A DNA stretch of 64,000 nucleotides, from the IMG/VR virus record IMGVR_UViG_3300046542_000227, positions 186,001-250,000 of that record, one strand, 5' to 3'. Shown one piece after another: positions 1 through 64,000 of the stretch. The translations under genes and the position numbers were made by a program. The notes below the pieces were generated by a model. It saw only the letters and a program-made list of their open reading frames with translations. It did not search any database and was not told the DNA's origin. How positions within the stretch are numbered: position 1 is the first letter of the stretch; each line of letters starts with the position of its first letter.

Positions 1-969
1 CCGGCTGCCGTAATGGAAACTCAGCTGTTCACCCCGACCATCGTCATCACCGACGTACGTCAGGCCAGCTGGATCGGCGCCAACACGCCTGAGCTGTACT
101 TCCTGGCTCTGTCCAACGCCTACCGCACTACCGCTGGTACTGCATGGGCCGGCAGCCTGCTGCCAGACGTTGCCAAGAAAGACGACCCACGCGACATCGG
201 TGCTCTGACCTACCTGACCAAGGACGCGAAGAAGACCAAAACCAAAACCGATACCTTCACCCCGGCTCACTTCGGTGAACTGATGTTCATGCTGGTTCGT
301 CCTAACCCGACGTTCCTGATCGACATCAACCCGGTCGGCGAAAACTCGGCAATCGAAAACGTCCTGCTGATGGCGGCCAGCGATGGTCCGAACCGTGAGC
401 GCGCCGTAGCGATCCTGGTATCGAGCCTCAACAACCTGACCGCTGGCCACTTCAGCCAGATCTTCGACCACACCAAGCACCACTTGATCCGCATGTACGG
501 CACCGACGTACACCGCGGCTACTACCTGGACGCACGCGAAGATCGTCACGATCTCCGTGACCTGGGCACGCTGGAAGCGCTGAACGCATCGGGTGGCAAC
601 ATCCAAGAGTTCATCGCCTACTACCGTACCATGTGCGACCAAGCGATCCACCCGGAAATCCGCCTCAAGCAGCGCGTCGGTTACGAGCGTCAGTACCTGA
701 GCCAGAACCTGGTGATCCGCGGCAAGTACCACCGTCTGGTCTGGACTCCTGAGTTCATCCTGGCGCTGGACAATGCGGTTAAAGCTGCAGGCGTATCCGT
801 CGACGTGGAAAACGTGAGCACCGTTTACGGTTCTCAGCGCTTCACCGGCAACACTGCTGTTACTCAGTTCGCTGTGGCTCAACAAGCACAGTACGGCCTG
901 GGTGCCAACGCAGGTCAGGGCGGCTACGGTCTCCCAGGCGGCGCCGGTGCTGGTACCATGATGTACTAA
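1..969 (+). CDS. chmA: Chimallin (phage nuclear shell protein, phiKZ gp54-like), C-terminal part; 5' truncated by window
   Basis: Frame open from base 1; strong high-expression codon bias; Gly/Tyr-rich C-tail; own terminator; lies immediately upstream of the NADFDGD beta' gene as chmA does in Chimalliviridae (synteny-based call). Confidence 0.75.
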   Translation, partial: PAAVMETQLFTPTIVITDVRQASWIGANTPELYFLALSNAYRTTAGTAWAGSLLPDVAKKDDPRDIGALTYLTKDAKKTKTKTDTFTPAHFGELMFMLVRPNPTFLIDINPVGENSAIENVLLMAASDGPNRERAVAILVSSLNNLTAGHFSQIFDHTKHHLIRMYGTDVHRGYYLDAREDRHDLRDLGTLEALNASGGNIQEFIAYYRTMCDQAIHPEIRLKQRVGYERQYLSQNLVIRGKYHRLVWTPEFILALDNAVKAAGVSVDVENVSTVYGSQRFTGNTAVTQFAVAQQAQYGLGANAGQGGYGLPGGAGAGTMMY

Positions 970-989
970 GTACCAGACCACGGTAATAA

Positions 990-1023
990 AGAGAGGACCT
1001 TCGGGTCCTCTCTCTCTTTTTTT
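990..1023 (+). terminator. Intrinsic terminator after chmA
   Basis: GAGAGGACC-TTCG-GGTCCTCTC stem followed by T-tract. Confidence 0.85.
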
Positions 1024-1048
1024 GCCCTCCGACACAAAAGGACCAAGT

Positions 1049-2521
1049 ATGGGTGTTAGCCTACAGTGCGTCGATCACGATCAGGTGTTCAATAACCTCC
1101 CTTACGAACCTTTGATGGTGAGCTCTCTTGATACTTCCACTCCCGAGAAGTTGATTGAGTTCAAACGCCATATTTACAGTCACTACAACAACAGCGATAC
1201 GATTGAGGAATCGGCTGCTTGTACCTGTAAAAAGATCACTGATGTTGAGAAGATCGGTACCTTTTGCCCGGATTGCCACACTAAGGTGGAAGGCAGCAAC
1301 GAGCGTCCTATCGTACCGTCAATGTGGATGGAAGCGCCAGAAGGCGTAACCAGTCTGATCAGTCCACACCTGTGGATTATTCTGGACAGCAACACCACGA
1401 CGAAGGAGTTTAACTTCCTTCGCTATCTGACTGACACCAAATACAAGTTCGTGTTCGAACGCTTGAGCTCTAAAGAGACCAAGCGCAAGGTTGAGAAGTT
1501 GTTGGCACAGAACTTTGAACGTGGCCTCAACGCGTTCATCCGTGACTTCGATCGCATCATCGAGTTCTTCTTTCAAGCGAACATTATCGACAAGAACAAA
1601 GCCGAACTGGCAGCGTTCATCGGTAACAACAAAAAGGCCTTCTTCCCGCAAGTGCTACCACTGCCATCGCGGGTGTGTATGGTGGTTGAATCCACCACCA
1701 GCGGTACCTACATCGATAAGCCAATCCTCCTTGCGGTGGACGCTGCTTTGTCGATGGCTTCTATTGGGTCAACCAGCTTTAAGCTGAAGTCCATTGAAGT
1801 TCAGAACATCACCGCTCAGTCGATTGCGACCCTGAGCATGTTCCACCAGATTTATGACAAGGAGCGCCTGGCGCGTAAGCCTGGTCTGATTCGCCGACAT
1901 GTGTTGGCCAGCAGCCTGTATCTCACAGGCCGTAACGTGATCACCTCGATCTCGAAGCCACACAACTACGAGCAGATCGAACTGCCGTGGGGGATGGCGG
2001 TACAGTTGTTCAAGTACCACATCATGTCTAAACTGTTTAAACGGGGCTACACTGCTAACGAATCATTGGCAGCGGTGTATCAGAACGTACTGAACGAAAC
2101 CCCCAACCCAATGTTGGTGGAGATCTTCGACGAACTGATTGCTCAGTCGAACGGTGGTCGTGGACCTGCATGTATCTTCGGGCGTAACCCGACGCTGCAA
2201 CGTGGTTCAACGCAGATGTTCTACATCGGCACGATCAAAACGAACACACGCGACAACACCATCTCGATGTCGGTATTGTGCTTGAAGGCACCTAACGCTG
2301 ACTTCGACGGTGACCAACTCAACCTTACCTTGTTGACAGACAACCAACTCACTGCGGCGGCTTCACGACTTGCGCCTCACTTGTGGGTGTGGTCGCTGGA
2401 GACACCGCATGAGATCTCAGGTAACCTTGAGATTCAGGGACCAGTCATTGAAACGGCTGCTAACTGGATCACGCGGGCACGTCTGGCAGCGAAGGCCAAA
2501 CGAGAAGGCATAGCGGCATGA
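1049..2521 (+). CDS. rpoC: Non-virion RNA polymerase beta' subunit, N-terminal part (phiKZ gp55-like)
   Basis: Zn ribbon CTC...CPDC, RNPTL, catalytic NADFDGD; ATG 1049 preceded by AAGGA. Confidence 0.93.
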   Translation: MGVSLQCVDHDQVFNNLPYEPLMVSSLDTSTPEKLIEFKRHIYSHYNNSDTIEESAACTCKKITDVEKIGTFCPDCHTKVEGSNERPIVPSMWMEAPEGVTSLISPHLWIILDSNTTTKEFNFLRYLTDTKYKFVFERLSSKETKRKVEKLLAQNFERGLNAFIRDFDRIIEFFFQANIIDKNKAELAAFIGNNKKAFFPQVLPLPSRVCMVVESTTSGTYIDKPILLAVDAALSMASIGSTSFKLKSIEVQNITAQSIATLSMFHQIYDKERLARKPGLIRRHVLASSLYLTGRNVITSISKPHNYEQIELPWGMAVQLFKYHIMSKLFKRGYTANESLAAVYQNVLNETPNPMLVEIFDELIAQSNGGRGPACIFGRNPTLQRGSTQMFYIGTIKTNTRDNTISMSVLCLKAPNADFDGDQLNLTLLTDNQLTAAASRLAPHLWVWSLETPHEISGNLEIQGPVIETAANWITRARLAAKAKREGIAA

Positions 2522-3129
2522 ATGGATTTGCTGTATCAGGCGGGGACATTATTGATGTCTTCGCTGGAGGACATCTGGACAACAACACGTTGCAATGGCT
2601 TGGCCAACGTAACGAGTCGGTAATGCAATCGGTAACGAGCGCAGCCCAGGGCTTCTTCCAGCAAGCCCAGAACCTGTACCAAATGGTTTCGTCGTCAGAT
2701 GCATTGATGATGATGCGTAACCTCAAAGCCAAAACAGAAAACACTTGGGCATTCGATATCGTTCCGGTAACGAGCCTGGTGGGTCTGCAGACAGCTAACC
2801 CGTACATGCAACGCTGGATCATGGCTCAACCTGAGCTACGTCAGCGCTACCTCAATCAAGAGGTGGAAGGCTACGGTGAGTCGTATGAGAACAAACACGG
2901 TGATACTGTGGGCGACTCGCACTACGACTATCGTCGCGTCATGGATGGTGTGGTAACGCATACCGCTGAGCAATTCGGTTACAAGCACTATCTCGAACAG
3001 ACGCCAGAAGGCGAGCGCGAGCTGACAGTGTTTGAGAAGGTGGATATCCTCAAGACCTGGAACACCGTTCAGAAGTATCTGGATGAAGGTGATGAAGATC
3101 CATCCTCCGTAACTGGTGCGATGCTTTAA
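2518..3129 (+). CDS. Conserved Chimalliviridae core protein (possibly phiKZ gp59/Imp3-like by position)
   Basis: 203 aa, ATGA overlap with upstream gene; identity inferred from synteny only. Confidence 0.55.
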   Translation: MNGFAVSGGDIIDVFAGGHLDNNTLQWLGQRNESVMQSVTSAAQGFFQQAQNLYQMVSSSDALMMMRNLKAKTENTWAFDIVPVTSLVGLQTANPYMQRWIMAQPELRQRYLNQEVEGYGESYENKHGDTVGDSHYDYRRVMDGVVTHTAEQFGYKHYLEQTPEGERELTVFEKVDILKTWNTVQKYLDEGDEDPSSVTGAML

Positions 3130-3137
3130 TCCAACCC

Positions 3138-3170
3138 AGAGCCGCCCCTAACCGGGCGGCTTTTATTCCG
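3138..3170 (+). terminator. Hairpin/terminator
   Basis: GCCGCCC-CTAACC-GGGCGGC followed by TTTTATTCCG; nearly the same hairpin occurs inverted at 63094-63112. Confidence 0.7.
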
Positions 3171-3182
3171 AGTACCACAGCA

Positions 3183-3524
3183 ATGTCCGATAAACCACAA
3201 CCAGCGTTCGACCTGGTTAACTCCAGCCTTATATACAGCTGGGGTGGTCGTCCAGTATTCCTCGACGTTGAAGTAAAAGGACTACGGTTCTTTGCTCAAC
3301 CCGCTGAACCACTTTACATGGATTTCCTATTGGGTGATGTCAAACACCGACTGATCGCCCAGACGGATCCTGAGGGTGAAGAACCTCACGTTATCTGGAT
3401 GGGTCACTGTCCAGAAGATGATGACTTCTGGGTGCAGCTGGACATGGTCTCACTGCCTAAAGGGCATCCGACTCTCCAGTTCCTCCGTGTAGATGGCAAA
3501 CCCCTTTCGCAACACAAACCGTAA
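3183..3524 (+). CDS. Hypothetical protein
   Basis: 113-aa ORF filling the gap, GAG-type RBS upstream. Confidence 0.65.
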   Translation: MSDKPQPAFDLVNSSLIYSWGGRPVFLDVEVKGLRFFAQPAEPLYMDFLLGDVKHRLIAQTDPEGEEPHVIWMGHCPEDDDFWVQLDMVSLPKGHPTLQFLRVDGKPLSQHKP

Positions 3525-3549
3525 AACCAACCGTAAGGAATGCAACAAG

Positions 3550-4434
3550 ATGAAAAATCTGTTCCTCGCTGTAATGATGATGGCCTCCGCTTCGGCAATG
3601 GCTGCTCCAGCTCTGACCATCTGCACTGGTGGTGTCGGCGGTGCTTACGCTGACCTGGGTAAAGAACTCGGCAAAGCGATCGTCGACAAAGTCAAAGTCG
3701 CATCGCCAACCGAAATGGTTATCCTCAACACCGGTGGTTCGGCCGAGAACGCCCAGCGTGTTTCCAATGGCACCTGCGCCATGGCGATCATGCAAGGTGA
3801 TGCTGTCGCCAGCCGTGGTCTGCCACGCGACATCAAGGTCACCAACGCCCACGAGGAGGTCATCTACTGGATTCACGGTAAGACCGGTCTGAAGGACTTT
3901 GCTGACATCAGCAAGCCTGAAAACAAGAACCTGGGCATCGCCATCGTTAATGGCTCCGGTGCGCAAATCACCCTGACCAACTTCGGTAGCGTCGATGAGG
4001 ACTACAAAGACCTCAACGTCATGCCGTTCGATGATTGGGAATTTGCTGCTGAAGCCGCTGCTGAAGGTCGTACGCGTTCTGCCGGTAAAGAAGTGAAGAT
4101 CGCTGGTATGCTTTACGTCGGTCGCGCTGGCTTCCTGCCGGGTGCAATCACCAACGACTACAGCCAAGACCTGACTGTCGGTGAGATCAACGAATCCAGC
4201 TTCACCAAGGCCAAGGACTACAACGACAACGTGCTCTACACCGAGTGCGAAATCAAGAAAGGTGATACCGGTCCGATCGCCACCGATACCTGGGGCAAAC
4301 CTGATACACTGTGCATGCGTGCTCAAGTCGTCTTCAACAACGACTACGTGAACGCCATGCCTGATGCTGATCAGCGTGTAATGCGCAAAGCAGTAATGCA
4401 AGGCACCGCGCAGGTTCTGCGCAACAGCCGCTAA
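3550..4434 (+). CDS. Secreted TAXI-family (TRAP-type) solute-binding protein homologue
   Basis: Signal peptide MKNLFLAVMMMASASAMA; motifs ICTGGVGGAY, NTGGSAENAQRV, MAIMQGDA, GSGAQIT typical of TAXI receptors; AAGGA RBS. Confidence 0.75.
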   Translation: MKNLFLAVMMMASASAMAAPALTICTGGVGGAYADLGKELGKAIVDKVKVASPTEMVILNTGGSAENAQRVSNGTCAMAIMQGDAVASRGLPRDIKVTNAHEEVIYWIHGKTGLKDFADISKPENKNLGIAIVNGSGAQITLTNFGSVDEDYKDLNVMPFDDWEFAAEAAAEGRTRSAGKEVKIAGMLYVGRAGFLPGAITNDYSQDLTVGEINESSFTKAKDYNDNVLYTECEIKKGDTGPIATDTWGKPDTLCMRAQVVFNNDYVNAMPDADQRVMRKAVMQGTAQVLRNSR

Positions 4435-4436
4435 CA

Positions 4437-4478
4437 CGGCATAGGGGCGCTCCTTCGGGAGCGCTTCTTTTTTTCTTT
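4437..4478 (+). terminator. Intrinsic terminator
   Basis: CGGCATA flank, GCGCTCC-TTCG-GGAGCGC, long T-tract. Confidence 0.85.
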
Positions 4479-4525
4479 GTTTTGGTTTCGTGAGTAATCG
4501 GATGTATTTACACGGAGGGGCTACG

Positions 4526-4930
4526 ATGCCTACCTACATCCCTACCATGTCCATGATTGGCTGGACTGGTACGCCTCACGAAAAAGCCGCTTACATGATC
4601 GGCTGTTTTATTGCTGCCAACTACTCGCAATCCACCGCGTTGTACGGAAAAGTTACTACGCTTCAATATCTAGTGAAGAAGTATGCCAACCGCCTGTCTG
4701 ATCTGGAGAACGAACTGCGCATCATCTTCGAAGCGAAGGTGACGGCAACCTTCCCGGGAACAGCAACGTCTCAGGTCTACGTTCGTCAAACGGAAGATGA
4801 CAATCCTACTATCTATGCGATCACACTCCAATGTGAGATCACAGAGAATGGACGGACGTACACGATCGGCAAGTTGGTCCAGTTCAATAACTCTGTCATG
4901 GTTAAAATTTCGGATATCGCAAATGGCTGA
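4526..4930 (+). CDS. Conserved jumbo-phage hypothetical protein
   Basis: GGAGG RBS then ATG at 4526 (MPTYIP...). Confidence 0.7.
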   Translation: MPTYIPTMSMIGWTGTPHEKAAYMIGCFIAANYSQSTALYGKVTTLQYLVKKYANRLSDLENELRIIFEAKVTATFPGTATSQVYVRQTEDDNPTIYAITLQCEITENGRTYTIGKLVQFNNSVMVKISDIANG

Positions 4931-5408
4931 TGATAAAGAAGTAGAAGTGGTAGAAGGCGTAACTGAAGCTGAATCCCCACCAGAACGTGAAGCCGGTAAT
5001 ACTCCGGAGCGTCTGTACCAGCTGGAGCGTCAGATCGGTGGTTTGACCGAGCGCGTCAAGTTCCTGGAAGAGCACAACACTCAGCTGCTGCTGAACGTGC
5101 GTGAAGAAGCCATGCGCCTTCTGGGCATGACCTTCGCTACCATGGGTGAGAACCTGCTGACCTCGGCCGTAGCCCGCCACAAATACACGGCACACGTGAT
5201 CGACGGTAAAGACCACGTCGCCAACGACCAAACCTTCTATGCCACTCGCGAAGGCACCAAATGGTCGTACCACATTCTGAAGGGTGAAGAGATCACTCCT
5301 TTCGAATTGAGCGGTGTGACCGAGCCGATGCGTAAGGCCATGCTCGAATTGATGATGGCAACCCCGCCAGAAACCAAGTCGCTCGCATTCAACGTATACC
5401 GCGCCTAA
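4923..5408 (+). CDS. Hypothetical coiled-coil protein
   Basis: ATG overlapping upstream gene end; heptad LYQLERQIGGLTERVKFLEEHN. Confidence 0.7.
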   Translation: MADDKEVEVVEGVTEAESPPEREAGNTPERLYQLERQIGGLTERVKFLEEHNTQLLLNVREEAMRLLGMTFATMGENLLTSAVARHKYTAHVIDGKDHVANDQTFYATREGTKWSYHILKGEEITPFELSGVTEPMRKAMLELMMATPPETKSLAFNVYRA

Positions 5409-5417
5409 GGAGCCACC

Positions 5418-6011
5418 ATGTCGTCGCCTGAAGATAATGGCCAAGCCCAAAGCTACAGTGATCTGCTGCTCGGGGATTCCCTGCAGGCGATCCTGGATGC
5501 TACTGAAGCTGATATCCCGCGTATCTCGGAGTCGCGCTTCGTTAATGAAGTGCTGCCGCTGTTGGAGCGTCCGTTCTATCACCAATCGATGGCGGCTTAT
5601 ACCCGCTATGTGAAAGAGCTGACCAATCCACTGCGGGTTACTGAGGACAACGATCCGAACAAGATCCTGTTCGAAGTTCCACCGTTCATTCAAACGACCG
5701 GTGTGACCATGCCTGCTCCGGGTATGCCGACAACGGATACCACACTGCGTAACCTTTATGTCGAAGCCGAACGTGGCGTCGACGTGAACCCCGTGGTTGC
5801 TCAGTTCATGTCTCGCATCACGCGTAAGCCTGAACTACAGAAGACTCTGCTGGATCCTCTGAAAGCAATCCTGGAACGTTACGGTCGCACTATCGATATC
5901 TCTGACGAGAAGAACAAGCTGGAAGTGATTGCGCCTGAGTTGGCCCCACAGGTCAAAGCAGCCGAGATCCCAGCTAGCGGCGATAGTAGCTTTACTGGCG
6001 AGTACGAATAG
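5418..6011 (+). CDS. Conserved jumbo-phage hypothetical protein
   Basis: TAAGGAG RBS; 197 aa; acidic C-tip. Confidence 0.75.
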   Translation: MSSPEDNGQAQSYSDLLLGDSLQAILDATEADIPRISESRFVNEVLPLLERPFYHQSMAAYTRYVKELTNPLRVTEDNDPNKILFEVPPFIQTTGVTMPAPGMPTTDTTLRNLYVEAERGVDVNPVVAQFMSRITRKPELQKTLLDPLKAILERYGRTIDISDEKNKLEVIAPELAPQVKAAEIPASGDSSFTGEYE

Positions 6012-6016
6012 TCTAC

Positions 6017-7171
6017 ATGAACACAGCCAACTGCAAACGGCCAGGTTGGTTCCGCTGTGCGAGTTTTGGGGATGTCCATCTCGGGCACCCCAACACTCCT
6101 ACGGAGCACATCATCCGTAACCTCCTGCAATATGTTCACGAGGACCTGATCAAGGAACTCGACATGCTGATCATCGAGGGTGACTTGCTGGATCGGTTGC
6201 TCAACGCTGGTGATCCTAACATCTTCCGAGTCCATGCGTGGGCTACGTGGCTAATGCGTACATGCGCTAAGCACGGCACCATGCTGGAGATCTTGGAAGG
6301 CACCCCGTCACACGACTGGAATCAGTCGATGTACTTCGTAGAGCAGAAGATCAATGCCGACATTCCAGTTGACATGTTCTATGCGAAGAGTTTGACGGTC
6401 CGTTACATTGAGAAGTTCGATATGTACATGCTGTACGTACCGGACCACTGCTTGCCACATCCAGATGACATCCTTAAGGAAGCGCGTCTGCAGATGGCTA
6501 AGCTTGGGATTACCCAAGTGGACTTCGCAGTGATGCACGGTGCGTTCCGCTATCAATACCCGAAAGTGGTGATCGAACCGACCCACGACGAACCTACTTA
6601 CTTAGCTCTGGTGAAGTACTTCATCTTCATCGGGCACGTCCACCAGTCTTCTCAGTATGAGCGCATTCTAGCCGCCGGCTCTTTCGATCGTCTTAACCAT
6701 GGCGACGAAGGAATGAAAGGGTTTTATGACGTCAGCGTGCGTGAGGATGGGACACATCGGGTGACCTTCGTGGTCAACCACCATGCCAAACGTTACGACA
6801 CCTTAGAGTGTCATCACCTCGACACCAAGTCTATTAATGTGCTAGTACAAAAGCACATGGAAGGCTTGCGTAAGGGCAGTAGCATCCGCCTACGTTGTAA
6901 CAAGGGCGATCCTGCGGCTACCTACGTAGAAACGCTCAAACGCGAGTACAGTGACTTTGAATGGTCACCAGCCCTAGTCGAAGAGACCAAGACCAAGGCG
7001 AAGAAGTCTGTGGTAGATGTACTGGCTGATTTCGACATGAGTGCCTACCTTCCTATCAACGAACAGAGTCTGCTCGGGTTATTAAAGCCTGAGCTTGAGA
7101 AGTTCACCCAAGACCCTGCGGTAGTAGAGCGTTGCCTAAGGCATGCTGAGACTGTCCTGCTGGAGGATTAA
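6017..7171 (+). CDS. sbcD: SbcD/Mre11-like metallophosphoesterase nuclease (phiKZ gp65-like)
   Basis: Motifs GDVHLG, GDLLD, GTPSHD, MHG, GHVH. Confidence 0.88.
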   Translation: MNTANCKRPGWFRCASFGDVHLGHPNTPTEHIIRNLLQYVHEDLIKELDMLIIEGDLLDRLLNAGDPNIFRVHAWATWLMRTCAKHGTMLEILEGTPSHDWNQSMYFVEQKINADIPVDMFYAKSLTVRYIEKFDMYMLYVPDHCLPHPDDILKEARLQMAKLGITQVDFAVMHGAFRYQYPKVVIEPTHDEPTYLALVKYFIFIGHVHQSSQYERILAAGSFDRLNHGDEGMKGFYDVSVREDGTHRVTFVVNHHAKRYDTLECHHLDTKSINVLVQKHMEGLRKGSSIRLRCNKGDPAATYVETLKREYSDFEWSPALVEETKTKAKKSVVDVLADFDMSAYLPINEQSLLGLLKPELEKFTQDPAVVERCLRHAETVLLED

Positions 7172-7999
7172 ATGGCAATCGATCGCGAGGTGGGTGCGTT
7201 CCCATTGAGCATTGGTACTTCCTACGCACTTGAGGGCTTACTCGGTAATCACCCGGCTAAGCCTAATCAACCTTCCGGTCATAAAGGGATCACCACACTC
7301 TGGATCAATATCCGGACTCTGGTGCGTAACTACCGGGAAGCGGTGAAGACCGATGACAGAGACCGAATCAAATACGATTCGGCTGCAATCATGGTGCTGT
7401 CTGAGATGCAGGCTATCCCTGATATCCTGCGCTTTGCTAAGCGCAACATCGAGGTGGTGTTCTACCACCAGGCGATCGAGGACATTCGACAACAGTTCCC
7501 GAACGCGAATTATAAGAAGCCGAACACGGACAATCAAATGGCCGCGGCTACTTACGAAACCTTCACCTTACGATTCCTACTGGCCGAGTGTGTAAACGCT
7601 AAAGTGCCGGTACAGCAGATACGTCGACAACCACCGTCGTCACATCACGTGGCAGCGATACTAACCCACTACCCAAAGGACTTGTTCTGGAAGGGTTGTT
7701 TCGAACGTCTGTTCCTTTTGGAATCGCATACCGGCCAGCTTAAGACTTATGTGGATTGGTATAGCAAGCTGATTGGGATTAAGTCAGATAACCAAGTTCC
7801 CTTGAATGAGTTCACCATTCAGGTGTTCGGGGATAAGCACTTATTCGATGGTCAAGATAAGAAAATCAAGACCGAGTTGAAAGAGCTGGCGCGGGTTAAG
7901 CGTTGGAATGCTACAACTGGTATGAGTAAGGTGTCCTCTGATATCCTGGGTTACGGTAGTGTTTTGCTAAAGGAGACATACCGGAAACTACTCCCCTGA
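7172..7999 (+). CDS. Conserved core protein (phiKZ gp66-like position)
   Basis: 275 aa, abuts sbcD, GGAGG RBS. Confidence 0.7.
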   Translation: MAIDREVGAFPLSIGTSYALEGLLGNHPAKPNQPSGHKGITTLWINIRTLVRNYREAVKTDDRDRIKYDSAAIMVLSEMQAIPDILRFAKRNIEVVFYHQAIEDIRQQFPNANYKKPNTDNQMAAATYETFTLRFLLAECVNAKVPVQQIRRQPPSSHHVAAILTHYPKDLFWKGCFERLFLLESHTGQLKTYVDWYSKLIGIKSDNQVPLNEFTIQVFGDKHLFDGQDKKIKTELKELARVKRWNATTGMSKVSSDILGYGSVLLKETYRKLLP

Positions 8000-8088
8000 A
8001 ATAAATACTGAAGCACGTAATGATACGTGCACATCTACCGCCGACTACGACTGACCGTATGTCCTCTTGAAGTAAAAGGAATCGATTC

Positions 8089-8841
8089 ATGAATCAACCT
8101 GCTCGCCCTGCCCTCGACCCGAATATCCTTGACGTAATGTCCAACTGGCTCTTCACCGATCCAGTCCCGGGCGCATCGAAGCGTCCTAACTTCCGCATCA
8201 AGGTCCTGGGCAACGTTCCACGTATCTCGGTCAAGACCAACGTCGACGGCGACAAGATGTTTGGCAAGATCGACTTCCAGACTGACCTGGCTACCTTCGG
8301 TACCATCTTGGCGTTGGCGTCTGACATGGCTGAAGGCCGTGACGAAAGCGAAGGCTACAGCTGGGACTACAAGGACGACTTCCTGGCCGGCAAGAAGCTG
8401 GACCGCGAAATGGTTCTGTCGACTCTGCAAATCGGTCGTGACCGTGAATCCGGCCGCATGTACGTTGCTGTGATCTCCAGCGACAAATCCCGTCCACGCA
8501 TCCAGTTCTGGTTCGGCCCAACCAAGTACCACGATATCCGCAATCGTGATGGCAGCCCACTGACCCCGAAGAAACTCTCCGAGTCCTTCGCACGTGGCTT
8601 CCTGAAACCGATGGGCGACATCGTCGTGCAAATGCTGATGACCACCTTCAACCCTGATGCCAAGAACGTGGCCAAGTCCATGGCTCCTGGTGGCGGCGGT
8701 GGCGGTGGTTACCAGCAACAAGGCCGTGGTGGTAACAACTACGGTGGTGGTAATCAAGGTGGCGGTAACAGCTACCAAGGCGGCGGTCAGAGCCGTGCAC
8801 CTGCAACTGATGCAGTTGACTTCGACGACTTCGTGATGTAA
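8089..8841 (+). CDS. chmC: ChmC/Imp6-like nucleus-associated RNA-binding protein (phiKZ gp67 position)
   Basis: 250 aa, folded N-domain plus Gly/Asn/Gln/Tyr disordered tail with acidic tip; directly upstream of the sigma-like subunit. Confidence 0.7.
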   Translation: MNQPARPALDPNILDVMSNWLFTDPVPGASKRPNFRIKVLGNVPRISVKTNVDGDKMFGKIDFQTDLATFGTILALASDMAEGRDESEGYSWDYKDDFLAGKKLDREMVLSTLQIGRDRESGRMYVAVISSDKSRPRIQFWFGPTKYHDIRNRDGSPLTPKKLSESFARGFLKPMGDIVVQMLMTTFNPDAKNVAKSMAPGGGGGGGYQQQGRGGNNYGGGNQGGGNSYQGGGQSRAPATDAVDFDDFVM

Positions 8842-8843
8842 CA

Positions 8844-8881
8844 CGGCATAAAGATCCCAGGACTTCGGTCCTGGGGTTTAT
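8844..8881 (+). terminator. Hairpin of the CGGCATAAA family
   Basis: CCCAGGAC-TTCG-GTCCTGGG with CGGCATAAA 5' flank. Confidence 0.75.
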
Positions 8882-8904
8882 AACCTCTACGTTTATTCAA
8901 GTAA

Positions 8905-8930
8905 AATTAAGACATATATCATTATCGTGC
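8905..8930 (+). promoter_or_regulatory. Putative phage early promoter
   Basis: TATATCA-N5-GTG motif shared with 13879, 57095, 57558, 60154. Confidence 0.6.
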
Positions 8931-8961
8931 AATAGCGCTAACGTGATCCAAGGAAACCATT

Positions 8962-10521
8962 ATGAGACTTACTGTTTCGAAGGTCCAAAGTACCGGCTTC
9001 GTAGAGGTTACTGCCTGGCACAAGGACCACGATCCGTTGGTGTGGGCTGCTGGTGCATATGGCAAGGTTCGTTTGGCAGATCCTACTGGGGTCTTCAACG
9101 AAATCAATGCGTACTGGGCGACGTGTCATGAAGAGATTCAAGATGCGTTGTGGGAATGCTACAAGGGTATTCACGCAGTTACCCGTTCTGTGACTGACAG
9201 CTTTTATGTTGCTCAGTCGGTTCGGTTCTACGTGAACAAGATGTACAGCTTGATGCCGATGGAAAGCTTCAAGCATTGGTTGCTGTTGCAGGGTCGGTTG
9301 CATGTACCGAACGAGATCCAAGACAGCATCACCGAAGGCAGTCGTTACACCGATGAAGGTCAGACTTATCTCAAGTCCGACTACATCAATCTGGCGATCT
9401 TCAGTTTGGCAATCCGTCCGATGTTGCCAGTCTGGGGTGCGTACATTGATCTGATCAATGACAACCAGAAAGGTAAGGAACTGGAAGCGCTGGGTCTGGC
9501 GTCTGATACTGAGATGATGGATTGGCCGGAACACTTCTCCGTTTACGAGAAGCTCCAGCGGTACATCGACGAACGTATTAATGACAACAGCATCAGCATG
9601 GCGTCGACCTGGAAGGGCTTGAGCTCTTCTGAGATCCCTAAGCTGATTCTGGCTAAGGTGATTGTACGGCGTCTGACGATTGCGGTAATGTCTGATCCTC
9701 AGGCTACCTCGATCATCTCCAGCGTGCACTGGTACATCCGCTACTGCTTGAACCCTGCTGACCGTACCACAGCAGAACGCGTCAACGACAAGAAGATTGA
9801 TTCGAAGTCGGGTGACGAAGATGACAAGACCAGTTTCATCGATGCCCACAAGATCAAACAGAAGGTGGTTATCGGTGATGCGACGGCATTTGAAGAAGAT
9901 GCTACTCGCCCTGCGCTGCTGGCGCAAAAGGTCGATCCTACAATCGATCTGCAGTTGCTGGAGAAATGCTTGGCCTGTATTCCAAAGGTCGAGGACTATC
10001 CGCTGGAAGTGCATCAGAAACGTCTCGCTCAGTGGGTGCTGGCTAAAGCGTTCTCCGCCAAAGCTTTCCCTCACATCGAGAAGCAGTACATCCACAACCT
10101 GGTTGCCACCGCACAAGCCTTATTGTGGCATTGGGGTTTCATCGACATCGCGCTGATCATGCAGGTCAGTCGTTACGTCGAAGAAGGCATCACCGGCACC
10201 GCGCTGCCTATCGCAACAAAGAGCTGGCCTCGTATCCAACCCAAGTATAAGGAAGACCTGAATGTAGCGTTTCCTTTCTTGAAGCCCATGCGTCCACGTC
10301 CAGGCGACAGTAACCCCAACGAACGGCATACTAACTTCACTATCATTTCCATCACGAACATCACGATGGAGATCCGTTCGGCCAACTGGGTTTACCACGG
10401 GCCGAAAGCATTGTGGGATGTCAGTGACCAGCCAAAAGGTCACAACATCATTGCCATGCCTCAACATTTCAAGAACTTACTAACGGACATGACTTTGCAC
10501 CTAGCGAAGATCAATTCGTAA
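8962..10521 (+). CDS. nvRNAP sigma-like promoter-specificity subunit (phiKZ gp68-like)
   Basis: 519 aa helical protein; size and position match gp68. Confidence 0.7.
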   Translation: MRLTVSKVQSTGFVEVTAWHKDHDPLVWAAGAYGKVRLADPTGVFNEINAYWATCHEEIQDALWECYKGIHAVTRSVTDSFYVAQSVRFYVNKMYSLMPMESFKHWLLLQGRLHVPNEIQDSITEGSRYTDEGQTYLKSDYINLAIFSLAIRPMLPVWGAYIDLINDNQKGKELEALGLASDTEMMDWPEHFSVYEKLQRYIDERINDNSISMASTWKGLSSSEIPKLILAKVIVRRLTIAVMSDPQATSIISSVHWYIRYCLNPADRTTAERVNDKKIDSKSGDEDDKTSFIDAHKIKQKVVIGDATAFEEDATRPALLAQKVDPTIDLQLLEKCLACIPKVEDYPLEVHQKRLAQWVLAKAFSAKAFPHIEKQYIHNLVATAQALLWHWGFIDIALIMQVSRYVEEGITGTALPIATKSWPRIQPKYKEDLNVAFPFLKPMRPRPGDSNPNERHTNFTIISITNITMEIRSANWVYHGPKALWDVSDQPKGHNIIAMPQHFKNLLTDMTLHLAKINS

Positions 10522-10536
10522 TATCGGAGAACACCC

Positions 10537-12126
10537 ATGAGTTATTCCTTCGGCGAGAACACCCAGACCCGTGTCGAGCTGTTCATTATGGCACAGACTG
10601 GCACGTACCAAGAGCAAGCCATCCGCCCGTTCAAAACCAACTACACCGACCGTGTAGTGAACATGCTGTCCGAGGCAACGCGGCATGGTGATCGTCTTGG
10701 TGTCGCCGCAGTCAACGCAATCGCGGCTGACGTGATTCAACCTTCGGCTAACATCGAAGGCTTCGTGGGGATTCCAGAAGGTTGGGCCAGTCGACGGTTC
10801 CGCTTCCTGATGCGTGTGGTTGAACAACATCCATTCACCCCCAACGAAAAGACCATCCGGATCTTCTTCGGCTACAGTAACCACAGTGACGTTTCTCACG
10901 GCGGTCTGCTGGATCCTGAAACCCGGATCTACTTCAACTCCGAAACCACGATCCGCGACAAGCTGATCCCTGGCGTAAACGGCATGGTGCGTCAAGCCAA
11001 CGTAACTGCCGCCAACCAGATCATCACCCCGATGCGCATCATGAACGCCGGTCGTACTGGCGGGATTGACAGCACGCACATGATCCGTCCTGAGGACGTG
11101 TTCAACCTGCGTGAGACCAGCATCATCTCGGACATGGCTGCACAGAACATCGCTGGTGGCATTGACATGTCCTACGATACTCGTGCATTGGCTGGTGTGG
11201 GTAGCTTCCAACTCTCGCGTCGTCGTGACACATCGCCTACGCGCTATGTGGCTGACACCCTGGGTTCGTTGCAGCATGCGGTAAAAGAAAACAACATGTT
11301 GCAGCAAGGCTACTCGGGCAACAACTCGATGGGTCCTGCGGTGTTCTCCGAAGCGAGCGCATGCGCAGCTAACCATTCGATTGGTAGCGATCTGTTCTTG
11401 GCGAAGTTGCGTGATCACTGTTCCTACATGGAACGTGGCTTCGTAACCCTGCGTGATCTGATCGGCCTGTTCCCGGAAGTAGGTAACTTTGATCAGGTTA
11501 CCAAGTACGCACTGGATGATGGACGTGGCGTCCGTCAGGTTAGTTTCGCTGAGCAGAGTAACCACTGGCAAGGCGCAGACAAAACCTCCATCGCGGCATC
11601 GTTGATCGCTCAAGTAGTACCGGCGATCATGATGGACAACTTCATCCGTAACATTGCAATTGCGGTGACGAACTCCATGGTACCTGGGCAGTACGCAATG
11701 ACCATCAACGAGAAGTTGACTCGGTCGATTGTAGATGAGGTCAACATGACTCCGTACATCCAGGAATTCGAACGACGCTTCTGTGTAGATGCGTTGAACT
11801 CGATTACCTTCGGCGGCAATATCCCATTCCACATCACCGTGATGGGTGACTTGGCTGGTGATACCATCATCGACATCAGCCTCGATGGTGAGCAATCGGT
11901 TCGTTTCATCGCACCAACGTTTACCGACTCCCTGTTCTCACCGATGGTATCTACGCAGCTCGATGCTGCGAAAAAGGTATCGAACGACATGATCGCTATC
12001 GCCAGCGACGTGCTCGACCTCGGTCAGTCCGGTGTCAACTTCAACGTGGCGGCACCAATGCCAGTCACCATGGATCCTTCTTACTCTGGAGCAAGCGGTT
12101 ATGCAGAAAACTTTGGCCTTCTATAA
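10537..12126 (+). CDS. picA: PicA/Imp1 nuclear-import factor (phiKZ gp69-like)
   Basis: 529 aa; position between gp68-like and gp70-like genes; GGAG RBS. Confidence 0.68.
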   Translation: MSYSFGENTQTRVELFIMAQTGTYQEQAIRPFKTNYTDRVVNMLSEATRHGDRLGVAAVNAIAADVIQPSANIEGFVGIPEGWASRRFRFLMRVVEQHPFTPNEKTIRIFFGYSNHSDVSHGGLLDPETRIYFNSETTIRDKLIPGVNGMVRQANVTAANQIITPMRIMNAGRTGGIDSTHMIRPEDVFNLRETSIISDMAAQNIAGGIDMSYDTRALAGVGSFQLSRRRDTSPTRYVADTLGSLQHAVKENNMLQQGYSGNNSMGPAVFSEASACAANHSIGSDLFLAKLRDHCSYMERGFVTLRDLIGLFPEVGNFDQVTKYALDDGRGVRQVSFAEQSNHWQGADKTSIAASLIAQVVPAIMMDNFIRNIAIAVTNSMVPGQYAMTINEKLTRSIVDEVNMTPYIQEFERRFCVDALNSITFGGNIPFHITVMGDLAGDTIIDISLDGEQSVRFIAPTFTDSLFSPMVSTQLDAAKKVSNDMIAIASDVLDLGQSGVNFNVAAPMPVTMDPSYSGASGYAENFGLL

Positions 12127-13447
12127 AGACGTTCTTCATTCGATGCGTTACAGCTTCGATGACGAAGGTTTGATCAGCATCACCACGGCCACTGGCACCC
12201 CAGCTCCGGCAGAAGTCGAAGGCAAACGCTTGGTCCTGCCAAGCAATGCCTGGCTGAAGAAGGGTTTCGGTGACGCGTTCCAACCATTCCACCCGCTGTC
12301 GGAAACGATGGCGCGTCGTGGTACTTCGCCAGTGATGCAGCACATGCAGCGTAATGCTCGTGCACAGCTGGCGTTCACCTACATCTTCCTGGCCCAACAA
12401 CTGCTGCGTGTTGCAGCAGATCGTGAGCTGCACAAGGAGTTGCCAGTCACTGACGACTGTAATGACTTCTTGAAGAAGATGCAGTTGGCTGACGATAAGT
12501 TGGTCAAGCTGTTCGATCGACTGGTGCAAGCTGCCAGCGAGAAGAAACGTTTGATCACGGTCTACCTGAAGAATGGTGGCAACTACAACGGTAAGGCAGT
12601 CAATCGCCTGGCTGTGATCCGCTTCCCGCTGATCGAGTTGCTGGAAACTGAAGAGCCGAAAGTACTCGGCATCGAAGTGAAGCCAAAGCAGCGTCAGGTT
12701 CTGTTGACCCTGCTGCGCACCATCCTGCCGAACGGTGATGATCCTGAGCAGTACAGCGCAGGTTCGAACAACCGTGTTGCACCATACCTGCATGCATTCT
12801 TGCAAGCCTATCGCAAAACGATCGTTCAACTGAACAAGATCATTGCGCGCTACGGCCAACCAATGGCACTGCCGGTCAAGTCCTTCCCGGTCTACGACGA
12901 AGAGATCCTCGGCCAGTTCGGCGACATCTACGACGAGATCCCATCGCAAGATGGTAACGAAGGTGGTGTGGCTGAAGTAGACGACGAAGTGAAAGCTCCA
13001 GCGTCGATTGAAGTAGTGAAGGCACCAGGGTTGGCTGTACAGTCGGCTCCGGTATCGGCTCCACTGCGTCCAGCTGCGGCAGCGGCCAAGGTAGTTGAAG
13101 ACGACACCATCGACTTCGAAACCTTGAAGCAACACATGATGCAACCGCAGCAAGCGACCATGATGGGTTCTGGTTATCCTAATACCGTTGTCGGTATGGG
13201 CACTAACTACACTCAGCAAGGTCACGTGGTAATGCCGTGGCAGCAACAACCGCAACAAGCGCAAGCATTCAACCCGTTCGCGGGTGTAGCAGCATCGCGC
13301 ACAATGGAAACCAACATGCCTCTGTCCAGCCCTTACGGGATGGTCAACAACAACATGGGCATGGGTATGGGTTCCGGCATGGGTGTCACCACCATTAACA
13401 GTGGTGTAGGTTACGCACCGGGCGCTGTGGCTAACACACTGCTCTAA
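12101..13447 (+). CDS. Core protein (phiKZ gp70-like) with Met/Gly/Gln-rich C-tail
   Basis: GGAG RBS then ATG 12101; synteny. Confidence 0.7.
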   Translation: MQKTLAFYKDVLHSMRYSFDDEGLISITTATGTPAPAEVEGKRLVLPSNAWLKKGFGDAFQPFHPLSETMARRGTSPVMQHMQRNARAQLAFTYIFLAQQLLRVAADRELHKELPVTDDCNDFLKKMQLADDKLVKLFDRLVQAASEKKRLITVYLKNGGNYNGKAVNRLAVIRFPLIELLETEEPKVLGIEVKPKQRQVLLTLLRTILPNGDDPEQYSAGSNNRVAPYLHAFLQAYRKTIVQLNKIIARYGQPMALPVKSFPVYDEEILGQFGDIYDEIPSQDGNEGGVAEVDDEVKAPASIEVVKAPGLAVQSAPVSAPLRPAAAAAKVVEDDTIDFETLKQHMMQPQQATMMGSGYPNTVVGMGTNYTQQGHVVMPWQQQPQQAQAFNPFAGVAASRTMETNMPLSSPYGMVNNNMGMGMGSGMGVTTINSGVGYAPGAVANTLL

Positions 13448-13449
13448 GG

Positions 13450-13485
13450 CGGAATAAAGGCAGGGCTCTCACGAGCCCTGCTTTA
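13450..13485. terminator. Bidirectional terminator at convergent junction
   Basis: GCAGGGCTC-TCAC-GAGCCCTGC. Confidence 0.75.
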
Positions 13486-13848
13486 CACTTCTTTTTTGCT
13501 GAGGAACAAGGTGCGGATGTTCGACACCAAACCAGCATCGGGGAACAGTAGCGTTTGCCCCGGTGTGGGTGTAGCGCGTTCTAATGGCTTACGACCAAAC
13601 TCGTGAGGATTGTGCATCCCGTTCATACGCATGATGATCCAATGGATGTCATGCGATTGGCCTATGCTCGCCAAGTAGCCAAACAGATTACCCTCAAACT
13701 GATAGAGTGACTCAGGCTGAACCTGATGTGATTGGGGGTTGGTAAACTTGAGGATGTTCAGGTGGGTTTCAATCTGATCCCGAAAAGCCTGCAAGTAAAG
13801 GGTGGGGTCACCAGGATCCGCAAAAGCTTCCTGTACCTTGAATGCCAT
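13483..13848 (-). CDS. Small conserved protein, possibly LysM/T4 gp53-like baseplate component
   Basis: 121 aa from ATG 13848; HWIIMRMNGMHNP resembles the W.I...N...NP motif of gp53/LysM-like wedge proteins. Confidence 0.55.
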   Translation of the reverse strand: MAFKVQEAFADPGDPTLYLQAFRDQIETHLNILKFTNPQSHQVQPESLYQFEGNLFGYLASIGQSHDIHWIIMRMNGMHNPHEFGRKPLERATPTPGQTLLFPDAGLVSNIRTLFLSKKEV

Positions 13849-13869
13849 TGGGTATAACCCTCTAAAAGA

Positions 13870-13895
13870 ATTTGAACCTATATCATGTTCGTGGA
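13870..13895 (+). promoter_or_regulatory. Putative phage early promoter
   Basis: TATATCA-TGTTC-GTG upstream of the RNAP beta gene. Confidence 0.6.
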
Positions 13896-13921
13896 TACAC
13901 ACAGACTAAGAGGCAGCAACG

Positions 13922-16030
13922 ATGCGTGAAATCGATCCAACCCTATTGGGTCAACTTGCTACCGATCCATTCTTCGGTACAGTAAGTGCTGCGCGTGCCG
14001 CGATGTATGCTTCCCACATCGGTCAAGCACCGATCATGGAAGACAACGAGCCACGACGAACCATGACGGGTGTCGAACCCCACTACGCAGACCACACCTT
14101 CGACATTCGGTTCCCAGTCGATGCGACAATCCTGCACGTGATCCGGAAATACCCTCCGGGCACTGGCATGGGTGCTGATGCTATTCGGCATAACCCGTTG
14201 ACCACGATCATCTACGAGGACTATTACTGCCCCCGCAAAACCATCGGGGTGATTCAGGTGCCTGAGTATCTCAGCATGCACCAAGACTTCGGTTATCCAC
14301 TGGTTCGTAATGAACAGTTGTGGGATCGGGTTGTGAAAGAAGCCAACATCGGTAAAGGTGAAGTGCTTTGCCATTCCAGTGCTGTAAAGAACAATGGTCT
14401 CTACGGTACCGGTATCTCCGCAGAAGTCGTGTTCCTTTCAGTACCTGGCGGTATTGAAGACGGCTTCGATTACTCGACCGAGTTCTTGGAGCGCATGGCA
14501 CCTACTACCTACGGCAAGTTCATCGGTAGTGCTGGGCAGAAGTCGATCTTGCTGAACCTGTATGGTGATGACAAGATCTACAAACCGTTCCCAGATGTGG
14601 GTGAGCAAGTCCGTGCTGACGGCATCATCATGGCGATGCGGGATATCGATGAGAACTTGGCGCCAGCGGAAATGACCGCACGGGCACTGCGTACTGTCGA
14701 TCTGGCATTCGACCGTTGCATCTACGGCAAGCCTCGTTCTACTGTTAAGGACGTGGTGGTGTATCGTGACAGTCGGGTGTTTCCATCCAACGTACCAATT
14801 GGCATGGACACGCAGCTGAACAAGTACTACCAAGCTGGTTGCCGTTACTACCGTCAGCTGATGGACATCTACGATGGCTTGCGTAAGCGTCGTGGTAAGA
14901 AGCTGCATATCACTGAAGAGCTCAACCAGCTCTTGGTGGAAGCGCAGATCTATCTGCCGACTCCAGATTCCGTGCGTAAGCTGACGCGTATGCACCGTCT
15001 GGAAGTGCTTGACGAATACCGCGTTGAGATCACCACCGAAAACAAGATGATCCCAGACATGGGGTTCAAGGCAACAGACTGTGTCGGTGGTAAAGGTGTG
15101 GTCTGCCGGACTCGCCCTGCGCATGAAATGCCGATGACTAAACATGGCGTTCGTGCAGACGTGGTGATCTACGGTGGTTCGACGATTCGTCGTTCTAACT
15201 TCGGTCGGTTCTACGAGCAGTACTACAACGCAGCATCGCGTGACTTGTTGTTCCGTCTGCGTACTCAATGTGGCCTGTTGCCACAAGTACGTCCTACCCG
15301 TCATCAACTGCAGGAAGTAGCAAAGAACCGGGCGTTGGTACATGACGTGTTTGATACACTGCGTCGTTACTTCGCATTGTGGGCACCGATCCATAACGAA
15401 CTGTTGGAGCCGGATGCGGCTAACCCAACTGAATACGTGCTGTCGGTACTGGAGGATGGACAACACAAGAACCCAGGTATCACAGTAAACATTCCGGTAG
15501 ATAACCCGGTGGACATTCTGGACACGATCCGTCAGATCGAAGCCAGTGAGTTCAAACCACTGTACGACACCGTGACGTATACGGACAATGCCGGTAACGT
15601 GGTTGAAACAGATTGCAAGGTTCTTTGCGGTGCGCTGCAAATGTTCCTGCTGGAAAAGATCGGCGAAGACTGGTCGGGTGTAGCTTCGGCGAAGACCCAG
15701 CAGTTTGGTCTGCCTGCGAAGATGGGTAGTGGTGATGCTAACCGTACACCGGGGCGAGAGAACCCGATGCGATCGGCTGGTGAATCCGAAACCCGTTCCT
15801 ACGTGGCAACCATCGGCAGTTGGGCAACCAACGAGTTGTTGGATCAAACCAACAACCCAATGTCTCACCGTGCTGTGATCCGTTCGATCCTGCAAGCGGA
15901 TGAGCCAACCAACATCGATGTCGCTGTACCGCGTGATCAAGTCCCATACGGGGGCAGTCGCCCAGTGCAGTTGATGAACCACCTGTTGGAATGCCGCGGC
16001 GTTCGATTCATTTATACGCCTGATCATTGA
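13922..16030 (+). CDS. rpoB: nvRNAP beta subunit, C-terminal part (phiKZ gp71-73-like), uninterrupted
   Basis: Motifs RAAMYASH, IEDG, FKATDCVGGKGVV, RRSNFGR, RSAGESETR. Confidence 0.92.
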   Translation: MREIDPTLLGQLATDPFFGTVSAARAAMYASHIGQAPIMEDNEPRRTMTGVEPHYADHTFDIRFPVDATILHVIRKYPPGTGMGADAIRHNPLTTIIYEDYYCPRKTIGVIQVPEYLSMHQDFGYPLVRNEQLWDRVVKEANIGKGEVLCHSSAVKNNGLYGTGISAEVVFLSVPGGIEDGFDYSTEFLERMAPTTYGKFIGSAGQKSILLNLYGDDKIYKPFPDVGEQVRADGIIMAMRDIDENLAPAEMTARALRTVDLAFDRCIYGKPRSTVKDVVVYRDSRVFPSNVPIGMDTQLNKYYQAGCRYYRQLMDIYDGLRKRRGKKLHITEELNQLLVEAQIYLPTPDSVRKLTRMHRLEVLDEYRVEITTENKMIPDMGFKATDCVGGKGVVCRTRPAHEMPMTKHGVRADVVIYGGSTIRRSNFGRFYEQYYNAASRDLLFRLRTQCGLLPQVRPTRHQLQEVAKNRALVHDVFDTLRRYFALWAPIHNELLEPDAANPTEYVLSVLEDGQHKNPGITVNIPVDNPVDILDTIRQIEASEFKPLYDTVTYTDNAGNVVETDCKVLCGALQMFLLEKIGEDWSGVASAKTQQFGLPAKMGSGDANRTPGRENPMRSAGESETRSYVATIGSWATNELLDQTNNPMSHRAVIRSILQADEPTNIDVAVPRDQVPYGGSRPVQLMNHLLECRGVRFIYTPDH

Positions 16031-16062
16031 TCGGGCTTTACCTAACTAGACGGAGTTAAGCC

Positions 16063-18039
16063 ATGGGTTGTTTTGCCGCCCGAGATCTCTTGGCCATGTC
16101 AGAAGATGATCTCTGGAAGATCCCCCAAGACGAATACCACGAACTGATCCTAGCGGACGGTAAGGTGGACATCGTAGGGGCGGATCTGATCAACACGGTC
16201 TACCTCTGGTACCCAATGCTCGATTACCCGCAGGCACCAATCCTGACGTCGTACGTGCATGGCACCGATATGGAGTTCACCAGCGGCTCCAATCTGCGTG
16301 TATTGAAGACCCTGTTGTGGGGTGTTCATGCTCACTACGATGAACGGGTAGATCCTGAGTTGTTGGCGCTGGCCGCCATGCGTACGATGAACCGTTGGTA
16401 TAACGTGATCACCATCCGCTGCTCCTCCAAGGTAGCGACGATGTCGATCTTGGATGTGTTGGAGGTCATGGACCATCCTGACATTAAACAAGCCAACGCC
16501 ACGGTGGAAGGAAACCGTCACTCGATCGAGGAAGTAACGTACAAGACGATTGAGCGTGTGCTCAAATCGCGGGATGATCTGCCACTGAACCCGATCGCCA
16601 TGGGCATCCGTTGCGGTACCCAGAAGATCGACCAGGTCAAGCAGTGCTTCGGTCCACGTGGTTATGTAACCGACATCAACTCCGACATCTTTGAAGAGCC
16701 GGTGCTGAAAGGTTATGTAGAAGGTATCTGGGATCTGTATGGATCCATGATCGAATCTCGATCCGGTACCAAGGCTCTGGCGTACAACAAAGAGCTGCTG
16801 CGTAACACCGAGTACTTCAACCGGAAGACCCAGCTGATTGCACAGTACGTGCGTGGGCTGGCAGAAGGTGATTGCGGTACACCTCACTTCCAAGAGGTGC
16901 CTGTCATTAAGGCACTGCTCAAGCAACTGGCTGGCAAGTACTACCTGAACGAAAAGACTGGTGCACTGGATTGGATACGCGGTGATGAGGAACACCTCAT
17001 CGGCACGACCATCAAGATGCGTGGGGTTATGACCTGCGTACATCCGGGTGCTGGTATTATCTGTTCGGTTTGCTATGGTCGTCTGTCGTACAGCGTGCCA
17101 CGACACACCAACATCGGTCAGGTCTCCGCAGTACAAGTTGGTGACAAGATTACCTCCAACGTGTTGTCGACTAAACACACCGACGTAACGTCGCGTGTCG
17201 ATCGTCTGCAGCTGTCCAAGGTTGAAGGTGATTACCTGCGTTACGGTAAACAGGAAGAGGCGCTGTATCTGCGTCAGGAACTGAACAACAAAGCCGTGCG
17301 TATGGTCATCGACAAGAACGAAGCTACGAACCTTGCAGACATCCTGATGTTGAAGGACCTGTCGGGTTACCCTGTCACCAACGCTACTGAGCTCAGCCAG
17401 ATCCACGTTCAAGTGGAAACGGCAGAAGGCACAGTGTCGGACATCCTCACGGTCTCGCTGTATAACCGTAAGTCCAGTCTGACCATCGAAGTGTTGGAAT
17501 ACCTGCGCAAGCATAAGTGGGAATACGACAGCCGTGGCAACCTGATCATCGACCTGTCAAACTTCGACACCACCAAGCCAATCCTGATCCTGCCGAATAA
17601 ACATGTCAACATGTACGAAGTAATGAAGCGTATTCGTTCCTTCTTGCACAGTGGCAGCGACGACGGCGCGAAATCGAAGTTGGATCCTCTGGAATATTCG
17701 GGCAAGATCTACCTGAAGAACTTCAAAGATCCGACCACTGGGTTGCTGGTGTTCACGAACATGCTCAACGAGAAACTGAAGATCAACATCGTTCATTGCG
17801 AGATCCTGGTTTACGCTATGATGGTGAGATCTGCCGTGCATCGCGATTACCGGTTGCCAAAGCCGGGTATCGATGGTGTGTTCGAGAAGTACAATCGTCT
17901 GATGTTGAACCGCAGCCTGTCGGGTGCCATGGCATTCGAGAAGCAGCATGAACCATTCAACAACCCAGCGTGCTACTTGACGCTGGAGCGTGACGATCAC
18001 CCGTATGACCACGTCCTGTTGGGCGGGAAGATGAACTGA
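16063..18039 (+). CDS. rpoC: nvRNAP beta' subunit, C-terminal part (phiKZ gp74-like)
   Basis: SRSG...EYFNRK bridge helix, DCGT, C...ICSVCYG Zn site, LSTKH trigger loop. Confidence 0.92.
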   Translation: MGCFAARDLLAMSEDDLWKIPQDEYHELILADGKVDIVGADLINTVYLWYPMLDYPQAPILTSYVHGTDMEFTSGSNLRVLKTLLWGVHAHYDERVDPELLALAAMRTMNRWYNVITIRCSSKVATMSILDVLEVMDHPDIKQANATVEGNRHSIEEVTYKTIERVLKSRDDLPLNPIAMGIRCGTQKIDQVKQCFGPRGYVTDINSDIFEEPVLKGYVEGIWDLYGSMIESRSGTKALAYNKELLRNTEYFNRKTQLIAQYVRGLAEGDCGTPHFQEVPVIKALLKQLAGKYYLNEKTGALDWIRGDEEHLIGTTIKMRGVMTCVHPGAGIICSVCYGRLSYSVPRHTNIGQVSAVQVGDKITSNVLSTKHTDVTSRVDRLQLSKVEGDYLRYGKQEEALYLRQELNNKAVRMVIDKNEATNLADILMLKDLSGYPVTNATELSQIHVQVETAEGTVSDILTVSLYNRKSSLTIEVLEYLRKHKWEYDSRGNLIIDLSNFDTTKPILILPNKHVNMYEVMKRIRSFLHSGSDDGAKSKLDPLEYSGKIYLKNFKDPTTGLLVFTNMLNEKLKINIVHCEILVYAMMVRSAVHRDYRLPKPGIDGVFEKYNRLMLNRSLSGAMAFEKQHEPFNNPACYLTLERDDHPYDHVLLGGKMN

Positions 18040-18044
18040 CGGCT

Positions 18045-18122
18045 GTGGACTCCGTCCACGGTTAGTCACCTAATGTGGACGGAGGTAGTGTGGGGAGCTT
18101 CGGCTCCCCATGCCTTTAAAAA
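18045..18122 (+). promoter_or_regulatory. Structured leader/RBS switch of helicase gene
   Basis: CTCCGTCCAC/GTGGACGGAG stem covering GGAG of GGAGGT, alternative GTGGAC/GTCCAC stem, second UUCG hairpin between SD and ATG. Confidence 0.5.
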
Positions 18123-19637
18123 ATGTCAGTCAGCCTTAAGATCGAGAAGTACTCCCACGGCTGCCGTGTGACTGGGTTCGACGTGGATAGCCTCCATAAG
18201 ACCACACGGTTCTTGGAATCCCTCTCACTGAAGGAACCCCAACGCGTTCAGAACCGCATGACCATGGTGCTTAAGAAAAAGTACTACGGCATGACGGAGA
18301 ACAAGCGCGAGCTATTTATCCACCGCAACTCGTTACCTGAATACGTCAACCATCTGAGCGAGTCGGGGTATCCAACCGCAAAGATCGTCTACAACCAAAT
18401 CCCTGTACCACCTGCTGCCAACGCCGATTACCTAATCGACGAGAAGTATCAGTTGCGGGATTACCAAATTCCTATCGTGGGCGAACTGTCTGACGATACT
18501 TACTCACGTCGCCTTGACCTACAAACAGGTAAGGGCAAAACGTTCACCACCCTCGCTGCTGTAGCGCGGATGGGTTGCCGGGCTGTTGTAATGATTCCGC
18601 CTAAGTATTTCGGGATCTGGAAGACAGCGCTGGATGAAACCTACGGTGACTCTGCGAAGTTCCGACTCGTCTCGGGCTCCGGAGAGCTCAAGCAGCTAAT
18701 CCTAGATGGATTGGATGGCAATATACACGAAGAGGTCTTAATCGTCTCCTGTGTGTCCTACAGGGGCTACATCGAGGCCTATGAGACCTACGGCGAGAAC
18801 ATTGAGTCTTCGGGCTATCCGGTTCCGCCACCGCGCTTCCATGAAGCGGTAGGTGCTGGTGTACAGATCAACGATGAGTTCCAAGAAGACCCGGGTCTGT
18901 ACTTCCGGATTGACGTGTACTCTAACGTCAAGAAAATGATCTACTTGTCTGCTACACCATACACAGGTAACGCTTACGTTACCCGCATGATCGATGTGAT
19001 GACTCCTGCAGAAACCCGTTGCACCTTGCCGGAGTGGGATCGTTACATTGATGTGGTGTGGTTGCTGTATAGCGATCCAACGGTGCAAGCCAAGGATTAC
19101 CTCACCCCTTTCAAGAACACCTACAACCATGCCCGTTATGAAACGAAGCTGCTTGAGAAGAAGAAGCGCCTTGAGTTCTACTTGGCCTACGTCCGTCGTA
19201 TGGTCGAAGGTCTCTTCGTCCGCGATCGTCAAGTCGGTCAAAAGGCGTTGGTCCTCTGTTCCACGGTTAAGTTCATTCATGTCCTAACGGACTTCCTCAA
19301 ACAGCAGTTCCCGGATCTGAGCATTGGGTTCCACGTTGCAGGTTGTGACTACAAGAAACTGGTGACGTACGACATAATCGTCTCTACGCCTAAGTCTTGC
19401 GGTACTGGGGTAGACATCCCAAACCTGCGTGAAACCTTCCTGTGCGTGGCTACAGGCTCTGAGAAGGACGCTGTGCAGATCATGGGTCGTACTCGTCCGC
19501 TGAAAGGCTGGCCTGAGCATACCCCACGACTGAACGTGCTGGTGTGTAACAACATCCCCCAACATCTACGCTACATGGATGGTAACAAAGAGGTCTTCTC
19601 CAAGAAGGCACGTTACCAGCGCATGGCTCGACTTTAA
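18123..19637 (+). CDS. Superfamily 2 (UvsW/Rad25-like) helicase (phiKZ gp75-like)
   Basis: LRDYQ, TGKGKT, DEFQ, SATP, GTGVDIPNL, QIMGRTR. Confidence 0.92.
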   Translation: MSVSLKIEKYSHGCRVTGFDVDSLHKTTRFLESLSLKEPQRVQNRMTMVLKKKYYGMTENKRELFIHRNSLPEYVNHLSESGYPTAKIVYNQIPVPPAANADYLIDEKYQLRDYQIPIVGELSDDTYSRRLDLQTGKGKTFTTLAAVARMGCRAVVMIPPKYFGIWKTALDETYGDSAKFRLVSGSGELKQLILDGLDGNIHEEVLIVSCVSYRGYIEAYETYGENIESSGYPVPPPRFHEAVGAGVQINDEFQEDPGLYFRIDVYSNVKKMIYLSATPYTGNAYVTRMIDVMTPAETRCTLPEWDRYIDVVWLLYSDPTVQAKDYLTPFKNTYNHARYETKLLEKKKRLEFYLAYVRRMVEGLFVRDRQVGQKALVLCSTVKFIHVLTDFLKQQFPDLSIGFHVAGCDYKKLVTYDIIVSTPKSCGTGVDIPNLRETFLCVATGSEKDAVQIMGRTRPLKGWPEHTPRLNVLVCNNIPQHLRYMDGNKEVFSKKARYQRMARL

Positions 19638-19643
19638 CTAACT

Positions 19644-19680
19644 GCATAGCGCCTCCCCATATGGGGAGGTGACTATGTCG
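19644..19680 (+). terminator. Hairpin of repeated family
   Basis: GCATAG-GCCTCCCC-ATAT-GGGGAGGT-CTATGTCG. Confidence 0.65.
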
Positions 19681-19693
19681 CATCGGAGCTTAC

Positions 19694-20245
19694 ATGAAAG
19701 AAGAGAATTGGATTGAAAAGTCGTTTGTTATCTACTTCAAATACTATCTGGAGAACGGTCGAACGCAACGGGCCCTGACGATATTCGGGGTACCCCTGCT
19801 GATCGGTGCTGAAATGCCATATGTCTGGCATTCGGGCTTTATGCTGTCTTTGTATAACTTCATCTATCTCAAAGATGTCGAACCGAAGACCGTGTCACAG
19901 GCACTGAAACAGCACAGGACGGTCCCTCTGCTGAGCTGGCTTCTGGGTAACCATGTGGAAAAGGAAGAACCCTTCGAGGGATCTGCCTACAACACCACAG
20001 TTCGGGGTATTCGTTACACAATCACCCGCCATGGTAGATGGACCTCGTATGAGCGGTTCCAATGGCTCGCCCTTAAAGGCAGCCGTATGGACGTATACAG
20101 CATCGCCAGCGATGAGGATAAACAGATACCGGAATTTACCTTTGCACCACCGGAATGGGCTGACCGCACGCCTTCCCCTGAAGAGGTGGTAAACGTAGCG
20201 CATGAGATGTACAAGCTCACTGATTTCAGCCAACTCAACGAGTAA
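19694..20245 (+). CDS. Hypothetical protein
   Basis: GGAG RBS, 183 aa. Confidence 0.7.
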   Translation: MKEENWIEKSFVIYFKYYLENGRTQRALTIFGVPLLIGAEMPYVWHSGFMLSLYNFIYLKDVEPKTVSQALKQHRTVPLLSWLLGNHVEKEEPFEGSAYNTTVRGIRYTITRHGRWTSYERFQWLALKGSRMDVYSIASDEDKQIPEFTFAPPEWADRTPSPEEVVNVAHEMYKLTDFSQLNE

Positions 20246-20258
20246 ATAAGGAAGACCG

Positions 20259-20729
20259 ATGAATACTGAACAACTCCAGACCATCCAAACCGCGCTCGAT
20301 GAGCATACCCGTGAAACTGGACATCGTTACCGTCTGGGTTCCACCCAAGTCAACCACGAGGTGCTGGGTGAACATTATTTCTACGTCGAGCGTCGGGTGA
20401 ACTCCCTGACCCAACCTCATGTTCGTGAGATGTTCGGCGAGTGGATGAACTTCTTTGAGGTGGCCATTAGCCCCAAGAAGATCTGGCCCAAAGAGCGTAA
20501 AGATCTGAACACGCGCATCGAGCCCGATGCCATCCTCCACCTGCTGTACACGTCGTCAGTAATACACGAGCGGGGGATTATCAAGACTTGGCTTGATGTC
20601 ATGGCTGAACTGGGTTACGCGATTTATGCCGTCGACATCCGTGGGCAAGATGATCACATCACTGCCGACATCATTGTCTCTAACCGTACGCTGGTGTACC
20701 AAGCCGCCATCACTATCAACACTAAGTAA
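20259..20729 (+). CDS. Hypothetical protein
   Basis: TAAGGA RBS, 156 aa. Confidence 0.72.
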   Translation: MNTEQLQTIQTALDEHTRETGHRYRLGSTQVNHEVLGEHYFYVERRVNSLTQPHVREMFGEWMNFFEVAISPKKIWPKERKDLNTRIEPDAILHLLYTSSVIHERGIIKTWLDVMAELGYAIYAVDIRGQDDHITADIIVSNRTLVYQAAITINTK

Positions 20730-20740
20730 GGAGCAACACC

Positions 20741-21016
20741 ATGGACCAATCCGTAAAGCTGGATCCTATTGTACTGGGTTCGTCGGTACCAAATCCGTTC
20801 TTCCGCGGTGTTTCACCTAACCGTACTTTGATGTATACCGAACACCTGAAGCTGCGTGAGCGTGAGATGGCAGCAGGTCACGAACAGCTGGGTCATCTGC
20901 CCTTCAAGGCTACCGACCAACACGGTGCTCGTGGTGTAGTAGTAGAAATCAAGGATCCTAAAAGGATTCCTAACTTCCGCCTGTCTGATATCCCCGGTGC
21001 GCCGAAAAGCGTCTGA
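20741..21016 (+). CDS. 91-aa miniature paralogue of nvRNAP beta subunit
   Basis: TAAGGAG RBS; two ungapped blocks match ORF 13922-16030 (13/31 and 10/26 identical). Confidence 0.75.
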   Translation: MDQSVKLDPIVLGSSVPNPFFRGVSPNRTLMYTEHLKLREREMAAGHEQLGHLPFKATDQHGARGVVVEIKDPKRIPNFRLSDIPGAPKSV

Positions 21017-21057
21017 CGACATAAAGCCCCTCCCATCGCGGGAGGGGCCTATGCCGC
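21017..21057. repeat. Conserved ~40-bp palindromic element at convergent junction (copy 1)
   Basis: CGACATAAAGCCCCTCCC-loop-GGGAGGGGCCTATGCCGC. Confidence 0.85.
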
Positions 21058-21068
21058 TTTTTCTTTTG

Positions 21069-21587
21069 TTACGAGGTGACCCCATTCAATCCATTCTGCA
21101 ATGCTCGCTCCGCAGCTGCTGCGGCCGAGTCCTTCTGACGAATGGTGTCTTCAGCCATGTCCAGAATAAATGCAGCGATTGGATAAGGGAGGTTCCAGAA
21201 CTCAGTCAGTGAATAACCTTGTTCATGGATCCGGTACGTATGGTAACGACGAACCAAACTAAACATTGGCCCACCTTCCCAAGCGTTCTCCTTATCATGC
21301 ATGGCCATCAGCGCTAGCGGGCGCATCGGGTCAGGGGCATTAATGTGATCGTAGATACCATAGTCAGTTTGATAAGCCATCAAACTAAGCTGAGCCGCGG
21401 CTGTTGGTCTTACGGCTGGTGACTCACGCAGCAGCTGATCGATAAGACCATACTGCTGCGCTTGCTTTAGACCGAATGTACCAAACAGGACGTGTCCGTT
21501 CTTGTCGTCCTCGTTGATAGAGAGACGACTGTAGCGGGCGTCGGTGTTCGTTACATGATGCGGCTGAGCTTCCGGCTGGCCAACATG
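21069..21587 (-). CDS. Probable tail-assembly chaperone 'T' part (T4 gp51/gpT-like), probably reached by -1 frameshift
   Basis: Frame open 68 codons upstream of first TTG/ATG and into the upstream gene; GYSLTEFWNLP motif. Confidence 0.55.
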   Translation of the reverse strand, partial: HVGQPEAQPHHVTNTDARYSRLSINEDDKNGHVLFGTFGLKQAQQYGLIDQLLRESPAVRPTAAAQLSLMAYQTDYGIYDHINAPDPMRPLALMAMHDKENAWEGGPMFSLVRRYHTYRIHEQGYSLTEFWNLPYPIAAFILDMAEDTIRQKDSAAAAAERALQNGLNGVTS

Positions 21588-23236
21588 AAAAACTCCGCCA
21601 GTGGATCGACAGTGATCAGGTTCTCGAAACGCTCTTTGAACTTGGTCGCTGCAGGCGTGTTACAGACCGGGCAGTTGAAGGAGTTGATTGCAGTCATGGC
21701 AATCAGGCTGTCGTCGATATACTTCTCGACAGCGTCGTTGAATTCTTTGATGTGCTCATCGGCCGAGTAAACGTCAGACAGGATGTCAGCGATGAAGTCC
21801 TTCTCTTCCGAGAGAACCACGTAGCCATCTGGCGCTTCTGGGTTGATGTCAACAATGGCTTTGATCCAGTGCGTGTATTCACGCGCAGCGGTGGACTCAG
21901 CCAGTTGTTCGATAAAGCGAGTACGGTTACGACCTTCAGGCGGTTCGTTGAATGCGCCTTGAGTCATTTCGATGATGCCGGTCAACCAAGCACGTCCGAG
22001 CTCTTCGTGATCCCAGACCGACGGGCATTGCAACAGGAAGCCCATCTCGCCAATCTGCACCAGACGCTCACGACCATAGACGTGATGCGACTTGTACGTG
22101 GCCAGGTCTTCCTTGGTACGCGGTGCACGCGCATCGATACGGAAGGCCATATGGGTTTTCTGCCATGGAGTCAGACCGTTCATGTCGACCCACCACATGT
22201 TCACCACTTGCATCAGTTCTTTGGTGATATGGTTGCACTTGCCGATATCGGCGATGCATGGCGACGCGTACGGATAACCGGCTGGGTACAGAGTAGCAGC
22301 CAGACCCAGGATTACCGCAGGGATGTCACGGGTGTCGATCAATGGCTTGAGGTCAGTCGGCGTAGCAAACGAAACGTTCGCATTGCTGACGTGCTGCAAA
22401 GCAAAGTCAACCACGATGGTCTTGATGTAGTGGGCGACGTTAGAGAACGCCAGACCACGGGTTTCAGAACCTACCGATACTTTGACCTGTGCCACTTCCT
22501 GGTTCATCGCGGTCAGTTCAACCAACGATGGGGCCTTGAAGCGCAGCCAGATACCCGAATGCCACAATGGCATATCAACGGTACCACCAACGCCCGCCTT
22601 ACGGGTGACGTAGGACTTCAGCTCTTCACGGGTGTACTTGCCATCAGCAGCCAGACGCTGGACAGGAATACCACCACCGATGTGCTTGCCTTCGTGTTCA
22701 ACCGTTTGACCCCAGTGCGAACCTTCACGATGCAAGGCAGCAGTGTGACGGTCTGGATCGTTAACGATCTGACGGGACAATGCACCGAGCAGCAGACGCA
22801 GGTGAGGATCACCTTTGTCGTCCGGGATAAAGTCGGCAGTACGACCGATGGCTTCAGCCAGTTTGGTTTCGGATGTAATCATCCGTTCCATAATAGCCGA
22901 GCTGTGGTTCAGCACCTGGGTAACCGTTTCAACCGTTTCACGCAGGATCGCGACGCAGTCACTCAGGCTAGGCTCAGGCTGCTTATCAGGCAGTGGTTTG
23001 GTAACCGGGCGGGTAACCGTATGGTTAGTGCCGGGTTGATCTGGCGTGAAGGGCTCCAGAGGAGGCAACTCTTCGTCAGGAGCATCCTGGATCAACTGCT
23101 GCACTTCAGCCTCACCAAGCGGTGGTGTGGCGATGTGTGGGTTGATCGGTGTTTCACCAGACGGCACAGCAGCGCCGGCAGCTGCCGGCTCCACTGCGTC
23201 GCCCTGACCGGCTTTCGGATCATCAGGCAGTTGCAT
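21551..23236 (-). CDS. Core protein (phiKZ gp77-like); T4 gp26/gpG-like tail-baseplate assembly chaperone
   Basis: 561 aa; two Cys pairs (C-x6-C, CPVC) and terminal ...AEFF, an architecture like gp26-type chaperones. Confidence 0.6.
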   Translation of the reverse strand: MQLPDDPKAGQGDAVEPAAAGAAVPSGETPINPHIATPPLGEAEVQQLIQDAPDEELPPLEPFTPDQPGTNHTVTRPVTKPLPDKQPEPSLSDCVAILRETVETVTQVLNHSSAIMERMITSETKLAEAIGRTADFIPDDKGDPHLRLLLGALSRQIVNDPDRHTAALHREGSHWGQTVEHEGKHIGGGIPVQRLAADGKYTREELKSYVTRKAGVGGTVDMPLWHSGIWLRFKAPSLVELTAMNQEVAQVKVSVGSETRGLAFSNVAHYIKTIVVDFALQHVSNANVSFATPTDLKPLIDTRDIPAVILGLAATLYPAGYPYASPCIADIGKCNHITKELMQVVNMWWVDMNGLTPWQKTHMAFRIDARAPRTKEDLATYKSHHVYGRERLVQIGEMGFLLQCPSVWDHEELGRAWLTGIIEMTQGAFNEPPEGRNRTRFIEQLAESTAAREYTHWIKAIVDINPEAPDGYVVLSEEKDFIADILSDVYSADEHIKEFNDAVEKYIDDSLIAMTAINSFNCPVCNTPAATKFKERFENLITVDPLAEFFMLASRKLSRIM

Positions 23237-23765
23237 TGAGTTCGCTCTCCAGGATGCTGGTGTATTCTTTCTCTACGGTTTCAGCCAGCGAAACCAGCAG
23301 TGGCTGAATGCCGGATTCGTAGTGGGTAGCCAGCTTGTTGTAGCCGGTAGCCAGATCGAATACATCGGTGATCTCTTCAGCGCTTGGAGCACCCGACTTG
23401 TCTTTGTGGACTTCCCACAGCGACGCGAGGTTCTCGTTGTAGTTGGCGATATCGCCGCACAGCGTACCGAAGCTACGCTTGAAGCCTTCGGCGTCAGCCA
23501 AGTGCTTGCAGATGTTCGGCAGTTCTTGTTTGACCGGGATGACGAAGTTGCTGGTGCTGAGGATCAGACCGGCACACTCGCTGTACAGTTCGCGAAGGAT
23601 GTCGTAGCCATCGGCGCCCTTGAGTACAGCTTCAGCGGTGAGGCTTTGCATGTCCTGGACTTGGCCAACGATTTCTTTTTGTTCGGTCGCCGGCAGAGTT
23701 GCGAAGGCTTCCAGTTTCTTTTGTTCCGGCACAGCAATGGCGCTACCGGCGATCAGCTCACTCAT
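23223..23765 (-). CDS. Hypothetical helical protein
   Basis: AGGAG RBS, 180 aa, good codon bias. Confidence 0.75.
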   Translation of the reverse strand: MSELIAGSAIAVPEQKKLEAFATLPATEQKEIVGQVQDMQSLTAEAVLKGADGYDILRELYSECAGLILSTSNFVIPVKQELPNICKHLADAEGFKRSFGTLCGDIANYNENLASLWEVHKDKSGAPSAEEITDVFDLATGYNKLATHYESGIQPLLVSLAETVEKEYTSILESELNATA

Positions 23766-23876
23766 CCCGTTCTCCTAGGACATAATTTGACAATGACATA
23801 TATATTGCTTAATGCAGTAAAATCCCACAGAAGAGTAAAACCCTATGGGTAACTTTTTTCGATAGAAGGTGATGAC

Positions 23877-24728
23877 ATGCAAGACATGTTCAAAGAACGC
23901 ATGAATGCCGTGCTGCCGTTGGAACAGTTGGAACTGGGTGCGAGCATCCTGAGTCTCTTTGAAGACGTGGGCTTTACCTCTCCATACGAACCTCTTCAAG
24001 AGATAATGGAAGTCAGTACTTCGCTTATTGCGACTGACCAGTACGTGTCTCGTGTACTGACCTGTTTGTCCGACTCGATGGACGACCTGCTCAAAGCGTT
24101 TGGCGTGGAAGTAACTGAGTCCTGCCCGCTGCAATATAAGCTCGATGTAGGGACGACCCTGATCAAGCTGCCGAACTATTATTTGCCAGCGGAAGTGTTG
24201 GCTATTACCACCACTAGCTTCGACAATGAAGTGATCTTGGCTGAGCTGGTCATGCTCACTCAGGGCGTAATAGTAGAAGAGTCGTTGGAACACCTCTACG
24301 GCGTCGACGATGGGTTGATCCCGAAGCTGACCGCAGAGATGCAGAAGATGGCGGCCTACGACGAAGCATTCAATACTCCGCTGGACATGATCGACCTGGA
24401 TCGTAAGCGGATCATCAACATCAACCGTCTGCTGAAAGACGCCCGTGCTAAAGAGCATTTGGTTTGCGTCGGCGAACTGATCGAAGCTGGCGCCAAGATG
24501 GGTGCAGACTTTGAACCGTTGGTACAGCAATACGTCGAACAACTGACGATGCTTCCTGCGGATCATATGACCATCGAGCTCCTCGGCCTGGCCTTGTTCA
24601 GCAAACTCCCTGCTGAGCAATGGATCGACACTGTGCAACACACAGCCGGGGAATTTACGGATCTGTTGTCCGACCATCGCAAGATCGAGATCGTGCTTAA
24701 CGATTATCGAGTCTTCTTCGAGATGTGA
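23877..24728 (+). CDS. Conserved core/virion protein (phiKZ gp79-like position)
   Basis: AAGGTG RBS, 283 aa, upstream of vRNAP gene. Confidence 0.7.
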   Translation: MQDMFKERMNAVLPLEQLELGASILSLFEDVGFTSPYEPLQEIMEVSTSLIATDQYVSRVLTCLSDSMDDLLKAFGVEVTESCPLQYKLDVGTTLIKLPNYYLPAEVLAITTTSFDNEVILAELVMLTQGVIVEESLEHLYGVDDGLIPKLTAEMQKMAAYDEAFNTPLDMIDLDRKRIININRLLKDARAKEHLVCVGELIEAGAKMGADFEPLVQQYVEQLTMLPADHMTIELLGLALFSKLPAEQWIDTVQHTAGEFTDLLSDHRKIEIVLNDYRVFFEM

Positions 24729-24730
24729 GC

Positions 24731-26116
24731 ATGAATAAACGCGACTTCTTTCTTAAGGGGTTGAAGTCTGGCGCGTGTAAGAAGCGCGCTTGGGTTATGG
24801 GTTGCTTTAGCTTCATTATTAAAGACGGCCCCCGTAACCTCTACCCCGATTATCCTTACCGTCTCTTTAAGATCGGTGAGGACATGTACTTCATTGATCC
24901 TGAACCCACCCAGCCATCGCCAGCCACTGAGCTGCTGCCGGCTAACCTGACCAAGATCGACGACTACATCCAAGGTGAGCCGTTGTTCGATTGGTTGGAA
25001 GAATTCGAACTGCGTCCAGGTGAGCTGGAGAACTTCGAAGGCACTGAGCCAATCATTACCGCTGCGGGTAACGTCTTCGTTAACCACCTAGCGTTCTGTC
25101 TGCCATTCGGGGATATCATCCCTTACCAAGACGGGGCGATCAACGCAGGCAAGCTCAACGACAAGATCCTGGAACTGCTGGTCGATGATCCAGAACCAGA
25201 TGACGGTGAGTCTCGACATCCAGAAGGCAAGATCTACGTTCGCCAACTGCTGATGTACAACGAGTACATGTTGAGCCTAACTGCTTGGGCTGAAGACAAC
25301 GTCACTCCTGTTACTCCGAAATCGCTGACGGGTCACCCGGATCGACACAAGGTAATGAAGGAGCTGATCGAGCAGTACAAGGACCAACTCGACAACCCAT
25401 CGATCATTGCCCGTATCGGTAATATCATGGAAGAGATGGACATGGAGTATTTGAAGGACGACCCATCCTTCCAGTTCTACATGTCGAAGCGCGCTAAGCT
25501 CTTCTCTGGTTCTCGTAAGAAACAGTTCTACATGTTCGGTGGTGAGTCGCCATTCCAAGACGGTACTTCGGTAACGTTCATCAGCAAGTCGCTGGAAGAA
25601 GGCATCGACACCAACAACCTGCCCACGATGATCAACTCGCAACGTGCGGGTTCGTTTAACCGGGGCTTCCAGACACGTCTGGGTGGTGAGGTAACCAAGA
25701 CCATTTACCGGATGCTGGGTACAACCCGTATCGAGGTAGGCGACTGTGGTGCCACGATCGGTATCCCAACCCTGATCCATCCACAATACAAACATCGTTT
25801 CACCGGCTTCTATTACGTAGAGAACGGGGTCACTAAAAAGATCTCGAACGACAACGTTGGGGCACTCGCTGGCAAGGTTGTCGATCTGCGTGATCCGATG
25901 GCCTGCAAGCAAGACCAGAACCGTGTGGAGAACGAACCGGGTAAAGGTAAGAACATCTGCAGCATCTGTGCTGGCGATGCTCTATCGGAAATGCCCGATG
26001 GTATTCCTGCAGCGTCTGCTGCGGTCGGTGGTCGGTTCCTGACGTTGTTCTTGAAGAAGATGCACGCCGGTTCCTTGAAAACCACCAAGTGGAACTTCCA
26101 ACAACACATCCACTGA
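24731..26116 (+). CDS. Virion RNA polymerase beta' subunit, middle part (phiKZ gp80-like)
   Basis: R.GSFNRG..T.LGG bridge helix, DCGAT, LRDPMAC, ICSICAG, LKKMH. Confidence 0.88.
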   Translation: MNKRDFFLKGLKSGACKKRAWVMGCFSFIIKDGPRNLYPDYPYRLFKIGEDMYFIDPEPTQPSPATELLPANLTKIDDYIQGEPLFDWLEEFELRPGELENFEGTEPIITAAGNVFVNHLAFCLPFGDIIPYQDGAINAGKLNDKILELLVDDPEPDDGESRHPEGKIYVRQLLMYNEYMLSLTAWAEDNVTPVTPKSLTGHPDRHKVMKELIEQYKDQLDNPSIIARIGNIMEEMDMEYLKDDPSFQFYMSKRAKLFSGSRKKQFYMFGGESPFQDGTSVTFISKSLEEGIDTNNLPTMINSQRAGSFNRGFQTRLGGEVTKTIYRMLGTTRIEVGDCGATIGIPTLIHPQYKHRFTGFYYVENGVTKKISNDNVGALAGKVVDLRDPMACKQDQNRVENEPGKGKNICSICAGDALSEMPDGIPAASAAVGGRFLTLFLKKMHAGSLKTTKWNFQQHIH

Positions 26117-26176
26117 TTTGGGCCATGTTATGTGGTCTTTCCGTTGACTATGGGTATTCACCCTGAGGACAAATAG

Positions 26177-27436
26177 ATGAGCGATAACGAACAACTCGAC
26201 CAAGCTGAACAAGAAGCAGTCGACACGGCAGCCGCTAATGGCGAGCAGAATGACGCTGGCGGTGAAGCTGGCCCTACTGGCGAACAAAGCGGTGTTGCTG
26301 GTGATACCGGCGAAGGTGCTGACAATGGCGAAGCCCCTGCTGCCGAAGAAACCGATCCGGCCAGTGCTGAGCCGGAAAACGAACCGGACGTCGTAGGTCT
26401 GGCCCGTAACGCATACGAAGCCGATCCAGCGGTAAGTGACGAAGTCTGCATCGAGTTCGTGCAGAAGATCGCCGGTGAGATCATGGACATCGGCGGCATG
26501 TCGACTGCCTTGCTGACAGCGCTGATCAAAGGCCAGATCCGTTTCCCGGAATCCGACCTCAAGCACGTGATCGTGGTTTACCGTCAGCGTATCGAACTGC
26601 CTTCGGCGTGGGACGACAAAGGCGTGATCGTCTTCCTGCGTTCTGGCGAAGAGCCGAAGAAGACTTCCACTGGCGCCTGGGTAGTTGACGTAACCCGTAG
26701 CGGTCGTGTGGCTGCTGAATGGTTGACTTCCGAACTGGAAGCGTGGGCCAAGCAAGAAATTCAAGCCGGCGGCAAAACCAGCGATGCTGGCGTAGCGCTG
26801 GAACTGAAAGCCCGCCTGGGCCTGAAGTGTGAAGACAGTCCGAAAGCGGTGCGTAAAGCTTACCGTGCTCTGGCTCCTTCCGATATCAAAGTCGTTGGCG
26901 CTGAAGCTTCCACTCCGGTGGTAGTCGAAGCCGCTACCGACACCGACGAAACCGAGCAACTGCAGCGTGCAAAAGCCGTCACTGCTCAGATCGAACAAGT
27001 AGAAGGTCTCACCACCATGAACGTCGCAATGATCGATGATGGCCTGCGCAAGTACATCGAAGCTGTAGCGCCTAACCGCGTGATCGGCGAAGCTGCTGCG
27101 CTGAAAGCCCAGAACGACCTGGACAACACCCTGCAGTTGGCAGTGGGCCTGGAACCACAGGCCATGGTTGCGGCCATGGAACGCATCAAAGCCACCTTCA
27201 AGCGTGAGATGGCTGGCAATGGCGTGTTCAGCTTCAACAACGTCTTCCGCTTCACCCACCTGATGCGCAACGACAACAAACGTCGTGATCGTCACGTTGG
27301 TATGCTGGAAGCCATGCGTGTGTTCTTCGCTGATGCCAAGGAAGGACGCAAGCAGGTTGACGTGCGTAATCTGCTGCAATACCAAGCTGACGAAAAAGCT
27401 GTACTGCTGGCCGAATACTTCGCCCGCATCGCCTAA
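26177..27436 (+). CDS. Core protein with acidic N-terminus (phiKZ gp81-like position)
   Basis: GAGGA RBS, 419 aa, strong codon bias. Confidence 0.75.
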   Translation: MSDNEQLDQAEQEAVDTAAANGEQNDAGGEAGPTGEQSGVAGDTGEGADNGEAPAAEETDPASAEPENEPDVVGLARNAYEADPAVSDEVCIEFVQKIAGEIMDIGGMSTALLTALIKGQIRFPESDLKHVIVVYRQRIELPSAWDDKGVIVFLRSGEEPKKTSTGAWVVDVTRSGRVAAEWLTSELEAWAKQEIQAGGKTSDAGVALELKARLGLKCEDSPKAVRKAYRALAPSDIKVVGAEASTPVVVEAATDTDETEQLQRAKAVTAQIEQVEGLTTMNVAMIDDGLRKYIEAVAPNRVIGEAAALKAQNDLDNTLQLAVGLEPQAMVAAMERIKATFKREMAGNGVFSFNNVFRFTHLMRNDNKRRDRHVGMLEAMRVFFADAKEGRKQVDVRNLLQYQADEKAVLLAEYFARIA

Positions 27437-27476
27437 CGGTTATAGCCCTCCCTTTTGCGGGGAGGGTTTTATGCCG
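27437..27476 (+). terminator. Hairpin of repeated family
   Basis: CCCTCCC...GGGAGGG-TTTTATGCCG. Confidence 0.75.
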
Positions 27477-27560
27477 CCTAACGGCTAAATGTATGTGTCT
27501 AACCTTAGACCTGCCCACGCTAGGGTGCATTTATAACCATTCGGAGTCACGGAGCAAATC

Positions 27561-29651
27561 ATGCTCGAACTGCTACTCACCGTAGGGCGGAAGACGACCG
27601 CAGCTGATGATTCGGATGTGCCATTTAATCCAGGCACTCCGTTCAAAGGCGTAGTACCAGCAGCGTCCTTTATCACAGGCGATACTCTCGCCGCCGCCAT
27701 CAACTACCAAGGTGGTGTATCCATTAACACGGACGCTGGATGGCTGCACTTTATCGAAGACAATGGTCTTGAGCTGTATATTGCCAAGAAGCCATTGCGT
27801 TATGGTATCTCCCCATCATACAACGCCGAAGCATATGCTAGTGTTAACGGTGAAATCAATATCGCTGGTACCGTATACGTAATACGGGACATGTACGGTG
27901 CCGCCAGTATTTCAGGCGGTTACGGTCCAAGCAACGCTGGCGGTGAATGGAACCGTTACATGTACAACGTCTACGATCAAACCGATCGGGCGGGTATTCC
28001 AGAGGCCCTACTCTGGGGTAATTACACCAACCCAATGTTGGGACTCCCTACCTCAACCGACGGGACCGACCTAGGAGATGGCGTCTTCAGCATCTGTGCG
28101 GACCACATCGCTGAAGGCATAATAGTGCGCGGCAATGACTGGTACAACAGCAGTGGTGGTTACCACATTAAGGGTATCTGGTACGCACCACCCGGTAATA
28201 TCCAGTCCTATTATGGCTGGCGTCCCATCCTGATCAAGAAGTCCACGATTCCACCAACACCGTTCAAAGGTGTGGTAGCACCCGAAGACTTAATTAGCGC
28301 ACCTGACCTCGCCACCACCGTCGGTCTAACCACCGGTTCCCTCGGCTACGATCCTAATCCGGGCTGGCTGAAGTTTGTCAACAATGGCAAAACCGTCTAC
28401 ATCGCCAAGAAGCCGTTCCGGGTTAGCATCCTCTGGACGACGCTCAATGACTTGGGTGTGGTCTTCGGTACCAAGACTCTGGCGATCGGTGGTAAGCTCT
28501 ATAAAGTTCGCTTGATGACGGGTAGTAACACTGACCCAGCGGATTTGGCTGCTGGTGAGTACGACACTCTCTTCTCACGAGTCACTGCGCTATATAGCGG
28601 TCCTGGTGAGCGTTGGGGTGAGCTTACGTACGATGACGTCGGATGGTACGGGGGTACGGGCACAGGTGAATTGTGTCTGTGTCAAGAACAATACGGCGGT
28701 GGACCGCTAACCCGAGGCTATCCTGGTTTCGGTGGTATGTGGTATCAAGTGCCTACCGATACACATCCTGGCTATAGCTGGCGTCCAGTGTTGGAGCTGA
28801 TAGGTGATGCTCCTACCATCACTGACAGTTGGACCAAGCTGGGTGATCTGCCTGTGGCGATCAACGGGGCATCGGCTTGTGTCATCGGCAACAAGATGTA
28901 CGTGTTCGGTGGCCAAGATGCTGGCTTTGCGGTTAAAGGCGGACTGTACGAAGTTGACCTGACTACGGGTGCTGTAGTTACCAAAGCGTCCGATGCGGCC
29001 AGACGTTACCACACGGCGGCAGCGATCAACGGCAAGATGTATATCTACGGGGGCTACACCACAGCTTACGTGGGTGATGTCAGGGTCTATGATCCGGCAA
29101 CCAACACTTGGGCGAACGGTGCATTAAACGGCGTTGCTACAGACCGACATGCAGGTGTGGTGTACAACAACCTGTTCTACAACTTCGGTGGTAACGCAAG
29201 TCAGACACAGGCACGTTCTTATAACACAGTGGGTGCTGCATGGTCTAACTACACCCCAACTGGTCTGGGTGGTTCTCCTTGCTACTTGGGTTCGGCTGAC
29301 GTCCTTGGCACCAACATCTACACCCACACTGGCTACCAATCGCAGAAGCAGTTCCGTAAGATCGACATGGTTGCTAACGTGTCGAGTGCACTGGCTAACC
29401 CACCGCATGGTTCGTATGGTCATGCACACGGTGCGATGCAGGGTGGTATCTACCTGCTGGGTGGTACGGTTGACGTGACTGGTAAAGACAAGGTAGTTAC
29501 TCGTTACGATATCAACTCGAACACCTGGAGTTATCTCGGTGCGATTCCTTACACCATCGGTGAACGGGCAGCTTGTGCGCAGGATGCAACCAACATTTAC
29601 GTAGTGGGTGGCGTGGGTAGTCCAACAGCGATATGGAAATACACCCCGTAG
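27561..29651 (+). CDS. Virion/tail-associated protein: two WRP(V/I)L-type repeats plus C-terminal Kelch propeller
   Basis: Repeats FKGVV...GWL.F...YIAKKP.R...GWRP.L, then MYVFGG/MYIYGG/YDP..NTW Kelch motifs. Confidence 0.8.
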   Translation: MLELLLTVGRKTTAADDSDVPFNPGTPFKGVVPAASFITGDTLAAAINYQGGVSINTDAGWLHFIEDNGLELYIAKKPLRYGISPSYNAEAYASVNGEINIAGTVYVIRDMYGAASISGGYGPSNAGGEWNRYMYNVYDQTDRAGIPEALLWGNYTNPMLGLPTSTDGTDLGDGVFSICADHIAEGIIVRGNDWYNSSGGYHIKGIWYAPPGNIQSYYGWRPILIKKSTIPPTPFKGVVAPEDLISAPDLATTVGLTTGSLGYDPNPGWLKFVNNGKTVYIAKKPFRVSILWTTLNDLGVVFGTKTLAIGGKLYKVRLMTGSNTDPADLAAGEYDTLFSRVTALYSGPGERWGELTYDDVGWYGGTGTGELCLCQEQYGGGPLTRGYPGFGGMWYQVPTDTHPGYSWRPVLELIGDAPTITDSWTKLGDLPVAINGASACVIGNKMYVFGGQDAGFAVKGGLYEVDLTTGAVVTKASDAARRYHTAAAINGKMYIYGGYTTAYVGDVRVYDPATNTWANGALNGVATDRHAGVVYNNLFYNFGGNASQTQARSYNTVGAAWSNYTPTGLGGSPCYLGSADVLGTNIYTHTGYQSQKQFRKIDMVANVSSALANPPHGSYGHAHGAMQGGIYLLGGTVDVTGKDKVVTRYDINSNTWSYLGAIPYTIGERAACAQDATNIYVVGGVGSPTAIWKYTP

Positions 29652-29684
29652 CGGCATAACCCTCCCCTACGGGGGAGGGCTGTG
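29652..29684 (+). terminator. Hairpin of repeated family
   Basis: CGGCATAA-CCCTCCCC-TACG-GGGGAGGG. Confidence 0.7.
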
Positions 29685-29719
29685 TGTTTAAACCGAATTA
29701 CAGCTTAAGGGTGAAAACC

Positions 29720-31642
29720 ATGTTGGAATATTTATTGGCATCAGGAACAGCCGCCGTGGAGGGACCATTTATCCCGCCAACGGTGGAGAGCGGTAAAGCG
29801 TTTAAAGGCTGGGTCAGCAGTGCGGCGCTGATCGACGGTGATGCATTGGCTACGGCCATTGGCCTGAGTGCAGGTACGTCGCATAACGCTGATGCTGGCT
29901 GGTTGCACTACATCGACGGGGCACGGGAGTTCTACATTGCCCGCAAGACCTTTCGTTATGGCCTAGGGCATGCCCCGATTGAAGCAGCCATCAGCAATGG
30001 CACCAAGGTAATCCAGATCGGCGCTGACTATTATAAGGTCAAGCAGATCTCGGCGATGGCTGCTGATCCATTCAGTAGTATCGTTGGCGTAGGTGGCGGT
30101 GGTGACTGGGATAAGTACATCTATCCATTGGTCACCGGTCCAGCTCGGGCACAGATCACGGCTGAGGTTTGGTCGTACTATACCGAGAAGGATCTGGGTC
30201 TGTCACCGAACTGGGGCACACAACCTAATGGATCGATCACACATGCTGCAGACAAGCACAGTGCGCTAACTACGGCACGTGCCTCCCGTGGTCGGAACTA
30301 TGGCGGCGGGACGTCGATCGCTTCTGTGGTGGGTCGTACGGTTTATTACTCGGACAACCCTAACGAAGGTAACGCTGGTACGGGTCTGAACCAATACGGC
30401 TGGCGCCCGATGTTGGAGAAAACCACAGCGCCACCACCACCAGATGTATTCTACGGTGAGGTTGCGTCAGGAAGCTTCATCACACCGGGTGCGCTGACGA
30501 CAGCGGTGGGTATGGGTGCCGTAGGTTCGGTTACCAACATTGATACGGTCTGGCTGAAGTATAAGATCGCTGGCAAGACTCTGTACACGCCGAAGCTACC
30601 ACTGCGTCATGGTATTACGTGGGATGCTTTGAATGCCCTGGGCATCGTGTACGGTACGAAGGTAATCGTTATCGGTGGCAAGCGCTATTCGGTACGTCTG
30701 CCAAAAGGTGTCGATCCAGCAGTACCTTCCGCCAACGTCTACAACCCACTACACATGGGTGGTGACTTCAACAGCATGATCTATCCAGTCTATGGTGGTG
30801 TGGCCCTCAATAACGCACTGGTGCAAGCATATCCACGCTGGGCAGCTTACACAGATGCTGAGTTGGGTCTGAGTGTGTCTAAGTCGGGTATCCCTAATGG
30901 TGCCTTGACCATGTGCCAAGAGATGACCGCCAACGGTGGGTATCTGGTGCGGGGTTATAACGACAACGATAATGCTGGTACTGCACAGATCATCGCTGGC
31001 TGGTATGTCGGTGGTTCGGTTGTGCAGGCGTACGCAGGTTGGCGTCCGGTATTGGAAGAGTTGCCTGATCTGGTCGAGTCCTTCATGGGCGAGGTATCAG
31101 CAGCTAACTTCATCACTAACAGTGCCTTAACCACAGCGGTCGGTGTAACCATGGGTACGCAGATCAACGCCAGTGAGGGTTGGTTGCATTACTACGTGGA
31201 CAACACCGAGTACTATCTGGCGAAGAAACCGTTCCGTCAAAGCTTGACCCGAGAACACCTCCACTCGCTGGGGGCCGCAGTCGGGACCAAGACTGTAACG
31301 ATCGGTGGCAACGTCTACAAAGTGCGACTGATGCTCTGTAAAGATCCAGCAGCAGCTAAGCCGGGTCAAGAATGGGCTAAGTTTATCTACCGTGTCTATG
31401 GGGGTTCTACAGCGAGCCATCCAGATGTACAGGCACAGCCACGTTGGGCTGCTTACACCGATGCCGAGTTGGGCTTAGGTAATGAGAGTCCTGCAGATGG
31501 CCACATCAACATCGGTCAGGATGCTTACAATGGGGGTTGGGCATCGCCTGGCTACCATAGTCCGACTGAACTGTGGTATCAACCTGCCAACACCACTAAC
31601 GAAGGCTATGGATGGCGTCCGTTGCTGGAACTGGTACCGTAG
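29720..31642 (+). CDS. Virion/tail-associated protein with three WRP.LE repeats (phiKZ gp131-like family)
   Basis: Three ~200-aa repeats ending GWRPMLE, GWRPVLE, GWRPLLE. Confidence 0.8.
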   Translation: MLEYLLASGTAAVEGPFIPPTVESGKAFKGWVSSAALIDGDALATAIGLSAGTSHNADAGWLHYIDGAREFYIARKTFRYGLGHAPIEAAISNGTKVIQIGADYYKVKQISAMAADPFSSIVGVGGGGDWDKYIYPLVTGPARAQITAEVWSYYTEKDLGLSPNWGTQPNGSITHAADKHSALTTARASRGRNYGGGTSIASVVGRTVYYSDNPNEGNAGTGLNQYGWRPMLEKTTAPPPPDVFYGEVASGSFITPGALTTAVGMGAVGSVTNIDTVWLKYKIAGKTLYTPKLPLRHGITWDALNALGIVYGTKVIVIGGKRYSVRLPKGVDPAVPSANVYNPLHMGGDFNSMIYPVYGGVALNNALVQAYPRWAAYTDAELGLSVSKSGIPNGALTMCQEMTANGGYLVRGYNDNDNAGTAQIIAGWYVGGSVVQAYAGWRPVLEELPDLVESFMGEVSAANFITNSALTTAVGVTMGTQINASEGWLHYYVDNTEYYLAKKPFRQSLTREHLHSLGAAVGTKTVTIGGNVYKVRLMLCKDPAAAKPGQEWAKFIYRVYGGSTASHPDVQAQPRWAAYTDAELGLGNESPADGHINIGQDAYNGGWASPGYHSPTELWYQPANTTNEGYGWRPLLELVP

Positions 31643-31652
31643 CAAACATCTA

Positions 31653-31679
31653 GCCCTCCTTCGGGAGGGCTTTATGTCG
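31653..31679 (+). terminator. Hairpin of repeated family
   Basis: GCCCTCC-TTCG-GGAGGGC-TTTATGTCG. Confidence 0.75.
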
Positions 31680-31728
31680 TCGATGGTATGTTGATTGTTT
31701 TTGATAGTGGTAATAAAGGGAATTGGTT

Positions 31729-32682
31729 ATGTTGGAAACAATGTTAATGACGAAGCCACCTGCCGGATGGGTACCTGATCCGGACGGTAGTAGTTGGGTA
31801 GGGCTAGCTCCCGACTGGACGCTTGTGGGTACTGGACCCATCAACACACCAACGTACAATAACTGCTTTGGGGCATATGGTGGTAAGCTGTACACTTTTA
31901 GTGGTGACCTAAATGCCGAACTCTGGCAGGGCGACACAGCGAACCTAACTACATGGACAAAGAAGACCAATGGGGCATTAGCCAAGGATGATGCCGCAGG
32001 TTGTTTCTGTAAGGGCAAGTTCTATGTGCATGGTGGTTACGACACTGGTGGTAGTAACACCACCAACAACGTCATGCGAGCCTACGACCCATCTAAGAAC
32101 ACGTGGGCGGGCGTAGCAGCAGGTCCGGTTAAACGGGCAAGTCATGCTATGGAAAACCTGAACGACCAGATCTATCTATTCGGTGGGTATAGTGCAACAT
32201 CGGGCGATCTTCTACTTGACCTATGGCGATACAACCCAACCTCTAACGCGTGGGTTCGTTTAGCCGATGCGCCGAGTACACGTCGTGCCTTTGGTTTAGC
32301 TGCAGCCGACGGTAAGGTATACGTGTACGGAGGTTATACACTACCGGGACTTACAACAACAGACGGCTTCATGGTTTATGATGTCGCGACCAATACATGG
32401 TCTACATTACCCAATACACCGGGCCCGCGGTTTCAATGCACATTAACCGCACTGAATGGCAAGATCTATCTATTCGGGGGTCAACTTAGCAGCACCTACT
32501 ACAACGAGTTATGGGTATTTGATCCAGTGGTGGGTGAATGGACGTTACTAACACCAGCGGCGCCATTACCAGCCGCCCGACGGTGGCATCATGCAGCAGT
32601 CCAGCAAAACAAGCTGGTGATCTACGGTGGTTACACAGGTGCAGTTAACCGTGAGGTTTGGGTGTACACGCCGCCGGCATAA
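31729..32682 (+). CDS. Stand-alone Kelch-repeat beta-propeller protein
   Basis: Six blades: LYTFSG, FYVHGG, IYLFGG, VYVYGG, IYLFGG, LVIYGG with YDP..NTW. Confidence 0.88.
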   Translation: MLETMLMTKPPAGWVPDPDGSSWVGLAPDWTLVGTGPINTPTYNNCFGAYGGKLYTFSGDLNAELWQGDTANLTTWTKKTNGALAKDDAAGCFCKGKFYVHGGYDTGGSNTTNNVMRAYDPSKNTWAGVAAGPVKRASHAMENLNDQIYLFGGYSATSGDLLLDLWRYNPTSNAWVRLADAPSTRRAFGLAAADGKVYVYGGYTLPGLTTTDGFMVYDVATNTWSTLPNTPGPRFQCTLTALNGKIYLFGGQLSSTYYNELWVFDPVVGEWTLLTPAAPLPAARRWHHAAVQQNKLVIYGGYTGAVNREVWVYTPPA

Positions 32683-32690
32683 ACGTAAGA

Positions 32691-32728
32691 CGGCATAAAA
32701 CCCCTCCCATGAGGAGGGGGCTTATGTC
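32691..32728. terminator. Bidirectional hairpin at convergent junction
   Basis: CGGCATAAAACCCCTCC-CATGA-GGAGGGGGCTTATGTC. Confidence 0.75.
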
Positions 32729-32733
32729 AGTGT

Positions 32734-33363
32734 TTAAACAGGAACGATCTCGACGCGCTCTGTGGTTAACACACTACCAGTACTACGGCTGTACTTGCTG
32801 TAGACATAGCACTCGCGACTAATATTTAGTACGTGATTGATCTGCGTCGTATCATTCAACCATTGGTACTCCACAGTACCGTCGAAGTTAACGCCGCGCA
32901 ATACCGCAGGTCCGGCATCCAACCCGAACATGGTGATGAGACGATCACAGTTACTGGTCATGACCTCATCCAAACCCTGCAGTAAATACTCACGGCGTGC
33001 TTCTGGAATACAAGTCAGTTGAATATGACGATCTAGGTCGGCCTGCGTAGTACCCAACTGACCTGGAATAATGTCTGCCAGTTTATTTGGGAAGATACCA
33101 CCTAGCGAGTTACGGCAGGAATGCATGTGTCGCTCTTTCAGCACGGAAGCCATCGCGTGGGTCACGTAGGTAAAGGTGATCTTACCATCCTCACCGCTAC
33201 GGTTCATGCCATAGCTGGTGTAGCCAGCTACTTCCATTGCGGCATGGACCATCGCATGCCATGCTGGATCATCGACAGCCATGGTGATGTTGCGGTAGCC
33301 ATCTTCGGCTTTGTACATCTGATACGAATCGATCTTGATTACTGGTTCGCCCTGATCCACCAC
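32734..33363 (-). CDS. Hypothetical protein
   Basis: 209-aa ORF abutting upstream gene. Confidence 0.65.
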   Translation of the reverse strand: MVDQGEPVIKIDSYQMYKAEDGYRNITMAVDDPAWHAMVHAAMEVAGYTSYGMNRSGEDGKITFTYVTHAMASVLKERHMHSCRNSLGGIFPNKLADIIPGQLGTTQADLDRHIQLTCIPEARREYLLQGLDEVMTSNCDRLITMFGLDAGPAVLRGVNFDGTVEYQWLNDTTQINHVLNISRECYVYSKYSRSTGSVLTTERVEIVPV

Positions 33364-33795
33364 TCACCCCCGAAATGAAATATCACCGATGTAAGCCATG
33401 TTGTTTTGAGCACCATAGCGAATTGCCGCCGCCCTGACGAAGTTCCATTCAGGGATCGTCAAGGTTAGATTACCCGACTTGTACGCAAACATCGCGTAGT
33501 AACACATGCGGTCGATCTTCGAATACTTGATGTCGTAGATGTCATCATCCACGTCATCACTCTGCTGTGGGATCATGCTGTACGGACCCAGCGCATCACT
33601 AACCGAGTTTTGATCACCCAGTGTTTGTGCCACAGCCAGCATTTCAACGATCTCATTGCGCAGTTCAAAGATGGCCGCCCGACCTTTCCACGGACTGGCC
33701 ACCCCTTGCTGCTGACACTTCATCGCTTCTTTAGCGACCTCACTGGCCTCTTCAGCCAACTTGCCTAAGAGGTACTGCACCCACGTCATGCTCAT
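33364..33795 (-). CDS. MazG-like all-alpha NTP pyrophosphohydrolase
   Basis: KLAEEASEV...ELRNEIVEM (EExxE...ExxE/D pattern). Confidence 0.6.
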   Translation of the reverse strand: MSMTWVQYLLGKLAEEASEVAKEAMKCQQQGVASPWKGRAAIFELRNEIVEMLAVAQTLGDQNSVSDALGPYSMIPQQSDDVDDDIYDIKYSKIDRMCYYAMFAYKSGNLTLTIPEWNFVRAAAIRYGAQNNMAYIGDISFRG

Positions 33796-34171
33796 TTAAC
33801 AGCTCCGCTAAGGCCCGGGCTTGTGATACCGGGGTAGTTGCAAAACGATCTGAGATCAATCCACCTGCCTCTGTAGCCTTAACCCGTAGCTCTGCGAACA
33901 GTTGAGGGTTTTCGTCTACCCAGCGACGCCACAGCTCCTTGTAGGCAGCATATAGGTCGATTGTAGGGTCAAGCGGTGGTTTACCTTTACCAATACGCCA
34001 GTCATCAACACCCAGATCACCATAACCCTTAACACCGAGCTGGTAATGTTCCTCAATAGTAAACCCGTCACTAAGACGGGCTACTAATGCCGAGAAGCGA
34101 CGGTCTCCTTTGGTGGAGACTTCTATGCCGCCAAATCTTTCGAAGCGGAACTGGATGGACTGGCTGGCAGC
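33752..34171 (-). CDS. Start-less 139-codon ORF (conserved phage domain, NADAR-like), candidate -1 frameshift extension of the polymerase subunit
   Basis: Manual translation ...FGGIEVSTKGDRRFSALVARLSDGFTIEEHYQLGVKGY...WRIGKGKPP...YKELWRRW...SDRFATTPVSQARALAELLN; missing from ORF track. Confidence 0.7.
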   Translation of the reverse strand, partial: AASQSIQFRFERFGGIEVSTKGDRRFSALVARLSDGFTIEEHYQLGVKGYGDLGVDDWRIGKGKPPLDPTIDLYAAYKELWRRWVDENPQLFAELRVKATEAGGLISDRFATTPVSQARALAELLNEHDVGAVPLRQVG

Positions 34172-36042
34172 TTTTTTCCTTTGTGTTCCAGATAGGCTTC
34201 CAAGATGCGATCCATCGACGGAGCATTCAGAACCTTCTGTGCTATCTCCACAGCATTAACCCGACCACCCGTTAGGTTCACCCCGAACTCACGCCGTATC
34301 GCTTCAGTGAGTCCTTGAATCTGACAGAACTCCATCACCGTAGTTTCACGAGCGATGTTGAGAATCTGCGAGACGTTAGGGTAAGTCGATACAATGTCGA
34401 GGTCGGCTACGTGCGTGAAGATTAGCGTCAGGTATTCCCGCATCTCTTCGACACAGGCCATCCCCTCAGCCGCAGCCATATACGACGGTAGCGTGACGAT
34501 CCAGTCGTCATGTCCAATCACGAACTTATCCAGTTCATGAGACATCTGGTCAGACGCTGTACCAATCACCGACTTCTGCGGACGGTTCAGATACCAGAAA
34601 TGCATATCGTCGCAAAGACGTTTCGGGTTGGAGTTAAAGTTCTTAAAGTCCGAGTTCTTCGAATACATCGTAATCGACGAAGCCAAGTCTTTAGTCTTCT
34701 CATCCAACTGCTCCAAGCGCACGCTGTCGACGATGTTATAAACACCGTAAACGATCTTGTGCTTGGCTTGCATCACTTCGTGCCAACGCAGACCGGTGAG
34801 GTGATCGGTTGGTTTGTATTTCAGCTTACCGAAGTCGTTACGGACTTCGAGGACGTCGCCGACCTTCACGTTTTCAGGAGTGATGTCCTTACGAGCGATG
34901 TCTTGCTCGTTCAAGCTGTAATAAACGAAGCCACCTTTGCCTTTAGTCAGGTCATCGGCTTTATCGAGGAATGCTTGAATGTCACCCACCGCACTGATCT
35001 TGGACTCATAGTCACCATTGAGTTCCTTCTTCAGAATGCGGTCCAGGGCATAAGAGGGATCTTTACCGTTTGCCAGTCGAGTAATGCGATATACCGTCAT
35101 GGCATCGATGCATTGGAAGGTAGCCGGATGGGTTACCCAGTTCCAACGGTCTTCCACGTTGATCGACATTACTTTACCAGAAGCGGTGGTCTTCTGTGTG
35201 TTGCCTTTGCGATAGTTGAAGTACTTGTATTTGTCCGGAACCGTAGGGTCACTGAACACCATGCGCAGATCGATACCTTCCTTCTCCAGAGCACGGATGA
35301 TTTTGCTCATGTCGAAGTCCATGTTCCAGAAGGCAAACCAATCAGGCTTCCATTCATGGAGCTTCTCGATGCAGAGCATAACCACTTGAGCTGGAGTGTC
35401 AGCGATCAACACTTCAATTTCAAGGCCACGTTCTTCGAGTAGTTCAGGGATCAGTTCTTTCGCAGTACGGTGCGTATCACCAATTGGATCATCGATGTCT
35501 GCGACCCAACGCTTGAGGTAAACCAGACGTACGTTCTTCTTGTGACTAACCGACATGCAGATGATGTCATCTGTACCATCAACTACGTCGGTCTCAATGT
35601 CACCACCACCAACTGTGTTAAAGCTGATGGTTTCTGGATACTTGGTACGGTACTCTGCTTTAGCACAGCACGCCGAGCTGACATCAGCTCCATAGACGTA
35701 CGGGTTACGTTGCAGAACACGTTGTTGCATATGGGGGCCACCGGTACCCATACCCAAGGTACGGGCGATGGACTTGACCAGATCGAGCTGCGTCGAGGAA
35801 TACTCTTGCAGGTTGCTGGCAAATTCGTAGTCTTTCTTCTCTTCGTGGTTACGACGGCCTTTGTGGGTGATCCAGTAAGGACGCTTATAGTTCTCTTCAA
35901 AACGAAGACGGGGCACACGCCGCCCATCTTCCAAATGTACGACTTCTTTAATCACCAGCATGTCGCTGATGCCACGTTCTTGGTCTACAACGTAGGTAAT
36001 GTGTTTCGCTTCAAAGCCGGTTGGTTTAACAATAGAGCTCAC
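34123..36042 (-). CDS. Split family-B DNA polymerase, 3'-5' exonuclease/motif-A subunit (phiKZ gp82-like)
   Basis: ExoI DIETD, ExoII WNMDFD, SYALD, ExoIII YNIVD, pol motif A DLDIVSTYP. Confidence 0.88.
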   Translation of the reverse strand: MSSIVKPTGFEAKHITYVVDQERGISDMLVIKEVVHLEDGRRVPRLRFEENYKRPYWITHKGRRNHEEKKDYEFASNLQEYSSTQLDLVKSIARTLGMGTGGPHMQQRVLQRNPYVYGADVSSACCAKAEYRTKYPETISFNTVGGGDIETDVVDGTDDIICMSVSHKKNVRLVYLKRWVADIDDPIGDTHRTAKELIPELLEERGLEIEVLIADTPAQVVMLCIEKLHEWKPDWFAFWNMDFDMSKIIRALEKEGIDLRMVFSDPTVPDKYKYFNYRKGNTQKTTASGKVMSINVEDRWNWVTHPATFQCIDAMTVYRITRLANGKDPSYALDRILKKELNGDYESKISAVGDIQAFLDKADDLTKGKGGFVYYSLNEQDIARKDITPENVKVGDVLEVRNDFGKLKYKPTDHLTGLRWHEVMQAKHKIVYGVYNIVDSVRLEQLDEKTKDLASSITMYSKNSDFKNFNSNPKRLCDDMHFWYLNRPQKSVIGTASDQMSHELDKFVIGHDDWIVTLPSYMAAAEGMACVEEMREYLTLIFTHVADLDIVSTYPNVSQILNIARETTVMEFCQIQGLTEAIRREFGVNLTGGRVNAVEIAQKVLNAPSMDRILEAYLEHKGKKLPASPSSSASKDLAA

Positions 36043-36132
36043 GGGGATCCCCTCAGGGTCTGACTACGTACCATAACACGGCAAAGTATTTCTTATGAAT
36101 ATGATTACAACATCCTTCATTGGGATCGTGCC

Positions 36133-37458
36133 ATGCTAAAAGAAACTGTATCGCTTGAGCTTTTGAACGTAAAAGCTAAGCGTGCGTTGGGTATCCGAAT
36201 CGAAGCTGTTATTGAGCAATGGATCGCCCGTCGTGAATTCGCCTATTTCTACACCAGTGAACAGCTTGTTGAACTGGCCACCATCGTTAAAGAAGAGATG
36301 GGTGTAAACGTTGAGTTCGTAATGAACCCACGTCCAGTCATCAATGCTGCAGCCAACGTTATCCAGTTGCCAGGGCACAGCGGTAGCACCTATAACGGTC
36401 CGGGCACCAAGCCATTGACTGTAACGGGGCGCGACGTACCACAGCAATTGCGCAAGATCAAGATCGACCTCGATAAAGGGAAGATCACTGGCGAAGTTAT
36501 TGATGGCTTGAAGAATCGCATCACACTGTTCGCCGGTTTGGTTAGCGACGATGTAATGCTGACGGCTGAAGAGATCGCTGCGGTTGTCGTGCACGAGCTG
36601 GGTCATGTTTGGAACCAGTACTTCGCATTGGGTGATTATGTCTGGCTGAACTATTACCTACAGGACGGCCTGGAAGTTCTGTCTGGGAAGAAGCCCAACA
36701 TCTATAAGCTGGAGATCTTGACCGAAGCAGGCTTGGATAAGTACTGTGACGATAAAGATGCACTGGCTGCGATGAAGGCTAACCCCTCTGCGAAGAACGT
36801 ACGCCGTGCGTTGCTAATTGCTGCGCAGAAAGCACCGCGACAACACCTGTCGTCTAAAGAGACCGATATCTCCTTGCTGCGTGAAGAGCAGTTGGCCGAT
36901 ATGTTCGCCTCCCGGATGGGTTACGCCCGAGCCTCTATCTCGCTGCATGTTAAATGTAGCAAGAAGTATGGCAGTCGTTTCCTCATCAGCTCTAGCGCCA
37001 TGACCTTCATGGAAACCACCAAGGTTCTCCTAAACGTCGGGGCTATTGTTACGGCATTCGCTGCGATCGCATTACCGCCACTGTTGGTTGCGGCATTGGC
37101 ACTGCGCATCACAGCCGTCTGCATGACTGACTACAATGTCAAGGAACCGGCGACTTACGATAACGACATCGAACGCCCGATGAAGTTCCGTCGTGACCTC
37201 GTGGCTCAGCTGAAGATCTTGGGTGAAGACAAAGCACTCGAAGAAAAGATCCTCGAAGACATTCGAGTGGTAGATGATCTGTTAGCTATCTACCGTAAGA
37301 ACACCACGCTCTGGGAAGCTTTCGAACTGTTAGTTAACCCAAGCGTCCGCCGTAATCGCCACCAACGTGCTGGTGAAGAAGAACTGGAACAATTGCTCAA
37401 CAACGACCTATTCGTTGCTGCTGCTAAATTCAATGCCCTGTCGAGGAAGTTGTCATGA
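36133..37458 (+). CDS. Virion head protein with M48-like zincin motif (phiKZ gp84-like position)
   Basis: VVHELGH and EEQLADMFA; hydrophobic segment; N-terminal VSLE protease motif. Confidence 0.7.
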   Translation: MLKETVSLELLNVKAKRALGIRIEAVIEQWIARREFAYFYTSEQLVELATIVKEEMGVNVEFVMNPRPVINAAANVIQLPGHSGSTYNGPGTKPLTVTGRDVPQQLRKIKIDLDKGKITGEVIDGLKNRITLFAGLVSDDVMLTAEEIAAVVVHELGHVWNQYFALGDYVWLNYYLQDGLEVLSGKKPNIYKLEILTEAGLDKYCDDKDALAAMKANPSAKNVRRALLIAAQKAPRQHLSSKETDISLLREEQLADMFASRMGYARASISLHVKCSKKYGSRFLISSSAMTFMETTKVLLNVGAIVTAFAAIALPPLLVAALALRITAVCMTDYNVKEPATYDNDIERPMKFRRDLVAQLKILGEDKALEEKILEDIRVVDDLLAIYRKNTTLWEAFELLVNPSVRRNRHQRAGEEELEQLLNNDLFVAAAKFNALSRKLS

Positions 37459-37898
37459 CCACTGCACATCAATTCGCTCAGATGCTCCGTAACATCGAGC
37501 CTGGTAACACCAACGTACGTCTGGCCCGTAGCCTGACCCTGATCCACGCGTTCGCCATGGTTATTCCGTGCGCTAACTACGCCAACGCTGACCAAGCGGC
37601 CGAAGCTTCCCAGCCATTGCTGAAGAAGCTGATCAACGACGTGAACGAACACGTAGCTGTTGATACCAAGCTGTGCATGGGCCTGCTGTTGCCTACCCTG
37701 AAGCTGCGCTTCGAGCTGATCAATGGCACCACCGATCCTGCGCTGATCAAGATGGTCCTGAACTCGGAAGCAGCTGCCGAGCTCAAAGGTCCGGACGATC
37801 TTGCCATGACCGAATACATGACCAGTCGTCCTGGTTTCGCCAAAGAACAAATTCTCATCAGCGAAGCTGTGCGGGATCTGATCTCCGAAAACAGCTGA
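37455..37898 (+). CDS. Virion structural protein (gp85-like position)
   Basis: ATGA overlap, GAGG RBS. Confidence 0.65.
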   Translation: MTTAHQFAQMLRNIEPGNTNVRLARSLTLIHAFAMVIPCANYANADQAAEASQPLLKKLINDVNEHVAVDTKLCMGLLLPTLKLRFELINGTTDPALIKMVLNSEAAAELKGPDDLAMTEYMTSRPGFAKEQILISEAVRDLISENS

Positions 37899-37908
37899 GT
37901 GTGGCGCG

Positions 37909-38217
37909 ATGAACTCTGAATCGCTTAGCGAGGGCACCCTGGTGTATCCTCGCCTTACCACGGAGTATCTGAAGTCTCTGATTGCGACCATCAGTTACAG
38001 TCATGTACCGGAAGCCCGTACCACGGTCTGTACGGTGATGCTGAAGATCGATTACGCCATTACCGAATCGGTAGTGTGTCCTAATCCCGACCTCTACGAT
38101 CCGGTAGCGGGTGAGAAGCACGCGTTGATCAAGGTGCTGGCTGAACTCAGAGATAAAGAGTACTACGTGTTACGCCGCCTCCTCCACGTTGAGAAGTTGT
38201 CCAAGACAGGTGAATGA
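37909..38217 (+). CDS. Phage_gp49_66-family protein (Acb4-like nucleotide sponge candidate)
   Basis: PRLT.EYLKSLI...TTVCTVML...ESVVCPNPDLYDP.AGEKHA...EYYVL matches the family pattern. Confidence 0.65.
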   Translation: MNSESLSEGTLVYPRLTTEYLKSLIATISYSHVPEARTTVCTVMLKIDYAITESVVCPNPDLYDPVAGEKHALIKVLAELRDKEYYVLRRLLHVEKLSKTGE

Positions 38218-39449
38218 AGATGGACGAAGAGATTAAAGCAATCCCGGAGCTGGAGAAAGCTCTGGAAGAACAGATCACTGGTGAAGTCGAAGTTGACACC
38301 CCCGTGGTCGAACCGCTCAAGCTGGCTTCGGACAGTTTGAACGAGCTGGTTGAAATCGGCGACACGATCAAGGTCGAAGGTGTTTCGCAAGAAGACATCC
38401 GTTCGGTGTTCACCATCATCAAGCGTCTAAGCGATGCTGGTATGGATGTGGGCGTCAGTGCTTCCTTGGAAGACTACGAGATCAACCACTTCACCCCGAC
38501 TCGCAGCATGGTTAACCAGACGATCTCCCAAGAAGGTATTGGTGCTACGATCGTTAACGTGATCAAGGCAGTGATCGAGCGTTTGGTTGAGTACGTGATC
38601 AAAGCCGTGCGTTTCTTCAAGGTCATGGGTGCCAAGGACAAAGCGATCGAAGCTTCGTTCGAAAAGGCCAAGGAGAAATCCAAGGACGTACAGGCAGCTA
38701 TCGCATTGTTCCAACGTGCGAACATGGCTGACTCCAGTAAGGTTGATGCCGAAGCTGAAGTCTACGCCAAGGCTCTGCTGACTGACTCCAGCCTGCCACG
38801 TAACTACCTGACCCTGGCTGCACTGTTCCACCAACCATCGGTCGATGAAGTTAAAACGATCCATGCGAAGGTTGAGCGTGCGACCCTGTTCCTGCGTAAG
38901 TCGGTCAAGTCGCTGTCGATGTTCCTGACCACCCCAACCGCTGATCTGAACGTCGACGTAACGATGATGGAAGACCTAGCGTCCGTGCGCCAGCAGATCG
39001 GCCTGATGCAGCAAGTGGACCCGGACCAAAAGTTCATCCACATGTTCATCAAGCCTGACTTCTTCGCGACCAACACCGTGCGTAAGCAAGCTGAACCATT
39101 GGCTCGCTATGAGTACATCCTCAAGGCGTACTACTCGGTAGCCGATGACCTGCGTTCGATCCGCAAGTACAATCAGGATGCTTACGATGAAGAAGCCGTA
39201 CGCTTCATCAATGAAGTGATTGCTGAAATCACTCAAGCGTTCGAAGACCTCGGTCTGGTGATTGACTTCTTCGCTAACCTGAAGAACGTGCAGATGGCTG
39301 TGTTCAAAGTACAGCTCAAGTACCTCAACCGTTACACCTCCTTGCTGTATCTGAACTGCCGCGACAACGCGGTCTCCGATATCACCAAGAAGCAAGTCGA
39401 AGGCATCTTCACCGATCTGGAGAAGAAGCTGAAATCCTACGGGGTTTAA
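38214..39449 (+). CDS. Internal head protein with cleavable propeptide (gp86-like position)
   Basis: Acidic N-terminus; VSQE, ASLE, ISQE prohead-protease motifs. Confidence 0.72.
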   Translation: MKMDEEIKAIPELEKALEEQITGEVEVDTPVVEPLKLASDSLNELVEIGDTIKVEGVSQEDIRSVFTIIKRLSDAGMDVGVSASLEDYEINHFTPTRSMVNQTISQEGIGATIVNVIKAVIERLVEYVIKAVRFFKVMGAKDKAIEASFEKAKEKSKDVQAAIALFQRANMADSSKVDAEAEVYAKALLTDSSLPRNYLTLAALFHQPSVDEVKTIHAKVERATLFLRKSVKSLSMFLTTPTADLNVDVTMMEDLASVRQQIGLMQQVDPDQKFIHMFIKPDFFATNTVRKQAEPLARYEYILKAYYSVADDLRSIRKYNQDAYDEEAVRFINEVIAEITQAFEDLGLVIDFFANLKNVQMAVFKVQLKYLNRYTSLLYLNCRDNAVSDITKKQVEGIFTDLEKKLKSYGV

Positions 39450-39454
39450 GTAGA

Positions 39455-39494
39455 CGACATAAAGCCCCTCCCTACGGGGAGGGGCCTATGCCGC
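39455..39494. repeat. Conserved ~40-bp palindromic element at convergent junction (copy 2)
   Basis: CGACATAAAGCCCCTCCC-TACG-GGGAGGGGCCTATGCCGC. Confidence 0.85.
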
Positions 39495-42383
39495 TTAGTG
39501 ACGCAGGAAGTTGATCGTGAGATCGTCTTCAATCATCAGCTCTTGGTTGGTCAGTACGGTTGGCTTCTTGCGCAGGGACAGACGCACAGAGTCATCTTCC
39601 ACAGTCAAGATAGCGAAGTCCGCAGAACCACCCAAGCCGGAGACTTCCACACCACTAACGTCATCACCGGCAGCGAGTTTCAATGCCGCGATAATGTCAG
39701 AGCGCACTACACGAGTTTGACCAAGCAGTTCAGTGATGATCTTCTTGGTGGTTTCGATCAGTGCAGGACGCAACGATGTATTACGATAGCTAGCCGCATC
39801 CATGAAGTAGGTAACGTTGAGGCCTTGGTCGAGGGTGATATCTGCAAGCAGACCATCCTTAACTGTAGCCGTGGTGTTACCGAAGGTGGTGATCGGGTAG
39901 AAGTAGATCTCCGCTTCATCCAGCAACTGCTTACGGATGTTAGCGATGTCGCCTTGAATCCACTCTACTACTTGCATCGGGATCTCGTCTCGGTAGTCTG
40001 CCGAGGCCGCTTCGGTGGCGAAGTAGTACATGCCATCCACCAAGAACATGGTGAACTCACGCTGGATCTTACGTGGTGCCAGCAACACTGGCTGTTGAGT
40101 AGTAGGGTCGAGGATCGTGTCACCCTTGCGATACTGCATGACTGGTTGGTTCTGTGCATCCAGAATCGGATCACCAGCACGGTGCAAGATGGTGTACACC
40201 AGAGAGTTCCCTGGACCTGAAGTAACAATGATGTTGCCATCTTCGTCACGCAGATACACGTTGTCAGCGTAGACCGCTGGAACGTCAGCGCCGTAATGCT
40301 GATAGGACTCTTGACTCAACACCGTCCGGTTACGACGCCACAGGTCAGTGAGTTCATAACCAAAGCGGATGGTCAGACGCTCACGGATAACCGCCATGAA
40401 GGTGTGATCGAGTAGATGCTCTTGCAGCAATGCATCGATCTCGTTACCCACATAGCCCGGCGATTCGATCTGGTCAACGATAATGGTGAAGTCCACATCG
40501 TGTTCCATGCTCAAAGCAAAGTGGTTCTGTGCCAAGTCGAACATCGACATGTTGGTGGTGTAAAGACTGTTGGCCGAGTCCACATCGAAGTTGGTAAGGA
40601 TATCGAACTGATAGATCCGCTCGTTATCCTCCATCCCGATCAGTGTGCCGTTCAAGCTGGCGTAGTTGTTCTCACCGACGGGCTTGTAGCCCATCTGTAC
40701 TACCACGAGTTCATCTGCCAACAACTTGAACTGATCATCAGTCTTGAGTTTGGTCTTGATGCGGAAGCCTTTGTCGATACGCTCGATCGAGTAGGTATCA
40801 ATGCTGGCTTGCAGTTGACTGCTGTCGTTGTCGCCGGCGAAGGTCTTACGCACTACAGTCGGCTCACCGAAGTAATACGGACGCACATCGAAGTTCGCAC
40901 TGGATGCATCGAGCACATAGTGGAACGGCGTGTACATATAGCTGCCGTCGATGATCAACCGCGATACGACTTCAGAACTGGCATTACGCAGTTGCGCAAT
41001 ACGACCGTCGTCCACTACCGAGATCACCCCATCCTTATAATCGAACAGGATCGTGGGCAGCAGAGTAATGCGGTCACCATTGTCTGCTACGTGAGCACTC
41101 AGTGCCAGCTCTTCCATGGACTGTTGAGTCTGTGCCATCATCGTACCCACAGCCGAAGCTACAGAGTTGTTCGACGGGGCAGGCAAACGACGCGAGGCCA
41201 AGAACTGACGATGGGTAATGTTGTTGACGTTGGAGACGAGGTTGTAACCTTTACGTTGCAGGAAGTAGTTCAACTGCACGTCAGTGATCGGGAACGGAGC
41301 ACCATCCATCACACCGTCGATTACTGTGTTACGCAGGGTCTCGAAGTCCACCGCATTAGAACCACCACGAACCCGGGTTGGGTTCATTGCCGAGAACTCA
41401 CCAATGTGGTTGAGTGGATCGGTGTAGGTCTTGTCGTCATCGATGGTGTTGAAGTCCACCTCAAACGACTTACGGTCATAGCTACCCAAGTCAACGTCAA
41501 TGACACCCTTAGTAGTGAACACGTCAACTCGCAGTTCACCGGTCGCGCTACCGTTAGTGGTGTAGACCAACGGGAACTCAGCGAAGACTTTACCGTTGAG
41601 GACTTTGAGCACCAACGTTAAACGCGTCGGGTCAAAGACCTGATCGCTGTGCGTGGTGTTGATCTCACGCCAACCCAGCTTAGTGTCGCTGATATAAGCC
41701 CGAACGTGGAAGAACTGATCGGTAAAGCTGAAGGTCCCCTCGAAAGGCAGAGTAGGGTTCAGTGTTTCCGTATAGGTCTTCATGCTGAACTGCAACACCG
41801 GAATGCGCAGCAGCAGATACCACTTACGGTTGATCAACAGTTCCTTGCTTTGCACGATGTTCGAATCGAGCGTTTGCAGCGGAGACGGTTTGTCCAAGTC
41901 GTAAACGATCTGCAAACCACCGTGACGCATCTGGCGGATCTCAATCGGGTACTGCATGGTGAAGTCGTGACCGGCAACCTTAATCACCGTGTTACGAGGG
42001 ATCACTACCTTCTTGATTCCGTCCAACCCCACCGGAACCATCTTCGAGATAATCTCATCTTTACTGAAATAGAACTCGAAGTAAGTCGGCGCTGGGTTAG
42101 CGAAACGGTTGAGGTAGTTGTCATCGGACATGTGCAGATAAAGATCCTCTGCAGCGATAACGTTACTGGCATACAAACGACGCACCAGTGAGATGCCTTC
42201 GTTCATTGCCATGGCGGCTACCAGAGTGCCGTTCTCGATAGCAAAGACAAACGGATGAGATCCATCAGGAACCTCAAACGTGCCTTGACCATTGACCTGG
42301 CGATCCAGTTCATCCATGGCAAGCTGGATCATCAGGTTCGGGTTAGTCCGCACCTGTTCCAGTTTATCAAGATACTCGCTCAT
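39495..42383 (-). CDS. Baseplate wedge-like structural protein (phiKZ gp87-like)
   Basis: 962 aa beta-rich; VYTTNG...GGSNAVDFETLR resembles gp6/J baseplate motif. Confidence 0.7.
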   Translation of the reverse strand: MSEYLDKLEQVRTNPNLMIQLAMDELDRQVNGQGTFEVPDGSHPFVFAIENGTLVAAMAMNEGISLVRRLYASNVIAAEDLYLHMSDDNYLNRFANPAPTYFEFYFSKDEIISKMVPVGLDGIKKVVIPRNTVIKVAGHDFTMQYPIEIRQMRHGGLQIVYDLDKPSPLQTLDSNIVQSKELLINRKWYLLLRIPVLQFSMKTYTETLNPTLPFEGTFSFTDQFFHVRAYISDTKLGWREINTTHSDQVFDPTRLTLVLKVLNGKVFAEFPLVYTTNGSATGELRVDVFTTKGVIDVDLGSYDRKSFEVDFNTIDDDKTYTDPLNHIGEFSAMNPTRVRGGSNAVDFETLRNTVIDGVMDGAPFPITDVQLNYFLQRKGYNLVSNVNNITHRQFLASRRLPAPSNNSVASAVGTMMAQTQQSMEELALSAHVADNGDRITLLPTILFDYKDGVISVVDDGRIAQLRNASSEVVSRLIIDGSYMYTPFHYVLDASSANFDVRPYYFGEPTVVRKTFAGDNDSSQLQASIDTYSIERIDKGFRIKTKLKTDDQFKLLADELVVVQMGYKPVGENNYASLNGTLIGMEDNERIYQFDILTNFDVDSANSLYTTNMSMFDLAQNHFALSMEHDVDFTIIVDQIESPGYVGNEIDALLQEHLLDHTFMAVIRERLTIRFGYELTDLWRRNRTVLSQESYQHYGADVPAVYADNVYLRDEDGNIIVTSGPGNSLVYTILHRAGDPILDAQNQPVMQYRKGDTILDPTTQQPVLLAPRKIQREFTMFLVDGMYYFATEAASADYRDEIPMQVVEWIQGDIANIRKQLLDEAEIYFYPITTFGNTTATVKDGLLADITLDQGLNVTYFMDAASYRNTSLRPALIETTKKIITELLGQTRVVRSDIIAALKLAAGDDVSGVEVSGLGGSADFAILTVEDDSVRLSLRKKPTVLTNQELMIEDDLTINFLRH

Positions 42384-42395
42384 CGCGCACCTTTA

Positions 42396-43454
42396 TTATT
42401 GCTGCGGAGTTGCCGCATTGGTTGGGAGGTCTACACGCAACACACCAGCTTTCTGTGTTTCGTAAGTCTGCTTGAATACCCACCACTCCAGCTCCATCGT
42501 CGATGGCTCGATGCGGGGGTAGGAACCTTTGTGGTTGAAGTACTCACGTTCCCATGGTTTCAACTTGACCATCTGGTTGTTACGGTTCTCATCACGCATG
42601 CCAGGATTGAAGTCCTGTTGCAGCTCGTTGAACTCGTAAATCAGAATGTGATCGTAATAAGTGAAGCCGACAGCTTTAAAGACGAAGGTGATGTTATCAC
42701 CGACGCCAGCGAACGGGGTGTTGTTACCCGAGGCATCGAAGTCAGCGTGCTGGGATAAGCTTGCGGTAACCGGGTACGCAGCGCCACATGCAAACAGACG
42801 GGTCACGTAAGTCTTGGTCACGTCCATAACCAAACGGTAGACGCGAGTGTTGTAGTCGATGACGTTGTACATCACGTTATCGGGATACGGCAGAATGCGC
42901 CCCTCACGGGCCAGACCTTGATACCGCTCCCACATCAACAGCATGAATGTTATAGGGTCACCAATAAGGTTCTTAAAGGTGCATTGCAGGTCGAAGGTAC
43001 CGTACATATACGGCACGTCATCAACGTACGTATAGACCTCACGATACAACCCTGGGTCTGAACTAAACGTCCCCAGAGTGAAGTCTTCCCACCCTGAGAT
43101 ACTCACCAAGTTATTGCCCAACAGGGGAATAAAAGGATTGAGTGGATCGACGTTCTCACAGGTCAAACCGCTACGATGGGCCTCAGGGTCCATGTAGGAG
43201 CGCAAGGCCCGCTGGATGCCGCTGGGGGCTTCCATGAGCAAGTTCTGCATCACCCGATCGATCTGTAAGTTATCGTATGACAAATTCAAATCGGGTTTCG
43301 TGAAGAACGTGAAGCCGTGGTTCTCTGTGTTCAGCTGAGTCGGCGAGAACCGGCCCACCATGTTGTTCCCGTACAACGTATCAGACAGAACCCGATCCGC
43401 AGGAGAAAACCCACTATTCTGTGTGATCTGATTTAGATAGTTCTCATATGACAT
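42396..43454 (-). CDS. Tail tube-initiator/baseplate-like structural protein (gp88-like)
   Basis: FFTKPDLNL, DYNTRVYRLVMD, GAAYP; cotranscribed with baseplate gene. Confidence 0.62.
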   Translation of the reverse strand: MSYENYLNQITQNSGFSPADRVLSDTLYGNNMVGRFSPTQLNTENHGFTFFTKPDLNLSYDNLQIDRVMQNLLMEAPSGIQRALRSYMDPEAHRSGLTCENVDPLNPFIPLLGNNLVSISGWEDFTLGTFSSDPGLYREVYTYVDDVPYMYGTFDLQCTFKNLIGDPITFMLLMWERYQGLAREGRILPYPDNVMYNVIDYNTRVYRLVMDVTKTYVTRLFACGAAYPVTASLSQHADFDASGNNTPFAGVGDNITFVFKAVGFTYYDHILIYEFNELQQDFNPGMRDENRNNQMVKLKPWEREYFNHKGSYPRIEPSTMELEWWVFKQTYETQKAGVLRVDLPTNAATPQQ

Positions 43455-43486
43455 GTCGCACACCACTTGTGTAAAAGGAAAAAACC

Positions 43487-44650
43487 ATGCCGCTTCCCGC
43501 CGCTGCTATTCCACTCGCTATGGCCGTCGCTAAAACGACTGGCGCGCAAATTGCTGGTAACGCTGCAACTACTCTGCTCGGGTCGCTGGTGTCTGCCGCA
43601 CGTAACGGCACCGACATCAGTTCGTTGGCCGACCTGTCGCGCCCAGCGCGCGTTGAACCGCTGGTGCTGGTTGAACAAACCCTGCAGAACCAACCGTTCA
43701 TGGAAAACGTAATGAAGATGGGTCTGACCCAATTCGCTGCGTACTACCTGCAAGCATTCAGCATGCTGATGAACGTCGGCCGTATCGAGACCCTCAAGGT
43801 CTTCGACAGCCTGAATCCGAACCGCAACATGGGTATGGGTCAGGGTGCGTTGCTGCAAGGTACCGTGCTGTCCCAAGAAGACTTCGCGCATGGCTTGCCA
43901 TCGCTGGAAGCTTATGATCGTCCAGCGGTTCCAGGCCTGATCGGTACTGTCTCGATTGAAGACGGTGACGACAATGCCAAGACCAACTACAGCGCCAAAG
44001 TCGACAAGCTGTACGAAGTCGAGAACCTGTCTGTTGGTAAGCTGATCAACGTCGAACTCAAGGACGGCGATCAAGTCGCCAAGATCCCTGTGCTGATCCG
44101 TCTGTTGGCCACCACGGTCAAGACCGATATCATGACACATATCTTTACCGCTGGCGGCCGCGACAGCTGGGGTGAGCGTTTCCAATTGGCCCGCGCTGGC
44201 ATGATCCGTCCGATCCGTGACCTGATCTTCGGCATCGATCTGATCGACGAACACCGCCGTGCTTTGATGAACGATACCAGCGGTGCCTACAAGGCCATCA
44301 CTGACCGTCGTCGCAACAACGTCAAGAAGGCAGCCCTGTCCGGCGTGGTTTCTGCAGCCGATGCTTCGAACATCGCTGTGATCACCAAAGAAACCGCCAA
44401 GCTCATCGGCACCAAGCTGTACGGCAAGCTCGACAACACTGCTGTGCGTGAGCGCGTCTTCAACAACAGCTACCTGCTGCTACTGATCGTCGTTGACGAG
44501 CAGTACGAACAAGTCACCGTCTATCACCGCGGTCTGGAAATCCCGAGCAAGTATTCTTTCAAGGAAATCGCTGGTTCCGAGAAAGGTCGCGGTCAGGATA
44601 TCACCGAGGTGTACAAGATGATCCTCGGCGCCATGGGCTCGAACATCTGA
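43487..44650 (+). CDS. Inner-body/head protein (phiKZ gp89-like)
   Basis: 387 aa; LSQE, PSLE, VSIE motifs; synteny. Confidence 0.72.
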   Translation: MPLPAAAIPLAMAVAKTTGAQIAGNAATTLLGSLVSAARNGTDISSLADLSRPARVEPLVLVEQTLQNQPFMENVMKMGLTQFAAYYLQAFSMLMNVGRIETLKVFDSLNPNRNMGMGQGALLQGTVLSQEDFAHGLPSLEAYDRPAVPGLIGTVSIEDGDDNAKTNYSAKVDKLYEVENLSVGKLINVELKDGDQVAKIPVLIRLLATTVKTDIMTHIFTAGGRDSWGERFQLARAGMIRPIRDLIFGIDLIDEHRRALMNDTSGAYKAITDRRRNNVKKAALSGVVSAADASNIAVITKETAKLIGTKLYGKLDNTAVRERVFNNSYLLLLIVVDEQYEQVTVYHRGLEIPSKYSFKEIAGSEKGRGQDITEVYKMILGAMGSNI

Positions 44651-44667
44651 ATAAGGGCTGAACCAGA

Positions 44668-45579
44668 ATGAACTCGATTATTGAATACCTGAAGTCCCTG
44701 GTGCCATCGGCCGAGCGTCGTGAGATGCTCAGTGCTCTGTCGGCCTTGCGTGACGAACACAACGACACGCTGATGCCTGTTGTGAACGAATACCGTGAGC
44801 TGCTGGGTGACCACCAGTTCAAGTCCATGCTGTACAAGAACTTCGAGATTCGTCTGCGTCGTCACGTACAGTTCCAACAGCCGGCGATCACCTTGGTTAT
44901 CAAGGCTATCGAAAACCTGCAGTCGGTGTTCCCGTTCCTGGAAAAAGAAATCCAGAGCAACTTCGGTCCACAGATCGCAACCGCCAGCCTGACCTACGAC
45001 AGCGTTAACGTTCTGCGTTACCTGGACTCGGTAGCCTTCTATATCCGCTACGCTCGCAAGTTTCTACTTAAGGTAGTAGCCGACGAAGCATCCGCTATCG
45101 GCGGCACCAAGCCGGATTGGGTTCGTGGCGAACTCGATTACCTCGACAACAACCTCGACAACTTCGCCGGTCTGTTGACTGCGATGTTGAAATCGGAAGG
45201 CGAGCTGCGCGCTACCTTCCGTAAGGTTTCGACTGCTATGGTCGATGAAGCTACCAGCGACCTCGCGATGAAGTCCCTGGGCAACGAGAAGATCGACCCG
45301 ATGAAACTGGCCAACTTCTCTCCGCAGAAGAACTGGCTGATGTCCTTCGGCAAGATGCTCGCTGAATGGCAAGTCGGTCGCTATCGCGCCGGTAAGGAAG
45401 ACCTCGCGGCTCTGCAGATGCGTCTGCAAGAAATGCGTGAGCTGCAATCGAGCGGTAAGGCTAGCCCGGTTGTACAGGGTCAGATCAAGAAGCTTGAAGA
45501 TCGTATCGGCAAGCTCGACGCCAAACTCAACGAGATCGAAGAAGAAGCTCGTGATGACCGTGGGATGGCCTCCGTATGA
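44668..45579 (+). CDS. Inner-body/head protein (phiKZ gp90-like)
   Basis: 303 aa with C-terminal coiled coil; synteny. Confidence 0.72.
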   Translation: MNSIIEYLKSLVPSAERREMLSALSALRDEHNDTLMPVVNEYRELLGDHQFKSMLYKNFEIRLRRHVQFQQPAITLVIKAIENLQSVFPFLEKEIQSNFGPQIATASLTYDSVNVLRYLDSVAFYIRYARKFLLKVVADEASAIGGTKPDWVRGELDYLDNNLDNFAGLLTAMLKSEGELRATFRKVSTAMVDEATSDLAMKSLGNEKIDPMKLANFSPQKNWLMSFGKMLAEWQVGRYRAGKEDLAALQMRLQEMRELQSSGKASPVVQGQIKKLEDRIGKLDAKLNEIEEEARDDRGMASV

Positions 45580-46103
45580 TCATGCCCAACGCAGTCAAGG
45601 AACATCGCGGTAACCCAGGTTACCATGGCGGTCAAGCTGACTCGTTGCCTGTATCTGCTTTCCGTGATGGGCAACGCGATGTTGTTGCCCTTTACCAAGA
45701 ATTCACAGGTCCAGGTGCACAGGTCAATAACTGGGAATTCCGTAAGAAGGTAATCAAGCTGGCCTACCGCTTGTTCACTGGACGGACCAACTGGTTTATC
45801 GGCATCGACGACGACCGTAGCGTACAGCAGTACAACTACGAGTTCATTCTCGACACCGTGCGCTACATCGCCACCGGCAGTCGCCGCATCAGCATCCACA
45901 GCTGGCCAGACCTCATCGGTCACAACCAGCCAGGGTTTATCCGCAAGGAACACTCTGAAGTGCGGAACCTGTTTAAAGACCTGGCTCTGTCGAATGACAT
46001 GGTCACGTTGATCCAGCGCTGGTGCGCACAGAAGGGTGGGGTTGATGATCTCATGTTGACCCTGAACATCCTCTTCGGCGATCGTGTCGTACAGGTCGAT
46101 TGA
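45576..46103 (+). CDS. Virion protein (gp91-like position)
   Basis: ATGA overlap, 175 aa. Confidence 0.68.
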   Translation: MIMPNAVKEHRGNPGYHGGQADSLPVSAFRDGQRDVVALYQEFTGPGAQVNNWEFRKKVIKLAYRLFTGRTNWFIGIDDDRSVQQYNYEFILDTVRYIATGSRRISIHSWPDLIGHNQPGFIRKEHSEVRNLFKDLALSNDMVTLIQRWCAQKGGVDDLMLTLNILFGDRVVQVD

Positions 46104-46144
46104 TTAAGGGTGGGTTCGCCCACCCCTTTATTTAGGAACTCGCT

Positions 46145-47416
46145 ATGAACAAGCTGGGTCGTTACATTGAACGCGTCTCGAATGAAGACGCTGAGAATGC
46201 AGAGATGGATCTGCAAAAGGATCAGGTAGCCGCTGTTGGCGCTGAGCCTGAAGCTCTCGATGAAGTCGAGGCTGATGAACTGGTCACCCCAGAGCCAAGT
46301 GCGGACAATGTCCGTGCTGAACTCGAAGAAACCCGCGACATCCAGGAATCGCTGGAGCACTTTCAGGTTATCCTGAAAGAAGCTGCTGATCGTGGCGGTC
46401 TGCGCCCTGAAGAAGGCGTGATGTTCCAGACCTCGATGGAACATTTCAACAAGCGTCTGGGTATCCAGCCTAAAGTAACACTGGGTATGGAAGACTTCGG
46501 CGGTACCATGTCCCGTGCTAAGGCCACCACCATCTCCCAAGAAGACCTCGGTGAGAAGGCTAAAGCGGCCGTCAAGAAGATCATGGAACTGCTGAAGAAA
46601 TTGGCAGAGTTCGTGAAAGAAGCCGTTGCGCGTTTCGATGGACAAGGTGCTAAGGTCGCTGAGATCTGCACTAAGCTGAAGCAAAACTTCCGTATGTTCG
46701 TCACCGGCCAAGTCATGTATGAGAGCGACAAGTTCACTCGGATCACCGAGAAAGACTTGCGTCGCCCTGAAATGCTGATGCAGGGTAACGAATGGGTGCA
46801 TGATCTGTGCATCGACTTCCGTAGCGCTGTCACCGGTATACTACCGGCATGCAAGACATTCGCGATGTCTGAAGGTACCGATGCAGACCTGCGGGAATTC
46901 CAGGAACGGTTCAATATCCAATGGGGTAAAGACCACCCATTCCGCCTAGCGTTCAGTGGTGTTGAAGAAATCACGTTGTCTTCGGCTGCGCAAGCACGCT
47001 ATAAAGAAGATCCACGTGGCAGCATCTCCGCCATGCAACATCGCATCGATACCGTTATCGAAGGCGAACCGACTCCAATCAAGGCAGAGTTCAGCAAAGC
47101 TGAATTTGCAACCCTGTTGGCGAAAACGGAGAAGTTGAACGATGCGGTGCGTAAAACCAGCGCCGTGTTCAATAACATCCGTGGTGACATCACCAAGCTG
47201 GGCCAAGCGTCCATGGGTGCGAAGAACAATACTGCTGGCTTGATCTTGGCGGGTACCATGCAGTACATCGTCGAGCTGTTGGACGGCGATGTGTTCCGTT
47301 TGTTCGAATACATCAACCGTGCCCGCTCTGAAGTTGGGTACGCTTTGATGGGTATCGGCAAAGAGTTCGGTGGCGCCCGAGAGCAAGACTCGGTTAGTGT
47401 TGTTAATAAACGTTAA
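46145..47416 (+). CDS. Internal head protein paralogue (phiKZ gp93-97 family)
   Basis: MNKLGRYIERVSNED, acidic propeptide, DRGGL, LGMEDF, ISQE. Confidence 0.8.
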   Translation: MNKLGRYIERVSNEDAENAEMDLQKDQVAAVGAEPEALDEVEADELVTPEPSADNVRAELEETRDIQESLEHFQVILKEAADRGGLRPEEGVMFQTSMEHFNKRLGIQPKVTLGMEDFGGTMSRAKATTISQEDLGEKAKAAVKKIMELLKKLAEFVKEAVARFDGQGAKVAEICTKLKQNFRMFVTGQVMYESDKFTRITEKDLRRPEMLMQGNEWVHDLCIDFRSAVTGILPACKTFAMSEGTDADLREFQERFNIQWGKDHPFRLAFSGVEEITLSSAAQARYKEDPRGSISAMQHRIDTVIEGEPTPIKAEFSKAEFATLLAKTEKLNDAVRKTSAVFNNIRGDITKLGQASMGAKNNTAGLILAGTMQYIVELLDGDVFRLFEYINRARSEVGYALMGIGKEFGGAREQDSVSVVNKR

Positions 47417-47469
47417 TCTGTAACCATTAATGGCGCCGTCGTGAGACGGCGCTGTTATGAGGAGTTGTG

Positions 47470-48744
47470 ATGAATAAGCTGGGTCGTTACATTGAAAAGG
47501 TGTCGGTAGAAGACGCCACCACCACCGATGTGGAAATCAAAGAAACTCAAGGCGTCGGCTCTGAGCCAGAAGAGATCAAAGATATCGAAGCCGATTGCTT
47601 GGTTGATGCAGAACCCGAGCACGACATCGAGAAATCGCAGATCATCGAACTGACCGACATCAAGCATTCGCTGGAACAATACAGCGAACTGTTGCGTGCA
47701 TCCGCTGACCGTGGTGGTCTGCGTGCTGGTGAAGCTGCTCTGTTGGCTGCTGGCGTTAACTTCTGCCGTAAGCGTGCTGGTATCACCGGTGTGGGCGAAG
47801 GCGTCTCCGTGGAAGACTTCGGTAGCGTGCCTAATGCACGTGCCACCAAGGTGTCTCTGGAAGCCATCGATATCGACGTCAAGGCTGTCATGGCCAAGAT
47901 TGCCGAGGTGATCAAGAAGTTGATCGAACGTGGCAAAGCGATGATTGTTGAGTTCGACCTGCAGAGCACCAAGGTCGGTCAGATTGCTCAAGCTGCTAAA
48001 GACGGCTTGAACAAGTGGCGTACCGGTGAGCTGACCATCGATACGTCACTCAGCGTCGTTATCACCAAAGACGACCTGAAGTCGCAAGGCTTGGCTGGCT
48101 TGAAAGAGACGTCCGTATGGGTTGGTGGTTTGCTCGGTGCGTTCGAAACCCAAGTTTCTGCTACCATGAAAGTATTCATGGGTGTGGTCGCTGATCCGAA
48201 ATCCGCTGACCTGGCCACGTACAAAGCCGACATACGCGCGATCTGGGCGGAGGGTAGTCCACTGCGTACGATGATTAAAGGCGACACGCATAAGTTCAGC
48301 GGCTCGTTGTCGTGGGAATTGGTCCATAAACCAAACTCGACGTCGGCAGTCATGGCATACATGCCTGATCTGAAGACGGACTACGATCACACGAATCGCC
48401 AGACAATCACCATGAACAAGGCTGAGTTCAAAGCGTTGGTGGACACCACCTTCACGATGAACCTACAGACGCGCAAGAACTCCCAAGCATACACTGCGGC
48501 CATGGCCCATGTGAAAAGCTTGAGTGATGTGGTGGGTAAAGCCGGTGAGCACCAGATCCTCTTCGCTCTGCGTAGTGACATCATGGATATCACTGACATG
48601 CTCAACACTGACATCGCTGAAGCCATCCGTGTGTCGGTGCGTATCCGTAACGCATTGGGTCGCTTTATCCTAGGCGTGGGCCAAGAGTTCGATAAGAGCC
48701 AGGGTACGCGTGATGTTGGTAGCGATGCTAACGCTGTAACTTAA
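47470..48744 (+). CDS. Internal head protein paralogue (phiKZ gp93-97 family)
   Basis: MNKLGRYIEKVSVED, DRGGL, VSVEDF, VSLE. Confidence 0.8.
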   Translation: MNKLGRYIEKVSVEDATTTDVEIKETQGVGSEPEEIKDIEADCLVDAEPEHDIEKSQIIELTDIKHSLEQYSELLRASADRGGLRAGEAALLAAGVNFCRKRAGITGVGEGVSVEDFGSVPNARATKVSLEAIDIDVKAVMAKIAEVIKKLIERGKAMIVEFDLQSTKVGQIAQAAKDGLNKWRTGELTIDTSLSVVITKDDLKSQGLAGLKETSVWVGGLLGAFETQVSATMKVFMGVVADPKSADLATYKADIRAIWAEGSPLRTMIKGDTHKFSGSLSWELVHKPNSTSAVMAYMPDLKTDYDHTNRQTITMNKAEFKALVDTTFTMNLQTRKNSQAYTAAMAHVKSLSDVVGKAGEHQILFALRSDIMDITDMLNTDIAEAIRVSVRIRNALGRFILGVGQEFDKSQGTRDVGSDANAVT

Positions 48745-48775
48745 CGGCATAAAGGCGCCTTCGGGCGCCCTTATG
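48745..48775 (+). terminator. Hairpin of repeated family
   Basis: CGGCATAAA-GGCGCC-TTCG-GGCGCC-CTTATG. Confidence 0.7.
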
Positions 48776-48798
48776 TTTGTCTGCCCATGGAGGTGCGT

Positions 48799-50046
48799 AT
48801 GACCGACCTTTTGCTGCAAGGCTTAGAGGTACCTGAAGACACCCGCTACGTGATGACGGGTGACTCGGATATCGAGAAGCTGCACAACCGTTTGAACCCA
48901 CCGGGTGTACTCGGTGTGGCTGCCAGTTTCTTTGGCGGTATGAACACCGGCTATTACTCCGGTGAAGACTTCAATACACTGTCTGACGAAGAGTTAGGCA
49001 ACAACGCCAAGTACATCGCTGATCTGTTGTCGGTTGACGATGAGAACGCCATGAGCGTGCTGCGCTTGGTGGATAGTGCTGAGGAATTCGAAGCCCATCC
49101 GATTGATGTAGACCTCCTGCAACTGGAGATCTCGCAAGAGGACATGGCGGCGACTAGCCTTAAGGCACTGAAGACTATCTTGGGTTGGACTAAGTCCGTC
49201 GCTAAGCAGCTCTTCAACGAGATGACCAACATGGAGCTGGTAGCCCGCTACCTGTCGTTCCATGCGGCAAACATTCAGACCTTGGCCAAAGACCGTCGTG
49301 GTACCACGGCGTTCAGCAATAGCGCACCACTGATCGTCAACACCCGGATTGCTAACCTGTCGGTTCGTTATAACCCGGTTAAGGACGTGGCCAGTTTGTT
49401 GATGGCGTTGCGTACCCTGAGTGTAACTACTAAGGGCTACTACGCTTACAACAACGATGACCTGTTGAAGATCATCGACCGTCTGCCATCCCTCCTCGGT
49501 GATGCGGATAATCTGGAGTCGGCTATCTCTGGTGTGAGTCCTGCGAAGCTGTTGCGTAACGGCAGTTTCTTCCCAGGTCAAGACACCGGCGTGCAAGTCT
49601 CTGGGCATCTGTTGGGTTGCCATCGTCTGAGTGTTAAGACTCAAGACGGTGTCGGCATGCTGGACCAACGTTACACCGTGCGACTGATTCCTTCTGATCT
49701 GTCACCTCGTCCGCTCCCTGAGAAGATCGAGTTCCCACGCTTCACTATCCAAGCCATGGATCAGGTATTGAATCTGGTGCAGGATCTGGCCAACTTTCTA
49801 CAGGAAGTCAATACCCCGATGATTCGTCAACGGCGTATGGCTCGACTGGAGCGTCTGGGTCTGATCACCAACCGAGTTGCCAAAGAGATTGAGAGTGGCA
49901 ACTTCGATGCTGAGCGTCACCGCAAAGTGATCGCTGTAGTGAATCAGTACAACGACTGGATCACGAGTCCGTATAAGGAATTGTATGGTTTAGTATGTCG
50001 GGATCTGAGAGCAGTACTCAACGTATGTGAGTTGAATGCTCAATAA
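48799..50046 (+). CDS. Internal head protein with propeptide
   Basis: GGAGGT RBS; QGLE, YSGE, ISQE motifs. Confidence 0.72.
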   Translation: MTDLLLQGLEVPEDTRYVMTGDSDIEKLHNRLNPPGVLGVAASFFGGMNTGYYSGEDFNTLSDEELGNNAKYIADLLSVDDENAMSVLRLVDSAEEFEAHPIDVDLLQLEISQEDMAATSLKALKTILGWTKSVAKQLFNEMTNMELVARYLSFHAANIQTLAKDRRGTTAFSNSAPLIVNTRIANLSVRYNPVKDVASLLMALRTLSVTTKGYYAYNNDDLLKIIDRLPSLLGDADNLESAISGVSPAKLLRNGSFFPGQDTGVQVSGHLLGCHRLSVKTQDGVGMLDQRYTVRLIPSDLSPRPLPEKIEFPRFTIQAMDQVLNLVQDLANFLQEVNTPMIRQRRMARLERLGLITNRVAKEIESGNFDAERHRKVIAVVNQYNDWITSPYKELYGLVCRDLRAVLNVCELNAQ

Positions 50047-50150
50047 TTTGCGAATCATATAGGCTAAGTGCCACGCATCTTAGTCATTCCTAACCGGCTA
50101 AGCTGATCCCCTAGCTGGCAATCTTCTGTACAGAAAAAAGGTTGAACAAC

Positions 50151-51533
50151 ATGAGCAAGCTGCAATCGTACCTCCTGCGCGTTTCGAACGAAGACGCCGA
50201 AGCAGAACAAGCGGCCCTGGAGCCGGAAATCGTCGAGCAGGCTGAAATCGAACAGGAACAAGAACTCGAAGTTCCTGAGCCTGATGCCGAAATCACTCCA
50301 GAAATCGTCGAAGACGCCGAGTTCGAATCCGAGCAGGCCACCGAAGAACTGGAAGAGCTGCCGGCCGCTATCGAAGAAGGCACCGAAGTCGAAGACATGG
50401 TCTCCGACGAAATCACCTCGATCGAAGAATTCGTCCAGGTAATGCGCCACGGCGTTCGCACCAAGGCGTTCTCCCCACAGACCGCTGCTCTGGCTCAACA
50501 GCGCCTGACCCGTCTGGCCGGCCTGTTCGGCGACGAAGGCACCGGCAAGGCTTCCCTGGAAAACTTCAACGGCGACAGCCTGGGCGAGTTCTACAACGTT
50601 TCGATCGAAGCCTTCGAAGGTTTCGCCAAGCGTCTGAGCGACACCCTGTCCGGCGCTGCCTACAAGCTGGCTGAAAAGCTGAAGCTGAAGTGGAACGTGG
50701 AAACCTACGCCAAGTACGCTGCTGAAATGAACGCTAAGGCGGATGCCATCCTGGCCGCCGAAGGCAAGCCTGAGCCAGTTACCCTCAAGGGTAAGCACGT
50801 GGCCTGGGACTTCCAGATCGGTAAGGAATTCGACGGCAATATCCTGGGTCAACTGACCAAAGACATGCGCTTCATGTCTGGCGAAGGCTCGGCCCTGATC
50901 AAAGGCACCGACGCATACCTGAAAGGCATCATTGCCATTCTGGAAGAAGGCGTTAAAGAAGGCGGTAAGGGCAAGACCGGCGACATCACTGCCAAGGTCC
51001 TGCAGCTCAAGCGTCCTGTTGACATCCTGTCGGCAGGTGCTTTCAACGGCGCAATGTGCGGCGGCCTGAAGTTCGCCAAAATCGAAAGCAAGGGCAAAGA
51101 GGGCGACAACCGCAGCAACTACAAGGACATCGTCCGCTCGGCTCTGCCTCGTGTCGACGGCGACGGCTGGAAAGGCGAAGCGGCTGACATCCAACTGGAC
51201 AAAGCCGGTGCTGACAAAATTGCCAAGCTGTGCAAAACCTACACCGCTCTGGCGCTGAAGATTGCTAACGGCTCGGCGTTGAAGTCGGTAGAAGAATACT
51301 ACCAGAACATCGGTAACGTGCAGAAGCGTGTACGCGGCGGTGCCAACTCCACTTCCTGGGGTGAGAACAAGGATCTGAACATCGTGGCCGCTGGCCTGAT
51401 GAACTTGGGTGAGCAGCAGTTCACTCTGCTCTTCACCCTGTGCCACACCATGTTCGACACCATTGGTAGCGCCCTGCACACCGCTGAAAAGGCCTGCGTT
51501 AAAGGCGGCTCCAAAGCGGCAGCTGCCGAGTAA
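50151..51533 (+). CDS. Abundant internal head/inner-body protein
   Basis: MSKLQSYLLRVSNED, very Glu-rich propeptide, ASLE, VSIE; strong codon bias. Confidence 0.8.
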   Translation: MSKLQSYLLRVSNEDAEAEQAALEPEIVEQAEIEQEQELEVPEPDAEITPEIVEDAEFESEQATEELEELPAAIEEGTEVEDMVSDEITSIEEFVQVMRHGVRTKAFSPQTAALAQQRLTRLAGLFGDEGTGKASLENFNGDSLGEFYNVSIEAFEGFAKRLSDTLSGAAYKLAEKLKLKWNVETYAKYAAEMNAKADAILAAEGKPEPVTLKGKHVAWDFQIGKEFDGNILGQLTKDMRFMSGEGSALIKGTDAYLKGIIAILEEGVKEGGKGKTGDITAKVLQLKRPVDILSAGAFNGAMCGGLKFAKIESKGKEGDNRSNYKDIVRSALPRVDGDGWKGEAADIQLDKAGADKIAKLCKTYTALALKIANGSALKSVEEYYQNIGNVQKRVRGGANSTSWGENKDLNIVAAGLMNLGEQQFTLLFTLCHTMFDTIGSALHTAEKACVKGGSKAAAAE

Positions 51534-51550
51534 TCGGTCAGTAGCTTAAA

Positions 51551-51581
51551 CATAAAGGGGCCTTCGGGTCCCTTTATGCCG
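51551..51581 (+). terminator. Hairpin of repeated family
   Basis: CATAAAGGGGCC-TTCG-GGTCCCTTTATGCCG. Confidence 0.8.
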
Positions 51582-51625
51582 TCTTGCCCTGATCTTATAG
51601 ACAGACTTTGAACGAGGATCAGACC

Positions 51626-53302
51626 ATGCCTAAGGGCCTTATCCCCATTGCAGCTTCCGGTACATCCGTAGGCCGTCGTGTGGCCGTCCACATAGTTCAG
51701 CATTTGACTGAGCTGATGGGCTTACCAGAATCCACCCAGGTGTTTCTGCCGGGTAGTACTCAAGCAGTCCCGCTGAACAATGCTGAGTTCGGTAACTGCT
51801 GTAAGTCCAACCACGTCTATCCGGGTGATAGTCGTATGATCGTCACTGTAGTAGAAGAGGCTGAAGAAGAACATGCCTTGACGACTTCGGTTAACGACAA
51901 ACAGAACCGTCCGATCATTGAAGACAAGATCCACAACGTCTCCGTCACCCCGGTCTATCGCTACGTGAAGATGACGTGCAACATTGAGTTCGTAGCATCG
52001 TCTACTACTCAAGCACAGCGTTGGCTCGATGACATGCGGGCGATGTTCTCTGTAGGACGCACTGAGCAGCTCCATGACCTCGAATACTACTTCCAGCTGC
52101 CTGATGGGTTGATCTTTGCTCTAAAGGCCTGCCACGACGCTCTGATGAAGTCTCCGTGGCCTTTGACCGATACTTTCGAAGACTGGGTGGTCAGTAAGCT
52201 GGTTAACGGGGCGTATCCGAAAGACCTGACGACGCTGGCTGGTACTCACCACACTCTCGCTGTAGCAGAACATCAGTACGATGCCTTGGGTTGGTTTGAC
52301 TGGACGACTACTCCTGACACCCCGGAGCGTAACTCCGATGGTTCCGGTACGTTCACAGTGAACCTGAACTACCAGCTGCAATACCAGCGCCCTACCCACG
52401 TCTACATCGACTACCCTTTCGTCCTGAACCAATACCCGATCTCCAAGAAGTTCCGCTTCACGGAACCGTACTGGTTCTATCGGGATCGGTTGCGTAAGGT
52501 CAGCATTACCAAAGAAGCCTTTGATGAGTTCCGCTTCATCCAAGACAACGCTGGCGCTGTACCCTACGTGCATTACCCAAACACCAATGACTGGTATCCG
52601 CCGGTTACCCAGAAGCTTGGTTATGCACTGCCACTGTTTACTGGATTGGTAATGTTGAGTATCGACGATCAACAGACCCTGATGGATCTGTCGAACTTGG
52701 GTAACTGCCGGTTCACACCACACTTCCTCGAATACTTCTATGCCCAAGGTGATGCAACACTCGATGACCTGTTGGGTATGTTTGAATTCCGGTTGTGGAA
52801 GAACAATGAACACATGCACGGCCACAAGTTCCGCTTCAAGCCAGGGACGTTGCAGATCCAGTCGGTAGATCCATTGGACCCGCAGTACATGTACCACATC
52901 CAGATCTGCATTAAACGCAACTGGGCACTGGTACACCCTAAGGTAATCCAATGCCTGCGTAACTGGCCTACCGTAGCCTGGACGCTGCTCAAAGCGATCG
53001 GTGTGCGCTTAGGTGGTGCAGAGCTGTTGGCTGACCTCGAACTGCTGGCGCCTAATACCCCAAGGCCTAACACGGCTCCATGTCGTGGTGAGGGCTATCT
53101 GTTGCCTGAGATCCAACCACCTGAAGTTAACTGGGGTGTGCGTGGAGACGACGTGTTCATTAAGAACGGGTTGGTTAAGGCTAAGGACCTCGAACAGGCT
53201 GTGCGTGACACTGACACCATTAGCGACAACTACATTAACCACACGTCCATCGGACCGCTGACGGTAATGTTCTTTGACATCTTGACCTTCCGAAACAAGT
53301 AG
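51626..53302 (+). CDS. Virion structural protein (gp98-like position)
   Basis: GAGGA RBS; ~558 aa in structural operon. Confidence 0.65.
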   Translation: MPKGLIPIAASGTSVGRRVAVHIVQHLTELMGLPESTQVFLPGSTQAVPLNNAEFGNCCKSNHVYPGDSRMIVTVVEEAEEEHALTTSVNDKQNRPIIEDKIHNVSVTPVYRYVKMTCNIEFVASSTTQAQRWLDDMRAMFSVGRTEQLHDLEYYFQLPDGLIFALKACHDALMKSPWPLTDTFEDWVVSKLVNGAYPKDLTTLAGTHHTLAVAEHQYDALGWFDWTTTPDTPERNSDGSGTFTVNLNYQLQYQRPTHVYIDYPFVLNQYPISKKFRFTEPYWFYRDRLRKVSITKEAFDEFRFIQDNAGAVPYVHYPNTNDWYPPVTQKLGYALPLFTGLVMLSIDDQQTLMDLSNLGNCRFTPHFLEYFYAQGDATLDDLLGMFEFRLWKNNEHMHGHKFRFKPGTLQIQSVDPLDPQYMYHIQICIKRNWALVHPKVIQCLRNWPTVAWTLLKAIGVRLGGAELLADLELLAPNTPRPNTAPCRGEGYLLPEIQPPEVNWGVRGDDVFIKNGLVKAKDLEQAVRDTDTISDNYINHTSIGPLTVMFFDILTFRNK

Positions 53303-53309
53303 GTGAACC

Positions 53310-54725
53310 ATGGCTGGTCTTTTCCGTGAAGTTGACGATGATGAACTCCCCGCTGGTACTCCGGTTCCGTCGCCTATTCAGGTGCACATCGAACCGAAGA
53401 ACTATTCGGGTATCACCATCGACACTGAGTATGTTCCATCGTCAGCGATCCTCGTTTGGGCTGGTGGCTCGACTTGGAACGTTGACTACTATAGTCAAGC
53501 ATTGGGTATGTCCACGGAACTCAAACCGTTGGACTTGCACCTCTCCCCGATCGAACAGCAATACCGCCTGTTGCGTAAAGTACCACTCAAGGTAACTGAC
53601 GCACTGTCGTGGTCGTTGCAAGACACCCAGTCGAACGTGATGGTGGGGACAGGTGGTGGTTACACCTACCCGTTCATGCCAGCACAAGTGGGTGACATGT
53701 TTGTTGCCAACATCGGCGATGGCCGTGTTGGGTTGTTCACCATTACCTCTTCGACTCCGGCCACCGTATTGCGTGACTCGGTGTACAAGGTCGAGTGGAT
53801 CATGGTGGGGTTGGCTGAACCCCTGCAGATGGAGAACTTAGCTGCTAAGGTAATCCAGACCCTGTACTTCTCGATGAACAGTCTTGAAGGTGGTTGTGGT
53901 CCTTTCGTAACCTCAGAAGAGCTCGCTCGGATTGAGTCCTACGATGAGATCCTCAAGGAAATGATCCGTCGTTACTTCACGGACTTCCTGAGCCTCGAAC
54001 ACTTCAGCCTGCTTGTGCCTGACCAGTGCCGTAAGACCTACGACCACTTCGTCGTGCGTACCATGCTGAAGATGATTGCGCCACAAGAAGACCCACGTAT
54101 CCGTAAGGTGCGTGAGCAGAACGTCATGGGTGACTCGGTGATGAAACAACCGACCATCTACGACGCTGTATTGCGTGGTGATCCTGTACAACTGTACGGG
54201 TCTACTGAGCGCGTACATCTTGTGACTACGCAGAACTTCCGTGGCAGTCCTTTGCTGCAAGCGATCGGCTACACTGGCATTCCGTACATTGTCTATCCGC
54301 AAGACGCACCCACCGACGTCGATTCGCAATACGACCAACGTGATGTGAACCGTCCTGTGGGTATGCCATTCCGTGAAGGCCGACCACGTCGTCCACCAGC
54401 CGGTGAGTTCCAGACACAGACAGAGCGTGACCCCGTGTGGTTCCGTGCAATCCCTGATGACGTACTGGACGTTCCGATCTGGAAGAAACCTGCGACCATC
54501 CATCCCGTGGTAACCGATGACTTCTACGTGTTGTCTGAAGCTTTCTATCGTGAAGGCCCAGGGCAATCGAAATTGGAGTTGCTGGTTCGCCAGTTCCTGA
54601 ACCGAGAATCGCTCCACGTCGAACAGCTCAACGATCTGTTGGGTTCGGTCTACGACTGGGATAACCTCGAACGGTATTACTACCACCCGTTGGTTATTGC
54701 GATCCTGAAAACAATGCTGAGGTAA
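53310..54725 (+). CDS. Virion structural protein (gp99-like position, neck/head-closure-like)
   Basis: AGGTG RBS; P..GDMF...IGDGRVGLFTIT beta motif. Confidence 0.65.
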   Translation: MAGLFREVDDDELPAGTPVPSPIQVHIEPKNYSGITIDTEYVPSSAILVWAGGSTWNVDYYSQALGMSTELKPLDLHLSPIEQQYRLLRKVPLKVTDALSWSLQDTQSNVMVGTGGGYTYPFMPAQVGDMFVANIGDGRVGLFTITSSTPATVLRDSVYKVEWIMVGLAEPLQMENLAAKVIQTLYFSMNSLEGGCGPFVTSEELARIESYDEILKEMIRRYFTDFLSLEHFSLLVPDQCRKTYDHFVVRTMLKMIAPQEDPRIRKVREQNVMGDSVMKQPTIYDAVLRGDPVQLYGSTERVHLVTTQNFRGSPLLQAIGYTGIPYIVYPQDAPTDVDSQYDQRDVNRPVGMPFREGRPRRPPAGEFQTQTERDPVWFRAIPDDVLDVPIWKKPATIHPVVTDDFYVLSEAFYREGPGQSKLELLVRQFLNRESLHVEQLNDLLGSVYDWDNLERYYYHPLVIAILKTMLR

Positions 54726-54728
54726 TCC

Positions 54729-55280
54729 ATGTACGCCCCGGACGTCACTGCGGCTAATCACATCTTCACCGAGCGGTACAACGTCTTGATACCGCGCAGC
54801 TTCATGTACGGCCCAGAGTACATTCGCAAGGCAGGCTACGGCACCACAGGTGATGCTACTGTGGACCGGATGCAGGCTTCCAGCTTGGAGCGAATGAACC
54901 AGACGATCGCGGGGCTAAGTGTGCTTTACTGTCAAGGGGCTGAGCCGCTGTTGGCTAACCCTCCCGATTGCATCCCGATCTACAAGGCTATCGTTAAACA
55001 CCTTAACGATTGGAAGGACTTCTCTCACCAAGGACTGAACCCTGAGTACTGTCCTCCGATGGAAGACTTCCGTGCCTTGGAAGCCTTGGCTGTCTATTTC
55101 CACTTCACGGTACAAGAGCTGGAACCTATCCCTCAGTCTAATAGCAAACTGGTGGACAGCATCCTCAGCATGAACCGTGGGGCTCGGATGACTCAACGTA
55201 CGCAACAAGCGGAAGAGCCATCCATTCCAGCCTTCGTCTCGATAGCTGACACCATCGAAGAAAACATCTACGGAGGCTAG
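54729..55280 (+). CDS. Conserved core protein (gp100-like position)
   Basis: GAGGT RBS; 183 aa. Confidence 0.68.
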   Translation: MYAPDVTAANHIFTERYNVLIPRSFMYGPEYIRKAGYGTTGDATVDRMQASSLERMNQTIAGLSVLYCQGAEPLLANPPDCIPIYKAIVKHLNDWKDFSHQGLNPEYCPPMEDFRALEALAVYFHFTVQELEPIPQSNSKLVDSILSMNRGARMTQRTQQAEEPSIPAFVSIADTIEENIYGG

Positions 55281-55282
55281 CC

Positions 55283-56641
55283 GTGTCTACCGACAATACG
55301 TTAATCAATACCGAGATGAACGAGGTGCGTACCAGCGGTAAAGGTGCACACTACTTTATCAAGGTTCAGCTGTTGGTGAATAAGAAGTGGATCACTCCAC
55401 TGAAGATGGACCTGTACTCAGTAGACCGTGATTATGAAGGTGGCTATGCGGACATCCGTGTACTGTCGTTCATGATGCTGCTGGGTGCTTACACCTTTGA
55501 CCTGTTGCCGTTTCGTAATGACATTCAGGTAGACGTCACGTACGTCCCTGTGGGTGAATCAGGTGGTGGGCAGTCTACTGGCCAGCGTGCGTTCACACGA
55601 CGCTTCAGAGGGCTGCTGATGGACCCTACGGACCCTGCGCTGTCGACTAACGTCAGCAGTCAAGGTACCCGCGATGCCATGGACAACCAAATGCCTCAAC
55701 AGGTGGAGATCCAGTTAGTAGAAGAAAGTGTCTACGATCTGCAGATGCGTTCGGTAGGTGGTAAGTACCGCAACATGACGCCGTACGAGGTGTTGATGAC
55801 AGTGCTCACCGCTACCCAAGGTTATATGGATGGCAAGGATGAGAAACGCATCCTTGGGGTGAATCCAGTCGGTACACCGAATGCCACTAAGCGAACGCAG
55901 ATTGTGCTGCCACACGGCACAAAAATCGGCAAGGTGCCGAACATTCTGCAGAACGATGAAGGCGGTGTGTTTGGAGCAGGACTGGGTTGCTATTTGCAGG
56001 ATCAGTACTGGTATGTGTTCCCGCTGTATGACACGGCCCATGCGTCCAAGCAAAAGAAAACCGTTACCATCTATGCTGTACCATCTGACCGTTACGATGG
56101 CTCTGAGAAAACATATCGGGAAACCGATAACCGTTTGATCATCCTCGCTTCGGGTGATGTGCAATCGCTGAACATCTCCGACAATGCCCAAGTGCAATCC
56201 GGTAACGGCCTGCGCTTCTTGGATGCGACTAAGCTGCTTAATGGCTTCGCTACCAATAACGGCAATCGGATGCTGATCGATAAGGCTACCAACTTGTTTG
56301 AGTTTGCAGCCAAAAACATCACAGAAGGTATTAACAATATACAGTGGTCCGCAAAACCGATTTCCAGTAACCCGTTTGTTCACTATAGTGCGATGGCTCG
56401 TCTCAACGGACGGATCGTTACAGTGCAGTGGCGACATGGTGATGGCGATCTATTGGACCCAGGCGAACTTGTCGAATTCTACGCTGTAGCTGAGGGCAAG
56501 ATCGATAAGTTCAAGGGCGTGTTGTTAGGCACCCGTGAGAACCGCGTGGCGGCAGAGCCCGGTATGAATGTTACACGTCATGCTGGTATTGTCGATCTTA
56601 AGCTCTTCATCGAGAACCAACCGGCGACTGCAGGGGGTTAG
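55283..56641 (+). CDS. Baseplate hub-like structural protein (gp101-like position)
   Basis: GGAGG RBS, GTG start; 452 aa beta-rich. Confidence 0.62.
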   Translation: MSTDNTLINTEMNEVRTSGKGAHYFIKVQLLVNKKWITPLKMDLYSVDRDYEGGYADIRVLSFMMLLGAYTFDLLPFRNDIQVDVTYVPVGESGGGQSTGQRAFTRRFRGLLMDPTDPALSTNVSSQGTRDAMDNQMPQQVEIQLVEESVYDLQMRSVGGKYRNMTPYEVLMTVLTATQGYMDGKDEKRILGVNPVGTPNATKRTQIVLPHGTKIGKVPNILQNDEGGVFGAGLGCYLQDQYWYVFPLYDTAHASKQKKTVTIYAVPSDRYDGSEKTYRETDNRLIILASGDVQSLNISDNAQVQSGNGLRFLDATKLLNGFATNNGNRMLIDKATNLFEFAAKNITEGINNIQWSAKPISSNPFVHYSAMARLNGRIVTVQWRHGDGDLLDPGELVEFYAVAEGKIDKFKGVLLGTRENRVAAEPGMNVTRHAGIVDLKLFIENQPATAGG

Positions 56642-56667
56642 CCCCCTGCAGCACCTATGGACCTTTT

Positions 56668-57075
56668 ATGCCCGATCCGAAAAATATATTCATCAAGGTC
56701 GATCCAGAGTGGTCCTACAACTACATTGGGTCGATCAAAGAATTCGTTCAGCTTGACCCCGGCGTATTGGCTGAGTATTACAACTTAGCCTGCGCCTACC
56801 TCACCCTACGCCACAACTTTGTCACTGGCCACATAGACAACGTTGGTTACTCCAATCAGATCTACAGCCTGTTCAAGCCGTTTGAGAACAGCTCTATCCT
56901 CCACGGTGTAATATCCTACTGCACAGAGAACCTATATAGGCGTGTCCGTCCAGTGCTGGATATGTACCGGCGTATGCTCGCTCGTGTTAGTTTCTTTAAT
57001 GACGACAAAGGTGAAGTGCAGGGTTTGGTGTTCCAATACGTGGAACATTACCCCATGACCACGCTCCAGTTTTGA
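56668..57075 (+). CDS. Hypothetical protein
   Basis: 135-aa ORF. Confidence 0.65.
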   Translation: MPDPKNIFIKVDPEWSYNYIGSIKEFVQLDPGVLAEYYNLACAYLTLRHNFVTGHIDNVGYSNQIYSLFKPFENSSILHGVISYCTENLYRRVRPVLDMYRRMLARVSFFNDDKGEVQGLVFQYVEHYPMTTLQF

Positions 57076-57087
57076 ATGCACTATCCT

Positions 57088-57112
57088 TGAGAACTATATC
57101 ACTCCGGTGAAT
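57088..57112 (+). promoter_or_regulatory. Putative phage early promoter
   Basis: GAACTATATCA-CTCCG-GTGAA. Confidence 0.6.
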
Positions 57113-57133
57113 TGTAACCAAGAGGTACGCAAC

Positions 57134-57511
57134 ATGGTTCGTATAGGTGCTATGGGTATCTTCCTTTTACTGTGCCTAGGCTTTCTCTTAGCTGGCGGTT
57201 GGACAGTAATCGAAGGAGTAAAGCGGTACGCTACTAAGGGATCGCGCAAAGCAGCCCGTAACGAGAACTTGGGTCAGATCATGGTTCAGCTCAAACAAGA
57301 AGGTTTCTTTGAGCCTTCAACTGAGCCAGTGATGATCCGCAATCGGGCAATCTCTGAAGCACTCTCAGAATCCTCTAAACAGGAAGGCTTCTTCTGGGGT
57401 ATCAGTAAACGCAATATCTTCATTAAGGATAACCCTTACGAAGATCGCTTTGACACGATCCTGGTGTATGGCAATAAGAGCATTGGCTTTAACTGGCGCG
57501 GGCAGCTGTAA
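57134..57511 (+). CDS. Membrane-anchored hypothetical protein
   Basis: GAGGT RBS; N-terminal TM helix. Confidence 0.7.
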   Translation: MVRIGAMGIFLLLCLGFLLAGGWTVIEGVKRYATKGSRKAARNENLGQIMVQLKQEGFFEPSTEPVMIRNRAISEALSESSKQEGFFWGISKRNIFIKDNPYEDRFDTILVYGNKSIGFNWRGQL

Positions 57512-57544
57512 AGCTGCCTTTATGCCCTGAAAACTTGATTGCAA

Positions 57545-57575
57545 AAAATCTGAGATATATATTCTAAAGGTGAAT
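57545..57575 (+). promoter_or_regulatory. Putative phage early promoter
   Basis: GAGATATATATTC-TAAAG-GTGAA. Confidence 0.6.
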
Positions 57576-57623
57576 TAGGAGCATTAAGCGACTAATCACA
57601 TTCCCCTGTTCAGGAGTAATACC

Positions 57624-57839
57624 ATGTCCGTTATCAAATCCGCTGTTGCTAAAATCAAGCCTTTCGCTAAAGTGGCTGGCTACGCTGTTGGTGGTGTTGT
57701 AGTTGGCGGTGGTGCATACCTCGCCTACCAGGCTCTCAAAGCTGGTGGTGCAAGTGTCGCTGCTGAAGCGGTGGGTTCGGTTGCCGATGCGGCGGCCGAT
57801 GCTGTAACTGATGCTGTTGCAGCCGCGTTCCGCGGTTAA
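57624..57839 (+). CDS. 71-aa Ala/Gly/Val-rich membrane peptide
   Basis: AGGAG RBS, own promoter motif and terminator. Confidence 0.75.
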   Translation: MSVIKSAVAKIKPFAKVAGYAVGGVVVGGGAYLAYQALKAGGASVAAEAVGSVADAAADAVTDAVAAAFRG

Positions 57840-57885
57840 GGAATAAAGCATGGGGGCTTCGGCCCCCGTGTCTCTTTATCTTTTT
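57840..57885 (+). terminator. Intrinsic terminator
   Basis: CATGGGGGC-TTCG-GCCCCCGTG then T-rich tract. Confidence 0.75.
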
Positions 57886-57900
57886 GTTACTGGAGTTAAC

Positions 57901-58254
57901 ATGGAACAACAAAACCCTGACGCGGTCATCTCTCGATTGGCTGAGCGTTACCAAGAATATCGCGACACCCACACCAGCCTCAAGCCAGGTAAGATCCTGA
58001 CTGTGGTTAGGGATCACGGTAATCCACATGCGATCCCGTACGTACCTAACCCGGTCACTAGCCTTGCGGTGGTTGTGGAAGTACAGTCGGTATTCGTTAA
58101 GGTAGTGGAACGTCAGCGTGGCCTTACTGCTGAACCCCTGCGTCTCGAACAACGGGTAATGGTGATCGTGGACGGGCGACCTGACCAATCACTGTTGTCT
58201 GAATACGATTCCTGGTCGCTGTACATGCCTGATGAAATTACTTTCAGCTTGTGA
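57901..58254 (+). CDS. Hypothetical protein
   Basis: GGAG RBS, ATG 57901. Confidence 0.7.
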   Translation: MEQQNPDAVISRLAERYQEYRDTHTSLKPGKILTVVRDHGNPHAIPYVPNPVTSLAVVVEVQSVFVKVVERQRGLTAEPLRLEQRVMVIVDGRPDQSLLSEYDSWSLYMPDEITFSL

Positions 58255-58696
58255 CCTGTTCCAAGTCCCTGGTGATTGCCACGTTATCACAGTCAACTGT
58301 GTTGGCGCTATGGGTCGTGGCGTAGCGGAAGTCTTCCGGGATCGCTACATGAAGCAGTATTGGGAATACAAGAACCGCTGTAGGAAGAAACAAGTGTGGC
58401 TAGGTGTTCCTTACCTAGTCACTACTGATGATGGCCGTCATTGGCTGTTCTTCCCTACTAAGGATCATTGGCGCGGTAACTCCCAATACCACTGGATCCA
58501 TGAGGGACTGCAATACCTCGTTGACAACATCGGCGAGCCTGATTACATTCAACACGACTGGCATCTAGTATTCCCACCTTTGGGTTGCGGCAATGGCCAC
58601 CTAGACTTCCAGCACATCGCTCGGCTAATGGACATGTTTGATGGACATGTACCGAACGATATTACTCTTATCGCACCTCAGGACTACGAAATATGA
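58232..58696 (+). CDS. Macrodomain protein, DarG/TARG1-like ADP-ribosyl glycohydrolase
   Basis: [31 protein letters not shown]. Confidence 0.88.
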
Positions 58697-59130
58697 AACC
58701 TCTTCGCCAAGCAGTATACTCCAGCCGTACCGCAGACAAGTTTGTTGTTCGTCTGCCAGACGGAATGCGTGAGACTATCGCGCAACGTGCCCGAGTGCAC
58801 CATCGGTCGATGAACTCTGAGATCATTGCCGTGCTGGAAAAGGATCTGGCGATTCCGGTTGATGAAACCGCGGTCCAGATGGAGCAGCACACCAACCCTA
58901 CGGTAACTACCCCGGTGTCCATGGGTATGCTGGCGTACTACCGTTTGGAAGATACTGGCGATAAGTACTCGCTGGCTGTGATTACCGGTATCTCGGTAAA
59001 CGTGGACGACGACGTATGGGTCACCTTCGACAAGCCACCAACACCAGCGCCTGCTGGTTACTCAGGCCCTGCTGGTCCTGATGGTCGTCGTTGGATCCCT
59101 ATCGCCAACATCAAACCTTTCTTGATCTAA
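58693..59130 (+). CDS. amrZ: AmrZ-like Arc/ribbon-helix-helix regulator with unrelated C-terminal domain
   Basis: [43 protein letters not shown], nearly the Pseudomonas AmrZ N-domain. Confidence 0.88.
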
Positions 59131-59145
59131 CCCCCGGGGTGCTGC

Positions 59146-59469
59146 ATGTCGCTTGATAGCTTATTAGCTTTGTTTCAAGCGGTACAACTCGAAGCCCAAG
59201 CACACTTGGCTTTGATCTACTGTGCCAGCACCCTGACCACTTTCTCTCTGGCCTTTGTAAAGGCCTTCCAGTCACGCAACATCGTACTGGGTCACTACAA
59301 GGCAGCGTTCATTACTTCGTGGGGTGTATCTACCCTAGAGGTCGTGGGCGTGAGCCTCGTAGTAATAGGTGGTTGGTGGATTATACTCTCCTCTGGCATC
59401 GGTGGTTCTATTGGAACCCTCGTGGCCATGCATACTCACGAACGTTTCTTCAGGAAGATAAAACCATGA
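59146..59469 (+). CDS. Small multi-pass membrane protein
   Basis: Three hydrophobic segments, GIGGSIGT. Confidence 0.72.
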   Translation: MSLDSLLALFQAVQLEAQAHLALIYCASTLTTFSLAFVKAFQSRNIVLGHYKAAFITSWGVSTLEVVGVSLVVIGGWWIILSSGIGGSIGTLVAMHTHERFFRKIKP

Positions 59470-60134
59470 CTACGAACATTCTCTTTGCTGGCAGCTACAG
59501 TAGCGTCCGTCAACGAATCCAGCAAACGGATATCGTTACGGTGCAACCCAGCGCTATGTTGTCTATTCCAGCCAACGCTAATCCGTTTCACCACGATAGC
59601 TTCAGCATGGGTTCTGATCTGCCTCGTGGTTGGATGGTCATGCATGCGGGTTTTGATGACACCAATGGCTTTGAAGACATGTACTTGGTTAACACCAAGA
59701 CCGGTCAACGAATCCAACTCGACTTCGAACCCGAAACACCACAGTGGGAAGAGGCGGTCTACATCGACGAGACACCTGAACTCGATCTCTTGCAGCGCTA
59801 CTGCTGGGTGCGTCAAGGCGGTCAAGTGTTCTGGTACAACTACCAGCAGTTCCTGTTGGCTACCCTCGGCGACTCGCAACAGATGTTGGTGAAACCCACA
59901 CCACTCTACATGGTCGTGGACAAGTGGATGGTGTTGATGGATGTCCTCGCTGATCACCATCGGTTTGCGCGCTTCTGTGCATCGCATGAACCGGATCTCC
60001 AATGGTCAGCTGATACACTTAGCCAAGCCATGCGTTTGGTGGAAGCTGAAAAGCTGTTGGCTGCTGAGGGCCACCCAACCACTACTTTACCAATCCACAA
60101 GTTGGTTGATATCCGCGATCGTAGCGATTCTTGA
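59466..60134 (+). CDS. Hypothetical protein
   Basis: ATGA overlap at 59466, AGGA RBS. Confidence 0.7.
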   Translation: MTTNILFAGSYSSVRQRIQQTDIVTVQPSAMLSIPANANPFHHDSFSMGSDLPRGWMVMHAGFDDTNGFEDMYLVNTKTGQRIQLDFEPETPQWEEAVYIDETPELDLLQRYCWVRQGGQVFWYNYQQFLLATLGDSQQMLVKPTPLYMVVDKWMVLMDVLADHHRFARFCASHEPDLQWSADTLSQAMRLVEAEKLLAAEGHPTTTLPIHKLVDIRDRSDS

Positions 60135-60145
60135 TTGAAATGAAA

Positions 60146-60170
60146 CTGAGAACTATATTGTACTCTTGAG
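60146..60170 (+). promoter_or_regulatory. Putative phage early promoter
   Basis: GAGAACTATATTG-TACTC-TTGAG. Confidence 0.5.
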
Positions 60171-60216
60171 TTATGGGGCTTCCATGCCTCTAATATTAGA
60201 CCCATAGGGGATAACC

Positions 60217-60528
60217 ATGCGAGCCGCACATCACAGCTCTATGTTCTACCGAATGATCCGCACCTTCAATGGTGAGAGTGCCTTCCTGCATCGGCAAATG
60301 TACATCATCCTGGAAGAAGTAAAGACCAGTGGTTACCTCGTTAACCTGTGTGCCAACATCGAGTTCACCAAAGCGTGTATGGCATACCAGCAATCGATTG
60401 ACAAGTTGACACAACGTCAGATCAGTCCAGAGCTGGCCACTGAGATCCGCACTAACGCCACGGCGGTTGTTACACACATCCGCAACCACTTAACCGAACA
60501 CGATGTTGATTATCGTAAACTGATTTGA
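60217..60528 (+). CDS. Hypothetical protein
   Basis: AGGGGA RBS, 103 aa. Confidence 0.68.
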   Translation: MRAAHHSSMFYRMIRTFNGESAFLHRQMYIILEEVKTSGYLVNLCANIEFTKACMAYQQSIDKLTQRQISPELATEIRTNATAVVTHIRNHLTEHDVDYRKLI

Positions 60529-60539
60529 TCGAGGCTGTA

Positions 60540-60764
60540 ATGAGTGACTTCTTTGAGATGCGTGCCATGCTAGACCGTAAGAACGCTGAGAAGCGTGAGA
60601 AGAAGCTTTGTGGTCGTGTCTACCAAGCAATCGTCGTAATGCTCCTGTGCGGCGCTGTAGGGCTTCACAGCGGTATTCGTGACCTCGAACAACCAGTCGG
60701 TTATGTAACTGAAGCTTTTTCTCAGCAAAAACAACTAGTTGTAACCTTTACACCCAACCCTTAA
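60540..60764 (+). CDS. Small membrane protein
   Basis: GAGG RBS, one TM helix. Confidence 0.62.
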   Translation: MSDFFEMRAMLDRKNAEKREKKLCGRVYQAIVVMLLCGAVGLHSGIRDLEQPVGYVTEAFSQQKQLVVTFTPNP

Positions 60765-60779
60765 GCAAGAGGATTTACC

Positions 60780-61118
60780 ATGCAAGTTAAAATCGGTGGC
60801 TTCGCAGCATTCTGTATCGCCTGTGTTGTAGTGGGTGGTATCGAACGTATTACCAGTTCGATCTGTGTTTCCCGCATCGGTCGTGGGCGTAAGTTGCCTA
60901 AGCAATCGCTGTTCTGGAAAGAGTTGGCACACCAGGTCGAAGCGCTGCGTACGGAAACCCCGGACATCAGCATCGACGATCTGCGCACCAAGCTGAAAGA
61001 AAAGCTGTCGCCGCTGTATGAAAGCGCTCTGATGGAATGCGAAACACCAGAAGAGATCGAACGCTTCACCATGCAGTGGAACATGAAGCTGGAAGCACTC
61101 GGCGAACCGGCCAAGTAA
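60780..61118 (+). CDS. Membrane-anchored hypothetical protein
   Basis: GAGGA RBS, hydrophobic N-terminus. Confidence 0.7.
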   Translation: MQVKIGGFAAFCIACVVVGGIERITSSICVSRIGRGRKLPKQSLFWKELAHQVEALRTETPDISIDDLRTKLKEKLSPLYESALMECETPEEIERFTMQWNMKLEALGEPAK

Positions 61119-61132
61119 TCCACTTCGATATA

Positions 61133-61160
61133 CCCCTGCCTTCGGGCAGGGTTTTATTCC
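61133..61160 (+). terminator. Intrinsic terminator
   Basis: CCCTGCC-TTCG-GGCAGGG-TTTTATTCC. Confidence 0.8.
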
Positions 61161-61194
61161 TTGCACCCCTTTCTTTTATATCTAACTAAACCCG

Positions 61195-61605
61195 ATGAGG
61201 CTTAACATGATGCGTAACCACCCTACACTCCCGCTGTCCTCTGGCGATACCCTGATTGCTAAAGCTGAGATGGCATGCAGCTTTGCAGCACTCGGTGAAG
61301 GTAACTGGTCTGAATGGCGTTTCGGTGACCACGTTGGTCTGTGCTATGCAACCGACACCTACTGCGTATTCTTCAACGCTAACGGTCAAGCGTTCACTGG
61401 TAGCTTCAGTGTGTTTGCCGACAGCAAATGGAAAGCTAAGTTCATGGACTTGGCCACCCGGATGCACTACAGGCAACTGGACCTCATGCCCCTGTTCGAA
61501 TGCATGAACCAGTTGACGATTATCGAGGGTAGCTGTAAACTCGATGACGCTGTACTGGATACCTTCCGTAACGAACTCATTGATCACATCAAAGGAATGC
61601 AATAA
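61195..61605 (+). CDS. Hypothetical protein (start may be 61208)
   Basis: 136-aa ORF; GAGG upstream of internal ATG. Confidence 0.68.
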   Translation: MRLNMMRNHPTLPLSSGDTLIAKAEMACSFAALGEGNWSEWRFGDHVGLCYATDTYCVFFNANGQAFTGSFSVFADSKWKAKFMDLATRMHYRQLDLMPLFECMNQLTIIEGSCKLDDAVLDTFRNELIDHIKGMQ

Positions 61606-61935
61606 ATGAACTGGTACGCAATCATGCTGTTTATGTTGTTCTCGCCAATCGGCTGGATCATCTGCGGTGTGCTGTTGGCAATCTTTATCTTCGCCAACCT
61701 GAAGTTCAACATGGCTGTCAATGTCTCACGCCGGATCCTGCAGCCTATCGATCCCGATGATCCACATCCAGCAGACACCATGGCCTTCATGCGCAAACAT
61801 CTGGAAGACAGTGGTATCAACCGGAACAAGCGGTTCTGGTTTACCATCCTCGCTACATCGGGCATTGCCCTGATCGTGGTGCTGGGTTTCCCAATGCTCT
61901 GCACATTCACTAGCTTCACCACCTACTGCCCTTAA
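61606..61935 (+). CDS. Two-TM membrane protein
   Basis: AAGGA RBS; two hydrophobic helices. Confidence 0.7.
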   Translation: MNWYAIMLFMLFSPIGWIICGVLLAIFIFANLKFNMAVNVSRRILQPIDPDDPHPADTMAFMRKHLEDSGINRNKRFWFTILATSGIALIVVLGFPMLCTFTSFTTYCP

Positions 61936-61976
61936 CGACATAAAGCCCCCTCCCACTCGGGAGGGGCCTATGCCGC
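61936..61976. repeat. Conserved ~40-bp palindromic element at convergent junction (copy 3)
   Basis: CGACATAAAGCCCCCTCCC-ACTC-GGGAGGGGCCTATGCCGC. Confidence 0.85.
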
Positions 61977-61986
61977 TTTTTTCTTT

Positions 61987-63045
61987 TTACTTCTGCAGGA
62001 CTTGTTCCAGGTAAACAATCAACGCCTCACCCAGACCACTCATGCGTTCCACGAGGTTGGTCAGGAAGTAGCTGTTGTTGGCCTCGAAGATCTCCATCGC
62101 CCAGTTGGAGTTCGACAACTCAGTGTCGACCTGGTCGTAGTCGTAGTAACCACGAATCGGTGGATCAGTGAAGTCGAAACCATAGGCGTAGTCATCGCTG
62201 TAGATCTCGATGGCCGCAAACGTCTCACACAGAGCCCGCAGCTCTTTAACGATTGCGGTCAGCTCTGCCTTCGATGGGAACGGCAGGGTAACTTCAGTGC
62301 TACTGTCGATCTGGGCAGGGAGATAGCTGAACTCCCCTTTACCGGTCGATGCGCTCTTGTCGAGGAATGGTTGCTTACCCCAACCCATGAACACATGAGA
62401 CACTTCAGTCCACTTACCAGCCAGCCCGTCAGTTTGCTTGGCATTGATCGACTTGATCAGCGCAGCGAACTCGTCAGGCTTGTCATCATTACCCATGAAC
62501 GGTTTGAATGCATTGTCAATACTAGCCATGAACCTGGCTTGATTGTCGAGTTCAGGCTTGGCCTTACTGAAGACACCTTTATAGTTAACGGTGTCAGCTT
62601 TGATCTGAGCAGCCAAAGCACCTTGGCCTTTGAAGAATGGGGCGTAACGCTTAGCGATCGTTACAGAGCCTTCACGGTCCTCGTAGGCGGCCAGCAGTCC
62701 TTCGACCTCGGAGTCCAGCCAGTTAAGGCGCTGCCAGAATGGTACGTCTTCTTTCTTGGACACGGCTTCCTTGGTTTTACCCGTGAGGAAGTTCTTGATC
62801 GCCGACAGCAAACCTTCCATCGAGACGACACGCTTGTTCAGGTCTTCGCCTTGTTGGTAGTCTTCTACCGACACCATCGAAGAGAACCCGCCGAGGATAT
62901 TGTCAGCGACAGCATTGAAGCGTACGATCTCAGCGTACTGCTCCAGACCCAGACCACGACGACGCAGGCGATAACCTACGGTCAGGTGTTTTTGAAGACG
63001 ACTCAGCTGGTCTTTAGCCAGAGCCACTTCTGCAGATTGTTTCAT
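61987..63045 (-). CDS. Internal head protein with cleavable propeptide
   Basis: AGGAG RBS before ATG 63045; LGLE, VSVE, VSMEGLL motifs. Confidence 0.72.
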   Translation of the reverse strand: MKQSAEVALAKDQLSRLQKHLTVGYRLRRRGLGLEQYAEIVRFNAVADNILGGFSSMVSVEDYQQGEDLNKRVVSMEGLLSAIKNFLTGKTKEAVSKKEDVPFWQRLNWLDSEVEGLLAAYEDREGSVTIAKRYAPFFKGQGALAAQIKADTVNYKGVFSKAKPELDNQARFMASIDNAFKPFMGNDDKPDEFAALIKSINAKQTDGLAGKWTEVSHVFMGWGKQPFLDKSASTGKGEFSYLPAQIDSSTEVTLPFPSKAELTAIVKELRALCETFAAIEIYSDDYAYGFDFTDPPIRGYYDYDQVDTELSNSNWAMEIFEANNSYFLTNLVERMSGLGEALIVYLEQVLQK

Positions 63046-63083
63046 AGCCACTCCTAGTGTATACCGATTTACATACGATTGAT

Positions 63084-63122
63084 GGCATAGCACCCGCCCG
63101 GTTAGGGGCGGGCTTTATGCCG
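63084..63122 (-). terminator. Hairpin of repeated family
   Basis: GGCATAG-CCCGCCC-GGTTAG-GGGCGGG-CTTTATGCCG. Confidence 0.7.
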
Positions 63123-63123
63123 C

Positions 63124-63444
63124 TTAACGGAAGTCCGCAAAGATGACTGTAGGACCAACCGCTTCATAACGTACGTAGCTGTGCGCCGCCGTCATGATCG
63201 GTTGCATGATGATGAAGAACAACAAACCACAGTGCTGAGACAACCAGCGCTCAATACACTCGATCTCTTTAACCACCATTCCACTGTACTGCAGTTCGAA
63301 CTGCAACTTGGCTTCCTGGAAGAACGTCGGCATGTTGTCTTGCTTAATGTAGACGTACACAGGTTTCCGTAGATCACGGTGACGCTTCTGATGATCCAGA
63401 TGCGCCAGTAACTCCTTTACAAACGATTCGTACGGTCTTGTCAT
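63124..63444 (-). CDS. Hypothetical protein
   Basis: 106 aa abutting helicase stop. Confidence 0.65.
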   Translation of the reverse strand: MTRPYESFVKELLAHLDHQKRHRDLRKPVYVYIKQDNMPTFFQEAKLQFELQYSGMVVKEIECIERWLSQHCGLLFFIIMQPIMTAAHSYVRYEAVGPTVIFADFR

Positions 63445-64000
63445 TTAAGCTGCTTCCCACCATGGTGATTCATCATCGGAACCCATACGTCCGCCGCCAG
63501 GCATGGCCACACTGCGATCTTCACCATCGACGTCCCAAGGGATAGTACCGATGATTTCAAATGGCAGTACGCAATACTGATCTTTCTCGGACGTTACGGT
63601 GTTACGGTGCTTACCACGAGCAATAGTCAAGTACGCTTTGCCATTAACGCGTACGATGTGGATCATGATTTCCAGATCCGGTTCTTGGCCCAGACGACGA
63701 CAGCCGTCATAGTAACCTTTGTTGGCAATGTTGCGGACAAAGTCATCTACGTTCTCACGGGTCATTTGCAGCGCATCAGACGACAGCTGATGTGGCGACA
63801 GGAACGTGATACCGCGAGGTGAGGTGTAGTTACGGATACGACGGAACAACAGACGAATATCGTCACCGGCTACCTTGGCTTCCAAACCAGTCTTCGGCAA
63901 CATGTTCAGGTAGTCGACAATCAACATCTGGATTTCGTAGCCTTCAGCGATCAGGCCATCCAGGTGAGTAGTCAACGACGCAGCAGAGAATTCGGTTGGA
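63445..64000 (-). CDS. dnaB: DnaB-like replicative helicase, C-terminal part (phiKZ gp118-like); truncated by window
   Basis: LIVDYLNM (Walker B), PHQLS, GKHR arginine finger; frame open to window edge. Confidence 0.85.
   Translation of the reverse strand, partial: PTEFSAASLTTHLDGLIAEGYEIQMLIVDYLNMLPKTGLEAKVAGDDIRLLFRRIRNYTSPRGITFLSPHQLSSDALQMTRENVDDFVRNIANKGYYDGCRRLGQEPDLEIMIHIVRVNGKAYLTIARGKHRNTVTSEKDQYCVLPFEIIGTIPWDVDGEDRSVAMPGGGRMGSDDESPWWEAA

What the first reader, a model, noticed from the sequence alone, without database searches (positions are those of the whole stretch)
20741..21016. A 91-aa 'mini-beta': two RNAP active-centre motifs joined into one small gene
Seen: residues KLDPIVLGSSVPNPFFRGVSPNRTLMYTEHL align without gaps to residues 3-33 of the nvRNAP beta subunit at 13922 (EIDPTLLGQLATDPFFGTVSAARAAMYASHI; 13/31 identical). 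HLPFKATDQHGARGVVVEIKDPKRIP aligns to its residues ~379-404 (DMGFKATDCVGGKGVVCRTRPAHEMP; 10/26 identical). About 345 intervening residues are replaced by a ~15-aa linker. The gene has a strong TAAGGAG RBS and an intact frame. Known: these blocks correspond to the bacterial beta NRALMGxNMQRQ and GDKxxGRHGNKG motifs that line the active centre. Inference: keeping just these two distant blocks suggests selection rather than decay. It could be a decoy subunit, assembly factor or inhibitor that blocks assembly of an RNAP (own nvRNAP, virion RNAP or that of a co-infecting jumbo phage). I know of no description of such a protein.
Basis: partly seen in the sequence, partly recalled or inferred. Interest (0 to 1): 0.88.

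Follow-up and report, generated by a model that had tools for sequence, protein, structure and literature searches.

The report
RNA-polymerase-derived mini-protein of jumbo phages
A 91-residue gene in this nucleus-forming jumbo phage belongs to a previously undescribed, evolutionarily conserved family of tiny proteins built from two active-centre pieces of the phage's own RNA polymerase plus a conserved tail, and it most likely works by mimicking that polymerase subunit, although its function is untested.

Summary
ORF 20741-21016 (91 aa) matches the window's nvRNAP betaC subunit (13922-16030) in two collinear blocks, by BLASTP, HMM and profile-profile tests. It is not a decaying relic. Synonymous sites are saturated while dN is about 0.2-0.4, and indels are in frame. 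Block 2 plus the tail is the invariant core: four lineages keep only that part, and Noxifer-type phages put block 1 and block 2 on two adjacent proteins. The betaC-invariant catalytic-loop lysine is never lysine in the family. AlphaFold finds no autonomous fold. The gene closes the nvRNAP betaC/beta'C/helicase gene block, in a mosaic accessory region with a recombination breakpoint inside the gene. Both blocks coincide with known intron/homing-endonuclease hot spots of chimallivirus RNAP genes, probably because these are the most conserved segments. No Pfam, PHROG or literature description was found. My best guess, unproven, is a non-catalytic betaC mimic that binds partners of betaC during cytoplasmic polymerase assembly.

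The parts
20727..20733 (+). Shine-Dalgarno-like TAAGGAG; its TAA is the stop codon of the upstream 156-aa ORF
   Evidence: Read directly from the sequence. The same TAAGGAG/TAAGGAA is conserved in L023 and L007.
20741..21016 (+). Mini-beta ORF, 91 aa including the stop codon
   Evidence: It belongs to a family of about 13 distinct small chimallivirus proteins.
20756..20848 (+). Block 1 (residues 6-36), homologous to betaC residues 3-33, the N-terminal NRALMG-type segment with the invariant Arg and Met
   Evidence: (13/31 identical, E 1e-6), (probability 92.5 %).
20850..20882 (+). In-frame 33-nt insertion in the linker, specific to the window and absent from L023 and L007
20900..20971 (+). Block 2 (residues 54-77), homologous to betaC 381-404 (the FK.TD..GGKGV loop, bacterial GDK..GRHGNKG). 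The betaC-invariant Lys is Arg here.
   Evidence: (probability 95.9 %).
20972..21013 (+). Family-specific C-terminal tail NFRLSDIPGAPKSV. It is the most conserved segment of the family and has no significant counterpart in betaC.
   Evidence: It is the only region with AF2 pLDDT of about 80.
21017..21067 (+). Intrinsic-terminator-like hairpin (core stem 21026-21048) followed by a U-run. It closes the co-directional gene block.
   Evidence: dG -24.7 kcal/mol, z -4.5. Conserved in Noxifer, L023 and L007.
13922..16030 (+). Parent-type gene: nvRNAP betaC subunit (orthologue of phiKZ gp71-73), uninterrupted here. Block 1 lies at 13928-14020 and block 2 at 15062-15133.
16063..19637 (+). The next two genes of the same co-directional block: the nvRNAP beta'C-like subunit (16063-18039) and an SF2 helicase (18123-19637)
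   Evidence: synteny with Noxifer gp066/gp067 and phiKZ gp74/gp75.
19694..20729 (+). Two accessory ORFs (183 aa and 156 aa) that precede the mini-ORF in all group-A genomes. No family annotation.

Best explanation
The ORF encodes a real accessory microprotein that is under selection. Shown here: it descends from a copy of the nvRNAP betaC gene, keeping the gene's first ~35 codons (block 1) and the ~25 codons around the catalytic-loop motif (block 2). It has lost the ~345 codons between them and everything downstream, and it carries a conserved C-terminal tail (IPxFKLSDIPG). It belongs to a family found in several chimallivirus lineages, evolves under purifying selection, recombines as modules, has replaced the betaC-invariant lysine, and has no predicted fold of its own. 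Inferred: it is translated in the cytoplasm together with the nvRNAP subunits and acts as a non-catalytic mimic of the betaC active-centre surface. It would fold only on a partner that normally receives these segments, most plausibly the beta'-like subunits during cytoplasmic pre-import assembly, with the tail adding affinity. The result would be a block or a modulation of polymerase assembly. Its sporadic, mosaic distribution fits a conflict or competition gene better than a core assembly factor.
For: Homology to betaC in two collinear blocks. Weak tblastn hits of family members fall inside RNAP beta genes of other phages. Family and architecture. Every context is a chimallivirus genome (chimallin, PhiKZ_MCP, RNAP genes). 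Selection: dN 0.18-0.42 against dS from 0.6 to saturated, an in-frame 33-nt indel, and a conserved RBS and terminator. Non-catalytic: betaC K391 is invariant in 34/34 sequences but is R, C or M in 13/13 minis. Disorder: AF2 pLDDT 58.7 and 55.3, pTM 0.25 and 0.18. Co-directional block with betaC, beta'C and helicase, with no convincing internal terminator. Accessory and mosaic: only Noxifer among 50,697 phage records has a member. The close relative L023 has 97-99 % identical core genes but a 58 % identical mini, with a breakpoint inside the gene. Noxifer-type phages split the blocks onto gp070 and gp071, each with a tail. nvRNAP subunits depend on each other for import, which implies cytoplasmic assembly (bioRxiv 10.64898/2026.09.21.753271).
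Against: There is no direct evidence of expression or of binding to any RNAP subunit. Complex prediction was not possible with these tools. The best conserved element (the tail) is not detectably RNAP-derived, so the real function may lie there. Four lineages keep only block 2 plus the tail, so the two-block mimic is not essential to the family. In groups B and C the gene is not next to RNAP genes. In the assembled enzyme these betaC segments are parts of a larger domain, so an isolated peptide may not reproduce their contacts.
Confidence: 0.4

Rival explanations
1. It is an exapted peptide whose function is unrelated to RNA polymerase. The conserved C-terminal motif (IPxFKLSDIPG), together with block 2, would be a short linear motif that binds some other phage or host partner, such as the nuclear shell or import machinery or a host factor. 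The betaC ancestry would then be only historical.
For: The tail is the most conserved part and the only region with AF2 pLDDT of about 80. Forms with only block 2 plus the tail exist in four lineages. Groups B and C are not linked to RNAP genes. The tail occurs nowhere else in the loci examined.
Against: Residues kept in blocks 1 and 2 are those conserved in betaC (R, M, K, T, G, GV). That pattern suggests the original contacts still matter. In group A the gene is linked to the nvRNAP genes.
Confidence: 0.2
2. It regulates or chaperones the phage's own nvRNAP. As a placeholder it would occupy the beta' active-centre face until betaC joins, or it would time the switch between polymerases, rather than act as a weapon.
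For: In group A it is co-directional with betaC, beta'C and the helicase and closes the block. nvRNAP appears to assemble before import.
Against: It is absent from most chimalliviruses, including phiKZ and PhiPA3, so it cannot be a general assembly requirement. It lies in a hypervariable, mosaic region.
Confidence: 0.15
3. It is a pseudosubstrate or decoy, in the manner of the poxvirus K3L mimic of eIF2alpha. It would soak up a host defence or a rival-phage factor that recognises or modifies the exposed active-centre segments of unassembled betaC.
For: It is a small viral copy of part of a larger protein. The FK.TD lysine is retained and a similar FKLSD motif is repeated in the tail. Its distribution is accessory and fast-evolving.
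Against: No factor that targets betaC protein is known, and there is no supporting evidence here. The repeat similarity is weak (E 0.016, probability 3 %).
Confidence: 0.1
4. It is a neutral relic of a duplicated betaC gene after an internal deletion, and the ORF is open only by chance.
For: It has no Pfam or PHROG family of its own and no predicted fold. It is annotated only as hypothetical in Noxifer.
Against: The same architecture is kept open in at least 8 distinct sequences from different lineages whose synonymous sites are saturated. The indel is in frame, and the RBS and terminator are conserved.
Confidence: 0.04
5. It is a DNA-level element tied to homing endonucleases: a decoy target, an intron landing pad or a repair template that carries the two RNAP sites attacked by intron-encoded HNH enzymes.
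For: Block 2 spans the recurrent intron insertion site GG|KGV of betaC. The block-1 equivalent is the insertion site of the PhiPA3 gp210 intron in the vRNAP beta gene (PMC11620839).
Against: Nucleotide identity to the window's own betaC is only 48/93 and 34/72, with no blastn hit. Family members differ at most synonymous sites, so conservation is at the protein level. There is no intron RNA or endonuclease domain nearby. The coincidence is expected anyway, because these are the most conserved beta segments.
Confidence: 0.03

Closest known systems
nvRNAP betaC subunit of Chimalliviridae (phiKZ gp71-73; PDB 7OGP chain C)
   Same: Blocks 1 and 2 are homologous to betaC residues ~2-42 and ~382-407, in the same order and starting at the same N-terminal position.
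   Different: It is 91 aa against about 700. It lacks ~345 internal residues and the whole C-terminal half, gives no Pfam Rpb2_6 hit, has the invariant loop lysine replaced, carries an extra family-specific tail, and has no predicted fold.
Noxifer gp070 (192 aa) and gp071 (41 aa), both annotated as hypothetical proteins
   Same: They occupy the same genomic slot. gp071 is block 2 plus the tail and is 60 % identical. gp070 has a block-1-like N-terminus and a tail-like C-terminus.
   Different: In Noxifer-type phages the two blocks sit on two adjacent proteins, and gp070 has about 150 unrelated residues in between. The window has a single fused 91-aa protein.
microProteins and dominant-negative mimics (plant LITTLE ZIPPER, Id proteins) and viral pseudosubstrate mimics such as poxvirus K3L; comparison from my own knowledge
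   Same: It is a small protein derived from part of a larger one, keeping interaction segments but not catalytic capacity.
   Different: No binding or dominant-negative activity has been shown. The retained pieces are two non-contiguous active-centre segments, not one folded interaction domain.
Small phage proteins that bind RNA polymerase (T7 Gp2, T4 AsiA, Xp10 P7); comparison from my own knowledge
   Same: It is a small phage-encoded protein that plausibly targets a multisubunit RNAP.
   Different: Those proteins are unrelated in sequence to RNAP subunits and act on the host enzyme. This one is derived from a phage RNAP subunit.
Group I introns with HNH endonucleases in chimallivirus RNAP beta genes (phiKZ gp72; PhiPA3 gp210, PMC11620839)
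   Same: They target the same two conserved beta segments that the mini-protein retains.
   Different: The mini-gene has no intron RNA, no endonuclease domain and no nucleotide-level similarity to the target sites.

Membership tests
Multisubunit RNAP beta subunit (Pfam RNA_pol_Rpb2_6, hybrid-binding/DPBB domain) | Significant sequence homology to conserved beta segments | tested here: met
   Family profile against 7OGP_C, E 8.5e-10. hhalign gives 95.9 % and 92.5 %.
Multisubunit RNAP beta subunit (Pfam RNA_pol_Rpb2_6, hybrid-binding/DPBB domain) | A complete domain that reaches the Pfam gathering score | tested here: not met
   No Pfam hit even at E <= 1. Only about 55 of the domain's 373 profile positions are represented.
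Multisubunit RNAP beta subunit (Pfam RNA_pol_Rpb2_6, hybrid-binding/DPBB domain) | The universally conserved lysine of the G-x-K-G catalytic loop | tested here: not met
   K391 is invariant in 34/34 betaC sequences. The position is R, C or M in 13/13 family members, and R in the window.
Multisubunit RNAP beta subunit (Pfam RNA_pol_Rpb2_6, hybrid-binding/DPBB domain) | An autonomously folded double-psi beta-barrel | tested here: not met
   AF2 gives pLDDT 58.7 and 55.3 with no strands. This is a prediction from a shallow alignment only.
Core nvRNAP subunit set of Chimalliviridae | Presence in all family members | tested here: not met
   Only Noxifer among 50,697 phage records has it. It is absent from the syntenic phiKZ and PhiPA3 loci.
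microProtein / dominant-negative mimic | Small protein derived from a larger multidomain protein | tested here: met
microProtein / dominant-negative mimic | Binds the partners of the parent protein and forms non-productive complexes | not testable with these tools
   This needs complex prediction or biochemistry.
Pseudogene / decaying remnant | Frame disruption, no conservation of the ORF, dN/dS near 1 | tested here: not met
   The frame is intact in all members, dN is well below dS, and the indel is in frame.
Homing endonuclease / group I intron element | An HNH, GIY-YIG or LAGLIDADG domain, or an intron RNA | tested here: not met
   No such Pfam or PHROG hit. No Rfam family in the window.

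The most novel reading that the evidence does not exclude
The mini-beta family is a protein-level weapon of inter-phage competition. Subunits of co-infecting chimalliviruses are translated in the shared cytoplasm before import, so a non-catalytic betaC mimic could poison assembly of a rival's nvRNAP while the producer's own, co-evolved enzyme resists. This would be the protein counterpart of the intron-endonuclease attacks on the same RNAP motifs.
Probability: 0.15. Interest if true: 0.85.

Novelty: new variant of a known kind. Interest (0 to 1): 0.62.

Why it matters
Nucleus-forming jumbo phages run their whole transcription programme on split, phage-encoded multisubunit RNA polymerases. How these enzymes are assembled, imported and regulated is only now being worked out. 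A conserved microprotein made from two active-centre segments of one subunit would be a natural probe of the assembly interfaces. It could also be a new type of polymerase regulator or inhibitor, and an example of a virus evolving a fragment mimic of its own enzyme. The family also shows modular evolution: fusion, splitting into two genes, internal duplication and recombination inside an 80-aa gene. And it links the RNAP motifs retained in the mini-protein with the sites targeted by mobile introns in phage-phage competition. Noxifer and P. fluorescens SBW25 offer a tractable laboratory system for testing all of this.

Tried and rejected
1. The large hits of the exhaustive search (P0004, P0006, P0007, P0011) are cadherin/Big_9 repeat proteins whose weak repeat matches add up. 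They are spurious.

2. The idea that the two blocks form a minimal double-psi beta-barrel was rejected. Too little of the domain is present, and AF2 predicts no strands.

3. The idea that the tail is the next beta motif (bacterial NPLGVPSRMN, phage GGSTIRRMN) with a loop deleted is not supported. hhalign ends at the IP/MP position. The tail alone matches best, and only weakly, to the start of block 2.

4. The repair-template or decoy-site idea for homing endonucleases was rejected for lack of nucleotide similarity.

5. The extra 90-aa and 89-aa ORFs in L019/L020 and L023 are not family members.

6. Neighbour genes gave no Pfam or PHROG annotation.

7. Megablast of the locus against phages found nothing.

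8. Fold searches were not run because both models were of low confidence.

Full report
**What is there**

The window is part of a 267-kb IMG/VR contig from a chimallivirus whose closest cultured relative is Pseudomonas phage Noxifer (betaC 85 % identical). On the + strand, a co-directional block runs from 13922 to 21016. It holds the following genes:
- nvRNAP betaC (702 aa, orthologue of phiKZ gp71-73; 4e-237 to PDB 7OGP chain C)
- the beta'C-like subunit (658 aa)
- an SF2 helicase (504 aa)
- two unannotated ORFs (183 and 156 aa)
- the 91-aa ORF at 20741-21016

The 91-aa ORF has a TAAGGAG 7 nt upstream of its ATG. It is followed directly by a strong hairpin and U-run (dG -24.7 kcal/mol, z -4.5). 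That hairpin is conserved in Noxifer, L023 and L007. A convergent gene lies beyond it.

- BLASTP of the 91-aa protein against betaC reproduces both blocks: 13/31 identical (E 1e-6) and 11/36 identical (E 8e-4).
- A profile of the small-protein family hits phiKZ gp71-73 in the PDB at E 8.5e-10. Block 1 falls on residues 2-42 and block 2 on 382-407.
- hhalign against a 107-sequence betaC profile gives 92.5 % and 95.9 % probability.
- A betaC profile aligns positions 368-440 with E. coli beta ~1050-1120, so block 2 is the GDK..GRHGNKG loop.
- The equivalence of block 1 with the NRALMG motif was not shown directly here. It rests on its position at the start of the C-terminal half and on published alignments.

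**It is a family, not a relic**

An exhaustive phmmer search of 1.84 billion representatives found six small relatives, and a profile search added more. The close relative L023 added another.

| Form | Members |
|---|---|
| Block 1 + block 2 + tail | window (91 aa), L023 (80), P0002 (80), P0005 (76), P0012 (93), P0009 and P0013 (100), P0003 (124, with an internal duplication of half of block 1) |
| Block 2 + tail only | P0008/Noxifer gp071 (41), P0014 (42), P0010 (51), P0015 (56) |
| Longer forms | P0016 (201), the gp070-like proteins of Noxifer-type phages (192) |

The four large hits were repeat-protein artefacts.

All genomic contexts are chimallivirus genomes (chimallin, PhiKZ major capsid protein, RNAP genes). 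There are three different settings:
- **Group A:** downstream of the nvRNAP and helicase genes (window, L007, L023-25, Noxifer, L019/20).
- **Group B:** a different small-gene cassette (L008-L014, L021/22).
- **Group C:** near chimallin (L015-18).

Among 50,697 phage records only Noxifer has a member. The other weak tblastn hits fall inside RNAP beta genes, which independently confirms the ancestry. Pfam and PHROGs have no such family, and I found no description in the literature.

**Selection and evolution**

- Between lineages, synonymous sites are saturated or nearly so (dS from 0.6 to infinite), while dN is 0.18-0.42 for block 2 plus the tail and 0.36-0.86 for block 1.
- The window differs from its relatives by an in-frame 33-nt insertion in the linker, at 20850-20882.
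- There is no nucleotide-level similarity to the window's own betaC gene. So the paralogy is old and there has been no recent gene conversion.
- L023 has core genes 97-99 % identical to the window's, but its mini-protein is only 58 % identical. The 5' half of its gene is 96 % identical to L007 and 62 % to the window, while the 3' half is 88 % identical to the window. So a recombination breakpoint lies inside the gene, near the junction of the two blocks.
- In Noxifer-type phages the blocks are on two adjacent proteins, each ending in the tail motif. This looks like duplication followed by subfunctionalisation.

**Anatomy**

- The most conserved part is block 2 plus a C-terminal tail, IPxFKLSDIPG followed by 4-6 mostly basic residues.
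- The tail has no significant counterpart in betaC. Its best match, which is weak, is the start of block 2 itself (FKLSDIPG against FKLTD.HG; E 0.016), so it may be a short internal repeat.
- The residues kept in the blocks are those conserved in betaC (Arg and Met of block 1; Lys, Thr, Gly and Gly-Val of block 2).
- There is one systematic exception. The betaC-invariant loop lysine (34/34 sequences) is Arg, Cys or Met in all 13 family members.
- AlphaFold2 with the family alignment finds no fold, either for the window protein (pLDDT 58.7) or for the compact 80-aa form (pLDDT 55.3). Only the tail reaches about 80.

**Link to mobile introns**

The phiKZ betaC gene is split by the gp72 HNH intron exactly inside block 2: exon 1 ends in FKMTDFHGG. 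Thirteen of the 120 listed betaC homologues are exon-1-only proteins ending at the same GG, and one of them is 83 % identical to the window's betaC. In PhiPA3, the gp210 HNH intron sits in the vRNAP beta gene just after the conserved DD that precedes the NRALMG-type motif, which is the equivalent of block 1. That endonuclease is used in competition against phiKZ (PMC11620839).

So both retained blocks are intron and endonuclease hot spots. I think this reflects a common cause, since they are the most conserved beta segments. The mini-gene shows protein-level conservation, not DNA-level conservation, and there is no intron RNA or endonuclease nearby.

**Mechanism**

What is shown is ancestry, conservation, selection, loss of the catalytic lysine, predicted disorder, the operon position in group A, and accessory, mosaic evolution.

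What is inferred is the mode of action. The protein is made in the cytoplasm, where nvRNAP subunits appear to assemble before import. There it could mimic the active-centre face of betaC, bind a partner of betaC (most plausibly the beta'-like subunits), and so block or modulate assembly. Its sporadic, fast-recombining distribution fits a conflict gene (a competitor poison or a decoy) better than a core assembly factor.

Rival explanations are a tail-centred function unrelated to RNAP, a regulator of the phage's own polymerase, a pseudosubstrate decoy, a neutral relic (contradicted by the evidence), and a DNA-level homing element (contradicted by the evidence). No binding or expression data exist, so confidence in the mechanism is moderate to low, about 0.4.

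**Verdict**

This is a real, selected and previously undescribed family of betaC-derived microproteins in a subset of chimalliviruses. The proposed function is plausible but untested.

Noticed in passing
window 13922-16030 (block 2 at 15062-15133); L005 8983-12303; proteins P0043, P0067, P0073, P0085 and others: The betaC gene is interrupted at the same codon boundary (GG|KGV) in many chimalliviruses. phiKZ has a 1.2-kb intron with an HNH gene, while SL2, PA7 and PhiPA3 have insertions of about 290-420 bp. Thirteen exon-1-only proteins appear among the 120 listed homologues, and one is 83 % identical to the window's uninterrupted gene.
   Followed up: partly
window 19694-21016 compared with L023 15722-17624: Core genes (betaC, beta'C, helicase) are 97-99 % identical between the window phage and L023. 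The ORFs after the helicase are only 58-81 % identical, and L023 has two extra ORFs (80 and 89 aa). This is a mosaic accessory tail of the operon.
   Followed up: partly
L001 8410-9123 (Noxifer gp070/gp071); L019 and L020 7413-8129: A conserved pair: a 192-aa protein with a block-1-like N-terminus and a tail-like C-terminus, followed by a 41-42-aa protein that is block 2 plus the tail. The ~150-residue middle of gp070 matches nothing.
   Followed up: partly
L008 134-508 (P0003): This 124-aa member contains a second partial copy of block 1 (INPFHACIPGVRGAMF) between block 1 and block 2, which is an internal duplication.
   Followed up: no
L019 7132-7404, L020 7132-7404, L023 17101-17370: A small ORF family of 89-90 aa, ending in ..NYDHT.Y, is inserted just upstream of the mini-beta or gp070 genes in some group-A genomes. 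It is absent from the window and from Noxifer.
   Followed up: no
window 14438-16027 (-), 12065-13264 (-), 21752-23239 (+): Very long ORFs (399-529 aa) run antisense to the evident genes. They are probably a by-product of codon and GC bias rather than genes.
   Followed up: no
window 12032-13447 (+): A 471-aa ORF upstream of the RNAP block has a Gln/Met/Gly/Asn-rich, low-complexity C-terminal third. Its function is unknown, and by synteny it corresponds to Noxifer gp063.
   Followed up: no
L021/L022 8001-8606 (P0016): This 201-aa group-B protein carries a good block 2 but a degenerate tail (VSLGDILRKL) and only a vestige of block 1 (ILGAGG). It may be a fusion with the upstream cassette gene.
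   Followed up: no

What the first reader, a model, noticed from the sequence alone, without database searches (positions are those of the whole stretch)
58693..59130. Captured AmrZ DNA-binding domain with a replaced C-terminus
Seen: the first ~50 aa closely match Pseudomonas AmrZ, including the N-terminal arm ([26 protein letters not shown]). The C-terminus is an unrelated beta-rich, SH3/Tudor-like segment instead of the helical tetramerisation domain. Known: AmrZ controls alginate, flagella (fleQ), pili and c-di-GMP, and host and phage AmrZ homologues can repress CRISPR-Cas expression. Inference: an early gene that mimics or dominantly poisons host AmrZ, altering receptor display (superinfection exclusion) or immunity. 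The arm lacking the TPT insertion points to a non-aeruginosa Pseudomonas host.
Basis: partly seen in the sequence, partly recalled or inferred. Interest (0 to 1): 0.68.

Follow-up and report, generated by a model that had tools for sequence, protein, structure and literature searches.

The report
Phage AmrZ mimic with swapped tail
A soil jumbo phage carries a copy of the DNA-binding half of the Pseudomonas master regulator AmrZ joined to a small barrel domain; this belongs to a known class of phage proteins that take over host gene control, but the barrel domain has not been described before.

Summary
ORF 58693..59130 (+, 145 aa) has an N-terminal arm and ribbon-helix-helix (RHH) domain about 79-81% identical to Pseudomonas AmrZ (PDB 3QOQ, E 3e-18; Pfam Arc, E 8e-19). 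All published DNA-contact residues are kept. After residue 52 the AmrZ helical tetramerisation domain is missing. An acidic linker and a five-stranded SH3/Tudor-like barrel replace it (model pLDDT 76; fold-class matches only).

It is not unique. At least 81 proteins share this head + tail design, mostly on jumbo-phage-sized contigs. They include Noxifer gp106 (60% identity, same gene order) and SM1 gp115. SM1 gp115 is the apparent orthologue of ΦPA1019 Gp53, an early protein shown in 2026 to bind host fleQ, pslA, amrZ and ftsZ promoters.

Heads stay about 78% identical across the family while tails fall to about 27%. In an exhaustive profile search the tail turned up almost only behind AmrZ-like heads.

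The host genome is a 267-kb nucleus-forming chimallivirus from a rhizosphere metagenome. The most likely role is a mimic that binds host AmrZ operators. "Early gene", "dominant poison" and the "TPT" host argument are not established. This is a new member of a known kind, with an undescribed tail domain.

The parts
58693..59130 (+). Complete gene for the 145-aa AmrZ-like protein (P0001), stop codon included
   Evidence: It is the only Arc-family gene in the 267,320-bp phage genome.
58693..58728 (+). AmrZ-type extended N-terminal arm (residues 1-12), containing Y9, S11 and R12, which correspond to AmrZ Y11, S13 and R14
   Evidence: Alignment to 3qoq. Residue roles are from Pryor 2012. These residues are invariant in the 12 orthologues.
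58729..58848 (+). Ribbon-helix-helix core (residues 13-52): a beta strand with K16, V18 and R20 (AmrZ K18, V20, R22), helix 1 with R26 (AmrZ R28), and helix 2 starting at S39-M40-N41 (AmrZ N43)
   Evidence: Pfam Arc E 8e-19. 3qoq E 3e-18. The K/V/R triad is kept in 80 of 81 tail-bearing family members.
58849..58908 (+). Acidic, poorly conserved linker (residues 53-72, pI 4.1)
   Evidence: Low pLDDT and low conservation.
58909..59127 (+). C-terminal SH3/Tudor-like five-stranded barrel (residues 73-145, pI 4.6). It ends in the family-wide (I/L)-K-P-hydrophobic motif.
   Evidence: Model pLDDT 75.8. Fold matches. Homology to the tails of other AmrZ-headed phage proteins: hhalign 94%, E 1.3e-7.
59032..59085 (+). 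Pro/Gly-rich loop of about 17 residues, specific to this subfamily, inserted before the last strand of the barrel
   Evidence: Alignment A4. pLDDT is below 50 here.
58232..58696 (+). Upstream gene for a stand-alone DarG-type macrodomain. Its TGA stop overlaps the ATG of the AmrZ-like gene (ATGA), so the two are probably co-translated.
   Evidence: Pfam Macro. PADLOC DarG E 2.3e-37 and NCBIfam DarG E 1.6e-35 over model positions 6-149 of 338. The same order occurs in Noxifer gp105-gp106.
59146..59469 (+). Downstream small protein matching PHROG 7045, which is labelled 'holin'
   Evidence: The same order occurs in Noxifer gp107.
57848..57871 (+). Strong GC-rich hairpin followed by a T-rich tract (terminator-like), 0.8 kb upstream. 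It separates the gene block from the promoter-like site at 57535.
57535..57563 (+). Conserved promoter-like element (TTGATT-N17-TATATT). It is one of about nine copies in the genome, all on the + strand. Another copy at 60131..60159 closes the block.

Best explanation
The gene encodes a phage-made mimic of the host master regulator AmrZ. Its head (arm plus ribbon-helix-helix domain) forms the usual intertwined dimer. It reads the same DNA as AmrZ: GGC half-sites separated by a 5-bp A/T-rich linker, and A/T-flanked GCC sites. During infection of a soil or rhizosphere Pseudomonas it occupies AmrZ-controlled host promoters (in relatives: fleQ, psl, amrZ itself, c-di-GMP enzymes, cas genes) and rewires host transcription for the phage's benefit. 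The host's helical tetramerisation domain has been replaced by an acidic SH3-like barrel. That swap uncouples the phage protein from host AmrZ tetramers and gives it its own protein-protein interface, either for self-association or for an unknown partner. Shown here: the sequence, the domain anatomy, conservation of the contact residues, family membership and the phage type. Inferred: DNA specificity, the host chromosome as target, and the role of the tail.
For: The head is 79-81% identical to AmrZ, including the AmrZ-specific arm. All residues that Pryor 2012 shows contacting or positioning DNA are present and invariant in the orthologues. The base-contacting K/V/R triad is kept in 80 of 81 tail-bearing proteins and the others in 75-81 of 81. 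Across 3,240 pairs of family members the heads average 77.7% identity and the tails 27.0%, and heads stay 79-84% identical to bacterial AmrZ. This points to long-term selection for host-like DNA recognition. Functional precedent: 5 of 6 mobile AmrZ homologues complement a PA14 amrZ deletion, and the jumbo-phage PaBG homologue represses Csy expression. PhiPA1019 Gp53 is a 126-aa, early-expressed protein that binds 78 host sites, including the fleQ, pslA, amrZ and ftsZ promoters. SM1 gp115 has the same length and the same R15, R21, M35 and N36 positions as Gp53. Its tail matches this family's tail profile at 97%, E 6.6e-11. The tail of the window's subfamily matches the other tails at 94%, E 1.3e-7. 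Context: the gene is translationally coupled to a DarG-like macrodomain, a candidate counter-defence gene. The tail is acidic (pI 4.6), so it is unlikely to bind DNA itself.
Against: No binding or expression data exist for this protein or for Noxifer gp106. The phage encodes chimallin, so its own DNA sits in a protein shell, and in some relatives the host DNA is degraded. It is unknown whether this protein stays in the cytoplasm with the host chromosome. AmrZ needs its C-terminal tetramerisation domain in vivo (Xu 2016, as cited), and self-association of the new tail could not be shown. Expression timing is unresolved. The PaBG tail does not match the family profile significantly, so the PaBG result transfers by head only. 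The Gp53 link rests on inferred orthology with SM1 gp115, because the Gp53 sequence itself was not available.
Confidence: 0.55

Rival explanations
1. Regulator of the phage's own genes. The protein enters the phage nucleus and binds AmrZ-type operators in phage DNA. The prime candidates are the 11-mer GGCTTTATGCC sites that coincide with terminator and late-promoter junctions, where binding would gate late transcription by the non-virion RNA polymerase.
For: GGC-W5-GCC occurs 9 times in the 267-kb genome against 1.2 +/- 1.1 in shuffles, and every copy is the same 11-mer. Noxifer has 13 copies against a control of 4. The spacing and A/T linker match the amrZ1 operator GGC-AAAAC-GCC. The TATG start base of the phiKZ-type late promoter falls inside the second half-site. 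Classical phage RHH proteins (Arc, Mnt) regulate phage promoters.
Against: The enrichment has an independent explanation. It is the 3' end of a conserved terminator stem followed by the recurrent TTTATG(Y)CGTC element, which has 59 copies, only some of them flanked by GGC. PaBG and SM1 also encode AmrZ-like proteins but show no enrichment (1 against a control of 1). A phage-internal regulator has no obvious need to stay about 80-94% identical to the host protein. Import into the nucleus is unknown.
Confidence: 0.12
2. Dominant-negative poison. The head forms mixed dimers with newly made host AmrZ. A mixed dimer carries only one helical C-terminal domain, so it cannot build proper tetramers, and host AmrZ function collapses.
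For: The hydrophobic core positions of the RHH dimer are identical to AmrZ, and the substitutions fall at positions that look surface-exposed (my reading of the alignments). The tail swap removes the tetramerisation domain.
Against: This was not tested here. RHH dimers are obligate and fold on pairing, so exchange with pre-existing host dimers may be slow. Relatives complement an amrZ deletion rather than only antagonising AmrZ. Gp53 binds DNA directly and its effects depend on its DNA-contact residues. This rival can coexist with the main explanation.
Confidence: 0.15
3. A non-transcriptional RHH role. It would be either a ParG-like centromere-binding or partition adaptor, or an antitoxin-like partner of the neighbouring macrodomain.
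For: PHROG families 2685 and 795 that match the head are labelled 'partition protein ATPase'. FitA-like antitoxin RHH gives a weak Pfam hit just below its cut-off. The start codon overlaps the macrodomain gene.
Against: No ParA or ParF-type ATPase and no toxin gene lies nearby. The PHROG labels attach to short RHH proteins such as phi3 gp09, which is itself an AmrZ homologue tested by Borges et al.. The macrodomain neighbour is absent from three other subfamily contexts. The best matches by far are to AmrZ.
Confidence: 0.04

Closest known systems
Pseudomonas AmrZ (alginate and motility regulator Z; PDB 3QOQ)
   Same: The extended N-terminal arm, the ribbon-helix-helix fold and every published DNA-contact residue. 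Identity is 79-81% over the first 52 residues.
   Different: It lacks the helical C-terminal tetramerisation domain (AmrZ residues 67-108) and has an SH3-like barrel instead. It is encoded by a lytic jumbo phage, not the chromosome. It lacks the 2-residue arm insertion of P. aeruginosa AmrZ.
PhiPA1019 Gp53 / Pseudomonas phage SM1 gp115 (Samunavirus, about 93 kb)
   Same: The same two-part design: an AmrZ-like RHH head plus a homologous beta-barrel tail (tail profile match 97%, E 6.6e-11). Gp53 is an early-expressed protein that represses host promoters.
   Different: The head is only 52% identical and lacks the AmrZ arm. The tail has no Pro/Gly loop. The phage type is different (not a chimallivirus). 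Orthology of Gp53 with SM1 gp115 is inferred from length and residue numbering.
Pseudomonas phage Noxifer gp106 ('Arc-like transcriptional regulator')
   Same: A full-length orthologue (60% identity, 100% coverage) in the same gene order: macrodomain gene, this gene, then the holin-like gene.
   Different: None in kind. Noxifer gp106 is uncharacterised, but it belongs to a cultured phage with a known host (P. fluorescens SBW25), so it is the practical test object.
Mobile AmrZ homologues of Borges et al. (PaBG gp184, phi3 gp09, JBD68)
   Same: Phage-borne AmrZ-like heads with conserved contact residues. These complement an amrZ deletion and repress type I-F CRISPR-Cas expression.
   Different: phi3 gp09 has a short helical tail (81 aa). 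PaBG gp184 has a beta-rich tail that does not match this family's profile significantly (E 0.013). Phage Y12 carries a complete host-type amrZ.
P22 Arc and Mnt repressors
   Same: Phage RHH repressors. Mnt, like AmrZ, uses a separate C-terminal domain to form tetramers.
   Different: Weak sequence similarity (Mnt E 0.011). They regulate phage immunity genes and have no barrel tail.

Membership tests
AmrZ orthologue | Ribbon-helix-helix (Arc-type) DNA-binding domain | tested here: met
   Pfam PF03869 E 8.3e-19; 3qoq E 3e-18
AmrZ orthologue | AmrZ-specific extended N-terminal arm (Y11, S13, R14) | tested here: met
   Y9, S11 and R12 are present and invariant in the 12 orthologues. The 2-residue insertion of the P. 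aeruginosa protein is absent, as in other Pseudomonas species.
AmrZ orthologue | Base-contacting triad K18/V20/R22, plus R28 and N43 | tested here: met
   K16, V18, R20, R26 and N41 are present. The triad is kept in 80 of 81 family members.
AmrZ orthologue | Helical C-terminal tetramerisation domain (residues 67-108) | tested here: not met
   No similarity after residue 52. A beta-barrel tail takes its place.
AmrZ orthologue | Chromosomal Pseudomonas gene | tested here: not met
   The gene lies in a 267-kb phage genome with chimallin and split RNA polymerase genes.
AmrZ orthologue | Binds amrZ/algD/fleQ operators and regulates them | not testable with these tools
   Needs EMSA, DAP-seq or reporter assays.
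Phage AmrZ-head + beta-tail family (Gp53 / SM1 gp115 / Noxifer gp106 type) | AmrZ-like RHH head directly followed by the conserved barrel tail ending in (I/L)-K-P-hydrophobic | tested here: met
   hhalign of own-subfamily tails against 38 other tails: 94%, E 1.3e-7. An HMM of the tail hits 84 of 143 short proteins, including SM1 gp115.
Phage AmrZ-head + beta-tail family (Gp53 / SM1 gp115 / Noxifer gp106 type) | Early expression during infection | tested here: inconclusive
   An early-like promoter lies at 57535, but a terminator hairpin at 57848 intervenes. No RNA runs hold the sequence.
Phage AmrZ-head + beta-tail family (Gp53 / SM1 gp115 / Noxifer gp106 type) | Direct binding and repression of host promoters | not testable with these tools
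   Shown only for Gp53 in the literature.
Tudor / SH3-like small barrels | Five-stranded barrel with a short turn before the last strand | tested here: met
   Model pLDDT 75.8. Top structural neighbours are Tudor, chromo, BAH, KOW and integrase CTD at Z 5-6.5 and TM up to 0.76 by target. These scores fall in the range where only a common arrangement is shown.
Tudor / SH3-like small barrels | Sequence membership in a named family (Pfam Tudor, SH3, KOW, chromo) | tested here: not met
   No Pfam hit on the tail. The exhaustive profile search found no named small-barrel family.
Tudor / SH3-like small barrels | Aromatic cage for methylated ligands | not tested
   The model is not accurate enough to judge side-chain geometry.

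The most novel reading that the evidence does not exclude
In Noxifer-like nucleus-forming phages the AmrZ mimic has a second target, or its main one, in the phage's own genome. About 10 late promoters here and 13 in Noxifer are formally perfect AmrZ operators (GGC-TTTAT-GCC), with the late transcription start inside one half-site. The protein would then act as a clock that masks or marks a subset of TATG late promoters. That would supply one of the 'yet-to-be-defined' determinants of late promoter choice by the non-virion RNA polymerase.
Probability: 0.08. Interest if true: 0.8.

Novelty: new member of a known kind. Interest (0 to 1): 0.45.

Why it matters
Phages that copy a host master regulator can steer motility, biofilm, c-di-GMP and immune gene expression with a single small protein. 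Showing that many such copies share one undescribed barrel tail instead of the host's tetramerisation domain turns scattered reports (PaBG, Gp53) into a defined family with a clear question: what does the tail bind? The case is also useful because the carrier is a nucleus-forming phage. Where the protein goes, cytoplasm or phage nucleus, would show whether these phages still invest in reprogramming the host chromosome. A cultured orthologue (Noxifer gp106 in P. fluorescens SBW25) makes all of this directly testable in a harmless system.

Tried and rejected
- **Megablast of 57000-61000 against the phage collection:** no match; protein-level search was needed.
- **Full-length AlphaFold2 model on 12 orthologues:** pLDDT 53, too weak to use except for secondary structure.
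- **Complex prediction on two copies of the tail:** score 0.02, no verdict, so it is evidence neither way.
- **Strict ChIP-type motif W4-GCC-W4 in the window:** 1 site against 3.0 expected, no enrichment.
- **Exhaustive profile search with the tail:** all long hits are WD40 propellers or other repeat proteins whose scores sum many short partial matches. I rejected them as artefacts.
- **PaBG gp184 and HRDY3 tails:** they look similar by eye but do not match the tail profile significantly (E 0.013 and 0.035), so I do not count them as members.
- **BFVD and ESM-Atlas structure searches:** only generic small barrels.
- **NCBIfam:** it has no AmrZ-specific model; a true AmrZ control also hits none.
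- **PADLOC:** nothing for the protein itself.
- **Sequencing-run search:** only DNA metagenomes and no RNA.
- **Macrodomain adjacency as a family trait:** rejected, because it is absent in three other subfamily contexts.
- **Not attempted:** a tree of the 43-52-residue heads to count capture events, because the region is too short and too conserved to resolve.

Full report
**The object**

The window holds an ORF at 58693..59130 on the + strand, 145 codons with an ATG start and a TAA stop. Its ATG overlaps the TGA stop of the preceding gene (ATGA). Residues 11-52 match the Pfam Arc-like ribbon-helix-helix (RHH) family at E 8.3e-19. Among solved structures the only strong match is P. aeruginosa AmrZ (3qoq): E 3e-18, residues 1-52 against AmrZ 4-57, 41 of 52 positions identical by my count, with one 2-residue gap in the N-terminal arm. 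Pseudomonas AmrZ proteins from other species (108 aa) are 81% identical over the same stretch and need no gap. The observation as written is therefore correct and far beyond chance.

**DNA-reading residues**

Pryor et al. 2012 (PMC3325190) show how AmrZ recognises DNA:
- It reads two GGC half-sites separated by a 5-bp A/T-rich linker (amrZ1: GGC-AAAAC-GCC).
- K18, V20 and R22 make the base contacts.
- S13 and R14 in the arm, Y11 and E25 holding the arm, R28 and N43 contribute as well.

The phage protein has the equivalents with a numbering offset of 2: Y9, S11, R12, K16, V18, R20, R26 and N41. All are invariant in its 12 orthologues. The K/V/R triad is kept in 80 of 81 proteins of the wider family. 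The head is basic (pI 10.4).

**What replaced the C-terminus**

Similarity to AmrZ stops after residue 52. What follows is:
- an acidic linker (residues 53-72, pI 4.1);
- an acidic beta-rich domain (residues 73-145, pI 4.6).

A first full-length model was poor (pLDDT 53). A model of residues 66-145 on a 36-sequence alignment reached pLDDT 75.8 and pTM 0.63. It shows five strands and a short turn before the last one. Foldseek against the PDB and an independent all-against-representatives search both return almost only SH3-like small barrels: Tudor, chromo, BAH, PWWP, KOW, retroviral integrase C-terminal domain and ribosomal L24. The scores are Z 5-6.5 and TM up to about 0.75 by target, and no family stands out. 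At these scores only the general arrangement is shown. Pfam finds nothing in the tail.

**It is a family, not a one-off**

The word-indexed search gave 11 full-length orthologues at 55-98% identity, nearly all on contigs of 268-284 kb. One of them is Noxifer gp106 (60%).

Beyond them, many proteins of 110-175 aa combine an AmrZ-like head with a different-looking beta-rich tail ending in (I/L)-K-P-hydrophobic. Profile-profile comparison of the window's subfamily tails against 38 other tails gives 94% probability and E 1.3e-7 over the whole barrel core. An HMM of the merged tails hits 84 of the 143 short proteins collected. The window's subfamily differs from the rest by a Pro/Gly-rich loop of about 17 residues before the last strand.

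An exhaustive profile search of 1.84 billion representatives found the tail only behind Arc/AmrZ-like heads, apart from one 65-aa stand-alone protein. The long hits are WD40 and other repeat proteins with summed partial scores, which I treat as artefacts.

Across 3,240 pairs of family members the heads average 77.7% identity and the tails 27.0%. Heads remain 79-84% identical to bacterial AmrZ, with some as high as 94%. So the fusion is old, the tail drifts freely, and the head is held close to the host protein.

**Link to experimental work**

Borges et al. (bioRxiv 10.1101/673095) found AmrZ homologues on 14 Pseudomonas mobile elements. They showed that 5 of 6 complement an amrZ deletion and that three, including the one from jumbo phage PaBG, repress Csy expression.

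A 2026 paper (PMC13650114) characterises PhiPA1019 Gp53:
- It is a 126-aa, early-expressed, AmrZ-like RHH protein from a 94-kb phage.
- It binds 78 host sites and represses ftsZ, fleQ, pslA and amrZ.
- R15, R21, M35 and N36 are essential.

SM1 gp115, from a 93-kb relative, is 126 aa and has exactly those residues at those positions. Its tail matches the family tail profile at 97%, E 6.6e-11. I therefore infer that Gp53 has the same head + tail design. Neither paper mentions the C-terminal half.

Other phage versions have different tails:
- phi3 gp09 has a short helical tail.
- Phage Y12 carries a complete host-type amrZ.
- The beta-rich tail of PaBG gp184 does not match the profile significantly.

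**The carrier**

The window is part of a 267,320-bp virus record with terminal repeats. It encodes split multisubunit RNA polymerase subunits of the phiKZ type and a chimallin homologue (40% identity to phiKZ gp54, E 6e-115; its 3' part is window 1..969). It is thus a nucleus-forming chimallivirus. Noxifer is treated as one in a recent preprint.

The closest cultured relative, Noxifer, infects P. fluorescens SBW25 and shows the same local gene order. The DNA is found complete in a rhizosphere metagenome and in part in soil and wetland metagenomes; no RNA runs hold it. This is the only Arc-family gene in the genome.

**Local context and timing**

The gene sits in a run of small + strand genes:
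- The gene just upstream (58232..58696) is a stand-alone DarG-type macrodomain. It gives PADLOC E 2.3e-37 and NCBIfam DarG E 1.6e-35, covering only the N-terminal glycohydrolase half of the model.
- The gene downstream matches a PHROG labelled holin.
- A conserved promoter-like element (TTGATT-N17-TATATT, often followed by a conserved hairpin) occurs about nine times in the genome, always on the + strand. Copies lie at window 57088, 57535 and 60131.
- A strong terminator-like hairpin lies at 57848..57871, between the 57535 copy and the gene.

Whether the gene is read by read-through from that promoter or from a start after the hairpin cannot be decided from sequence. 'Early gene' is therefore plausible by analogy with Gp53 but not shown. 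The macrodomain neighbour is not conserved in three other subfamilies.

**Mechanism**

The best-supported reading is a mimic of host AmrZ that binds AmrZ-type operators on the host chromosome. The tail replaces the host tetramerisation module with a private protein-protein interface. The support is:
- complete retention of the contact residues;
- the strong head-versus-tail conservation contrast;
- the functional data on relatives.

Its weak points are:
- There are no direct data.
- The protein's location in a nucleus-forming phage infection is unknown.
- AmrZ needs its own C-terminal domain in vivo (Xu 2016, as cited), and the self-association test of the new tail gave no verdict.

A dominant-negative action through mixed dimers is compatible with the conserved dimer core. 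It is untested and not required by the data on relatives.

**A coincidence worth recording**

GGC-W5-GCC, the formal AmrZ operator, occurs 9 times in the phage genome against 1.2 expected, always as GGCTTTATGCC. Noxifer has 13 copies. These sites are the end of a conserved terminator stem followed by TTTATG(Y)CGTC. That element has 59 copies, mostly right after hairpins, and contains the phiKZ-type late promoter TATG, whose G is the transcription start. The enrichment therefore has its own explanation. PaBG, SM1 and phiKZ show none. I keep 'regulator of its own late promoters' as a low-probability rival and as the most novel reading not excluded.

**The TPT argument**

The 2-residue difference from P. 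aeruginosa AmrZ is real. However, AmrZ-like proteins of the P. aeruginosa phages PaBG, phi3 and SM1 also lack it, so it does not indicate the host. A non-aeruginosa host is still likely, on the grounds of the Noxifer relationship and the rhizosphere origin.

**Verdict**

This is a real and correctly described feature. Functionally it is most likely a host-regulator mimic, and it is a new and rather divergent member of an already known kind. Two things are new: the barrel tail is recognised as a conserved, AmrZ-head-specific domain shared by jumbo phages and Samunavirus-type phages, and the carrier is a nucleus-forming phage.

Noticed in passing
window 58232..58696 (+): A stand-alone DarG-type macrodomain (154 aa) matching only the N-terminal ADP-ribosyl glycohydrolase half of the antitoxin DarG (PADLOC E 2.3e-37, NCBIfam E 1.6e-35, Pfam Macro). 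It is a candidate phage counter-defence against DarT DNA ADP-ribosylation. It is conserved in Noxifer (gp105) and translationally coupled to the AmrZ-like gene.
   Followed up: partly
whole phage genome; window examples 27469(+), 31672(+), 51574(+), 63115(+), 21024(-), 39462(-), 61943(-): 59 copies of TTATG(Y)(Y)G(Y), nearly all directly after GC-rich hairpins on both strands. This is a terminator plus phiKZ-type TATG late-promoter module with an extended consensus TTTATG(Y)CGTC not reported for phiKZ.
   Followed up: partly
genome-wide; window 63111..63121 is one copy: The 11-mer GGCTTTATGCC occurs 9 times (1.2 expected) and 13 times in Noxifer. It has exactly the half-site spacing and A/T linker of the AmrZ amrZ1 operator, and the late transcription start lies inside one half-site. 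It is not enriched in PaBG, SM1 or phiKZ.
   Followed up: partly
window 57088, 57535..57563, 60131..60159 (+); genome 28973, 45737, 46190, 79302, 140455, 150889: A conserved sigma-70-like element, TTGATT-N17-TATATT, preceded by an A-rich stretch and CTGAGA. It is often followed by a conserved hairpin (GTGAATTAGGAGC ... CTAATCAC). All copies are on the + strand upstream of small genes. It is possibly the early (virion RNA polymerase) promoter class of this lineage.
   Followed up: partly
window 1..969 (+): The 3' part of the chimallin (phage nuclear shell) gene, 40% identical to phiKZ gp54 (E 6e-115). It marks the phage as nucleus-forming.
   Followed up: yes
window 57850..58254 (+): The listed ATG at 57850 lies inside the terminator hairpin at 57848..57871. 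The real start is more likely the ATG at 57898, which follows GGAG.
   Followed up: no
window 59146..59469 (+): A 107-aa hydrophobic protein matching PHROG 7045, labelled 'holin'. It lies immediately downstream and is conserved in Noxifer (gp107). It is odd to find it in a block of small non-structural genes rather than next to an endolysin.
   Followed up: no
L009:401-727 (Pseudomonas phage Y12, unverified record): It encodes a complete 108-aa host-type AmrZ, including the P. aeruginosa arm insertion and the helical tail. This is either a very recent capture or host DNA in the record.
   Followed up: no
proteins P0038, P0089, P0107 and relatives (157-174 aa, contigs of about 264-268 kb): A subgroup of the head + tail family carries a further conserved helical extension after the barrel, ending in ...ALERIAAK. 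This makes a three-part architecture.
   Followed up: no
protein P0168 (65 aa): The only tail-domain hit without an AmrZ-like head among 1.84 billion representatives. It could be a genuine stand-alone barrel or a truncated gene call.
   Followed up: no
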